NCBI GenBank assembly: GCA_951406725.2
Contig: OX597820.1
Span: forward strand, 34,596,001 to 34,660,000
Direction: 5' to 3'
Source of the DNA: Octopus vulgaris
Taxonomy: Eukaryota
DNA length: 64,000 bases
Shown piece by piece: positions 1 through 64,000 of this stretch. A model generated the notes under the pieces. That model saw nothing but the letters and a program-made list of their open reading frames with translations. It searched no databases and was not told the DNA's origin. Made by a program: the position numbers and the translations under genes. Numbering within the stretch: the first letter of the stretch is position 1; each line of letters begins with the position of its first letter.

Positions 1-62
1 TTCTTCTTCTTCTTCTTCTTCTTCTTCTTCTTCTTCTTCTTCTTCTTCTTCTTCTTCTTCTC
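1..62. repeat. (TTC)n microsatellite
   Basis: About 20 perfect TTC units. Confidence 0.98.
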
Positions 63-68
63 ATTAAC

Positions 69-425
69 AAGGTGATGAGCTGGCAAAATAGTTTGCATGC
101 CAGGCAAAATGCCTAGCGGTATTTCGTCTGCCGCTACGTTCTGAGTTCAAATTCCGCCGAGGTCGACTTTGCCTTTCATGCTTTCGGGGTCGATTAAATA
201 AGTACCAGTTAGGCACTGGGGTCGCTATAATCGACTTAATCCGTTTGTCTGTCCTTGTTTGCCCTCTCTGTGTTTAGCCCCTTGTGGATCGTAAAGAAAT
301 AGGTATTTCGTCCGTTTTTAGTTCTGAGTTCAAATCTATCAGAGGTCGACTTAGCCTTTCATCCTTTCGAGGTCGATACGATAAGTACCAGAATTTGCTG
401 GTTTTGTGCCAAAATTTGAAACCTA
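69..425 (+). mobile_element. tRNA-derived SINE family A (Nin-domain-like), full unit plus partial second unit
   Basis: A-box-like gagctggcaaaa, B box gagttcaaattcc, body gtcgactttgcctttcat.ctttcggggtcgattaaataagtaccag; many other copies in the window. Confidence 0.85.
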
Positions 426-922
426 TATTAGCATCACACAGAAAAAATGATTTATCAGCTTCTTGCGGTGCAAACGTTTTGACAAGCAGAAAATTGTGAT
501 ATGTACTTCTATGTTTTACCATAATAGAGGATTGTAGATCACCAAAAGCAAGAATAGACGGGTGGTAATACATCCAATCTCGGTTCGACAGTTAGCGTTG
601 TAATATATTTTCATGTTATTTTTTTGGTTTTACTGTATTATTTGACGAAGATTGCTTAGTTCGAATTATTATGACTGAAAAAATAACACTTTCTTTTATA
701 TGATAAGAAAAAAACTGTGACGTTCATATTTCTGTTCCTAAAACTTAAATATATATACGAATGTATGTGTGCTGCACAGACAGACAGACAGACAGACAGA
801 CACGCACACACACACACACACGACTACACATATACCTAGATACATATATACATTGTATGCATGCATGCATCTATGTATACCTATATATAATTATCACATA
901 TATATAATTATCTCTTTCTCAC

Positions 923-1004
<82 letters not shown>

Positions 1005-2164
1005 CAGGGTGCGGTGAATAAACTGTCGTCTAAATTACGCAAAAATGAAAATAACACTGACATCTCATGATACACGTACCAAAATTGCATAATAATATCT
1101 TGAAATACTAAAGAATAAATTTATTCAATAAAATTGCCATTGGCTTCACTACGGCCTCCAGGCGACTTCAGAATCTCCTGCAACTCACCTGGACGGTCTC
1201 CTTGTTTAAGTTGGTGTATGCTGCCATAATCTTTGATGCTGCCATAATCCAGATACTAACGGTGATGTGGTCACAGAAATTGTCTGACAGTCATAACTGG
1301 GTTTTCCTGCTTATGTGGCATGGTGCAGAGTCCTGGTGCCAGACATAGGGTCTTCCAGCAACCACCCTCTTGACTCAGGGCAGCACTATCTCCTCCAGGC
1401 ACTTGATGTAGGCCTCCATATTGAGTTTGAGGCCGTGTGGGAAGATGAATGGAGGCATAACATCGCCATCGGTAGTGATCACTCCAAACACCACGATGTT
1501 GATTGGATGTTTGATTCTTTTCACTCTTGGTACGTGTTTTGGGGACACGGCAAGCAAACGGTTGTTCTGTGTGTTCACCATCTGATCCTGGTAGAAATTT
1601 TTCTCGTCTAAGAAAAACCAAAGCATGTTCGGTTGGAGGGGATGCTTAAGTTTGTTCAAAAGCTTCGTAACGCGGTCTTTCTTCTTGTTCTTGATGGCTT
1701 GAGATAAAAATTGGCACTTTCTCATCTTGCATGGGAAATACCGAATGTTTTCATGTACTACCTACCTAATAAGAAACTCTGACTCTCCTATGTCCCTGGA
1801 GAGACCGTTGTCAATCAAGGCCTGGATCTCACCAACAAATTCAGGAGTTCTTTTCTGATCAGAACGATCAGAATGAGTTTTCCGAGTTTTTATCATTAGA
1901 CTCATCCAACTCTTTCCGAATCCTCTGCACTGTCCTCAGCTTGACACCCAAACACTCTGAAATGTTCGTATTGGGGCTTCTGGCGCGAGTGCCAAGCAGT
2001 ACAGCATGTCGTTTCCAAATTTCAGGCAGAGTAATTTGCATCATGATGTTGTTTTTCTCACTCTACGACCCTACGATACTGTGTAGTCGACAAAAATCAA
2101 AAACAAACAATGCGCATGCACGAAATTAAAAATATAAAATGGAAACAATTTAACCATCGCACCT

Positions 2165-2166
<2 letters not shown>
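1005..2166 (-). mobile_element. Tc1/mariner superfamily transposon (maT/DD37D-like), decayed
   Basis: Imperfect TIRs cagggtgcggtgaataaactgt / acaatttaaccatcgcaccttg inside (TA)n; broken transposase with WFFLDEKNF..NTQNNR, VFGVIT.DG and HQDSAPCH motifs; stops and a deletion near the third catalytic residue. Confidence 0.88.
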
Positions 2167-2224
<58 letters not shown>

Positions 2225-2299
2225 TATATATATAAATAAATAAATATATATATATATATACATACATGTATGTACATTATATATATATATATATATATA

Positions 2300-2736
<437 letters not shown>

Positions 2737-2758
2737 TATATATATATATATATATATT

Positions 2759-2798
<40 letters not shown>

Positions 2799-2799
<1 letters not shown>

Positions 2800-2897
2800 G
2801 GTGGCGTCATTTGAAGGATAAAACAATGCGAAGTGCATTGTGACCAGCGATGTGTAGCAACATCTGTTAGCCTGGTCGGTCACGGTGATCACGGTGA
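2799..2897 (+). mobile_element. 3' tail fragment of SINE family B, inverted relative to 2300-2395
   Basis: ggcgtcatttgaaggataaaacaatgcgaagtgcattgtgaccagcgatgtgtagcaacatctg is the reverse-complement homolog of 2300-2395. Confidence 0.8.
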
Positions 2898-3274
2898 TAT
2901 ATATATAATAAGATGCATTTAAGAAGGCATAGCAATCGTCAGTGGATGGTGTTAGTGAGCAGCAGGTCACGGAAGTCGGTGAACCTTTTGATACTCCATA
3001 ATCGACAATATTGTTGAGAAATAAACGAAAAATGAATTGCACTTTTCATTTATTTGGTTATGACTAAAATTACTCTCCTTCGACAAAATATCGTTGTTAC
3101 GTCCGAGTGCATTGTCAAGGACTGAAGGAGCTAGTGTAATCATGATTATGCGCGCGCGCGCACACACACATACATACATACTCACACACAGAGGCGTGAA
3201 TTTCTATTAATACTTATATATATATATATATACATATATATCTGTGTATATTGGTATCAAAGTATTAAAAACTG

Positions 3275-3575
3275 TCACTTCGTCGGTTATGTCGACGAGT
3301 ATTTCAGCTGGTTCGATCAGCAGAAATCCTTGCACGCGAAATTAAACAAGCAAATGGCTGAGCACTTCACAGACATACGTACCTTTAATGTAGTTCTCAG
3401 GGAGATTCAGCGTGACACAGAATGTGACAAGACTCCCTTTGAAGTAAAAATACTGTTCATTTCTGCCAGCATAGTGAGCTGGAACAACGTTCAAGGACAC
3501 AACGTACCGCCGGTAATCGAACTCACGGTCTTGCGATCGTGAGCGGAATACCCTAACGAATAAGCCACGCACATT
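3275..3575 (-). mobile_element. tRNA-derived SINE family C
   Basis: Homologous to 9960-10270 (+) and 46970-47275 (-): head gtggcttattcgttagggtattccgctcacgatcg, tail gtgctcagccatttgc...cgtcgacataaccgacg. Confidence 0.75.
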
Positions 3576-3596
3576 CACAATATATGAGTCAAAGTA

Positions 3597-3806
3597 AGGC
3601 GGCGAGCTGGCAGAAACGTTAGCACGCCTGGCGAAATTCTGCCGTTACGTTCTGAGTTCAAATTCCGCCGAGGTCGACTTTGCCTTCCATCCTTTCGGGA
3701 TCGATTAAATAAGTACTAGTTACGCACTAGGTTCGATTACATCGACTTAATCCCTTTGTCTGTCTTTGTTTGTCCCTTCTATGTTTAGCCTCCTGTCAGC
3801 AATAAA
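3597..3806 (+). mobile_element. SINE family A copy
   Basis: aaggcggcgagctggcagaaacgttagcacg...gagttcaaattccgccgaggtcgactttgcc. Confidence 0.88.
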
Positions 3807-4233
3807 GAGTGGCTGCGTGGTAAGTAGCTTGCTTACCAACCACATGATTCTGGGTTCAGTCCCACTGCGTAGCACCTTGGGCAAGTGTTTTCTACTATAG
3901 CCTCGGGCTGACCAAAGCCTTGTGAGTGGATTTGGTAGACGGAAACTGAAAGAAGCCCGTCGTATATATGTATATGTATATATATGTGTATATCTATAGG
4001 TATGTGTGTGTATATGTTTGTGTGTCTGTGTTTGTTCCTGCCAGCATCGCTTGACAACTGATGCTGGTGTGTTTACGTCCCCGTAACTTAGCGGTTCGAC
4101 AAGAGACCGATAAAATAAGTACTAGGCTTACAAAGAATAAGTCCTGGGGTCGATTTGCTAGTGTAAAGACGGTGCTCCAGTATGGCTGAAGTCAAATGAC
4201 TGATACAAGTAAAAGAGTAAAAGAGTAAAAGAG
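3807..4233 (+). mobile_element. SINE family D (CORE-like head, internal TA/TG tract, (gtaaaaga)n tail), near full length
   Basis: tRNA-like head gtggctgcgtggtaag...gggttcagtccc followed by CORE-like caccttgggcaagtg; a full reverse copy lies at 60325-60725. Confidence 0.85.
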
Positions 4234-4364
4234 ATATGAGTCAAAGTATTAATATTAGAAAAAAATGAGTTTTTCCATTCACATCTGAATCACCTCCCTC
4301 CAGCGTAGCTCTGTCCAAATAATTCTACATTATTCATTATAATTAATAATCAAGGAGTAATTAC

Positions 4365-4433
4365 CGGATTTGCATTCCTCCATACTGGTACAACAGACTG
4401 GTCAATGACGCTGCCAACAGTTTTTCCAAATGC
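4365..4433 (-). CDS. Adhesion GPCR internal exon: GAIN subdomain A
   Basis: tttcatttcag acceptor, CCG|gtaatt donor; 69 nt, phase 0-0; AFGKTVGSVIDQSVVPVWRNANP fits the GAIN F..V..(L/I)D....W motif and continues the frame of the 17735 exon. Confidence 0.85.
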
Positions 4434-4552
4434 CTGAAATGAAACAAAAATTTGGTAGAATATCAAAACATTTCGAAGAATATCAAAGAATTCGATCCGA
4501 ACATTTTTTTTGTTAGTTAATTATTGATTTCTAATAATATTACATAATCATC

Positions 4553-5070
4553 AATTTTGTGACAGGGAACAGTCGATTGAAACAACTTCAGTATTTGACT
4601 GATACTTTATGATATCGATCTTAAGATGGAGAAAGGACAAAGTGAATATTGGCGAGATTTGAACACAGAACGTAAAGGTACTGATTTGTAATATTGTAAG
4701 TTTTGGGACAAGGCCAGCCTTTTCGGGGGGAGGGGGTAAGGCGATTACATCGACCCCTACCCCTATATTCAACTGGTTCTTATTTTATCGCCTTTATGGA
4801 AGGTAAGTCAACCTCGGCGGAATTTGAACACAGAACGTAAAGGTACTGATTTGTAATATTGTAAGTTTTGGGACTAGACCAGCCTTTTCGTGGGGAGGGG
4901 GTAAGACGATTACATCGACCCCTACCCCTATATTCAACTGGTTCTTATTTTATCGCCTTTATGAAAGGTAAGTCAACCTCGGCGGGATTTGAACTCAGAA
5001 CGTAAAGACAGACGCAATGCCGCTAAGCAGTTTGCCCAGCCAGCTAACGATTCTGCCAGCTCGCTGCTGT
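4553..5070 (-). mobile_element. SINE family A-related copies with a local ~165-bp tandem duplication
   Basis: gatttgaacacagaacgtaaaggtactgatttgtaatattgtaagttttggg recurs at ~4656 and ~4821; third partial unit at ~4981. Confidence 0.8.
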
Positions 5071-5643
5071 AATATTGATCAGTAATATTAGCTCAAGACA
5101 AGAGAGCAAGGTGACGGAATATTTAGCACTCCGGACGAAATGCTTAGAGGCATTTCGTTCTTCTTTACGTTCTGAGTTCAAATTCTGCGAGGTCGACTTT
5201 GCCTTTCAACCTTTCGGGGTCGATAAAATAAATACCAGTTGAGTACCGAGGTCGCTACAATCGACTTGACACCTCCCACGAAACTGCTGGTCCTTGTGCT
5301 GAAATTTGAAATCAACACCAACTCAAGGCTAAGCACTTCCATGCTTTTCGTATGCAAGCCGGCTGCGCTCGCTCTGAGTATTCTAATTAAAAACGAATCC
5401 TGTCACATTAAATAAGGTGAAAAAATGTTTTTTATAGACAGTGACTCATAATGTAAAATAAAAATAATTTCCTTGAACATTACTAGGGCTCAGAGAGCCG
5501 GTTACTCCGTTTCTGTGGAATATAAGTAACCAAGATCACGTTATTACTCCTGAACGGAACTCAGATCCATCGCATGGTTACTCATTTGTAACTGAATGAC
5601 CTGGAGAACTTGCAATAAAATGTTTTGTTCAAGAACACAACAT

Positions 5644-5870
5644 ACCTATTTCCTTACTACCCACAAGGTGCTAAACACAGAGGTGACAAACAAGGACAGA
5701 CACACGGATTAAGTCGATTACATCGACCCCAGTGCGTAACTGGTACTTATTTAATCGACCCCGAAGGGATGAAAGGCAAAGTCGACCTCGGCGGAATTTG
5801 AACTCAGAACGCAGCGGCGGACAAAGCATTTCGCCCGGCGTGCTAACGTTTCTGCCAGTTCGTCGCCTCA
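5644..5870 (-). mobile_element. SINE family A copy inserted into another SINE
   Basis: Reverse-complement family A sequence flanked by direct repeat aagaacacaacat (~5631-5643 and ~5871-5883). Confidence 0.85.
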
Positions 5871-6035
5871 AGAACACAACATTTCACCCGGTCTGGGAAT
5901 CGGACCCACGATCTTCCAACCGTTAGTGCACGCAACACCCGTAACCACTAGGCCATGCGCCTGCATAATTCATAACGATGGGAACATTTTAAAAGTAGCA
6001 AGGACTAAAACAAGCTCGTAAAAAAATTGTATAAC

Positions 6036-6250
6036 GTAGGGTGCGGCCGAAAAACCATCCATATTTTATACGGCCAAAAATGTAGACTTAGTTAATGTTA
6101 AGTAGATGATACCATTGTCATCATATCGCAAATATTTTACCGTTTTTATTTCGTTATAATTATGGTTTAAGTCGGCGCATACTGTGAGTTTACTTTTAAG
6201 CATTTATTAAAAATGGTGAATTCGTGAGATCTTTTTTGTCGCATCCTGTA
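6036..6250. mobile_element. Small Tc1/mariner-type MITE
   Basis: Imperfect TIRs tagggtgcggccgaaaaa / ttttttgtcgcatcctgta, similar to the TIR of the 1005-2166 element. Confidence 0.55.
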
Positions 6251-6759
6251 TGAAATATATTGAAATGGTTTTAATTAAAGTACATATTAACAGATGTTAA
6301 TGCATATCGTTGCATTTTGTTTCAAAGTAAGATACATGCGCTGGAGTGGTGAACTAAATAAACTCAAATTTTCCATTCTAAAGTCTTCTAAAGTCGAGTG
6401 TTGTTGCTACTAGAAATATAATTAAAGTCGTTCCAGCCGCGGCTACCCTCTTTAAGGATTATATTAACCAATGTGACTATTAAAAAATTATGGTTGGTTG
6501 TGATTTGAGGGAGGATTAACTACTATTAATAACAGGTAGAGAGAACAACCTAGAAGATCTCTTGAACAGCGTTCCCCACCAAAAATCCAACTATGACCAC
6601 CACTACCAATGCTGCTGTTATCTTGTTCAACACCTCGTTTTCTGTCGTATCAGCAAAACCTTGATCCTTTATTTATGATCAGATTTATCTATATATCTAT
6701 CTGTCTTTCTGTCTGTCTGTCTGTCTGTCTGTATATATATACATATGTATGCATGTATA

Positions 6760-6803
<44 letters not shown>

Positions 6804-6935
6804 CATACATACACATATATGTATATATATATATGTATATATGTAAGCATGAATGTATATATATATATATATATACATATATATATACACCCCCCGCGTG
6901 CATACCCCCATATATGTATATGATTTATATATTAT

Positions 6936-6995
<60 letters not shown>

Positions 6996-9448
6996 CTATT
7001 ATTAGCTTGAGTAGACAACCTTTTCTCAGTGAATGAGAATTCCCACCAGGACAAATTTAAGGAACTCCTGTAGAGTTGAATAGTCAGGAAGAATTTTCTT
7101 TTCGACTTTTATGGGAATACCACTTTTCCTCCACCTTCTCCTCCATTTCCTTTTTGTTGTAGCAACCACACCCAAGTCCTCAATAATTATTGCACCGTCA
7201 TTAGTTCTCTTCAACAGCGACGCCCTTCAAATTTCTATTTCTGGTTTTAATATTTGTTTGCTTAACATCTTAACCTTGTAAAATCAGCAAACTTTCAACG
7301 TTTCTTCCATCAGATATGAAGATATGATTTTTTTAATGGGTGGTTGATGTCTTGCTGTGTTGTTGTTGTTGTTGTGATGGTAGTGGTCGTTTTGTGCCTG
7401 CGTTTGTCTGTGTTTGTTTGTATGTGCGTGGGCATTTGTGTGTGTATTTTAGTTCTTGGTCAGTTGTCATCGAGCAGAGAACTACTATCATAGGTACTGC
7501 AGTCATACCTACCTTGTCCATTAATTAGACGGTACGCTCAAGGCTACAGTCTTTGCCATCGTTGATCTGCCTCAGCTCAGCCAGCTCTGATCCAGCGCAC
7601 ATATGATCAAAGGCATTTCAGCCATGGTCATCGCGGTTTTAATTCAGATATATATCAAGAACAACAGTTCTTGTTATTGTTCTTCAGCCCCGAGTCAGAC
7701 ACCCCTTATCGCACTTGATCAAACATGTTCCAGTCATAGCTCCCTTCTCTTTTATCCAGACACAGTATACCAAGGACTACAATCTTTGTTATTATTCTAT
7801 AACCTCAGGTGAATCCTCATCTATCACTCATATCATCAAAGATTGCCGTGACCATCATGTGATCCTTACCTATTAAGTATTCAGACTATGTATTTCTTGG
7901 GACTAGATTAGCCAACGTATCCTCCTTATTGTTATTCAGCCCAAGTTTAGTTTTGACCAGTGCAATATTATCCAACAACAGCAACAACAGTAACAACAAC
8001 AACAACAGCAAAAACAGAATCACCAACAACAGCAATAACAATAACAACTAAATCAACATCAACAACAACAGCAACAATCACAATAGCATCTACGTTAACA
8101 GGTCAGGTCATAAATTATAATCAGGTTTCAGAGGGCGCTGTTGTTGTTATTGTTACTGTTATCCTTATTGCTGTTGTCTTCTTCCAATCAGGACTCACGC
8201 CATTAGCCACAAAGAATAATCTCTAATTCGAGCCTACTCTAAGCTACTAAGAATGCGTGTGGCAACTTGAAGATCCACCCACCACACGCGATAGACCGAC
8301 AGTTGCACGGGCGCGAAAGCTACGTTGTTATCCTCATTCCGTAAACGGTGGCTTTTACCGGGTGGAGAGCTGAACCATACTGGGGTACAGAGGATTTGCA
8401 ACCTAGACTAGGGTCTGAACGCTTACCACACCATAGTGGGTTACACCATGGTTCCTCTGTTTTGTGGAAGAAGTAGGAAGAAAGAGTGAAAGTTGTGGTG
8501 AAAGAGTACACCCCCGCCGGAACCTCGTGGAGCTTAGGTGTTTTTGTTCAATAAACACTCACAATGCCCGGTCTGGGAATCGAAACCGCGTTCTTACGAC
8601 CGCGAGTCCGCTGCCCTAACCACTGGGCCATTGCACCTCCACCATTGCTGTTGTTGTTTACCTCTAGGTCAACCCAAATCAAAACCAACCCAACCGTGCC
8701 CATACCGTATATTTTATTCCATCAGGAACAATATACATTATCATGTACTATCATCATTATCCAATGTGTTTCTTATTGCGTAAGACCGTAAGACAGAAGG
8801 GACATTGGCTGTTATTTCTAACAAATTGAACGACCACATAGTAGACACCTCACGTTGTTTCACTTTATCTAATCTTAGTTGCTTTCATACATGGCTGTCA
8901 TGAGTTCAAATCACACAGAGATTTGCTTTCTAATATATCCCATTGCACTAACTTCACCTTCCTACCTCAGTGAATGCCCATCGAGTGTAAATGAATCAAG
9001 CTACCCAGGCACCCGGATAACCAGACGCACTGATACTCGATACCTGACAGGCACACGGTATAAAACCATGTACTCGGTGACATACCCTTTTTATAGCTGA
9101 TGTTAAGATAAAACTCAGAGTATTATAACAGAGGTGGTTGTAGTAGTGGCAGCAGCAGTAGCAGTAGCATTAGGAGTAGTAATAATAGTAGTAGTAGTAA
9201 CAACAGCAGTAGCAGCAGCAGTACTAGTAGCAGTAGTAGTAGCAGCAATAGTAGTGGCAGTGGCAGCAGCAGCAACAGTGGTGGTGATGGGGATGGTGGT
9301 GGTGTTGGTGGTAATGGTGATGTTTGTAGATTTTGTATGAAGACATGTGGTCATACATAGTCGATGGAGGCCTCCGAGCAGCTGTTCTGCTGAATAACAG
9401 CGCCTCCTAGTGAAGGATTTGGTAGACGGAAACTGAAAGAAGCCCGTC

Positions 9449-9502
<54 letters not shown>

Positions 9503-9506
<4 letters not shown>

Positions 9507-9650
9507 GGTGCTTAAGGTATTTGAGGACATACCTTTTTGGGGTCATTCCTGCATTATTTGCTAACTCTGTATAATCTTTGTCTCAGAAAATAATAATGGC
9601 AGACCCTAAGCTTATTCAAGAAATGAAGACGTACGCTGTTATTGTGGTTA
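9503..9650 (+). mobile_element. 5' end fragment of a Tc1/mariner (maT-like) transposon
   Basis: TA|cagggtgc TIR start within (TA)n, followed by ATG MADPKLIQEMKTYAVIVVI resembling a transposase N-terminus. Confidence 0.45.
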
Positions 9651-9959
9651 TATATATATATATATTTGTGTTTGTGTCTGTGTTTGTCCCCCCACCATCG
9701 CTTGACAACTGGTGTTGGTGTGCTTACGTCCCCGTAACTTTGCAGTTCGGCAAAAGCGATTGATAGAATAAATACTAGACTTACAAGGAATAAGTCCTGG
9801 AGTCGATTTGTTCGACTAATATCCCTTAAGGTGGTGCCCCAGCATGGCCGCAGTCAAAATGACTGAAGTACGTACAAGAATGAAAGAATAAAAGAATACA
9901 CGGCCGGTGGAGGCCTTTGAGCAGCTGTTCTTCTGTTGAGCAGTAGCGCTTCCTAGTGA

Positions 9960-10270
9960 GGGTGCGTGGTTTAGTGTTTCGGGAACACGGCTCACGATCG
10001 TAAAGTCGTGAGTTCGATTCCCGGCGGCGCGTTGTAAGACACTTTATTTCACGTTGCTCCAGTTCACTCAACTGGCAAAAATCAAGTAGTACCTGGATTT
10101 CAAAGGGCCAGCCTTGTCATATTCTGAGTCATGTAGAATCTTTCTGAGAACTATGTTAAGGGTACGCGTGTCTGTGGAGTGCTCAGCCACATGCACGTCA
10201 GTTTCACGAGCAGGCTGTTCCGTTGATTGGATCAGCTGAAGCACTGGTCGCCGTAACCGACGGAGAGCCA
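9960..10270 (+). mobile_element. SINE family C copy
   Basis: A box gtggtttagtg, B box gagttcgattccc, conserved tail shared with the 3275 and 46970 copies. Confidence 0.8.
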
Positions 10271-10419
10271 GTGCCTCCTAGGGGTCCTTTTATTAGTCCA
10301 CAGGGGGCTGCAATGTCAACGGAGCTATCTCAATACATCATTAGATCGCTGGGTGTTTCGAGGGGTCGTGATTGTTTCTTAGATGCAAAAATATTTAAAC
10401 CAAGTTATCAGAATCGCTA

Positions 10420-10892
10420 ACACATAATCATCCTCATCATCATTGTCACCGTCATCATCACTATCGTTACCGTCATCATCATCATCATCATCATCGTTAT
10501 GATCATCACATTTATCATCCCCGTCATCATCATCATTATTATCATCATTATCGTCACCACCAGCATCGCCTCTGCCGCCGCCACGTCCTCGACGACGACG
10601 ACCACACCACCATCACTAGCGCAACATCCAGCAAACACCACCACCATAACAATCTCCACCACCACAACAACACCACCATCATGCCGCTTCCACCACCACA
10701 ACAACACCACCATCATGCCGCTTCCACCACCACCACCACCACCACCACCACCACCACCACCACCATCCCCACCATCACTATCCCCTCCACCACCACCACC
10801 ATGACAATCACCATCATCGCCATTATAATATCCACTACCACTACCATCATTACCATCATTATCATCAATATGATCACCACCAACACCATCAA

Positions 10893-10962
<70 letters not shown>

Positions 10963-10975
10963 GTCGTCGTCCCCG
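10420..10975. repeat. Compound (CAT)n/(CAC)n trinucleotide low-complexity tract
   Basis: Long atc/acc runs; source of the poly-M/I/P/T ORFs. Confidence 0.95.
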
Positions 10976-11239
10976 ACATTGAACTAACAACGCTCCTGCT
11001 AAGAGCGTTCCAAGCTCAAATGGGGCTGCATATGTCAAGTGCGCGTCACAAAGAGCTCTGGCAGTTTGGTGAGGATTGTAATTTTTCATACAAATAAACT
11101 TTCCGATTTAAGAAAAAAAACAATAACTGGCGCTCCCTGCGACCCATAGAGCGCTCCCTAAGCCTTTGCTGATCTCTTAATATCAGTTGATTACTAGGAA
11201 ATTTTACCTAAAACACAATTTTAGCAAAATAATAATAAC

Positions 11240-11303
<64 letters not shown>

Positions 11304-11572
11304 GTAAATAAATAAATAAAATGAAAAAATAAAATAACAACAAATCTATGTTCAGATTAATATATAAATATTGCATTGTTATCAGTGAGAAGAAGGCATG
11401 GTTGATGACGTGTCAAGATATAATGAAATTTCATTATATAAGTTCTTGCCTTGTTTAGTTATTGCCATACAAAAAGCATGGTTGTGTGGTTATGAAGCTT
11501 GTTTAACAACCATGGGATTTCGGGTTCAGTTCCACTGCGCGGCTCATAACGCAAATGTCTTCTATAGTCACC

Positions 11573-11937
11573 CAAAGGGAAGAATGCTACTGTTATTTAG
11601 GCCTAGGAAACACCGGCTCCTGTTGGACTTGACGCATTTCCTGTGTCTTTATGCTACTGCATAAATCTTTCTGAGAGATTTAGAAATATTTTCTATTTTC
11701 AAAAATCAGTGAATGTATTTCACTTGAAATATATATATTTTCAAAGGCGGATAGGCACCGACAGCTAGCAAGCCTGACTATTATGAGCAATGACTCTGAA
11801 ACTAGTCTCTGGATGCTAGCTTTGCTGGGTGGAGGTGCTTATATCCACTTTGAAAACATAAAGATACAGGAGATGTGTCTAGTCCAACAGGAACGGTGTT
11901 TCCTTGGGCTGAATAACAGTACCATTCTTCCCTTTTA
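11573..11937 (+). mobile_element. Retrozyme/Penelope-pLTR-like element with degenerate hammerhead and inverted partial copy
   Basis: 11573-11660 is an ~85% inverted copy of ~11850-11937; central GAAACTAGTC (palindromic stem III plus GUC) closed by gctagca/tgctagc; arm sequence homologous to the 55.6-56.4 kb monomer. Confidence 0.55.
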
Positions 11938-11939
11938 TG

Positions 11940-12388
11940 GGACTGTCACATTAAGTTGACAACATACTATCAAGAAAATACTTGTAAATGTAAGTGTTCC
12001 CACTGATAAAAATATGTTTGTAAAGGAGTTTGACAAATTAACTATAAGGACTTGGAAATAGAAATACAAAAGATGTGGCATCTTAAAGCGAGAACTGTCC
12101 CTGTTATTGTGGAAAGGGATATCAGAAAACATCTAGATAATATCCCATGAGAACCATGTGTCAGAGAAATCCAAAAAGATTGTGTTGACAAGTACTGCCC
12201 ACATCCTTAGAAAAACCGTATCAATTTTAAGGTATGCGTTGTATTACATGAAAATATTTCGCTACTACCCCTGCCACTTACCCTTCCCAAGCTTTAAATC
12301 ATACTGTAACATTTCTTATCCTTCACTCGCCCTAGGACGCTGGGTGTGTCTCGGCGAGTGATTGTAGTAAACATGCTGATTAAAAGTA

Positions 12389-12440
<52 letters not shown>
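11940..12440 (+). mobile_element. 3' fragment of an R4/Dong-type (restriction-like endonuclease) non-LTR retrotransposon with (TAA)n tail
   Basis: Broken frame ..VSVPTDKN..KE.DKL..YKDLEIEIQKMWHLK..TVPVIV..IQKIVLTSTAHILRK, the typical RLE C-terminus; ends in (AAT)n at ~12390-12438. Confidence 0.8.
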
Positions 12441-13691
12441 GTGGCTCAAAGCCAGTCAGTGCAAAGGGTAATTTTATTTCATTGTTCCTGAATGAATGAA
12501 AAATTAAAGTCGACCTCAGCAGCATTTGAAACCAAAACTTAAGGAGCCAGAAAAAATAACTGTAAGCATTTTTATCTGGCGTGCTAACGATTCTGTCAGT
12601 TCGTGGCCTTTAGTTTAAAGTAATATTGGTTTCAGATTTCGGCAAAAGGGCAGCAATTTCGGGAAGTGAGTAAGTGAGTAAGTCTATTACATCGATCCCA
12701 GTGCTCAAATGGTACTTAATTTATCGATCCCGATAGGATGAAAGGCAAAGTCGACCTCAGAGGCACTTGACTTCAGAACGTAAAGACGGACGAAATGCCG
12801 CTAAACATTCTGCCCGGTGTGCTAACACTAATCCAATATTAACATTCCCAGGTGCAATGAAAACGCATGAGACAAAACGTGTATGATTTGAACACAAAGC
12901 ATTGGCATAACGCAGCTGAAGGGAAGAAGAAATATCTTAGGACAATTTAGTGCGGAACTCGTGTGTTTCTGACATTTAATAAGGGTATGTGGGTGGGGGT
13001 ATCCTCGCTAACAAGCAGTATTAATTAACTGCTGTCAGTATGCCTACACGACTAACAAGCAATGTAAATTATAAAGCGCAAGTCGGTTATGTCGATGCAT
13101 AATTATTGCGTAGACAGAAAGTTTCTACTTGACTTGCTAACGTAAACACACAAGAAGCCAGTTTATAATTATCCGGCTTGAATTGCAGGGTCTCTTTTAA
13201 TACACTATAAATCTAATAATATACAGAATGATTTATATATTTACATCATGAATAGTGAACATTAGCGTCGTTAGTGTTGGATGTCTCTTTGACATGTACG
13301 TTTTGAATATTAGCGTCGTTGGTTCTGTGGTTTCCAACGAGCCAACCAGTCACTGGTTCACTGCATTCCCTGATGACGACAGTGACGAGGAAGTATCTAT
13401 GCTAGTTGTGCCGAATAAATACCACAAAGTATTTTTCACCGACGCACTGGTTTATCACATTCCTTACTCCGTGTATATCTTGCACTGAAACACATACATA
13501 CTCTCACGCATATATATATACCTACACACACGTATATGTATGAATATATATATATACGTGTATACATACATATACATATACACACGCTCACACAAATGCC
13601 TACATACATACATACATACATACATACATACATACATACATACATACATACATACATACATACAAACATACATACATACATACACACAAAC

Positions 13692-13805
13692 AAAAATACC
13701 CTGATGCTGATGTTGAAATTCTAATGAAGGAATCTTGGATCTAGGTTAGAAACCGGTTCTTTTTCCATTGGCAAGAAATCTTGAAATAAGCTGAATAATG
13801 ACACA
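13692..13805 (+). repeat. Short interspersed repeat with decayed hammerhead-like core (second copy ~29093-29205)
   Basis: ttgaaattctaatgaagg...ggatctaggttagaaaccggtt...ggcaagaaatcttgaaataa shared by both copies, each embedded in (TACA)n. Confidence 0.6.
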
Positions 13806-13840
13806 CACATACACACACATACACACACATACACACACAT

Positions 13841-13935
<95 letters not shown>

Positions 13936-15736
13936 TATATATACACACATATATATCATAATATATATGCATACATATGTATACACACACAGAGGTACAC
14001 ACACATACACATATCTATAGACATGCAAAAAAATATTCAATAGGTTTCATTCAAAAAGTTCTGGATGCCAAATTGTGATATCTCCGTAACCCCTAATTAC
14101 ATATGCGTAATAATAACAATAATAATCCTTTCTATTATAGGCACACGATTACATCGACCCCAGCTCGTAACTGGTACTTATTTAATCGACCCCGAAAAGA
14201 TGAAAAGCAAAGTCGGCCAATAATGAAATATTTCGTAAAGGATCCGTTCGTACCTCGGTGTGAAATAATTTTATTCCGCAGGTTTTTTTCATCTGCATTC
14301 AACGTATCTCGCTTCCAAACCCGCTGAAAATCACTTTTTTCCGGAAAAGAAAGGGGTGGTGGGGACCTCGGAGTTTCCAGAGAAACTCTGGGTTTCCCAC
14401 CAACGGGGTTTTGTTTCACGTTTTTTTTTCTTTTCTAGATTATTTCGCATACTTTTAACGAATGTAACATCGAAATCACGCGTAAACAGCTCCTTTCCCC
14501 AGAAAATGAAAAATTTGGTTGCTATTTCTAGCACACCCTGCTACCACGTAACGGCTATCCATTCTACTATAGGCACAAGACCTGACATTTTTGGGTAGCA
14601 GCTAAGTCGATTACATCGACCCCAGTGCTTAACTGGTACTTATTTCATTGGCCGTAAAAGGATGAGAGACATAATTCGACCTCGGCCGCATTTGAACTCT
14701 GAACACAAAGAGCCGGAAGAAATGCCGCTAAGCATATTGTCTGGCATGCTATTGATTCTGCCAGTTCGCTGCCCATTATCAAAGAAATCACCCCATAACC
14801 GATTATCAATATCTACTCTTGCGCTGAAGTCTCCTCAGAATCGATGTTTGTTTCTAGTCGGAACTATCAAAATGGCGTAATTCAGTTAATGGTAAAATAA
14901 CTTTTTTTAGTTTTGTCAACAACTTTTTCTTCATGCTATCGATCCCAGAGATCAAAATATAGTTTATAATCCAGAAGGATCATAAACAAAGTTCATCCTG
15001 GCGGAATTTGAACTCAGCACGCTTATGACCCTGTTTGAATAATATAACGCATTTCCTGCGACACTTTACCGACTCTGCCAAATTTACCGCCAAAATACAA
15101 CAACAACAATAATAACAATGCAGCAGCAACAACAACAACAGCAACAACAACAACAAGATAACAGACAATTCTACAAGAGACAGTCTATCGGAAGATGTAT
15201 TTTTAGTAAAGCGATATTGATAACGCTTCGCACGCTGATTGGTTAAAATTGTGTTTTACGTATCACTTGTTTCACCCAACCTCCCCCTCCTCTCATTGGT
15301 CCTTCATCCGTATAATTATGTAAGAGACGCTTTATAACTAGTTTGTAACAAGAGCAGAAATTTAGTCTCATTTACGTTTATCGTCTGTAGTATGTATGTA
15401 TGTATGTATGTATGTATGTATGTATATATGTGTGTTTGTAAGTAAGTATGTATGTATGTATGTATGTATGTATGTATGTATGTATGTATGTATGTATGTA
15501 TGTTAGTATAGGTGTATGTATTATATATGTATGGATGAATAGATGAGTGTACGTATGTCTGTCAGTAGGTTGTACGTATGTGTGTGTATATATATGTATA
15601 TATGTGTGTGTGTGTGAGTGTATGTGCATTTATGTCTATGTATATATCAATGATATATGGATGTATGCAAGTATGTATGTATCTACGTATCTATGTATGT
15701 TCATATATGTATGTCCGTAGGTTTGAGTATGTATAT

Positions 15737-15795
<59 letters not shown>

Positions 15796-16167
15796 GAATA
15801 TGCATATAGATTTTTAGGTATATATGTATATTAATGTATGTAGTTTATGTACGTATATATAAATGCATGTATATACGGATGTATATTTAATGTCTGCATA
15901 TGAATATATATATGCACGCATACGCACACACACATTCGCACACACACACAAACACATAAATACACACACACAAACACAAACACACACACACGAATATCTG
16001 TTTTCTTTGAGATGTAAATCCTTCATGAAATTGAAACTGCTCACGACCAACAAACTGCGAAGTTTTAAAGTAAATACTTTTATAAATATGATCTCCTAGA
16101 AGGTCGTGCCCCAGCATGGCCACAAACCGATGACTGAAACCACCAAATGATTTAAAAACTACGTGTG

Positions 16168-16202
<35 letters not shown>

Positions 16203-16390
16203 GTGCATACAAACAGACGTACATGCACACAGACAAACGCCACGTGTATGCATGTTAAATTTGTTTATAGTGGCAGACATGACGCCCCAGCTTCAAAAAG
16301 TAAAAGAAACCATATACATGGTGAGATAAACATGCTTATTGATCGATTTATGCCTTAAATGATAACAGAAACACACTCATTATATTATGT

Positions 16391-16486
<96 letters not shown>

Positions 16487-16564
16487 AAGCATATTACTCT
16501 ACCACTGGTATTTGAGTACTCTTTTTTCCACCTTGTTTCACATTTATGTGTTTACTCCGGTATG

Positions 16565-16623
<59 letters not shown>

Positions 16624-16819
16624 ATGTGTGTGTATATATACATTCCTGTACATATACACATAATATTCACACACACGAACATACACATATCTATATGGAT
16701 TAAATATTTCATTCGCTCCAAGACTTATCTTTGAGTTCTTTATGGCAAATAGCCGGCCATTCAGTACCATTATATGTGTAATCTAATATATAACATAAAT
16801 GTGTATGTGCGTGTGTATG

Positions 16820-16871
<52 letters not shown>

Positions 16872-17127
16872 CATACAAAGGGAAAGTTTACGAAAATAAA
16901 CAAAAGACGAAGGTAGGTGGAGTACAAACAAACAAATGTATTAGTATAGCGCTCAGACAATGTATTAGTATAGACAGAGAGAATAAAATCAGTGTGGTGT
17001 AAATGGTTCGTGGCCCGAATACAGTCAGTAAGATGCGTTGCTTTTTGTAAATAATAAATAAGCGATTTCCAAATGTATCGTGTGGATACAATCACCCAAC
17101 GCCCATACATATAAAAATATGAAAAAT

Positions 17128-17628
17128 AAATGCGCCCTTTTAAAGCCTAGCCAGGCTCATGGTCCCGGTTTCCCGGTTTCAATGGCGTATGTATTCCCCA
17201 GCTGGACGAGACGCCAGTCCATCGCAGCGTTACTCATTTTTGCCAGCTGAGTGGACTGGAGCAACGTGAAATGAAGTGTTTTGCTCCCGAACACAACGCG
17301 TCGCCCGGTCCAAGAATCGAAACCGCAATCTTACGATCATGATGCTCACAACCTAACCACTAAACCACGCGCCTCCACAAATGCGCCCTTTTAAAGCCTA
17401 GCCAGGCTCATGGACCCGGTTTCCCGTTTTCTATGGCGTATGTGTTCCTCAGCTGTACGGGGCGCCAGTCCATCGCAGCGTTACTCATTTTTGCCGGCTG
17501 AGTGGACTGGAGCAACGTGAAATGAAGTGTTTTGCTCAAGAACACAACGCGTCGCCCGGTCCAAGAATCGAAACCGCAATCTTACGATCATGATGCTGAC
17601 ACACTAACACTAATCCACGCGCCTCCAC
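17128..17628 (-). mobile_element. Head-to-tail dimer of a ~250-bp tRNA-derived SINE (family E)
   Basis: Two near-identical units starting aaatgcgcccttttaaagcctagcc at ~17128 and ~17378; minus-strand A/B boxes; related copy at 60775-61030 (+). Confidence 0.88.
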
Positions 17629-17734
17629 CGCCCATAGATATACGCACAAAAATAAGCATACGCACATCACACACACACACATATACGCACACAGACACAC
17701 ACAAACGCTTTAAAAAATGCGGTTATCTTCTTAC

Positions 17735-17944
17735 CTCTATAGTTGGCTGCATATCCATATCGTCATCGGAAGCCTCTCCGACCACGTCTGCCATTATACC
17801 GAAAGTGTCAACAGCGACACCGAGATCGCCAGGATAAAGCTGTAGCTTTTGGTTCGATTTATTCTCGACAATGTCAAAAATGGTGTTCGAAACCTCGTTG
17901 ATGTTTTCCGTAGTGACCCTCTCTGACAATAATAGCTGTTCAGC
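17735..17944 (-). CDS. Adhesion GPCR internal exon: GAIN subdomain A helices
   Basis: ttcttttctag acceptor, GAG|gtaaga donor; 210 nt, phase 0-0; AEQLLLSERVTTENINEVSNTIFDIVENKSNQKLQLYPGDLGVAVDTFGIMADVVGEASDDDMDMQPTIE; LYPGDL..AVD resembles the (I/L)Y.GD(L/I) GAIN motif. Confidence 0.9.
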
Positions 17945-18401
17945 CTAGAAAAGAATAGAAAAAAGGAAATAATAATAATTTGAAATTTTAGCTCAAAACC
18001 AACAGTTTTGCAGGAGAAGACTAGACGATTACATCTACCCAAGTACTCAACTGGTACTTCTTTCATGGATCCCCGAAAGGATGAAAGGTAACGTCGACCT
18101 CAGCAGGATTTGAACTCAGAACTTAAAGACGGACGACGTGCCACCAAGCATTTTGCCCTCAGTGCTAACGGTTCTATCAGCTCGACGCCATAATAACAAT
18201 AATAATAATAAGAAGAAGAATAAAAATACTATGTGTGTGTAGCAGGCGTGGCTGTGTGGTAAGAAGTTTGTTTCCCAACTACTTGGTTCGAGGTTCGGTT
18301 CTACTGCGTGGAACCTTGGTCAAGTGTTTTTTACTATAGCCTAGGGCCAGCCAAAACCTTGTGAGTGGAGTTGGTAGACGGAAACTGTAAGAAGCCCGTC
18401 A

Positions 18402-18447
<46 letters not shown>

Positions 18448-18816
18448 GAGAGAGAGAGAAAGGGGGAAAATAGAAGCTGAAAATGCACTGAGAATAGTTA
18501 AAATATGTTTTTATATTTAAAGATTTAACTGGTTTCACAGTTTACACTGATTTCCAAAGAATTGAAATAAAAAGACGTGTCTTATATCGCAGCTGTCTTG
18601 CCTCTGACTAGGGTTTGAAGATTGCCCTATTTTTATAGGGAGTTCATGGCTCAAATTAGTATATGTTTTGAACAGGATTTGTTGGGCAAGCTTCAAATAG
18701 TAGACAGAAGTTAGACAGCGGTTCGACAAAAAGAGACCGATAGAATAAGTACTAGACTTAAAAGTAAGTCCTGAGGTCGATTTCAAGGCTGTAGTAAAAT
18801 GGCTGAAACAAGTAAA

Positions 18817-19367
18817 TAGGTTGTCCGGAAAGTTCTGAGCGTTTTTAAGCCAAATCTTTTAACGCTGAAATGTAACGCAGTTAAAAATTTGGCGTTGCTT
18901 GAAGTGGTAGTGCGTCTCTTGTTTGTTCCTGACTAAGAATAGATTTATCTTTCATTTCGGTTACCCGTTATTGGCATTTGAAATAAATAACCAAAAATTT
19001 CATATTCGTGTTGTAAGACTTTTCTATTTAAAACAAGACGAGAAAATGCTGCAAGGACTTACAAAAACATTTGTGAAGTTTATGGTCATGGTAGACATCC
19101 GACTATCATGTTTTTGTCTCTACAGGATTCATTGCTAGGACAAATATTTAACGGTTTAGATGGAGTCAAAATGCATCTAGATACATTTTTTTTTCTTCAA
19201 AACCAGACAAATTTTATGCTGATAAAATATTTAAATTGCCTGATAGATGGGCAAAGGTCATTAATAATAATGGAAATTATTTCATTGAACAAAATTTATT
19301 GAAAGACCAATCAGTTATATCCCGTTTTGCATATTAAAAAACGCCCAGAACTTTCCGGACAACCTAA
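18817..19367 (+). mobile_element. Internally deleted mariner element
   Basis: TIRs taggttgtccggaaagttctgagcgttttt / aaaaaacgcccagaactttccggacaaccta; remnants of mariner C-terminus (SDYHVF.SLQDSL, LPDRWAKVINNNGNYF). Confidence 0.88.
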
Positions 19368-19418
19368 TACACACACACACACACACATACATATACATAC
19401 ATACATACATACATACGT

Positions 19419-19498
<80 letters not shown>

Positions 19499-20119
19499 GA
19501 CGGGTTTCCACACAAACTTCGTCAAAGGAATTCTTTTCACGCAAAGCATTGGTAATGGCCCGGGACTGAACCAGAAACCAGATATTTGCAAAGCGCTCAA
19601 AAAATGCTTCACCCAATGAAGTCTTGTTCAATTCTTTTTAAAGATCAAATAACCTACAAAAAACAATCTACAAAACCTACAAACCAAAGAATCCTACAAA
19701 ACAAAAGCAAAACGAACAACAGTAACAACAATGATAAAAATGTGCAGCTGCAATGTGCATCTGGTTCCACACATATTAACTGAACCAAAAAAATTCTTGG
19801 AGTTATAAGGAATTGGATGGTGATGTAGTGGTTGTTGGGTGTTAAAGGTTTTGGTTCGTTTAGTAACTTGACAGAAATTACGTATTTAGATTGAAGGGAT
19901 CGGATGAGTTTTATGTGTGGGTGGTGGTGATAGTGTTGTGCGTGTGGGGGTGGTGTGGGGGTGATGGTGGTGGTTGTGGGATGCGTGCGTCTAATGAAAA
20001 CACGATTTTACTACGTTTTAAAAGCAGATGCCTTTTGTATGGCGTCGAGAAACAAGCTTCTAAGAATGGATGCGGCAATCCTACCTTGTAGGATGTTACC
20101 TTCTGCAACCTTTTGTTTC

Positions 20120-20209
20120 TTCATCCATCACCACCATCGCTACCACCACCACCACCACCTACTACTACTACCTCTACCGCCACTACTATTATTACCACCA
20201 CTTCCACCG

Positions 20210-20261
<52 letters not shown>

Positions 20262-20335
20262 CACCACCACCACCACCACCACCACCACTACCACTACAAC
20301 AACAACAGCTACTACTAATTCTGCTGCTGCTCCTG

Positions 20336-20407
<72 letters not shown>

Positions 20408-20430
20408 TTACTGGTGCTGCTGCTATATTG
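20120..20430. repeat. Compound (CAC)n/(TAC)n trinucleotide tract
   Basis: Long acc/act runs. Confidence 0.95.
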
Positions 20431-20903
20431 ATGCAGTTCATGTTCAAAATTGCCTGATGGCTTCTCTATAGCAGTTAATTCAGCCCACCCTTCCCATTGG
20501 TTCCGTCCTGTCCGTCATGAAGTCACGTGGCTATATCGTTATTGTCGTCGTCATCATCATTATCATCACTGTTATCATCATCATCATTATTAGCACCACT
20601 AACACTACTATTGTTGTGATTATCATCCCTACTCTCCCCCCATCATCGTAAGCTCTACAAGCATATTGGTCATCAAATCGAACGCGAACATCGTATCACC
20701 ATCAACCCCTCCATCGCCATCACTGCCCTTGTCGCCGCTGTCACAATCGTCATCATCGTTGTCGTCGTCATTGTCGTCATCGTCGTTGTCATTATCGTCG
20801 TCTCCACCGCAGCCGCTGCTCTCATCTTCGTCCTCGTCACTGTTTAATTACTGACAATGCCAAATATATGAATTCAATTTGTAAAGAAAGCTAAGATGGT
20901 CAC

Positions 20904-21019
20904 CTTTTTCTTAATGTCCAGAAACTTCTTGTGGACACAGTTTGATAAGTCTGGTCTTCCCCAAGTAGCTCTGACATCTGGGACACTGTTGTCTTCGAAA
21001 CATTGCCTGGTTGCGTTTC
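20904..21019 (-). CDS. Adhesion GPCR internal exon: C-terminal half of HormR domain
   Basis: tctcttttgacag acceptor, AAG|gtgacc donor; 116 nt, phase 1-0; (G)NATRQCFEDNSVPDVRATWGRPDLSNCVHKKFLDIKKK contains the G-x-A-x-R-x-C...W-x-x-PDLSNC motif of latrophilin/BAI/CELSR-type receptors. Confidence 0.93.
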
Positions 21020-21562
21020 CTGTCAAAAGAGAAAATAAAAAGCATAACGATTAAGTACTTCAGCAGGAACAACACCTTATAAGAACCGTTTACACAATAT
21101 CTTGGCGAACGATCGGAGACCTGAGCAAAGCCCTGTATTTTAACACATAAGTGTCTTCGAGAAATTTACTCTAATACAAAACATTTCATCTAGTTGATGT
21201 CAGAAAAATTTAGAATCTTTGAGAGAACGTGAAATAATTCCTTTTGGAACGGTAAAGCTTGAAGCAAATAAAGCTATAAATAATAACGTGTAAATATTGG
21301 GTTAAAAACCAAAGGTTTTTTAATCTAATATTTATATGTAATTTTATCTGCTTGGAGTTTCTCCGTTCAAAAAAAATTATTAGAAATAGACCCGGTCGAC
21401 GTTGGTATATACATTATAAATATTATACACATCGGTATTTCTCTCTATGATGATTTCACGTGTCTATACTAATTTAATTCTAACTTGGTTAACTTTCGTA
21501 CAAATTAGTAAATGCTTTATTTCTCGATTTCTGTATCATAACAAACAAATATTTTCGGCTTA

Positions 21563-21646
21563 GCTCAGAACGCCCATGGTATCTGTCACTGAGGCGACAG
21601 AATTAAGTTGAAACACCGTGTTTGGCGATCTACAGGCGTTCTGAGT
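21563..21646 (+). ncRNA. Type I hammerhead-like motif with long stem I, in a degenerate ~310-bp tandem repeat
   Basis: gtca CTGAGGC gac-agaattaa-gtt GAAA CACCGTG TT tggc; distal stem I ctcagaacgcc/ggcgttctgag (11 bp); core has A9C. Confidence 0.6.
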
Positions 21647-22169
21647 TAATCACCGTATTTTTAAGGCTCAAGTCTCTTTGATAAATTTTCGCTGTGACAA
21701 AATATTACAATTAGTGCTGTTTCGTATTTATATACAAATTATAGAAGTGTATAAACACAGGTATTTCACTCTTATGATATTTCAGCTGTGTATATTAAAC
21801 TTTCGCACAAATCAGTAAATGTTTCACATCATTTTTTTTCCTACTTGCTTCAGTCATTTGACTGCAGCCAAGCTCAGGTACCGCCTTGAAGGGTTCTTAG
21901 TTGAACAAATCGACCTCAACTGATTTCTATATCGAAACAAGCAAGCATTTTCTGCTAGGCTCAGAACGTTCGAGGGATTCGTCACTGAAGTTGAAACATC
22001 ATCTCTGGTGAACCACAGGAGTTTTGATCAAAGTCCTGGGTTTTTAACTTACAAGTCTCGTTGAGAAATTTTCTCTCAGAGAAAACATTACATTATAATT
22101 GTTATACAGACCGATATTTTAATATGAGGCTGTTTTAAGTGTGTATATTAATATCGTTTTTTGTTTTTG

Positions 22170-22570
22170 TTTGTTTTCGGACATTAACAGCAGAACTGGA
22201 AAAAAGGTAAGAGCAATAGAGTTGAGATACTACAGACGGCTCCTAAGTATCTCGTATAAAGAACACGTAACGAATAACGAAGTGATAATGAGGAAAACCC
22301 AGGCTATTAGATCACATAAGGATCTGGTGACAATTCTAAAGACATGGAAACTGAAATGGTATGGCCATGTCGCAAGAAGCTCTAGCGAATGGAAGGTAGA
22401 CGAAAGCAATGCAGGACAAAGAAAAGATGGAATTGTAACATCAAAGAGTGGACAGGCTCAATTTCACCGACCCACAAAGGACAGCAGAAGATCAAGGGAA
22501 GTGGGGAAATCTGGTGTGACGTCATCAACAAATGCCTCAACGACCACGCGGTCAAGGAATACGGTAGGAT
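22170..22570 (+). mobile_element. RTE-clade LINE 3' fragment
   Basis: KVRAIELRYYRRLLSISYKEHVTNNEV...KLKWYGHVARS...EGRRK...KKRW..NIKEWTG is the characteristic RTE ORF C-terminus. Confidence 0.88.
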
Positions 22571-23201
22571 AGGATAGTCTGTTTTTAGCACAAAGACTTC
22601 ACTGGATTCCTTCGTGTCACATTCATGGGAGCAATAATATTCGTAAACGCTCGACCCGACAAAACACAAAACATTTCAAAATTATTCCTTATTAGTTTAA
22701 CTATTAGTCTCAATTCATTAGGTAAAGCCTGGTTTTATCTTATATTTTTATGAGAGCTTTGCAATAAGAAAACCATTAAAGATGAAGACAAGAAGAGGGA
22801 CGACGACGACGACGACAACAACAACAACAATAACAACAACAACAGTAACAAAAAAAGACGAAACAACGAAGCAGCAAACCTCTGGATGATACTCCTGTCT
22901 GTTAGAAGCGGCAGATAAATCCCTCTCATGTTTCACACAACCGTCTTAAATAAGGAGAGGTTACAGTATAACGTTGCCCTTCGGTTATTCAGAAATCCCT
23001 TTAGGATTTCAATAACATACCAAATAAAATGCTAAAGGGAATTTTGAATCGCTCTGAATACTTATTACAAAAAATAGATGCGGCAAAACCCCCGCTCAGA
23101 TTCACCATATATGATAAACGCGTCTACAGTAAGTGCACGATATCCATCAGCTCAGGCCCTAATATCATAGTAATATGATATTCACTACGTTATATGCCCA
23201 C

Positions 23202-23497
23202 GGGCATATGGCGTAGTGGTTAAGAGCGCGGGCTACTAGCCCCAAGATTCCGAGTTCGATTCCAAGCAGTGACTTGAACAATAACAATAATAATAATAAT
23301 AAGAACATCGAAAAATACCTTAGGAATGAGAACCCAGGTTCGAAATTTCCCCAAGACACCTGAAGAAGGCTGGAGGGTATATCAGCCGAAACGTTGTGTT
23401 AACAATAAACAAGATGAGGACAAATATCTGTCGAATGTAAATAATGTAAATAATGTAAATAAGGTACATAATTCTTCATCTCTTAAATATAGAACTG
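23202..23497 (+). mobile_element. tRNA-headed SINE carrying a minimal hammerhead ribozyme
   Basis: A box TGGCGTAGTGG (23209-19), B box GAGTTCGATTCC (23252-63), short (AAT)n linker, hammerhead at 23356-23399; possible TSD tatgatatt(c/t)act; 17-nt 5' inverted duplication. Confidence 0.75.
23356..23399 (+). ncRNA. Minimal type I hammerhead ribozyme (intact core)
   Basis: stem I acac/gtgt; CTGAAGA; extra A; stem II ggctg/cagcc with 10-nt loop; GAAA; palindromic stem III ACGT; GUU cleavage triplet ending at 23395. Confidence 0.75.
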
Positions 23498-23722
23498 TAT
23501 GATATTTACTTGCTTCAGTCATTGGACTACAGCCATGCTGGGGCAACACGTTGAAGGATTTTAGTCAAACCAATCGACCGCAAGTGCTTATTTTTTAATG
23601 CAAGACACTTATTCTATCGATGTCTTTTTGCCGAACCGCTAAGTTGTGTGGACGTAAACAGACCAGCTTCGTTGTCAAGCGATGGTGGGGAACAAACACA
23701 CACATGCACACACATACAGAAA

Positions 23723-23800
<78 letters not shown>

Positions 23801-24567
23801 ATATCATCATCATCATCATCATACCCCAGCATTGCCGAAATCAAATGACTGAAATAACTAAAAGATAAAAGATAATAGAAACCATCATTATTATTTGGTC
23901 GAGCTTGCTCGGACATTTTAAACCCGAACATGCCGTCCATCTCAATCCTATACGCACAGACACTCACACACACACGCACACACATATACTTTCCCTCTTC
24001 CAAACAAATTCGTCACCAGGCTTTGGTTGGCCCGGTACTATATTGGAAGACACTTTCCCAAGATGTCGTGCTATGGGACTGAACCCGGAACCATGTGGCT
24101 GAGAAGCAAGCATCTTACCACACAGCAACACTTATGCCTAACTGAATCCACCCCCCCCCCAAACAAAGAACAGAGCGTTACCGGTATGAAGACACAATTA
24201 CCACATCGCTAACTTTACTAGCGTTACACCAACGACCATTAAAATATTGGAGATTTTTCTGTCGCAGCCTGTATATATGTGATGCAAACGGGTTACAAAA
24301 GGAAATAAAAAAAAACACAACACAAAAACACACTCACGCAGTTTTCTGACAAGTACACCACCCATATGGCACCCGTATGTCTCCCGTATACCACCCGGTA
24401 AAGGCCGTTGCTTCTACATACCTTCTTCATCACACATAAAGCGAATATAAACAATGCAATTAACATTGAGAACCCTGGATGTGTAAATATCATCATTCAT
24501 GTTTGGTTGTTCTTGGCAGTTCATTGGTGGTTGGTATATACCCTCGCGCACACACACGCACACCACT

Positions 24568-24598
<31 letters not shown>

Positions 24599-24708
24599 AC
24601 AGACACTCACTCTCTTTCTCTTTCTTTTTTCCTCTCAGAAATACACACCTACATACACAGTATCCGAATTAAGGAACAGTAGCAATCAATTACCCACCTT
24701 ACACCCAT

Positions 24709-24749
<41 letters not shown>

Positions 24750-25261
24750 ACACGTACACAGAGATATAGACACACACACATAGATATGTACATACACACG
24801 CACACACATATGAATACACAATGTCTCAGATACATCATATATGAATCAACAGGATGAGTTTAGTGAGAGAGAGAAAGTATGAGTTTGTGTGTATTTTACA
24901 TACAAGTACACAAACTCATACTCTTTTACACACACACACAAAGAATAACACACGCACACATGCACATACACACATTCACAATCAGAGTAATCCATTGGAA
25001 TTATTAAGGAGCTGTGGCTACCAATTAATCACCTGCCTTATAAACACACACACACACACATTCATACATATACTTATACATACATATATGTACACATAAT
25101 ACATACATGCAAACACATATGTATATATACACGTATATACATATACAGTGACACAAATGTGTATGTGTGTGTGTGCGCATATAATGCACTCTGTGTATAA
25201 ATATATATATATGTATATATATATATATTCATATATATGTATGTATATATATATATATTTG

Positions 25262-25331
<70 letters not shown>

Positions 25332-25954
25332 CACACACATGCACACACATATACACCGACATACATAGTCAACTTTCATCAACGAATTGCTAACAAAAAC
25401 TAGTTTCATTGGAAACCCTCAAAAATACTAAATCATTCTGTAAGGACCATTCTGACGTGGACCATTAATCTTTGATGCCAGCCCTTGTAGCAAGATATAT
25501 ATTTAATTTTTTACTTTGTTTTAGTCACTATGTATATAATCATGCAGGAACAGCTAGGGAAATTAAACAGTTTTTTAAAAAACTTTTTGGACCGGTTGTC
25601 TTCTTTTTTAAATGGTTTTCTCAGGACCATTCAGATGATTCTATCGCTTCTGTCTTGTGCAATGTATAGTATAATAAATATTTATGATTAAGGCACAAGG
25701 CCAGCAATTGTGGGGATAGGCGGTGTGTAAATTGATTATATCGATTCCAGTTATTAACTGGTATGCTATTATTTTATTGCATCGACTCTGAAAAGGAACA
25801 GATATAAGACAATGTTGACCTGGGCGAATTTGAACTAAGAAAGTAAATGGCCGAAACAAATGCCGCTAAGCATTTTGTCTGACGCACTAAGATTCTGTAT
25901 ACACACTGGATATATATATATACGTATGTGTGTGTGTGTGTGTGTGTGTGTGTA

Positions 25955-26690
25955 TAATCCTTGAATTAACACAAACCCCACTAGAAATTAACATAATCCT
26001 TAATGTCCGTAAAACCCTTATTTCTTTTGAGGACAAACTCTGATGCTGGGCCAATCACCATAATACCAATAACCTCAGCAATATTTTTGACATAACCATG
26101 GGATCATCCGACTCCGCCCAGGTCACCGACCTCGTTGGGCTATACATACTCCACCAGCTCCAAATACATTTCCCTAACCTCAAGGGAGGCCTCTACAGAG
26201 ATGACTCCTTGCAAGTTACCAAGAGCGTAAATAAATCCTCTTTAGAACGAGCTAGAAAAGATCTACACAAATTTTTCTTTAGCCTATACCTATGAACTAC
26301 TTTTGAAAATTCCCACAAAACTACTAACTTTTTAAACGTAACTTTAAGCTTAGAAACCTCCCAGTACTCCCCTTATTACAAACCTAACCAAAACTTTAAA
26401 TACTTAAACATTCCTTCCAGTCACCACAAATCCACCTTTGATGACATAGTCAAGGGGATCTTGATCCGTATAACTGACTTCTCTTCCACTGAGGAAATAT
26501 TCAATAACCACGCCTCATATTACAACCAAGCGCTCAATGCCCGCGGCTTCTCCCAACAAATAAAATACATCCCTAATACTAGGCTCAAGCAACATGTATC
26601 TCAAATCACATCGCAACCATCAGAATCACAACAGACCACACATACACTATGCTAGAACTCCTGGAGAACCTGCATTAAGACAACCTAGAC
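25955..26690 (+). mobile_element. Penelope-like element reverse transcriptase fragment, decayed
   Basis: FDITMGSSDSAQVTDLVGLYIL...GLYRDD, NFLNVTL, PYYKPN, SSTEEIFN...YNQALNARG are PLE RT/thumb motifs; multiple stops. Confidence 0.88.
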
Positions 26691-27350
26691 CCCACACGCG
26701 GCGCTGATGTTTGCAAGGAAAGTAAAATCAGTCTTTGATAAATTGCTGTCTGGCAAGAAAAGAAAAAGTGCCAGAGAAGACGTAGCAAGATTCTTTAAAG
26801 TTGGTGAAAAGGTGTATATGAGGGAATACAAAAACGGAAAGTAGAGTTGGGAAAATGGCGTGATTACCAAATACATAGATAAAATGATGTATTGGGTAAA
26901 AAGTTGAAGAGGCATACAAAAGAGACACAGGAATCAACTGAAAAAGAGATTCGTGGAAAGCGAACACAAAAGATTTGAAGAGCCGATGGAATGGTTGTAC
27001 GATATGTTTCAAGTACCAACAGCATTGCGGGTGATCGAACCAAGGAATACAAAAGAGAGGAAAAGAAAACATAGAGAGTTTCTCAAAATAGATACCAAGC
27101 GCAAAAAATATTAAATTATGCAAAAAAAAAATCTTCAAAAACGGGAGGTGAATTTAAAAAATTATTGCTAAATAGAATGACACTTCCTTAGAAAAACTTA
27201 AAAGGAGAGATGTTGTAGGGAATTAGTAATAATCGTACACCCCTCCCACGTGACAAGTGATATGAGTAGTTACTACAAATAGGAGACTACGTTGTAGGTG
27301 GTCAGAGATAGTCGTGTCTTTACTGGTTTTACTAAGTATACTGTAACGAA
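26690..27350 (+). mobile_element. Ty3/Gypsy LTR retrotransposon 3' fragment (integrase C-terminus, PPT, LTR start)
   Basis: TPHAALMFARKVKSVFDKLL...RFFKVGEKVYMREY...W..GVI...KRHRNQLKKR; polypurine tract aaaaggagaga followed by TGTTGTAGG at ~27211. Confidence 0.75.
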
Positions 27351-27847
27351 GTGGGCGTTATATCAATCCAACATTTTAAAGGATATAACAATAATTATGT
27401 GTGTGGTCGAGTGTGCATGTATGCGTGCATGCGTGTATGCGTTTCTCAATACAACGATAGCATCGTTACCGTGGGACTGCTTCACTTAATTACTTCCATC
27501 CTTCTGTAATCAGTTGATGATGGAACTAACCAGTTCTGTTACGACTTAGAATTTCCGCTGTATACGAATCGGAAACACAAATAAAATTTGTTTCCGGACA
27601 TTTTCAACTTATTATTCCTTTTTTCTTATTTTTTTTCTTATTCTTTCTTTCTACCTTCAGAGATGAAAAAAAAATGGTTCAGACATATTCAATATGTTCC
27701 CCTCTTCTTTCACCACATTTTTTCTTGTATCTTCTTTAGAGTTTGCTTCCGTTTTCCGTTTTCTTCGAATTCTAAATTCTTTGTATTCGTCTGTGTGGAA
27801 TGGATTAACATTGTCCCTTTTATTCTTTCTTTCTTTCTTTCTTTTTT

Positions 27848-27911
<64 letters not shown>

Positions 27912-28058
27912 GTGTGTGTGTGTATGTGAACATACATTCATGTATATATGTATTCATATATCCATGTATGTATGTATGTATGTATGTATGTATGTATGTA
28001 TGTATGTATGTATGTATGTATGTATGTATGTATGTATGTATGTATGTATATATGTATG

Positions 28059-28092
<34 letters not shown>

Positions 28093-28154
28093 TGTATGTA
28101 TGTACGTATGTATGTATGCACGTATGTATGTATCTATGCATGCATGTATGTATG

Positions 28155-28202
<48 letters not shown>

Positions 28203-28367
28203 TTTATATATATGTATAAACAAATACACACACACACACATACACAAACATATTCGTGTGTGCGGAATATAAACTTAAAAGCTTGAAGGAAGAAATTTAC
28301 TGATTTCGTCTTATCTCAATTTAAAATGTGTCATCAGTCTATTGTTGGACGCATTCTGAGTGCTATT

Positions 28368-28407
<40 letters not shown>

Positions 28408-28561
28408 ACACACACACCTACTCAAGCACTCAAACACACATAAACAGAAACCACCGCCACCATCACCTGAACGGCAAACATATACATACAGATATGTATA
28501 GACATGTATATATAAATATACATAAATATGCTTTAGTAAATATATCTGCCTGTGTATAAAC

Positions 28562-28634
<73 letters not shown>

Positions 28635-29526
28635 GCTAGCTAGCTAGCTAGCTATCTACCTAAATAGCTATATACGTTCTCTCATACGTCCAAATAAAGA
28701 GGGACAGACATAGATATAGACATCATTGTCTGACGATCAGAAGCATGAAACTTGTAACAGTGATATGTTGGGTATTCTTAGTATGTTAATGTATGTCAGT
28801 GTGTTGTGAACTTTTTCTCTTGATTCTTTACTGTGAGACATATTTTCTTTCTTTGTTTCTGCATTACATACATGCATAAATACATACGTACATACATACA
28901 TACATAGTACATACATACATACATACATACATACATACATACATGCAGGCATGCATATACATACATACATACATACATACATACATACATACATACATAC
29001 ATACATACATACATACATACATGCATGCATACATACATACATACATGCATACATACATACATACATACATACATACGTACATACATACATACGAAAATAC
29101 CCAGTTCATGTTGAAATTCCAATGAAGGTGTTTTGGATCTAGGTTAGAAACCAGGTTTTTCTCTGTTGGCAAGAAGCCTTGAAATAAATCTAAATAATGA
29201 CACACATACATGGTGGTTGTATGTATGTATGTATGTATGTATGTATGTATGTATGTATGTATGTATGTATGTATGTATGTATGTATGCATGCACGTTTGT
29301 ATGTTAATATGTATGTATTTATGTATGTATGACCAACACTGACAAATTACCTCTTCCTAGATGTTAAAAACAATGGCTGGTAGCAATGCTCGTGCTGAAA
29401 TTTAAACAGCTTGCACAGCATTGCTAAGACTTTCACCTATAAACTGAAGAAGTTCAGAAACAAGGAAGAGCAATATCTCGTTTCGCTGCGAGTTGAGTGT
29501 TATTTCGGGATTTCCACCTCTTAGAC

Positions 29527-29887
29527 CAGTGGTTCTTGACCGGAGTGCATAAGAGCCTGTATGGTCCTTAAGGGTCCATATAAGATTGGAGGGGGAGCCC
29601 ACACAACAAAATAGTTAATTAGGGATTCACAATAGTAGTTTAAGGGCCCCCTGAAAAATTTTAACTTTAGATGTATGTATTGGTATGTATTGCAGGAAAC
29701 AGCTACGTTTATTTCTCTAGCATTTTACATAGTTCAAACTACACAAGTTAAAGTGAGGATAACAAAGTAGGAATTTTGAAAGAAGTATCTGTAAAACTAG
29801 ATTTTAAACATCGAATGAGTATGAGGGTCCACCAGAATAAAATGATAATCAAAGGGGTCCATAGATAAAAAGTGGTTGAGAACCCTG
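29527..29887. mobile_element. hAT (Charlie-like) MITE
   Basis: TIRs cagtggttcttgacc / ggttgagaaccctg; 8-bp TSD tcttagac / tcctagac, resembling the Charlie TCTAGA-centred target. Confidence 0.85.
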
Positions 29888-30329
29888 TCCTAGACAGATG
29901 TCTAAACGAAGACCAGGTGTTTCTCACTCCCAGGTGTTGGATGGCCGTTGATTCTACTGAGTCCGTACATTGATAGGTTTTGTTTTGCGTCCTGTAGGGT
30001 ATCCAACAAAAGCCACTCTTCTTATCCAGCAGGCCTGGTAGGGTTGCCAGCTTAGTGGCCTGCAGCCCGATGTTGCTACAGGTTGTACTGGGGTTGCGTT
30101 ACCAGTAACACTAAGCGTGACCTGACATAACACACGCACACACACACGCACGCACGCATACACCCATTCACTCACACAGACACTCTATACATACACACAA
30201 AAAACACTCACATATATATAAATGTATTGGAGATATACATACGTATATATATATACAAACACACACACATATATAGATATACATACAAAAATATATGTAC
30301 CTACAGATTTACACAAAACCCTAGAAATA

Positions 30330-30749
30330 ACAGGCTCAAGAAAGAGCAACACAAACTCTATACGGCAATCGTTTCAGTGAAGATTTATAAGACATTCGAA
30401 AGGTTCTCCATCTGAGATCTTTAGGTGAATAAATGCCAACGCTTGTTGTATGTATCAACAGCTTAACCAACACGCCAACTCAGCCATATTTACAAACATC
30501 CAGAAATCTCTTAACAAAATGTATGCCAGAAGGTTCGCAAATCTAACGGGGGCATCAATATACATTTTAAGATCCACAAAGTTCAGAACTTGTCTGCAGC
30601 TCTTGGTGGTCCAAATCGGATATACAATCTATGTGGGTGTCTTTTGAAGACATTGTCTGGTTTAAAAAGCCACATCAGATGTCATGATGGTTCTAAGGTG
30701 TAGGTACAGGAGGTGACCAAACTCTGCATGCATAAGGAGTAGACAACCA

Positions 30750-30752
<3 letters not shown>
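30330..30752 (+). mobile_element. RTE-type LINE 3' end with two degenerate C2H2-like fingers
   Basis: Frame QNVCQKVRKSNGGINIHFKIH...YNLCGCLLKTLSGLKSHIRCH* then a short 3' UTR and (TA)n. Confidence 0.6.
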
Positions 30753-30821
<69 letters not shown>

Positions 30822-30935
30822 ATATTTCGGAATGGTCATATTGCCAGTTTAGCCAATAAAAACACACGCACTATATATTTGGTGTTATTTTGCTTCAGTG
30901 ATATTTATTTTTTACATTAATCTTAATCTTATTTC

Positions 30936-30980
30936 GGCCAAAGTTCTTTCGTCACACTCCTGTGACCGCATCAGTGGTCC
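30936..30980 (-). ncRNA. Type I hammerhead-like motif in a TA-flanked repeat (~30818-31230)
   Basis: Minus strand: ggacca CTGATGC g gtcaca-ggag-tgtgac GAAA GAAC TT tggcc; perfect 6-bp stem II; core A9C. Confidence 0.62.
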
Positions 30981-31345
30981 TTTGTTTTCTTCTCACTTAC
31001 TTGTGTCTCTCCTTACTAACCGTCAGCCATTTTGTATTTCTATTGTATGTCTTCATTTGCGCATGCTTATATCTCTATGTGCGTCTATGTTTATTTAGTG
31101 TGTGTGTGGGGGGGATGCCTGTAATATTTGTATCTTCTGGTTATATACATTCTTGTAATTTGTATTTTGTTTTTGTTGTTGTTGCTTTTTTCTAATTTTG
31201 TTCATGTGTTTACATCCACCCATTATTATCATTACATATGCTTGTATGTATGTATAACAACAATATTAGTAATAATAATAATAAATCTAATTGATAACAT
31301 AAATAAAAAAAAAAAAAAAATGTTGCCTGGGGCTAAATGCAACAG

Positions 31346-31408
<63 letters not shown>

Positions 31409-31526
31409 TACACACACACATACACATATACATACACCCATATATACACATATACATATATATAGTTATTCATTTCTATTTCTTTAATTATCTGTGCATT
31501 TATTATGTTTGCAGGATCCACTATCG

Positions 31527-31734
31527 TCATATGTTGTGGTGTGCGCTATTGCTCCATTCTAGTTTTCTATTCAGGCTAGGTTTATTTTCTATTATATGTG
31601 TAGCTTCTGTAATTTGTCTAATTGTTGCATCTGTTCTATGTGTGGACAATATCTTAATCTCTATGTTATTGATTGATCCCCCGTGTTCTTGTTCAGCGTG
31701 TTGGTACAAAATCTTGCACAACAAATATTTAAAC

Positions 31735-31735
<1 letters not shown>
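31527..31735 (-). mobile_element. Penelope-like element GIY-YIG endonuclease C-terminal fragment
   Basis: LYQHAEQEH...IKILSTH...[20 protein letters not shown] matches the H..H / R...EA..I...P.LN GIY-YIG C-terminal motif of PLEs. Confidence 0.8.
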
Positions 31736-31797
<62 letters not shown>

Positions 31798-31847
31798 CAT
31801 AATATATAAATATATGCATATATACATACATATATTTATATATTTTG

Positions 31848-31922
<75 letters not shown>

Positions 31923-31968
31923 CAATCTTACTTAGAAATGGATGCGTGCGTTCCGTCATATAATAAAT

Positions 31969-32196
31969 TAATAAATGAAACATATGCATATATACATACA
32001 TATATGTACGTACCTACCTCTACATGTATATATACATGCATATATGGGTACAGGACACCAAAAAAACGTCGAACACAATGAGAAAAGAAAACATAAACAC
32101 AAAACCAAGGAAGGTGTTCTGTATATATATGCATGTATATATACATGTAGAGGTAGGTACGTACATATATGTATGTATATATGCATATGTTTCATT

Positions 32197-32201
<5 letters not shown>
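31969..32201. repeat. Perfect 77-bp inverted repeat with 79-bp spacer
   Basis: 31969-32045 is the reverse complement of 32125-32201; the ORF track gives the same peptide [23 protein letters not shown] on both strands. Confidence 0.95.
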
Positions 32202-32247
<46 letters not shown>

Positions 32248-32286
32248 GGATGTATATTATATACATATATTTATATATTTTGTATG

Positions 32287-32336
<50 letters not shown>

Positions 32337-32430
32337 ATCCAAACATGAAAACACAAAGAGAAAACACAACGCGAGGACGTGGAACAAGTATAGTATTATT
32401 GGACGCTCAGGAAAGAAGGAAGGAAGGAGG

Positions 32431-32465
32431 GTTTAAAGTTTCGAGCAGAGCTGTTCGTCAGAAAC
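32431..32465 (-). ncRNA. Degenerate minimal type I hammerhead (repeat 32333-32492)
   Basis: gttt CTGACGA a cagc-tct-gctc GAAA CTTT aaac; paralog of 46800-46834. Confidence 0.55.
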
Positions 32466-33369
32466 ATAGGAAAAGGAAAGATCCAAAGAAGATGTGAGTG
32501 TGTGTGTGTGTGTGTATTTATCTATGTGTGTGTGTCTTTGTTTGTCACCCCATCATCGCTTGACAACCAATAGTGGTGTGTTTATGTCCCCGTAACCTAG
32601 TGGTTCGGCAAAAGAGACCGAAAGAATAAGTACTATGCTTACAAAGAATAAGTGCTGGCGACGATTTCTTCGACTAAAAACCTTTAAGGCGGTGCTCCAG
32701 CATTGCTGCAATCAAGTGATTGAAACAAGTAAAAGAATAAAAGAATATATGTATGCATGTGTGTTTGTATGTTTGTGTGTGTGAGTGTGTGTGTGTGTGT
32801 GCACATATATGTATCTATATATACATGATGTACTCAGTACATGATATTCGAACTCTTTTATAGTTCTTATGTTCTCTTGATGTTTTCCCAACAAGCCAGC
32901 CAGCCAGCCAGCCAACCAGCCAACAAGCCCACTCCCCACTTCTCTGTCAGTCTGTCACCCACCGACCCTATTTACTAATTCTACAGCAAACATTACATGT
33001 ATTAACAGTCATTAGCGTCATACAACCACCGCCGCCAACACCGTCACAACCACAACCGCCGCCACCACACCTGCCAGCATAACCCCTTCTGCCAAAACCA
33101 CCGAAATAGCTAAAATATTATGGAAACTAACGAGAGCACCACCACCACCACCACCACCACAATTGTCATCGTCGTCATCATCATCATTAACATCATTTTC
33201 ACCGTCAGTGCAACCTCCAGTACCTTTTCCCCCCCAAACTACCAGGAGTGGCGGATGGGGGCTTAGTGGAAAAGGAGGTCATTGAGATGTGACATGAGTA
33301 GATTAGTGGTAGGTTTGAGGTGAGCTGAGCGGAGGCAATTGAATAGTAATTATTGCAAGTAATTCAAAC

Positions 33370-34340
33370 CGGGCGAAATGCGTAGCCGTATTTCGTCTGT
33401 CTTTACGTTGTGAGTTCAAATTCCGCCGAGGTCGACTTTGTCTTTCATCCTTTCATCCTTAAGTACCAGTTACGCACCGGGGTCGATATAATCGACTTAA
33501 TTCGTTTGTCTGTCCTTGTTTGTCCCCTCTGTGTTTAGCCCCTTGTGCGTATTAAAGAAATAGGCGTCAAATTTATAAGGCGGCGAGCTAGCAGAAACGT
33601 TAGCACGCCGGGCAAAATGCTTAGCGGTATTTCGTCTGTCGTTACGTTCTGAGTTCAAATTCTGCCGAGGTTGACCTCGCCTTTCATCCTTTCTGCTGGG
33701 AGCAGAGGTAGAAACTTGGAGTGGCAGAGCGGCAGATAGGTTGTGGATACACAAGACGTAGAAGGATGAATGTAACGAGGGCTGGAATCTGAGGTAGAAG
33801 AGGTGGAACGGTTCCAGAGTGGCCGATGTAGGTAAACAAGAATAAACGTAACATGGACTGAGAGCAGAAGCAGAAGCAGTGGAACGGCTGATAGGATGTA
33901 AGTACACAAGAATGTACGTAACATGGGTTCAAAGGCGGCGAGTTGGCAGAAACGTTAGAACGCCGGGCGAAATGCGTAGCCGTATTTCGTCTGCCGTTAC
34001 GTTCTGAGTTCAAATTCCGCCGAGGTCGACTTTGCCTTTCGTCCTTTCGGGGTCGATAAATTAAGTACCAGTTACGCACTGGGGTCGATATAATCGACAT
34101 AATCCCTTTGTCTGTCCTCTCTGTGTTTAGCCCCTTGTGGGTAATAAAGAAATAGGTATTTTGTCTGCTGTTATGTTCTGAGTTCAAATTCCGCCGAGGT
34201 CGATTTTGCCTTTCATCCTTTCGGGGTCGATTAAATATATACCAGTTACGCACTGGGGTCGATATAATCGACTCAATTCGTTTGTCTATCCTCGTTTGTC
34301 CTCTCTGTGTTTAGCCCCTTGTGGGTAGTAAAGAAATAGG
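33370..34340 (+). mobile_element. Cluster of SINE family A copies, one dimer inserted in a ~75-bp degenerate minisatellite
   Basis: Copies at ~33370, 33578, 33932 and 34155; direct repeat tacgtaacatgg(g/t)tt flanks 33932-34340. Confidence 0.85.
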
Positions 34341-35454
34341 TACGTAACATGGTTTGAGCGCAGACGCAGAAGCGGTGGAACAGTGGCAGAACGGCAAATG
34401 GGATGTAGGTGCACAGGCATGCACGTAATAGTTGTGGTTGAGTGGTTGGGTGGGTAAAGTAAATAAAATATCTAGTGAAATTTAAAAACAAAAAAACGCC
34501 AATAGAGTGTATGCAAATAATTGTTGCAGCAGTCTGTGCAACAAGCGCTCATGTGCACACATATGCATACAGCAAACACCAACTTAGCAACTGCCGAGAA
34601 ACTGCGTATATTTGCATATTATACATCAATATATGAATGCTGATGCAACACATCGCCGCAGTCGCAGTGGTAGTTGTGCATGTATGAGAGACATAAAGGC
34701 TGATCAATAAGCTGATTGCACCATTCATGATGCAACTGCACCATCGACGGCGTTGCACGTTGCTGGGCAACGGGACGAGGGACACTGGCAGTTTCACTTC
34801 ATCAACGGTCGTTGTTGTTTTGTTGTTTTGGTTGTAGTTGTTGTAGTTGTTGTTGTTGTTGGTAATGCTATTGTAATTGTTATTGTGGGTGTTGTTGTGG
34901 ATGTTGTCATTGTAATTGTTATTGGTGATGTTGTTGTGTTTGTTATTGTTATGGCTGTTGTGATTGTTGCTGTTGTCATGATTGTTGTTGCTATTGTTGT
35001 AGTTATTTTAGTTGTTCTTCTAGTTATAATTGTGGTTATGATTTTTGTTGTTTTTGTTATTGTTCTTTTTGACTCTGTTGTCATTTTTTACGGTTTCCGT
35101 TATCTTTGTCGATGTTTTTGATAATGATGATGATGTTGATATTGATGATGCTGTTGTTATTGTTGTTTCTTAACAACAGATCAACTCTGAACCACATAAT
35201 CAAATGTGCTCCCATCACGACAGTCTCTTCTTTTCAGAAGTCTGCTCAGCTAGGACCTACCTGAGGTCAAATAACGACAGATACTATAAAAAAATAAATA
35301 AAATAAAACACTTATTTTCTATATTTTTTTCCCAAATTTTAACTTTAAACAGCAGTTTTGTGTAACGTTCCAAGTAATTAGTGAGTTTTTAATTTGATCT
35401 CTGGTGTGTACTGCAAAAAAAAAACCCTCTTAAAAATCTGAGTATCACCTGTGC

Positions 35455-35960
35455 AGAATATTATTTGAAAATGATTTAGCTGTTAAATCTTGCAGGGTAA
35501 GTGGTCCTTTGAGTATTACATTAACTCTTTAGATAACAGAGTGCTGTTTGAAGATGATTTAGCTGATATGTCTAGCATAGCAAGCAACACAGTAGAAGAA
35601 CTTTCATTGACTCTTATATGCTTCCACCTTCCCTTAGATTTTTTTTTAGATAAAAGTTTGATTTAGGTTTAGAGTTGACTTAGTTACTACATCCAGCAGG
35701 GCAAGTAATCTCTTATAAGGATTCTCATTGGCTCGTATGTTCTTCCATATTCATTTTTCTTTTATATAAAAGAAAGTTTTTTGAGGATGATTTAGCTACA
35801 ATGACTAGCGACCAGCGATCACGTAGAGGACCTCTCATTGGCTCGTATGTTCTTGCATGAATTCAAAAATATTTTTTAAACAATAGAGTGTTATGTGAGA
35901 ATGATTGAGCTGTTATATCTACGGCCAAGCTTTCGAGGTTTTGTTATTGGACATTATGCC
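35455..35960. repeat. Degenerate tandem array (~5 units, ~115 bp) of a dispersed SINE-tail-like segment
   Basis: Recurrent tttgargatgatttagctg...ctagca...ctctcattggctc at ~35461, 35545, 35665, 35778, 35893; single copies at ~6500, 8800, 36410, 40305, 41490, 55030. Confidence 0.7.
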
Positions 35961-36622
35961 TTTTCTTGTAACCTGAAGGTAATATCGGTATTATTACAGG
36001 CAGACCGAGCATCGCTCGATGGGTCGTGTGTTGTTCTTTCATTTAGATGTTGGGATAGAAACTAAAAGAAATTTGGCCTCTGGAAAAACACTCCTAGTTA
36101 GGAGGAAAGGCAGGATCCCTGACCTTTCACAAAGCCGCCGAGACTTGAAGGACAGAGAGACGAAAGGAGGAAGATATCCTGAAACCTGACACCTGACCTG
36201 AATACCTTGCAACCGAGTTGATGTTGTAGTTGAAGCTGATGTCGTAGATGTAGCTGTTGTTTTGTCTCAAGTTGGCCCTGATCCGGCAGATCTATGGTTT
36301 AGACGCATTCCAACAGGTGCCACCCGGTACTTTGTGTATGTGTATAGTATCTCTAAGGCTGTATCATCCAATTCCACCTAACCTTTATGAAGAACGCAAG
36401 GTATTATCTGAGAGTGATTTGGCTGTTGTTTCTAGCATAGAAGCTCCATCGTTGGGTTGCTTTAAATGTTTGAAAAGGAAAGCAAATCTGTATGTATGTA
36501 TGTATATACTTACAGATATATATTTCTTGCAACGTCGGTACCACTTTGTACCCTCTGTCACTTTAGTGACGTCTATAAATTTGCCTTTAGGTTGTTAAAT
36601 TACTAATAAGCCACCCATATTA

Positions 36623-36693
<71 letters not shown>

Positions 36694-36798
36694 ATATATA
36701 TGTATGTATTTATGTATGTATATTTATATATATGTATGTACATATACATATATATGTATATATATATGTATCTATGTATATATATATATATGTATATG

Positions 36799-36850
<52 letters not shown>

Positions 36851-36953
36851 TATACGGGCTAAAACATTTTAAGGATATATATATATGTATATATGTATAT
36901 ATATGTATATATATATGTATATATACATATATGTATATATACATAGATATCTG

Positions 36954-36985
<32 letters not shown>

Positions 36986-37329
36986 GTATATATATATATA
37001 TGTATATATGTATATTTATATATATGTATATATACATATATGTATATATACATACATATCTGTATATATATATATATATATATACACATACACGTCCACA
37101 CCCATCTTCCGTTACATTACATAATCAAAAGAAATATGTGACCTAATAGCAACTAAAATGTTAACGAAAAAAGGATAATCTTTCCTCTTCCCATGTCTGT
37201 ATGGACAGTATTTGAACAATGTATTTTAGGGTCTCCCTCGGTCAAGGTCGACCATACATCTATATACGTCATGTGCAGGCCTAGGCAAGAATTCTTTTCC
37301 CCCTTTTGGTGGAGGAGACAGGCAGTTTC

Positions 37330-38500
37330 CTATGAAGAACAAGTCCCCCTTCATTTTCATAATACCAAATATTTATCCAAAGGAAAGGCTGCCGACTATG
37401 GTGTCGATATAGCTAAGCACTGGTGTCGTCGCAGACGTTGCTATTGAAACTTAGGACCGAAAGAATTACAAGGTGCAGTAGAAAAACATCCCATATTTTA
37501 CTCGGTCACTACTGTAGCACTAGTAAGGTTAGACATATAGTAATGGTATCTTCTTTTAATTACATACATGCATATCGTGCGTTTGCTGCTGAAACATTTA
37601 TCAAGAAGGGTGAATCCGTGTTTTTTGGCCGCACTCTGTATTACAAAATTTATCGCAAGATCCTTTAATAATTGCGTCAGTTCACATTCCTAGATTAGTC
37701 GTATATCGGACCCGGGAGGATAAAAATCAAGGTTGACCTCGGTGGAAATTGAACTCAAAACGCAGATAGTAAAACAGAAAAACATCGTGTGGTATTCTAG
37801 CCAATACTGTAACGACTCTGCTAAATTGCCACTATATGGGTTGGGTTACGACTATTATCTGAAGAAGTTTGTGTTACTATGCATTTATGCTTGACTTCTA
37901 TCATAACATCAACCTTGCAGAACTGGATTCCATTTGTGCAGTATTAGTGTATAAGGAGTCTATCTTACAAATAAATGTTTCCTAGCATCCAAACCTCCAG
38001 AATACCTTCTAGAGACTATTAAACTAGTTTACTGTATCGAATATCTTCTTGACGTCAACGAAGACGTCATTCAAATGCAGTGTTTTGTCCCACAGGTTTT
38101 CCTGGGTCTATCGAACACATATTGCCATATATATGACTCTTCTGACCATTAAACTTTTCACATAGAGTTTCAGATAGGACTTCTATTCTGATTTTCTATT
38201 TCAGTCTTTTAAACAATACGCTTGTGATGATCATCGCCTCTAAAGGGTGTAGAGAAAATTCTCAATAATTCCTCGCTTTCACACCTATGTCTCTCCCACC
38301 ATTTGCAGAGGAAATTGCAAGGGTTCAGTGAATTCTTGTGACAGTGTGACCACAAAGTTCACCTTCAAAATTAACATCCGAGAATCTAAAGTTATTTATT
38401 AGCCAAATTCTGATTCGAACTAAGTAGCACATCTTCAACCGATCGCGATCGAAAGACAGAACATTGTAGAGGCAAGCGACTTTAACCTTTTGGGTAAGTA
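37330..38500 (+). mobile_element. Highly decayed RTE-like LINE reverse transcriptase fragment, interrupted by a SINE at ~37700-37835
   Basis: Remnant motifs LSKGKAA, ..KFIARSF, KFTFKINIRESKV and QNIVEASDFNLLG in the expected order. Confidence 0.5.
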
Positions 38501-39678
38501 CCAATCGTTAATGGATGGTAGGTTCAATACATAATTGGCGGTAGGATGAGCAAAGTTAGGTTGGCATTCTGAAGGTTGAGAAAATAATTATTTTTCATTA
38601 ACTAATTTCGTAGTTCATATAATCTGTATTTACAAAGCATTTTGCTTTTTTTATGTCACCCATTTCAGTTTTTGATGAATCTGAAACTCTTCCTGTCTGT
38701 AACCAATGATTAATTACTTCTAGATATCTTCCTAATGCTCATGTTAACACTAAATTAACTGTGTCTAATTAGTTTTCAAGGAATGTGACATTTCGAGAAA
38801 AAAAATAAAGCTAAAACAAAAAGAGGATAGGGAGAAATTAAGAAAAAAAAATGTTTATAATTAATCATTTATAAACAAATTATGATTTTTTGGTGTTATT
38901 AACTCCATTAATAGTAGGGTGGAGACATACAGGTCTTATAAAGGGGTTGGGGGTCAACCAGTTCATCGGTTTGGGACCCAAAGCCAAAAAAGCCCTTATA
39001 TATCTGATGACCCCTTCCAAAAAAAAAAAAAAAAATCATAGCTCCATTGAATTTCGATAGGATTTTCTCTTTCACCCCAACTGGGCCTGGAAGTAGTCAT
39101 ATTCAGCTCTTGAAACTTCTTTTATGGGCCCTGGACGCACAGAGCTTCAGTTAATCAAGCAAGGAATAGACTGCGTTAAGACAGAAGCACCTAAGTATTT
39201 CACGGCCAGACGTTATTTAATCCCAGGTTAGCCCTGGTATAGCTGATATATCTATGATCAAAGGGGTTCCAGATAGGGAGTTTGCAAACCCAGTGCCCAA
39301 AATATACTTCCAGTTTCATACCTACTCTCGTTGGAGCAACAAAATGTGTGCAACACTTATGGTTGAAGTTGGATTCTTGGGGAGAAAAGGCAAATCTTTA
39401 ATCCGTACATTATAAAGGATCACAATAAATGGGACGACCTTCTTAAGATTTAAAGGATGAAGAATAAAGCAAGATGCTTTCCTTCATAACCTTGTGCCAA
39501 GATGGCAGCCGGGCAAAATTTGATATTTTATCAAGCCTCTTAGTTACAGGGACGTAAACAAGCCAACACTGGTTGTCAAGTGGTGTGGGAAGACAAACGC
39601 TCGTAAATACATACATATATATACATACATACATTCATATGTAGATGACGATACATCGGAAGATTCCATACAGTTTCC

Positions 39679-40085
39679 TATTTCTTTATTGTCCACAAGG
39701 GGCTAAACATAGAGGGGACAAACAAGGACAAACACGGAGATTAAGTCGATTACATCGACCCCAGTGCGTAACTGGTACTTAATTTATCGACCCTCGAAAG
39801 GATGAAAGGCAAAGTCATAATTTCACCTCAGAACGTAACGGCAGACGAAATACCTATTTCTTTACTACTCACAAGGGGCTAAACACAGAGAGGATAAACA
39901 AAGACAGACAAACGGATTAAGTCGATTATATCGACCCCAATGCGTAACTGGTACTTATTTAATCGACCCCGAAAGGATGAAAGGCAAAGTCGACCTCGGC
40001 GGAATTTGAACTCAGAATGTAACGGTAGACGAAATACCGCTAAGCATTTCGCCCGGCGTGCTAACGTTTCTGCCAGCTCGCCGCC
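39679..40085 (-). mobile_element. SINE family A dimer inserted in a family D SINE
   Basis: Flanked by ttc(c/t)atacagtttcc direct repeats (39664-78, 40086-100); family D sequence continues on both sides. Confidence 0.88.
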
Positions 40086-40948
40086 TTCTATACAGTTTCC
40101 GTCTACCAAATTCACTCAAAAAAGTATTGGTCGGCCGGGTGATATAGTAAAAAACAAAAAAGGGTGCCCAAATGGGTACCTACTCTGTATGCCATGCAGA
40201 GTGACTGAACTTGAAATCATGTGGTTGGAAAAACTTCTTAACCGCACAGCCATGCTTGCGCTTATCTGAAGAAAGTTACATTAACTAAATTGCACGGCAG
40301 GGTGTGATTTGAGGTAAGTATTTGGCTGTTATTTCTTCTAGGTCAAGAAACCACGTAGAGATTGATTCTGGGTTTGTCACGACAGAATAGGCAAATATGG
40401 GATACGCCCACCAGTTTTACCTACCCCACCCTTTTTTCACTGATTTCCGCCAGATGCAGTTGGTAATAAAGTTTACCCCTTAGTACCACACCCGACTGAC
40501 ACCATGTACCCGATGACACATCTACACTGCAGCTGCTACAGAGACGACTGGAATGAGTATGTTGGTAGTGGTGACGGCGGTGATGGTTGTGACGGTGATA
40601 GTAGAGATGGAGGTGACAGAGATGATGATGGTTGTGGTGATGGTGGTGATGGCGGTGGTAGTGGTGATGGTAAAGAAAATGATGATGGTGGTGGTGATGG
40701 TGGAGGTAATGGTAAAGTAAGTGATGGTGCCCATGTTAATAGTAGTGATATTAGTTATGTAGTAATTATAGTCATGGTGGTGATAGTATAGTAACACTAG
40801 TCATGGAAGTGGTGGCGGTGATATCAATGTGTTAATGATGGTGGTGACGGTATGTTTATTGTTGTTGTTGCCGTAACTGTTGTTCTTGCTGAAGTTGTTG
40901 AGGAATGTCGACAACCCACTCCGAAATGCACGCACACACGCGCATACA

Positions 40949-41020
<72 letters not shown>

Positions 41021-42311
41021 GTGCGGGAATACACACATACATGCACATGCACGCACGCAACACGCATAAGGTGTCGAAACCATAAAAATCCATAGTAAGA
41101 TAGCGTCTGAGGGGTGTTTTTCTTTCGTTTATTTCATTTATGTATTCTCATCATTTGTGCTTTATTTCATACAATTATGAAATCGACGCACAAAGTATGA
41201 TTTTGCACAACTCTTTTCCCAACCACGAAAACGAGGTCAGTCGCATAATTTTGAGGTCTTTAGATCAACTCTGCCTGAACAATATGTTTTCCACAGAGCA
41301 TAATGAGAAAATGAGGGAATGAAACTTCGAAGATATACCGTCAACTTCATTTGTATTATTTAGTACATAATCTTTTAATGTGAAGTATGTTTGTCTGTGT
41401 TTTGCGTAGCCCAGAGTTGCCTCTGATGTAGCAGAGCCATCACATAGTTTTTTGTAAATCTGTGTCTTTCTTTTGATGAAAAGGTGTGCTCTAAGAAAGA
41501 TTTGGCTGCTATTTATAGTAGCTCAAGTTACCACAGAGACACCTGTGTGTGTGTTTTGTTGTGAAAAAAATACTTTTTCTCAGAATTTTTGCGCAATAAT
41601 TTTTAAAGAAATCTGGATACCTTTCTTACTACTGATCATTCAGCTTCAAATTACAATTGTTAATTGTTGGAAGTGAAGTAGACTGCGATGTACATATAGT
41701 GTTATCGTATAGAGCAGAAGTTCAATACGAAGTTTTGAACTCATTATCTTGTGGTTAGTAATCCATTACCTTAAATTTGTAGCCATTAAGTCTTTAAACA
41801 TTATTTTAGTGGGTTTAGTCTTTCGACTGTCGCCATGATGGTATATCACCTTCAAAAATTTAATTGATCATACTGACCTCAGTACGTATTTCAATCTGGT
41901 ATTTATGTTATAGAACTCTGCTTGGTGAATTGCTGAGACATAGTGGGACACAATACTCGATTTAACAACAAATGAAAACACACACACACACACACATACA
42001 CGTATTAGGTGCAAGATTGACCGTGTGGTTGAGAAGTTTGCTTCCCAACCACATGGTACCATTGTTCAGTCCCTCTACATGGTACCTCGGGCAAGTGTTT
42101 TCTACTATAACCCTAGGCCAACCACAGACTTGTAACTGAATTTGGTAGACGGAAACTGCAGCGTTGTTCATTAGAAAATGACCGAAAACATGTTTATAAA
42201 GAAGAGTTGTTTGCTTCATAATCCTCATGTGCCGATTCTGCCGATACAAAAGGAAGAAATAATACTATGTGGCTGTAGGTTATAACACCCGGGCAACGCC
42301 GGAGTGCATTG

Positions 42312-42430
<119 letters not shown>

Positions 42431-42830
42431 AACAATAAAAATAATTACAGACATGGACAAGAACATGAAACGCCACAGAGACGACACAAGAACCACAGGA
42501 CGGGACATTCGAAGCCCTCAGTCATCAGTCAAGAACCAGATCATCTTAGCAATTTCGGCTGATTAATCTTGAGATTGCTCCGATATGGGCAGCCCGCCAC
42601 GGGAAATCTAAGCCAAGTGCATTAGATCCCCTGGAAGAAAGCTTCGAATGTATACAACACGAGGACGGAAAACGAACGAAGTACACGAACAAAAATACAG
42701 AATACGTGACAACAATAAGAATACAAAAACGTAAAAACAATAACGGTAAAAATAAAGTATAAAAAATAAACAACAAAACAAAACAGGACGTATATATATA
42801 TAGCCGTACATACACTCACACACAAACATA

Positions 42831-43058
42831 TACAAGGTTGGTCAAAAGTCCCCTGACAGTAAATCAAAACCCACGTTATTCCAAGATTAAAACAAAAAAA
42901 TTATTTCATATGAGACTTCCCTAATAAATAGACAAATGTTGAAAAAAAAAAATGATGATTTTAACTCGCAGCATTCAATTTTCAAACATTCATAATTGGA
43001 ATGAAATGAATAACTAAATTTGAATATTAAGTATTTATGGACTTTTGGTCACCCTGTA
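42831..43058. mobile_element. Tc1/mariner-type MITE
   Basis: TIRs tacaaggttggtcaaaagtcc / ggacttttggtcaccctgta with TA ends. Confidence 0.7.
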
Positions 43059-43131
43059 TATATAATATATAGTACATATATGAAATATCGATACGTAAGC
43101 CCGATAAGCTAAGAGGAAACGAATGACTTAC

Positions 43132-43242
43132 CAAGAACTCCAGGTGGACAGGGTTGAATGTCGTGATACCCAACCTGTGTGCCAAACCATAAGATGCCAC
43201 TGCCATTGAAGGAATCAACTTCTTCAGGACAATGTAATGTAT
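43132..43242 (-). CDS. Adhesion GPCR (latrophilin/BAI-like), internal exon: N-terminal half of HormR domain
   Basis: tattttcag acceptor and G|gtaagt donor; 111 nt, phase 1-1; translates (x)TLHCPEEVDSFNGSGILWFGTQVGYHDIQPCPPGVL(G), matching the HormR pattern C-x-W-x-T-x-G-x-CP-x-G; splices in frame to the 21019 exon. Confidence 0.92.
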
Positions 43243-43568
43243 CTGAAAATAGTAAAAATATTTGCAATATAACATGAGTTATCAAGGAACAATATTCAGC
43301 TCAAAAGTTTTCGGTCAGATTTTTAAAAACTTTTACTTGCTTCAATCATTGGGCTGCGGTCATGCTGGGGCAGTGCCTTGAAGTGTTTTTAGTCGAACAA
43401 ATCGCTCCCAGTACTTGTCTATTTTAAAGTCGGGTATTCATTCTATCGAACTCTTTTGCTGAACCGCTAGATTACAGGAAAGTAAACAAACCAGCATCGG
43501 TTGAGACATAGAAAAACAGAGGCACACATACTCACACACTCTCTGTGCCCCTCTCTGCCTTTTTTTTC

Positions 43569-43604
<36 letters not shown>

Positions 43605-44650
43605 ACATACACACACATCTTCCATACAATTTCCGACTACCAAATCCCCTCAGAAGGCACTAGACGACCCGGGACTATAGTAGAAGACACTTTCTCAAGG
43701 TACATCGAGGTGGGAGTGAACCTGAAACCACGAAGCTGGTTCTTAACCACACATCCCATACTTACGCCTATCAATGTCAAAATTCTTTGTGTATCTATGT
43801 GTATATCTGTGGGTATATGTATATATGTGTGAGTGTGTGTGTATATATGTATATATGTGTGTGTCTTTGTGTCTGTGTTTGTCTCCCACCGCTTGACAAA
43901 CGGTGTTGGTATGTTAGCGGTTCGGCAAGAGAGACCGATAGAATAAGTACTAGGCTTAAAAAATTAACTCCTGGGGTCGATTTGTTCGACTAAAACTCTT
44001 GAAGGCGGTACCCCAGCATGACCGCAATCAAATGACTGAAAAAGTAAAAGATAAAAGATGTATGTGTGTGTGTGTGCTAACGTGAATGATGTTAAATGGT
44101 GGTTGTATTAAAACCTGTAAACTGCAAAATTAATAGATAAATGAATAAATAAATAACAGAAATATAATGAAAAACAAAACAAAAAAAGTCTTACAAAACA
44201 TTAGGATCTTTCTTATTTTTGAAAATGCTCCTGTGGAGATTTAATGCTAATAACATCTGTGTTATTTTAAATAATGTTTCTTCTTATCTAATTATATTTA
44301 GAATTAAATAACAACAACAGCAACAACAACAACGATAACAACAACAACAAAGACAACAGCAGCAACAACACCGGCAACCACCAGCATAACAAAAGTAACA
44401 ACAGAAACAAAAAAAAAAAAAGAAAAAAAAGCAACTGTAATTAATGAATGGCCTGGTATTAGGCGTTCAGGAGTAATTTGAACGTGGTCCAAGGAACCAC
44501 GATTTGTCTTAACAATGAATTATGTTAAGCTTTAGAGCGAAAAAAATTAGGAAAAAACCAGTCAGTAGATGTGCAAAATAGATTTCAGTTTCTCACAGTA
44601 TATATATATGTATATATGTATATATATATTTTATATATATATATATATAA

Positions 44651-44753
<103 letters not shown>

Positions 44754-44962
44754 CGTGTGTGTGTATGTGTTTATATATATAAATATAAATATATGTTTAT
44801 AATGAGCAGATGGCTGTGGTTAAGAAACTCGCTTTGCAGCCGTGTGGTTTCCAGTTTAGACCTACTGCGCACCATCTTGGGCAAGTTTCTTCAACTATAG
44901 ACTCCTGGCTGACCGATGTCTGTGAGTGGGTTCGGAAACTACGTGGAATCCCGTCGTATATG

Positions 44963-44999
<37 letters not shown>

Positions 45000-45152
45000 T
45001 TCTATGTGTGTAGCCGATAAAATAAGTGCTAGACTTTAAAATAAATTTTGGGATCGATCTGCTTAACTAATAACACTTCAAAGCAGTGCCCCAGCTTAGC
45101 TACGATCTAATAACTGAAACAAATAAAAAATCACACACACACGCATCTATGT

Positions 45153-45246
<94 letters not shown>

Positions 45247-45400
45247 ATATTTAACTGAAAACATTTGGAGTCTGCAAGAAGGAGTAAGGTTGGACATTTA
45301 TTTTTAATCACTACATATATTTATATATCGCCTGAGGAAACACGACTATATCTCATAATCTCATAATGCAGGGAAACGGTTGCATAGTTAGGTACCCGCA

Positions 45401-45438
45401 CGCCTGGAGAGCTACATTGCGTAGAAACAATTGTAGTA
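45401..45438 (+). ncRNA. Degenerate minimal type I hammerhead-like motif
   Basis: cgc CTGGAGA gc tac-attgc-gta GAAA CAATTG TA gt; palindromic stem III ACAATTGT; core A6G. Confidence 0.45.
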
Positions 45439-46799
45439 ATTAAAAATAAATGTCCAACTGTACTCCTAGTTGACTCCAAATTTTTTCCAATTATCTATTC
45501 GGACACGACAGATGCCCAAACGCAAACCTGGAAGTACGCATAATACTACTACTGAGTAGCACAAGGTGAAATCTGAAGGTGGACAAGCTTTATACTTTAC
45601 CCTACTATGTTCTTAACAGAATATACCGTAATGTGTGTGTATGTTTGCGTTTATATATTAGTGTAGCTTCGTCCGGAGAAGAATAGCAACGTTTCTGGCC
45701 GGTTTCACAGATGTCTCCGAGAGTTGTGGTTCTGGAGATGTTAGAAAGAAGGAAGGAGCCACTGCAAATCGGTTATCTTCAGATTAAAAATGTGGTCCAA
45801 AGAAATGCACTCACATTGTGAACTCGGTTAAAAGCATCTGAGGGTAATCTAATGTTGTCTTTAAAATAAGTTAACGGATTATGCCTACCACCTAAAACAA
45901 GGATTTTCCACAAAATTTCTATCAGCCAAATTTCCCTGACAATGCTTTGTTATACCCGAGGCACTTCTTGAATACTTTTGTCCAAGATTAATATACAGCC
46001 ATATCGAAACCGAAACCACGCGTCTGCAAAACCAACCAGCTAACCGCATGACCATGACCACGACATAAAAAATAAGTTTACCACCCAAATATACCACCCA
46101 AAATCTGCAAGAGCTGAAGCAAACATTGGCCAATATCCTACAGAAACCAGATTGTAAAGATATGAAAGAAAATAAGAGCATCTGTTTAATATCTTTGCCG
46201 TTATCAACTTTGTATAGAGCGAGGTAGTTTGAATTTCGGGCAAGGTTTTGCAACATTATGTAACATAATAAGAATTGTTGGTGTTGTTTTTGTTTCTTTA
46301 CTGGTGTATACTTAATTTTCATTCATTTTGTTAACCCTTATTTTCAGAAATTGCTGATTGAAAAAAGAAAAGGAAATCCACAAGAACTAGAAAAGAAACC
46401 GTTTGATTCAACGAGGGAGCCACTTGGCAATAACAGCCAAATCTCCCTCAAATAAAAAGAACGAAAAATCCAGCGCCCGTTCGTGAATATTATGCATAGG
46501 CGTATAGAATATATGATGTGCCCGCACACGCGCGCGCGCATACACTCTCACACACGCACACATCAAAAACAGGATTAAATGTTCTTCCCAGGCAGTAGGC
46601 TCGTGTAGTCAGTCCACGAGTTCAGTGGCGTATATACTACCTTCCAGAACGGGATGCCGGATCGTCGTAAGAATATACCTACATATACACATATGTATAT
46701 ATGGTTAATCCAAACAAGAAAACACAAAAAAACAACAACGCGAGGACGTGGAACAAATATAGTATTATTGGATGCTCAGGAAAGAAGGGAAGAAGGAGG

Positions 46800-46834
46800 G
46801 TTTAACGTTTCGAGCGGAGCTCTTCGTCGGAAAC
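46800..46834 (-). ncRNA. Minimal type I hammerhead-like motif (repeat 46702-46887)
   Basis: gttt CCGACGA a gagc-tcc-gctc GAAA CG TT aaac; stems intact, core U4C; the two-copy consensus restores CTGACGA. Confidence 0.65.
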
Positions 46835-46897
46835 ATAGAAGGAAAGATCCCGAGAAGGGAAGAGAGAGGAAAAAAAATCGCCAACGGTATATATATG

Positions 46898-46946
<49 letters not shown>

Positions 46947-47324
46947 ATATATGTATATATACATTTTTTGAACTGACACTCCAACGGTTACGATTACGAA
47001 TGTTCCAGTTGATCTGATCAACAACCTGCTGGTGAAGTTAGCGTGCAAGTGGCTGAGCACTCCACAGACCAGTGTACCCTTAACATAGATCTCAGAGAGA
47101 TTCACAGTGACACACTGAATGTGACAAGGCTGGCCCTTTGTATAACATGTACTACCAATTTTTGCCAGCTAAGTGGACTGGGGCAATAAGGAATAAAATA
47201 TTTTGCTGAAGGATAAACGCGCCGCCGAGAATTGAACTCATGTCCTTACGATCGTGAGCCGAATACCTTAACCATCTCTACACACACATACATACATACA
47301 TATATACATACATACATACATACA

Positions 47325-47360
<36 letters not shown>

Positions 47361-47384
47361 TACATACATACATACATACATACA

Positions 47385-47416
<32 letters not shown>

Positions 47417-48210
47417 AACGCACAAACACATACACACACATACACACAGAAGCACAGACACACAGACATACACACACATACACACAGAAGCACAGACACA
47501 CAGACATACACACATATGTATAGTCACATATTTATATACATACACACATATTTGTATAACCACATACACTTATATACATGCATATATACATGCATACTTA
47601 CTAATATACATGCATACATATTTATAATATATATGAGTGTGTGTGTGCATGTGTGTGTATGTATGTATGTATGTATGTATGTATGTATGTATGTATGTAT
47701 ATATGTGCGTGTGCATACCTGATTAAAAACTGAGAAAGCAACAATTTAAGGCAATGAAAAATATATAGAAGTGTGGTATATGCTTATTCAGATGAAGGAA
47801 GTTACATGACAACACGTATTTCATTCGCCTTTCGAGAGTATCAGACTGCACGCCATAGAATTCAGGTTTTATACATGCGCACCAACATACACACATACAT
47901 ACATACATACATACATACATACATACATACATACATACATACATACATACATACATACAATACATACATACGTACATACATACATACATATATATATATA
48001 ATAAAGTATGTGATTGAGTATTATCTGGTAATTGATATTTGATTTAGATGTATTTCTCTATTTTCTTATCTTGTATATATATACATACACATGTATATAT
48101 ATATATATGTATATTTATACACATACGCCTCCACACGCCTACGCACACACGCACAAACAAAAACACAAACGCACACACACACTCTACACACACACAGATA
48201 CACACACATA

Positions 48211-49330
48211 TCAGGCTGAGTAAAAGTAATGTTTAGAAACATGAAATTCTTCACAATATATTTCAACAATACAGAAATTTTATTCATCAAAGTAAGCTCC
48301 ATTACAATGAACATTTTTGCCAACGAGTTGCAAGTGTGTTTATTCTGTTAACATAAAAATCTAGAGTTCTTGAGCTGATGAACTCTTTGATCCTCCTCTC
48401 TCAGGATACCATCAAGGTACTTGAAAGAGTGGTAGTCGGTAGGAGAAAGGTCTGGGGAATAAGCTGGGTGGGGAACAACTTCATAGCCAAATTCCCTCAA
48501 CTTCTGGAGCGTCATTAGTGAAACGTGTGGTCGAGCATAGTCATGAAGAATGATTGACCCTCTTCTGTTGACCAATCTGGGATAGAGGAGTAGCAGTTTT
48601 ACGTTCATTTTGGCAATTTCATGGCAATATGTTTCTGCAGTAATGGTTTTTCTGAGATTTAAGAAGTTATAGTGGATGAGTCCAGCAGTACACCACTAAA
48701 CAGTCACCATAACCCGCTTTTTGAAGAGCTCGGGTTTAGGGAGTTTCCGATGCTTCATTTTGGTCCAACCACTGCGGAGAACGTTTTTTATTACTGTACA
48801 GAATCCACTTTTCATCGCAAGATATAATAGGGTCGAGAAATGGATCAGTTTGGTTACGGAGAAGCTACGAGCAAATTTCATATCTGCGCATTTTCTGGTT
48901 TTCATTCAAATCGTGTGTTATCCATTTGTTGAGGTTTTTGATATTTTGATCGCATGCAAATGGTTGCAGGTAGTTTTCTGGCTAACCTGAAGTTCTTTTG
49001 CAAGTTCTCAAGTGGTTTTACGTGGATCTTTCTCAATAACGGTCTTTAATTGACCGTCATCGATGATAGATGGGCGTCCACTACGTTCACAATCTTCAAG
49101 GCTCAGGTCTCCACTGTGAAATCGTTTAAACTATTTTCGAGCTGACCACTCACTGGCCATTTCCTTATCAAACGTTGCGTTGATATCGTGAGCAGTTTCA
49201 GCTACTTTATTTACTTTTTTGAAGTTGAATAGCAAAATTGCTCGAATATTGTGCTTTGGCAGTAAATAAATAAAAAAATTTACGGAAATTAACGAACTCC
49301 GGATGATGAAATCACATTCAGTTAAAAATA
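48211..49330 (-). mobile_element. Mariner (DD34D-type) transposon, decayed
   Basis: Transposase motifs HDYARPH, HPAYSPDLSPTDYH and N-terminal HTH remnants (SGRPSI); TA|tcaggctgagtaaaagtaa end at 48211. Confidence 0.9.
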
Positions 49331-49696
49331 TTTCTAAACGATTAAAATATTGTGTACGTCAAAAGTTTACGTTCTTCTTTCTTAGAAAGCTTGAAACTAT
49401 GTGTGTGTATATGTCACATATAGTGGACCTGTGTCTGTGTTGATTGACAAGCCATGACATTCATTATATGTGTGTGTATTCTGTATGTCTGTTGACGTCA
49501 CGGAAGCCATGTTTATTTTCGTCAAGAAATAGCAAACAAAAATTGTTTTTAATCTTCAAAATAGAGGTCAAAATATCACAAAAATTTGTACTGCCAAAGG
49601 TAGGTATGGAAATAAATATGTAAAAAATATATAAAGAAAAATATACTATTTCTGAGATATTTCAGGTACACACAAACATCTCTAGAGCTTTAGTAT

Positions 49697-49823
<127 letters not shown>

Positions 49824-50292
49824 CTGTCTGTACATATAGATCTAGAAATCTTTTCTACTAACGCTAGAGCTGCAATTAAATAATTGCATGAAGAACATGA
49901 AAAACAGCAACAAAGATATTGAAGTGTTACCTTCGAAATATTTAACAATTGTGATGTTTCGAGTAAAATATTCCTAATCACAGTTTTAAGGAAATAACAT
50001 CGAGAAAACGAATAAGTAAATTCGCAGTTGCGTTGCTATAGTAACACACAGATACACAAACATATATATATATATCTAGTAAATTGGACCGTGGCATGAT
50101 TTGGACTTAGAACCTAAAAGCAGGCTCATAAATTGTAAGGCTCTTTAACCAATGTGCTAATCGGTTGGCCAATCCAACGCAATAGGAACACAATTAAATT
50201 ACTAGAGAAATCCTTGGATATAAAGCTTATACCAGCATATAACAAGTATGCCATAACGTTTTTTAACACACACAGCTGCCTGCTGTAGATAC

Positions 50293-50354
<62 letters not shown>

Positions 50355-50803
50355 TAAAAATATTTATAATAATAATAATAATGATGATGATAATAATAAT
50401 AATAACGAGACGATGTTGACGATGATGATGATGATGACAACGACAACGACGACGAAGATTTCTTATTAACAGCTATAATTATAACGGCAGAAACAGTGAT
50501 AATAGGAAAGACGGTGGAAAAATGATTACTTCTGATGCATATCAACAGCGAGAATAAGAGCAACAACAACAACAACAACAGTAACAATAAAAATAACAAT
50601 GGCGACGGTGATGGCGTGCGTTCATGATGTTGATAATGATAACGGCGACGACGTACATACACACACAGACACACGCACATATATACATATACGTATGTGT
50701 ATATGTATGTATATACATAACAATATAACCACTTATTCTGTTTCTTTATCTCCAACGAGATTTATCCCTGCCATACACATTAGTGGTAAGTAATATATAG
50801 CTT

Positions 50804-50860
<57 letters not shown>

Positions 50861-50922
50861 GTGTGTCTGGCGTGTGCACCTCTGTATTTATATATATATA
50901 TATATATACCTATACATACATA

Positions 50923-50960
<38 letters not shown>

Positions 50961-50972
50961 ATACATACATAC

Positions 50973-51011
<39 letters not shown>

Positions 51012-51016
51012 CATAC

Positions 51017-51082
<66 letters not shown>

Positions 51083-51569
51083 ATACATACATACACATAT
51101 ATATATATATATATATATATACACAATATAATATATACATAGACATACATGCATGCATACATACACATTGCATACATCTCTATGTATATACATAGCTATG
51201 TTAGCATCATTATTCTCCCTCGATATATATACACATACACACACACACACATTATACATTCAGACATACACATACATACTTGCACATACACACACACATA
51301 TACATACGAATGCCCAAACATATATAGCTTCCCCAAAATTCTTTCAGATCTTCAAAAACACTCTCTACTCTGCTTCCGTCCCAGAATAAGAACTGTATTT
51401 GAAGAGGCTGTTGCCTATTTCTTCTTTATCGGTCTAAACCTGAAGTAGATTAGGGTTTCTGGAACAAAGACATACACCACCATCTACCTCACACCTCTTA
51501 CAAAAATTTTGTTTAAAAAATCATGTACATGCATAATAACAAATAATTACAGGCAGAGCTATTTTCTAG

Positions 51570-51605
<36 letters not shown>

Positions 51606-51787
51606 ACATATAGCTGATGAGGCTTAAGACAAGATCCTCTTAAATTTTCTTTTGTCTATTTTGTCAAAAATGTTATTTACCACATGGGTGGTAGATGGAA
51701 GAACAAGAAATGAGTAGATGTCGGGGTTTATATTGAAATCAAACGGATGATAAAGACAAGAAGTGAAATGAAAGTATAAGCAACATA

Positions 51788-52283
51788 TAAAGTTCTGTAA
51801 TGTCCCTGGAGGAAAAGCCCCACCACGGCCTATCAAAACCCAAATCGAGAGTATTCTGAATTTCAAGTTTGTTACTCTCCCCAATTCGCAATTTTCTTGG
51901 GCAAGCAAGTACTCTCCTTTGTAACACATCTCTCCCATGCTGTTTTCTTTTCCAGAAGTCGACGTATTCCTCCTGTAGTGGGACATAGACACTAACGGAA
52001 TAACATGCAAAGACTATTTGTTTGCTGTATCTCTTTGTTTAATTGTATTTGCTTATTTTTGTTTGTCACGCAAAAGAAAAGAGACCAAAATCTCTTGGGC
52101 AACAGTTTTTGTAAATATTTTCGGTGTTCCGTCTTTTAATGCCTGACTGCTCTCTTGAAGCTATATTACACTACTTGTAAACAATGAATTTTGTTTGCTA
52201 AAATATAAATAAATGGCTAAAAACTGAAAATACTTTTGATAGGCTACGGTGGTGCTTTTCCTCCAGGGACATTATAGAATTTT
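51788..52283. mobile_element. MITE-like element with ~50-bp terminal inverted repeats
   Basis: taaagttctgtaatgtccctggaggaaaagccccaccacggcctatcaaaa vs reverse complement of 52234-52283; no coding capacity. Confidence 0.75.
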
Positions 52284-52428
52284 ATTTATTGTTTATAATT
52301 TTACTTTATTTTTATATTTTTATCATTCATTTTTTCAGTGTAAATGAGAATAATAATAACATCAGCAACAACAAAAACAAACAAACAACAACAACTAAAA
52401 TAATAATAATAACAACAATAATAATGAT

Positions 52429-52986
52429 AAATGCCCTGATGCAGTACCAGGCAGTGGCTATCGTGGCTTCTGATCTTAACTGATTGGAAGTGTTATCATG
52501 TACATTGTTTTGTCGTGGTATAAAAGATGGGCTACAGCAAATATTATGCTCAGTATCACAGATTTGCTTGTCAGTTGTTTGACCTTAACCAGTTGAGCAT
52601 GTCCCTTAGTGGCTGACGATATGTGCATCTCTGATCACGAGCAGAAGTAGTGGGGGAGCATCATAGCCATGTGTTGAGAGGGATTCTTTGGGGTTTGAAT
52701 AATTCACCTCTGGAAACATGAGTGTTTCGTTCAACATCCTTAAACAACCCTTATTCAGGAACCTTTTGAGCAGGATGGGTTACTCGACCAGAAGAAAATT
52801 CTAACTGGGCCCCACCTTCAAGGTTATGTGCTGTTTATCTTGATATGAGATCACCATGTCACGCACATATGGCTGTGATGCATGTGCCTAGTGTTCCCTT
52901 ATCAGACGGGTAGTCATGATGGGTGTACTGGGTTTCGTATATTTTACCCCAGTGTCACTTTGATGGCATGCACTGTTCTCTCACTC

Positions 52987-53053
<67 letters not shown>

Positions 53054-53744
53054 GCCCTGATGCAGTAAAAAATGCCCTGATGCAGTACCAATGCTCTGAT
53101 GCAGTACCAATGCCCTGATGCAGTACCAATGCCCTGATGCAGTACCAATGACCTGATGCAGTACCAATGTCCTGATGCAGTACCATAAATGCCCTGATGC
53201 AGTACTAGGCAGTGGCGCTCATGGCTTCTGATCTTAACTGATTGGAAGTGTTATCATGTACATTGTTTTGTCTTGGTATAAAAGATGGGCTACAGCAAAT
53301 ATTCTGCTCAATACCACAGATTTGCTCGTCAGTTGTTTGACCTTAACCAGTTGAGCATGTCCCTTAGTGGCTGACGATATGTGCATCTCTGATCACGAGC
53401 AGAAGTAGTGGGGGAGCATCATAGCCATGTGTTGAGAGGGATTCTTTGGGGTTTGAATAATTCACCTCTGAAAACATGGGTGGTTCTTTCAACATCCTTA
53501 AACAACCCTTATTCAGGAACCTTTTGAGCAGGATGGACTACTCAACCTGAAGAAAATTCTAACTGGGCCCCACCTTCAAGGTTATGTGCTGTTTATCTTG
53601 ATATTAGATCACCATGTCGCGCACATATGGTTGTGATGCATGTGCCTGGTGTACCTTTATCAGACGGGTAGTCATGATGGGTATATTGGGCTTCGTATAT
53701 TTTACCCCAGTGTCACTTTGACGGCATGCACTGCTCTCTGACTC
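52429..53744 (+). mobile_element. Two direct ~560-bp copies of an (AAT)n-flanked retroposon separated by a 19-bp tandem array
   Basis: Near-identical copies 52429-52986 and ~53187-53744, each ending ctcaataataat; seven aatgccctgatgcagtacc-type units at 53054-53185; orientation inferred from the AAT tail. Confidence 0.85.
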
Positions 53745-53849
53745 AATAATAATAATAAGACACCTTCACATAATTAGCATAGTATAGGAGAGGTATAACT
53801 GCCTATCCTAAAAAAGTCTTAAAACTTCTGAAATGCGCATCGTGTGTAT

Positions 53850-53883
<34 letters not shown>

Positions 53884-54401
53884 ATGCGTGTATGTGTGTG
53901 TGTCTGTTTGTCTGTCTGTACAAATGTGTAGGTGCACACAAGCATACACGCATTGAAACATGCATGCTGTCTGAGACGCACGCCAATTTAGTGTTGTAAT
54001 AAGACAATGGCGCCAATCTTTAATTTGATCCTACCGATCCCCACACTGCAGGCCATAAGAGACCTACTCGTGTTGAAATTAGCTAATAACTCTTTCCTAC
54101 TTACCTCCCTTGTTAGCACTGTTTTCTTCTTCATAACGTCAGGCAGATACCACTGTTCCTCATGCTACTATTACTACTCCTACTCCTTCTCTTTCGCTGT
54201 GCCCACCTTCTCGTCGTAACCCACCGGTTTTCTACTCGTTCACACACCTTGATCTGTATACCATACACTTTCTCATGTTGTCATACCGATCCTTCTAGAA
54301 CCACTCACAAAAACAAGCATACGCCCCACTGCATAAAACCATGTGCACACACACAGTTATACACAAATGCACTAAGACGTTCCATACTCAAAATCAGGCA
54401 G

Positions 54402-54489
<88 letters not shown>

Positions 54490-54741
54490 GTATACATTCA
54501 CCTACACACACATACACATACACATTCTTTTCTTTTACTTGTTACATTTCTTTGACTGATGGAGTACCGCTTTAAAGGGTTTTTAGTCGAAGAAATCGAC
54601 CCCAGGACTTATTCTTTCTAAGCCTAGCACTTATTCTATCGGACTCTTTTCCCGAATCGCTATGTTACGGAGACGTAAACTCATCAACATCGGTTGTCAA
54701 GCGATGGTTGGGGAAGAGAAAACGTAGACTAAAAAACACAC

Positions 54742-54817
<76 letters not shown>

Positions 54818-55430
54818 GTATTGGGAGAGTGGGTCCTTCTTCGTTAATCGATAACGTTGCATTCAAAGAAGATGGGAACAGTCGTAGGGAAACCCCTAAT
54901 AGCGCTCTTTTAAATTGATGAAGTCGAGTGATAGGGATGAGGAGCCTTCTCTCAAAGAAAGACTAACGTGTTTCTGGAACTCTCTGATGCGCAATAGAAC
55001 AAATAAATGGGATAACGAAAAGAAGGATGTGATTTAAGAAAGATTTAACTGCTATTTTTACCTTATTGACAAAATGTATTGAAAGTACTTTGTTGCCTCT
55101 GATGAGAGTTGTTAAGAGTGACAAAGTGAAAAACGGTAGATAAATAGATGGATGAAACGGAGGACGCAAAGTGTAAAATGATATGATAGTGAATGGCTAA
55201 ATCGGTAGGTGTAAAAATAGATTATAATTTATTTTAGATAATCCATATGATGACGTCATTTGACAAACAGTTGTTAAACATTCTATAATGGCCGTCCTAC
55301 AACCGGTAACGGACATCTTACTTCCTAGTTCCTGGTGCAAATTTTCTGTGAGTTCACCTATCGCGCAGATATTACTCAACCTGGAAACACATGCACAGAT
55401 ATTTATGGGTTTGTGTATTTCTGTGTGTGT

Positions 55431-55519
<89 letters not shown>

Positions 55520-55757
55520 AGTGTGCATGTGTGTGTGTTTATGTGTATATATACACACACATGCACAAACACATATGGAGCACATATATATAGTAAACTT
55601 TATATGCCAACAGAATGTGACGCTCCTATAAAGGACGATGTTACTGCTGTTTTAGCCCCAGGTAAACATCTTTTCCAGCTGGCTATTGACACACAGTCTG
55701 TGTCTGTATACCATTTGCAAAGAAGGTCATCGCTCCCATCTCTAGCCTTACGTGATA

Positions 55758-55802
55758 CTCACAGACCTAGGTTCCTGGGTGGTTACCCATCCTCAGTGTG
55801 AG
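55758..55802 (-). ncRNA. Type I hammerhead ribozyme motif (one core change)
   Basis: ctcaca CTGAGGA tgggt-aacc-accca GGAA CCTAGG TC tgtgag: 6-bp stem I, 5-bp stem II, palindromic stem III ACCTAGGT, GUC site; A13G. Confidence 0.75.
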
Positions 55803-56158
55803 ACAACCACAGGTTAATGACGTAAGCTCTTTCCACTCACAAGTACATTATATTCTGTAAGCGACACACAGTCACTGATCTCGTATAGAGATAAACAACT
55901 TGTTTTAAATCTCAGAGCGAGAGATATACAGTAACACGACCGAAAGTAAAGATTATATGCCAACAGAATGTGACAGTTTTATAAAGGACGACACCCTTGC
56001 GAATGCTATAGGACTGCCACATTCTTTTGGCAAATAAACTTTACTATTCGTTACTGTATAAGTTGCTTTTCTCCATACGAGATCAGCGATTGTGTGTCGC
56101 TTAAAGAATATATAGTATTTGCGAGTGGAGAGAGATTTCATCATTAGCCTGTGGTTAT

Positions 56159-56203
56159 CTCACATTGAGGACGAGTAACCACCCACAAACCTAGGTCTGT
56201 GAG
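56159..56203 (+). ncRNA. Degenerate copy of the same type I hammerhead
   Basis: ctcaca TTGAGGA cgagt-aacc-accca CAAA CCTAGG TC tgtgag. Confidence 0.65.
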
Positions 56204-56431
56204 TATCACGTAAGGCTAGCGATGGGAGCGATGACCTCTCTTGCAAAAGCTATTGGACACAAACTGTGTGTCGATAGCCAACTGGAAAATATGTTTTCCT
56301 GGGGCTAAAACAACAGTCACATCGTCCCTTATAGGACCGCCACATTCTATTGGCATACAAAAATTACTATCCGGTACTGTTACTGTATATCTCTCGTTCA
56401 GAGATTTAAAACAAGCTGTTTCTCTCTCACT

Positions 56432-56491
<60 letters not shown>

Positions 56492-56692
56492 CATACATAC
56501 ATATATATATATATATGTACATATATACATATTGCATATATGTGTGTGTATAACGTATTCTTTTGTTCTTTTACTTGTTTCAGTCATTTGTCTGCGGCCA
56601 TACTGTTGCAACGCCTTGATATATATGTGTGTGTTCGTATGTTTTATATACATATACATATACATACATACATACATACATACATACATACA

Positions 56693-56732
<40 letters not shown>

Positions 56733-56817
56733 CACACACAATATATGTATACATTTATTGTGTATTTATAAGTATTTATATATGTTTATATGTTTACATA
56801 TACATACATACACACAC

Positions 56818-56861
<44 letters not shown>

Positions 56862-57278
56862 GTATGTATATGCATGTATACATTCATATATGTATATGTA
56901 TATACAGATGTATATATCAATATATATGTATATTAATATACATATGTATATATATTGATATATATATTCTATATATATACACGCATATATAAAATATATA
57001 TGCATACATAAATATATATATATATACATACACACACACATACACACACATTAATATATCTGTATATCTCGTATCTTTCTTTATATTGTATCTTAGATGT
57101 TGACACTTTCTGTTTATTATTTAACCGCGTAGTGTATGCCGTAGACCCAATTAATTCAAAATTTATATAAGCATTTTTTGAGATCTAAAGATGAAAACGC
57201 ATCGCTTTGGCTAATTATGATGTCCCTTTGGAGTACATATGGGATTCGTTACTGAGTGCATACAGAGACAAACACATT

Positions 57279-57318
<40 letters not shown>

Positions 57319-57372
57319 TAAGATAAGAAAGTTGGTTTGTGAAAGCACGTGGTTGAATATATAGAAAATAGT

Positions 57373-57794
<422 letters not shown>

Positions 57795-58606
57795 GCAATG
57801 TGAAGGAGCATGGCTTAGTGGTTAGGGTGTTGCACACACGATTGCTAGATCGTGAGTTCGATTCCCACACTGGGTGTTGCGTTATGTTCTTGAGCAAAGC
57901 ACTTCATTTCACGTTGCTCTGCGATCATTTCATCACGTAGCACACGGTGCACCTGTAGAAGTAAAGTTGATTTGATGGAGGGAGGCGGGAGTGAGCTTAT
58001 GTGTACACAAACTTTTGATTACTATAACAAATCATCTGTGTGGTTTTTCGGCAAGAAATTGTCGAACCTTCATACATCGTCTAACGACGGTAGAGACCAT
58101 GTTATATACACAATAGCTATAACGATAGAGAAAATGGCGGCTGATACATCCTGAAAATTTATTTCTCTTTATTTTACAATGTCATTGTCATTGTTGTTTT
58201 TCCTTCCCGAGCCATGCCTGGTTCACAAGGGCCGGTTCTCTCGGTTTCATTGGCGTATAGGTTCTCCACCTGGACGGGACGCCGGTCCGTCTCAGGTGAG
58301 CTGCTAGATGCAGGAGTAAAGAATGAGAGAAAGTTGTGGCGAAAGAGTCAGCAGAAGTTCGCCATTACCTTCTGCTGGAACCGCGTGGAGCTTAGGTGTT
58401 TCGCTCATAAACACATACACCGCCCGGTCTGAAATTCGAACCCGCAATCCCTCGACTGCCTGTTCGCTGCTCTAACCACTAGGTCATGTGCCTCCTCTTT
58501 ACAATGTCATAAAAGGAGGAAATAAATTTTGAGGATGTACCAGTCTCCAAATTCTCTATCGTTATGATTATACACGCACTACACACACACACACACACAC
58601 ACACAG

Positions 58607-58665
<59 letters not shown>

Positions 58666-59032
58666 CAGACATAGCTGACCGAAACTTCGAAGGCTTAGCT
58701 GATCGAAACTTCGAAGTCACTATCAATAGTATTCTCGTTAGAGAAAAATAAAATTTGTACCGTACAAAGTAACCCTCAAGATTAATGTAAAATTTGTTTT
58801 TATTATAAATGAACATAAAAAGCAAACAATCTTTTATGCTTTACTTGTATCCGTCATTAGACTGCGGCCATGTTACGGGCTTCCTTCAGTTTCCGTCTAC
58901 CAAATTCACTCACAAGGCTTTGATCAACCCGGGGCTGTAGTAGAAAACACTTGCTCAAGGTATCACGGGACTGAAGCTGATTCCATGCGCCTGTGTGTGT
59001 GTTAGTGTATACGCATATCCATAAAGAACGGA

Positions 59033-59091
<59 letters not shown>

Positions 59092-59347
59092 TGTATGTAT
59101 ATACATATATGTATGTATATACATATATATATATATGTATATATATATATGTATATATATATTTATGTATATATATATGTATATACATATATAAATATAT
59201 ATATGTATATACATATATGTATGTATATACATATATATACATATATATATATGTATATATATATATGTATATATATATATGTATATATATATATGTATAT
59301 ATATATATATGTATATATATAAGTATATATATACATATGTATATATG

Positions 59348-59394
<47 letters not shown>

Positions 59395-59412
59395 TTTCAA
59401 ATAATGTAAGAC

Positions 59413-59464
<52 letters not shown>

Positions 59465-60324
59465 GAGAGGGAAGGGGTTGAAAGCGAAGAGACAGAGAGA
59501 TGGAGGGAGAGGAGATTAAGATATAATTACACCGAAATGTTAACAAGCAAAAGCGGGATCGAGTCCCAGTGGATTCTCATTTTTTATTCTCTCTCATTGG
59601 GAATATTTTATGTATTAAGCACGCCTCATTGTTTTCTGAAATGTAAACAACATTTATGCAACTACCTACCGACGCATACATACATACATACATACATACA
59701 TACATACATACATACATACAAACACGCACATACACACATACATAAATGTATGTATGGAAGTATACAATCAATTAGTTCTCCGTACGTTAGAAGGAAAGCG
59801 TAACAAAATGGTTGTTTTATATATAAATATATCTCCACACGATTTAAATGCATAACAAGTCTCTGATATTCAAGTGTTAGAAGAAGGGTCCCCAAGTGTC
59901 ACGACCAGAATGAGGTCCGGGTCCCTTAGTGCAAGAAGTTAAGGGCCGAAACACTTGCCTGGAAGGGAATTTCCTCTCTGAAGACCTATTTAGTTAGCTC
60001 TCTCTTTCTCTCTTTCTCTAGTTTCTTACCATTATATTTTTATATACTACTTTCATATATTTTTATATACTACTTTCATATATATTTTTATATACTATTT
60101 TTATATACTATATGAAAATTAAATACATACACACACTGACGCACGCTCAACCACATACACGCGCGTGCATATATAAACTTTCAGAGAAAATTCAAAATTT
60201 TTATTTAGCGCTTCTTTTAATTTTATTTTTCTAAAATTTCTATTTATTAACTGAAAGTAAAATAAGTAAATGAATAAAAAATATACAAATAAATAAATAG
60301 ATCCTCAGATATTTTCGGTTGTTC

Positions 60325-60725
60325 TCTCTTTTACTCTTTTAATCATTTCAGTCATTTGACTGCTGTAGCACCGCCTTTAGTCGAGTAAATCGACACCGGG
60401 ACTTATTGTTTGGAAGCCTAGTACTTATTCTATCGGTATCTTTGCCGAACCGCTAAGTTATGGGGACGTGAACACACCAGCATTGGTTGTCAAGCGATGT
60501 TGTGGGGGTGGGGGGAAGACACAGACACACAAACATATTCACAGATACATATATATACATATATACGACGAGCTTCTTTCAGTTTCCGTCAACCAAATCC
60601 ACTCACAAGGCTTTGGTCGGCCCGAGGCTATAGTAGAAGACACTTGCCCAAGGTGCCACGCAGTGGGACTGAACCCGGAACCATGTGGTTGGGAAGCAAG
60701 CTACTTACCACACAGCCGCTCCTGC
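60325..60725 (-). mobile_element. SINE family D, full length
   Basis: Reverse-complement homolog of 3807-4233; partial copies also at ~9410, 18243, 23505, 32500, 42020, 43333, 44808, 54525, 58840, 63815. Confidence 0.88.
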
Positions 60726-61475
60726 GAACTATTAAATCTCATTAATTCACTGTCCTCTAAATATTTTCTTGAAAGCTAAGGTGCGTGACCTAGTGGTTAG
60801 TGTGTTGCACTCAAAATTGCAAGATCGTTGTTTCAGTTCTCGGACCAGGTGATGCATTATGTTCTTGATCAAAACACTGCATTTTACATTGCTCCATATA
60901 ATCGGCTGTAAATGAGTAACTAACCCTGCGACGAACTGGCGTCCCGTTCAAGAGGAATGTTGTGATCGCAGTCACATATACGCATTGAAAACCGGGTAAC
61001 CATCCTCATAACTCTTAGGACTCGAGACGATAATATTTCTATGTATTACATTTTAAAAACCCGTTTAATTTCTTTCTTTAAAGCAGCTTGAAATCAATAA
61101 GAATCATTTAAAAGGCTCCACTTAACTGTTTTAAAGTTATTTAATGCTTGTATCACATAAAGTCTGTCATGTTCTCCGGTGTTGATTTGACTGAAGACTG
61201 TTACAATTGTTATAAAAGTCCAGCTATCGGCGTTTAACCGTTGCCTTTTCGATTTGTGGATGCTTTTAACGTATGGGGAGGTGGACATATATACACACAC
61301 GCTCACAAACACACACAGGTTTTATAAATGCAAATCGACATGCTTTTGAATAGTTTAGGCGAAACATTCTGTAATATTAGATTAGGTTAAAACCTAGGGT
61401 AAAAGGCCCAAGCAATGCTTAATAAATGAAACATAGAAGTGAAAACAGAACAGTTAATTTTTCACTTTGCATTTC

Positions 61476-61512
61476 TTCAATATTTCGGGGTTAGAAGCTC
61501 TTCATCAGGACA
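61476..61512 (-). ncRNA. Degenerate minimal hammerhead-like motif (Penelope pLTR type)
   Basis: tc CTGATGA a gag-cttctaac-ccc GAAA TA TT ga; core boxes intact, stem II weak. Confidence 0.45.
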
Positions 61513-61656
61513 CGGTGAGAAAAAGGAGACAGTATACAACTGTTATCTTGCTTCAGATATGTGGGAGAGGGTAGGAACTTGCGTAAACTTCTGTTGTTAT
61601 GGTAACCGTCCTACCTTGTATAGTTCTTGTCCGTTATTTAGAGAAGGTTTAAACTT

Positions 61657-61895
61657 AAGGGTGGTGAGTTGGCAAAAACGTTAGCACGCCGGGTGAAATG
61701 CTTAGCGGTATTTCGTCTGCCGTTACGTTCTGAGTTCAAATTCCGCCGAGGTCGACTTTGCCTTTCATCCTTTCGGGATCGATAAATTAAGTACCAGTTA
61801 TGCACCGGAGTCAAGTAATCGACTTAATCTCTTTGTCTGTCTTTGTTTGTCCTCTCTATGTTTAGCCCCTTGTGGGAAATAAAGAAATAAGAAAT
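61657..61895 (+). mobile_element. SINE family A copy with target-site duplication
   Basis: Family A sequence flanked on both sides by the direct repeat aaggtttaaactt. Confidence 0.88.
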
Positions 61896-62376
61896 AAGGT
61901 TTAAACTTTTAAATTAGTATAGCTTCCATGCTATCATCTTGATAAACATAACGATGATGATTGTTATCACCCGTCTCCTTGATGTTTTTACAGCATTTTC
62001 AATGATATGCGTTGCTTTTATAGTGTTAGTTTAAAGGTTGTATGAAGTGACACTGAGGACTTCTGGCTACGCTGCGCTCAAGTCCTCGGCAGGTACTATC
62101 GCATTTCAATCGAGCACTTGTATAAATGTTAAACAACGATGGAATCAGTACACTACACTGAGGTAGATAATTTCGTTATTTTCTCGTGCGGTACTTCTTT
62201 TTTATTCAACATCAGTAAGAAACATTAATTTCTTATCATAACATCGTTGAACCATATGAAACGGCTTTTTTTAACCTTTTAGTCTGGAGAGAAGCCATTA
62301 TCCATGATCCTTTGTTTGGCCTCCAAGACTTGTAAGGGTGAAGGTAAAAAGAAGAAAAATGTCCTGAAACAAGACA

Positions 62377-62500
62377 TTGCACGAACTGCTGGCACCTAAT
62401 GTACCAGGCGATGTTGTTAAACTAGGCAACAAAATTGTTTATCATCCAAGTAGGACATTGAGAGGGATTTTCACTCGAAGTAAATACCACAAGTTATCTG
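62377..62500 (+). mobile_element. Possible Penelope-like linker fragment
   Basis: PNVPG...KLGNKIVYHPSRTLRGIFTRSK resembles the PLE RT-EN linker (PY..G...I.V.F.P..TL...L...K). Confidence 0.35.
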
Positions 62501-63314
62501 ATCGGCAGCCCTGCTTTGATACTTTTTTAAGAATCTACCCACAAAAAGATAAAAGCAAATTTGTCCTTGACAAGATTTGAATTCAGTATGCAAAAGTTCG
62601 GTACAAATGCCACAAGGTATCCTATCCACTGCTCTAGTTTCACACATTTTTACCGACCCTCGAAAGGATAAAAAGCGAAGCTGAACTTGGTGGAATTTGA
62701 ACTCAGAGCGCTGAGACGGAACAATTACTACCCAGGGATCCGCCCCACAGCCCTAATTTTATATTTTTTCCCCGACTCTTGAAAGGATGAAGAGCAGAAT
62801 TGATTGTGGATGTATTTGAACTCGGAGTGTAGAGAGTCGTAACAAACTATTGCGAGGTATTCTATCCAACGCCCCTAACGTCTCTGCCAATTCGCCACCT
62901 TAAATATATATGATTACTGTAAAGAGTTTCACCGCATCGTAGGCTGCAATGCGATCAACAAAATCAATCCCTTTTTGTTCAAATCCGTCCTCTACATATT
63001 GTATCTGATTTAAGTATAAAACCAGCAATTTTGAAGGAAATGGGATTACTCGATAACATCGATACCAGCACTTCACTGATACTCTATTTTTTTAATGAAT
63101 CTCGGAGGGACGAATGGCAAATTTGACTCCGGAACATAATGAGTGGGAAGAAATGACGCAAGATATTATTGTCAGACGCTCTAACGATTGGGAGAGCTTA
63201 CTTGCCTTTGTCTATCTTCTCTATATAATGAAAGGGATTAAACAGTTGGCTCGTAGTTGCTTTCCATTTTGTTCTTTAATAAATTAATGTTGCTTGCACA
63301 CTGTTTGGTCACAG

Positions 63315-63358
<44 letters not shown>

Positions 63359-64000
63359 CCATGTATACACACCACATAAAGAAGCACACATCAGCTGCTA
63401 CACACAACACATATTACACACGCACACACACACGTCAGTCACTCGCCCCTATTCACACACAGACACCATCCTCACACACACACAAACGCGCGCGCACCTT
63501 CTTTTGGTGGGGAAACTCGCACTTTATTATCTCCCTTTCATTCAACCTCTATTTTATTATCTCCCTTTGTTTCCACTTCTTTTTTTATTCCCCTTTCTTT
63601 CAACCTCTTTTTCTTCAATCATTCGCCATGCTGGATCACTGTCTTTCATTCTCTCTCTGTTTATTTTCTCTTATTCCCTTCTTTTGAAGGGCATAGGCTC
63701 GAAACATAAAAGACTTTTTCATTTTCCCGAGCGTCAAACTAATACACTTGCTTGTTGTTCATACACCTGTCTTCGTCTTTTGTGATATATATATATATAT
63801 ATATATATATAGATTCTTTTACTTCTCTTCTACTTGTTTCAGTCACTTGACTGCAGACATGCTGGAGCAAGTGTGTGTTTCTTTCCCATCACTGCCTTAC
63901 AACCGGTGTTGATGTGTTTACGTCCCTGTAAAAATACAAGGCTTTAAAGAAAAAAGCAATAGGATTCGATTGGTTTGACTAAAATCCTTCAGGGTGGTAC

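Follow-up and report, generated by a model that had tools for sequence, protein, structure and literature searches.

What kind of element has left two inverted, hammerhead-bearing copies of one short repeat side by side in the genome of Octopus vulgaris, and how were they written there? The pair lies near the end of the 64,000-nucleotide stretch of contig OX597820.1 that we analysed (hereafter the window, whose coordinates are used throughout). We read it as a decayed head-to-head pair of non-LTR retrozyme-type 353-bp elements, likely written into a microsatellite tract in a single event in which a Penelope-like element (PLE) supplied the reverse transcriptase/endonuclease, a reading to which we assign a probability of roughly 0.78. 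Taking the analysis as a whole, the locus is likely a dead insertion of a non-autonomous PLE mini-element.

The repeat unit was defined by the recurrence of 55592-55638 at 55945-55991 with 87% identity and a spacing of 353, in agreement with the initial annotation, which had placed a restart of a 353-bp unit at 55945. For reference, the monomer is numbered in the hammerhead sense with position 1 at window position 55944. The complete monomer (55592..55944, - strand, 353 bp, GC 0.43) contains no ATG-initiated ORF of 30 aa or more on the hammerhead strand, and its non-coding character, its length inside the 150-450 bp range, its GC content below 50% and its apparent lack of LTR structure are all retrozyme-type features. 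The whole head-to-head inverted structure covers 838 bp and consists of a left arm at 55590-55991 (-) and a right arm at 56007-56427 (+). The left arm, 402 nt long, comprises monomer positions 307-353, 1-353 and two further nucleotides, equal to 1.14 units (about 1.1 monomers had been estimated), and its 3′ end runs into an (AT)n tract; its terminal redundancy (55945..55991, - strand, 47 nt) shows 6 differences from 55592-55638. The right arm, 421 nt spread over 450 monomer positions, is composed of positions 315-353, 1-353 with deletions of 6 and 24 nt, and 1-58, equal to 1.27 units against a first estimate of about 1.3, and its 3′ end runs into a (TC)n/(TA)n tract. Both arms are therefore longer than one monomer. 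Their 5′ ends face each other over a 15-nt filler (55992..56006), and their 3′ ends point outward into the microsatellites. The arms are about 86% identical, with 43 differences over 311 aligned positions and 8 over 59, and the redundant segments within them show 6 differences over 47 and 6 over 39 positions; the divergence within arms thus matches that between arms, as expected of one event followed by decay. No further copy of the 353-bp unit was found elsewhere in the 64-kb window.

Each arm contains one type I hammerhead, and all three core lesions proposed on first reading were located. The left motif (55758..55802, - strand) has a stem I of 6 bp, a stem II of 5 bp and a stem III of 2 bp closed by the palindromic loop CTAG; it carries the core lesion A13G at 55774, and cleavage is predicted between 55764 and 55763. 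The right motif (56159..56203, + strand) carries C3U (56165) and G12C (56186) together with a weakened stem II, and cleavage is predicted after 56197. A structured hammerhead descriptor allowing one core mismatch picked up the left motif, and none of 10 shuffled windows gave a match as strong or with stems as long. A search of both hammerheads against Rfam returned nothing at the gathering score, and at E values up to 10 it returned only hairpin-shaped miRNA models far below their thresholds. The architecture is that of the canonical metazoan type I hammerhead, with a helix I of 6 bp, a helix II of about 4 bp, a helix III of 1-2 bp and a palindromic loop (PMC4209133), and not the minimal form of autonomous PLEs, which typically carry minimal hammerhead variants (PMC4209133). 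As the two motifs lie on opposite strands, no transcript of the locus contains two hammerheads, and with a single hammerhead per strand and core lesions in both, the locus cannot itself release a monomer; both local ribozymes are predicted to be damaged.

Hammerhead pattern scans gave no match in viral contigs (two scans) and none in prokaryote genomes. Twenty-two pattern matches in metagenomes were rejected as chance matches, as none was similar to the element by blastn and none possessed both stem I and stem II. One metagenome match, L002:163-198 (-), has a 6-bp stem II without stem I and is possibly an unrelated type III hammerhead.

The initial annotation had described a rod-like monomer in which the flanks extend stem I into a long bulged hairpin. 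The hairpin was borne out by folding. It extends stem I by about 55 nt on each side, in a decayed form in the left arm (55703..55856, - strand; duplex -32.9 kcal/mol, z -2.5, equalled by 9 of 500 shuffles) and in a better preserved form in the right arm (56105..56257, + strand; duplex -45.3 kcal/mol, z -5.0, 0 of 500 shuffles). The rod was not, since it fits less than half of the unit: single copies of the monomer fold into 5-9 hairpins (z -1.4 to -1.6 for the left copy, -2.6 to -3.6 for the right), and the circular two-copy consensus, whose fold had been suggested as a check, forms 9 hairpins, a number about equal to that of shuffled sequences. The monomer is instead predicted to combine one long hairpin with a branched half. 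The linear consensus fold of the two sequences missed the hammerhead fold, and 1 of its 77 pairs was compensatory, two decayed copies being too few for this approach.

To see the locus against its relatives, we turned to sequencing runs, 20 of 24 listed (from 11 studies, under five organism labels) containing part of the stretch and none being recorded as RNA. Contigs of four runs were aligned to 55565-56045 at 80% likeness. The three DNA-type runs (X1, X2 and X11) gave 1,812, 2,518 and 2,538 aligned contigs, most of them 80-95% alike, although their depth is not a copy number, and the repeat belongs to a dispersed family of many copies and many variants. At 55774, a letter other than that of the left arm, which restores GAAA, accounts for 11007 of 11222 depth in X1, 20471 of 21197 in X2 and 20044 of 20710 in X11 (97-98%), and the family hammerhead core is intact at the GAAA position. 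At the first position of stem II, the T of the left copy is replaced by C at 49%, 63% and 71% of the depth in the three runs. The canonical consensus drawn up from the two arms thus stands in its architecture and its GAAA and falls at this first T of stem II, where the C of the family opposite A may weaken cleavage. At no fewer than 24 sites (among 40 of 128 rows listed), the letter of the left arm is not the majority letter of any of the three DNA-type runs; of those 24 listed sites, 19 show the majority letter in the right arm, 4 show the minority letter of the left arm there as well, and 1 is a gap. This distribution makes the arms look like members of one subfamily that have each decayed by about 7%.

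In sister variants of the repeat, loop III reads either TCGA (24 and 28 contigs) or CCGG (13 contigs at an agreement of 0.55), each of them a palindrome. Preservation of the palindrome through CTAG, TCGA and CCGG would fit selection for dimeric cleavage. Head-to-tail closure was also seen outside the locus: in all three DNA-type runs, contigs pass unbroken across 55604-55934 and others join 55936 back to 55590-55638 or to the right-arm copy (15 joints listed of 198), and the unit closes head-to-tail into a loop of about 350 nt at the level of the family. The proposal of a retrozyme-type family is upheld by this closure in other copies and by the GAAA core. Two complete hammerhead units in tandem were absent from the 32 pieces listed of 7,483 contig pieces, the contigs being short. 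Depth at 55650-55700 and 55735-55768 lies far above that of the hammerhead core (up to 266,000 versus about 20,000 in X2), which suggests commoner sister families sharing only those two segments. Low depth at 55803-55857 was considered as a 5′ truncation or family-wide end and rejected, as alignments are clipped there by 11 listed differences of the left arm within about 50 nt, and contigs cannot show ends. Run X8, for which RNA is only a guess, gave 164 contigs with a profile broadly like that of the DNA-type runs, including one 162-nt piece identical to the locus.

The head-to-head junction is real and single-copy. One X1 contig bridges it over 55862-56045 with 0 differences at a depth of 45.9 (X1 may be the source of the window itself), and in X2 the junction has a depth of about 50 with the letters of the window, while the arms reach thousands. 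On the monomer, the 5′ starts of the arms fall at positions 307 (left) and 315 (right), only 8 nt apart at one short hairpin or near-palindrome, which occupies monomer positions ~309-322 and is seen in the duplicated copy at 55623..55636 (- strand). The near-palindrome (positions 310-321) is kept with different letters in sister variants. The 3′ ends differ, at monomer positions 2 (left) and 58 (right), by a 56-nt extension present in the right arm only (56372..56427, + strand), which resembles a PLE ‘tail’. Free circular permutation of the copies, as originally proposed, is not supported by this pattern, in which the 5′ starts cluster at a conserved hairpin and only the 3′ ends vary.

A second locus repeats the arrangement: an arm truncated at 55820 is joined to an inverted arm starting at 55985, i.e. 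position 313 (one contig each in X1 and X2). In one X2 contig the joint is more complex: an arm starts at position 318, and the sequence jumps between ~228 and ~321. This jump echoes a weak match of the filler to monomer positions ~224-237 (p 0.027, best of 8 tests); a template jump is a possible lead to the origin of the filler. Both outer ends adjoin microsatellites, (AT)n on one side and (TC)n/(TA)n on the other, a weak mark in a microsatellite-rich window, and no target site duplication (TSD) flanks the insertion beyond a 9-nt (AT)n match in simple repeats. Three other candidate joints were discarded: the apparent inversion joints 55682-56007 (X11) and 55761-56010 (X2) were set aside as internal hairpins of the monomer can mimic them, and 55631-56007 was rejected as an inversion, being ordinary continuity mapped over two copies.

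By its sequence-level features the octopus element would work like a metazoan non-LTR retrozyme (PMC7229834). The closest of these are the ~350-390-bp repeats of Mytilus galloprovincialis with a GC content below 50%, to which the octopus unit is likened by description and not by sequence. The shared features are a non-coding unit, here of 353 bp and 43% GC, which contains a single canonical type I hammerhead and continues head-to-tail, a large number of divergent copies, a mollusc host, and an active hammerhead fold lying, in the octopus unit, only 5-7 kcal/mol above the free-energy minimum. Unlike the mussel retrozymes, however, the octopus arms span only 1.1-1.3 units and the pair is inverted; inverted copies are not mentioned in the main text of PMC7229834. 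In the retrozyme model, a ligated circular RNA serves as the template (PMC7229834; PMC7761336), and animal retrozymes have been argued to be non-autonomous PLE derivatives (Li, Clavereau, Pollet, bioRxiv 10.64898/2026.07.22.740005). The octopus element is similar to the vertebrate non-LTR retrozymes of the latter study, whose hammerhead unit is proposed to descend from a PLE pseudo-LTR and to be moved in trans, with dispersed monomers as inactive offspring. The sections of that preprint dealing with these elements include no mollusc and do not discuss inverted arms, tails or palindromes, and they define ‘active’ by two consecutive complete units, a composition that the octopus locus lacks (10.64898/2026.07.22.740005).

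The insertion marks, in turn, are those of PLEs. Where an endonuclease-bearing PLE has inserted, two arms lie head-to-head, a palindrome marks their inverted junction, and one of them may carry a tail (Arkhipova et al. 2013, PMC3846280); PLEs also show inverted 5′ partners and a bias towards microsatellites (Craig et al. 2021, PMC8557442). In the anole PLE, reverse transcription begins at two internal RNA sites that define the tail, the DNA nicked is AT-rich (Frangieh et al. 2024, PMC11167929), and the dominant substrate in vitro is unprocessed RNA (PMC11167929). The octopus locus matches these insertions in its inverted arms, its junction palindrome, its one-arm tail, its microsatellite or AT-rich target and the location of the hammerhead within the repeat (PMC3846280, PMC8557442, PMC11167929). 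It differs from PLEs in that the unit has no reverse transcriptase (RT) or GIY-YIG ORF, closes at 353 bp and carries a canonical hammerhead, and in that the tail is 56 nt long versus 30-40 nt. On this pattern of arms, palindrome, tail and target, the suggestion in the initial annotation that a PLE enzyme mobilised the element is likely correct. PLEs are abundant in the host, with 190 Penelope-like families making up 6.83% of the Octopus vulgaris genome (PMC13282606 supplement); hammerheads or retrozymes are never mentioned in the text or supplement of that source as available. Listings of openly accessible literature contained no report of a retrozyme or hammerhead from octopus or other cephalopods, nor of head-to-head retrozymes, although the supplement of PMC7229834 could list cephalopod motifs. 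The octopus element is a further case of a known kind, and its footprint usefully connects retrozymes with PLE integration.

A mechanism can be proposed on this basis. Active family members elsewhere would be transcribed through more than one unit, and pairs of hammerheads would be able to cleave as dimers through their palindromic loop III, releasing monomers of about 350 nt, which may be circularised by a host ligase. A PLE protein would bind the retrozyme RNA in trans and nick AT-rich DNA; cDNA synthesis would start at internal sites ~175 or ~230 nt downstream of the cleavage site, giving the two 3′ ends, and reverse transcription would pass through the cleavage site to cover 1.1-1.3 units. 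Near monomer position 310-320, copying would stop or fold back at the hairpin, and the inverted partner arm would be built. The template cannot have been a cleaved linear monomer, because both arms cross the cleavage site and are longer than one unit; either a ligated circle or an uncleaved linear multimer can serve. The clustered 5′ starts argue against free permutation, but a circle could still have been used because the enzyme could stall at the hairpin. A tentative proposal, which we consider possible rather than probable, is that the template of both arms was a covalently closed circle of 353 nt, copied from two fixed start sites across its ligated cleavage site and on for 49-97 nt past a full turn, with fold-back at the conserved hairpin. 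If true, the locus would record directly in genomic DNA that PLE enzymes mobilise circRNAs made by ribozymes, and the family, with several subfamilies that cleave as dimers, would be the first among retrozymes to be described from a cephalopod.

The main competitor is a variant of our reading that differs in the template. In it, the element is a linear mini-PLE with no circular stage, a pseudo-LTR-derived unit with its 5′ boundary at the hairpin, a terminal redundancy of ~49 nt and an optional tail; uncleaved transcripts longer than one unit would be copied, and the hammerhead would be a passenger in mobility. We rate this as a serious contender falling a little short of an even chance. The 5′ starts at 307, 315 and, at another locus, 313 speak for it, as do the two 3′ ends, which resemble the two internal start sites of the anole PLE, for which cleavage is dispensable (PMC11167929), and the lack of a two-ribozyme tandem among the 32 listed pieces. 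On the other hand, the intact family core, the loop III palindrome in three sequences and the long extension of stem I imply selection on cleavage, and all three animal retrozymes tested accumulate as circles (PMC7229834). If the arms were instead 5′-truncated stumps of an autonomous PLE (pseudo-LTR plus tail) and not a self-contained mini-element, the PLE type of every insertion mark would follow, and in Schistosoma the hammerhead-bearing ends of truncated PLEs are frequent on opposite strands (PMC4209133). However, both arms and other contigs close after 353 nt, which leaves no room for an ORF and largely refutes this origin, and the hammerhead is canonical and not of the minimal PLE type, so that we regard stumps as unlikely.

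Two further histories were also weighed. One insertion might later have been duplicated in inverse orientation by DNA repair or recombination, or two independent insertions might have landed side by side, for which one can cite the 14% distance between the arms, the single arm-specific letter shared by both redundant segments of each arm and the uncertain origin of the junction filler. Yet the 3′ ends differ, so neither arm is a simple copy of the other, the arms share 4 minority letters, and the junction lies at the same hairpin as in another locus; these observations make such a history quite improbable. A MITE or fold-back DNA transposon with terminal inverted repeats of ~400 bp would account for the pairing of the two arms into one long hairpin, and Tc1/mariner remnants are present in the window. 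It is contradicted by a junction at single-contig depth (45.9 in X1, ~50 in X2, versus thousands on the arms) and by arms that are unequal and internally redundant with no TSD found. The fixed ends with terminal inverted repeats and TSD that would mark a MITE are thus not what the locus displays, and the single-copy junction excludes such a transposon to the point that we consider it scarcely credible.

The reading of a retrozyme-type pair inserted by a PLE enzyme therefore draws on the canonical hammerhead geometry, the GAAA of the family, the palindromic loops of sister variants and head-to-tail closure on the one side, and on the full set of PLE insertion marks (head-to-head arms, junction palindrome, one-arm tail and microsatellite target) on the other, with a second locus whose inverted arm also starts at position 313. 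Several observations weigh against it: no tandem of two complete hammerheads occurs among the 32 pieces listed of 7,483, no TSD exceeds the 9-nt (AT)n match, the 56-nt extension exceeds the 30-40 nt usual for a tail, C stands opposite A at the base of stem II in 49-71% of the family depth, and no RT or GIY-YIG Pfam match, hence no PLE ORF and no partner PLE, was found among the 145 of 201 complex frames of the window that were scanned. When 9 predicted dimers from Xenopus were assayed in vitro, a single one cleaved (bioRxiv 10.64898/2026.07.22.740005), and PLEs as the enzymes that move animal retrozymes have the standing of a proposal in the literature. A self-closing unit with a canonical hammerhead and PLE insertion marks makes this link testable by mapping the ends of family copies in the octopus assembly, and it further predicts the RNA positions recognised by the PLE enzyme.

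Elsewhere the window shows microsatellites, SINE-like repeats and mariner remnants. The 353-bp unit showed no similarity to the other hammerhead repeats in the 64-kb window. One of these, a 190-bp repeat at 32302-32491 and 46673-46857 (-), is 87% identical between its copies and contains a minimal PLE-type hammerhead that is decayed in both; the two copies end at the same point into (TA)n, and their 30-nt ends are also present at 59327-59356 and 50687-50714. This repeat likely represents truncated pseudo-LTR ends of a PLE, pointing to PLE activity in the genome. Another is a SINE-like element at 23200-23480 (+), which occurs once in the window, is unrelated to the 353-bp unit and combines a tRNA-like head with A- and B-box-like motifs (by eye), an (AAT)n linker, a hammerhead and a short AT-rich repeated tail. 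Its hammerhead (23355-23401) is an intact type I motif with a 5-bp stem I, a 6-bp stem II with one unpaired 5′ base and a minimal stem III, and ARAGORN found no tRNA in the element.

Broken remnants of Tc1/mariner transposases were identified at 48351-49358 (-), 18991-19299 (+) and 1274-2062 (-) by the Pfam models Transposase_1, HTH_48 and HTH_23, and a SINE-like repeat of ~190 bp at 54524-54712 has 12 further blastn matches in the window. A 149-aa frame at 22123-22572 (+), which has no Pfam match, is one that we take to resemble the C-terminal part of a LINE reverse transcriptase, and a frame from a repeat elsewhere in the window gave one match, at 80% identity, to a predicted protein of Octopus bimaculoides.

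Folded together, the two arms of the inverted pair form one long hairpin (-499.5 kcal/mol, z -62), and any read-through transcript of 55590-56370 would form a double-stranded RNA hairpin of ~400 bp. A-to-I editing is extensive in cephalopods, and such a hairpin may be a substrate for it.
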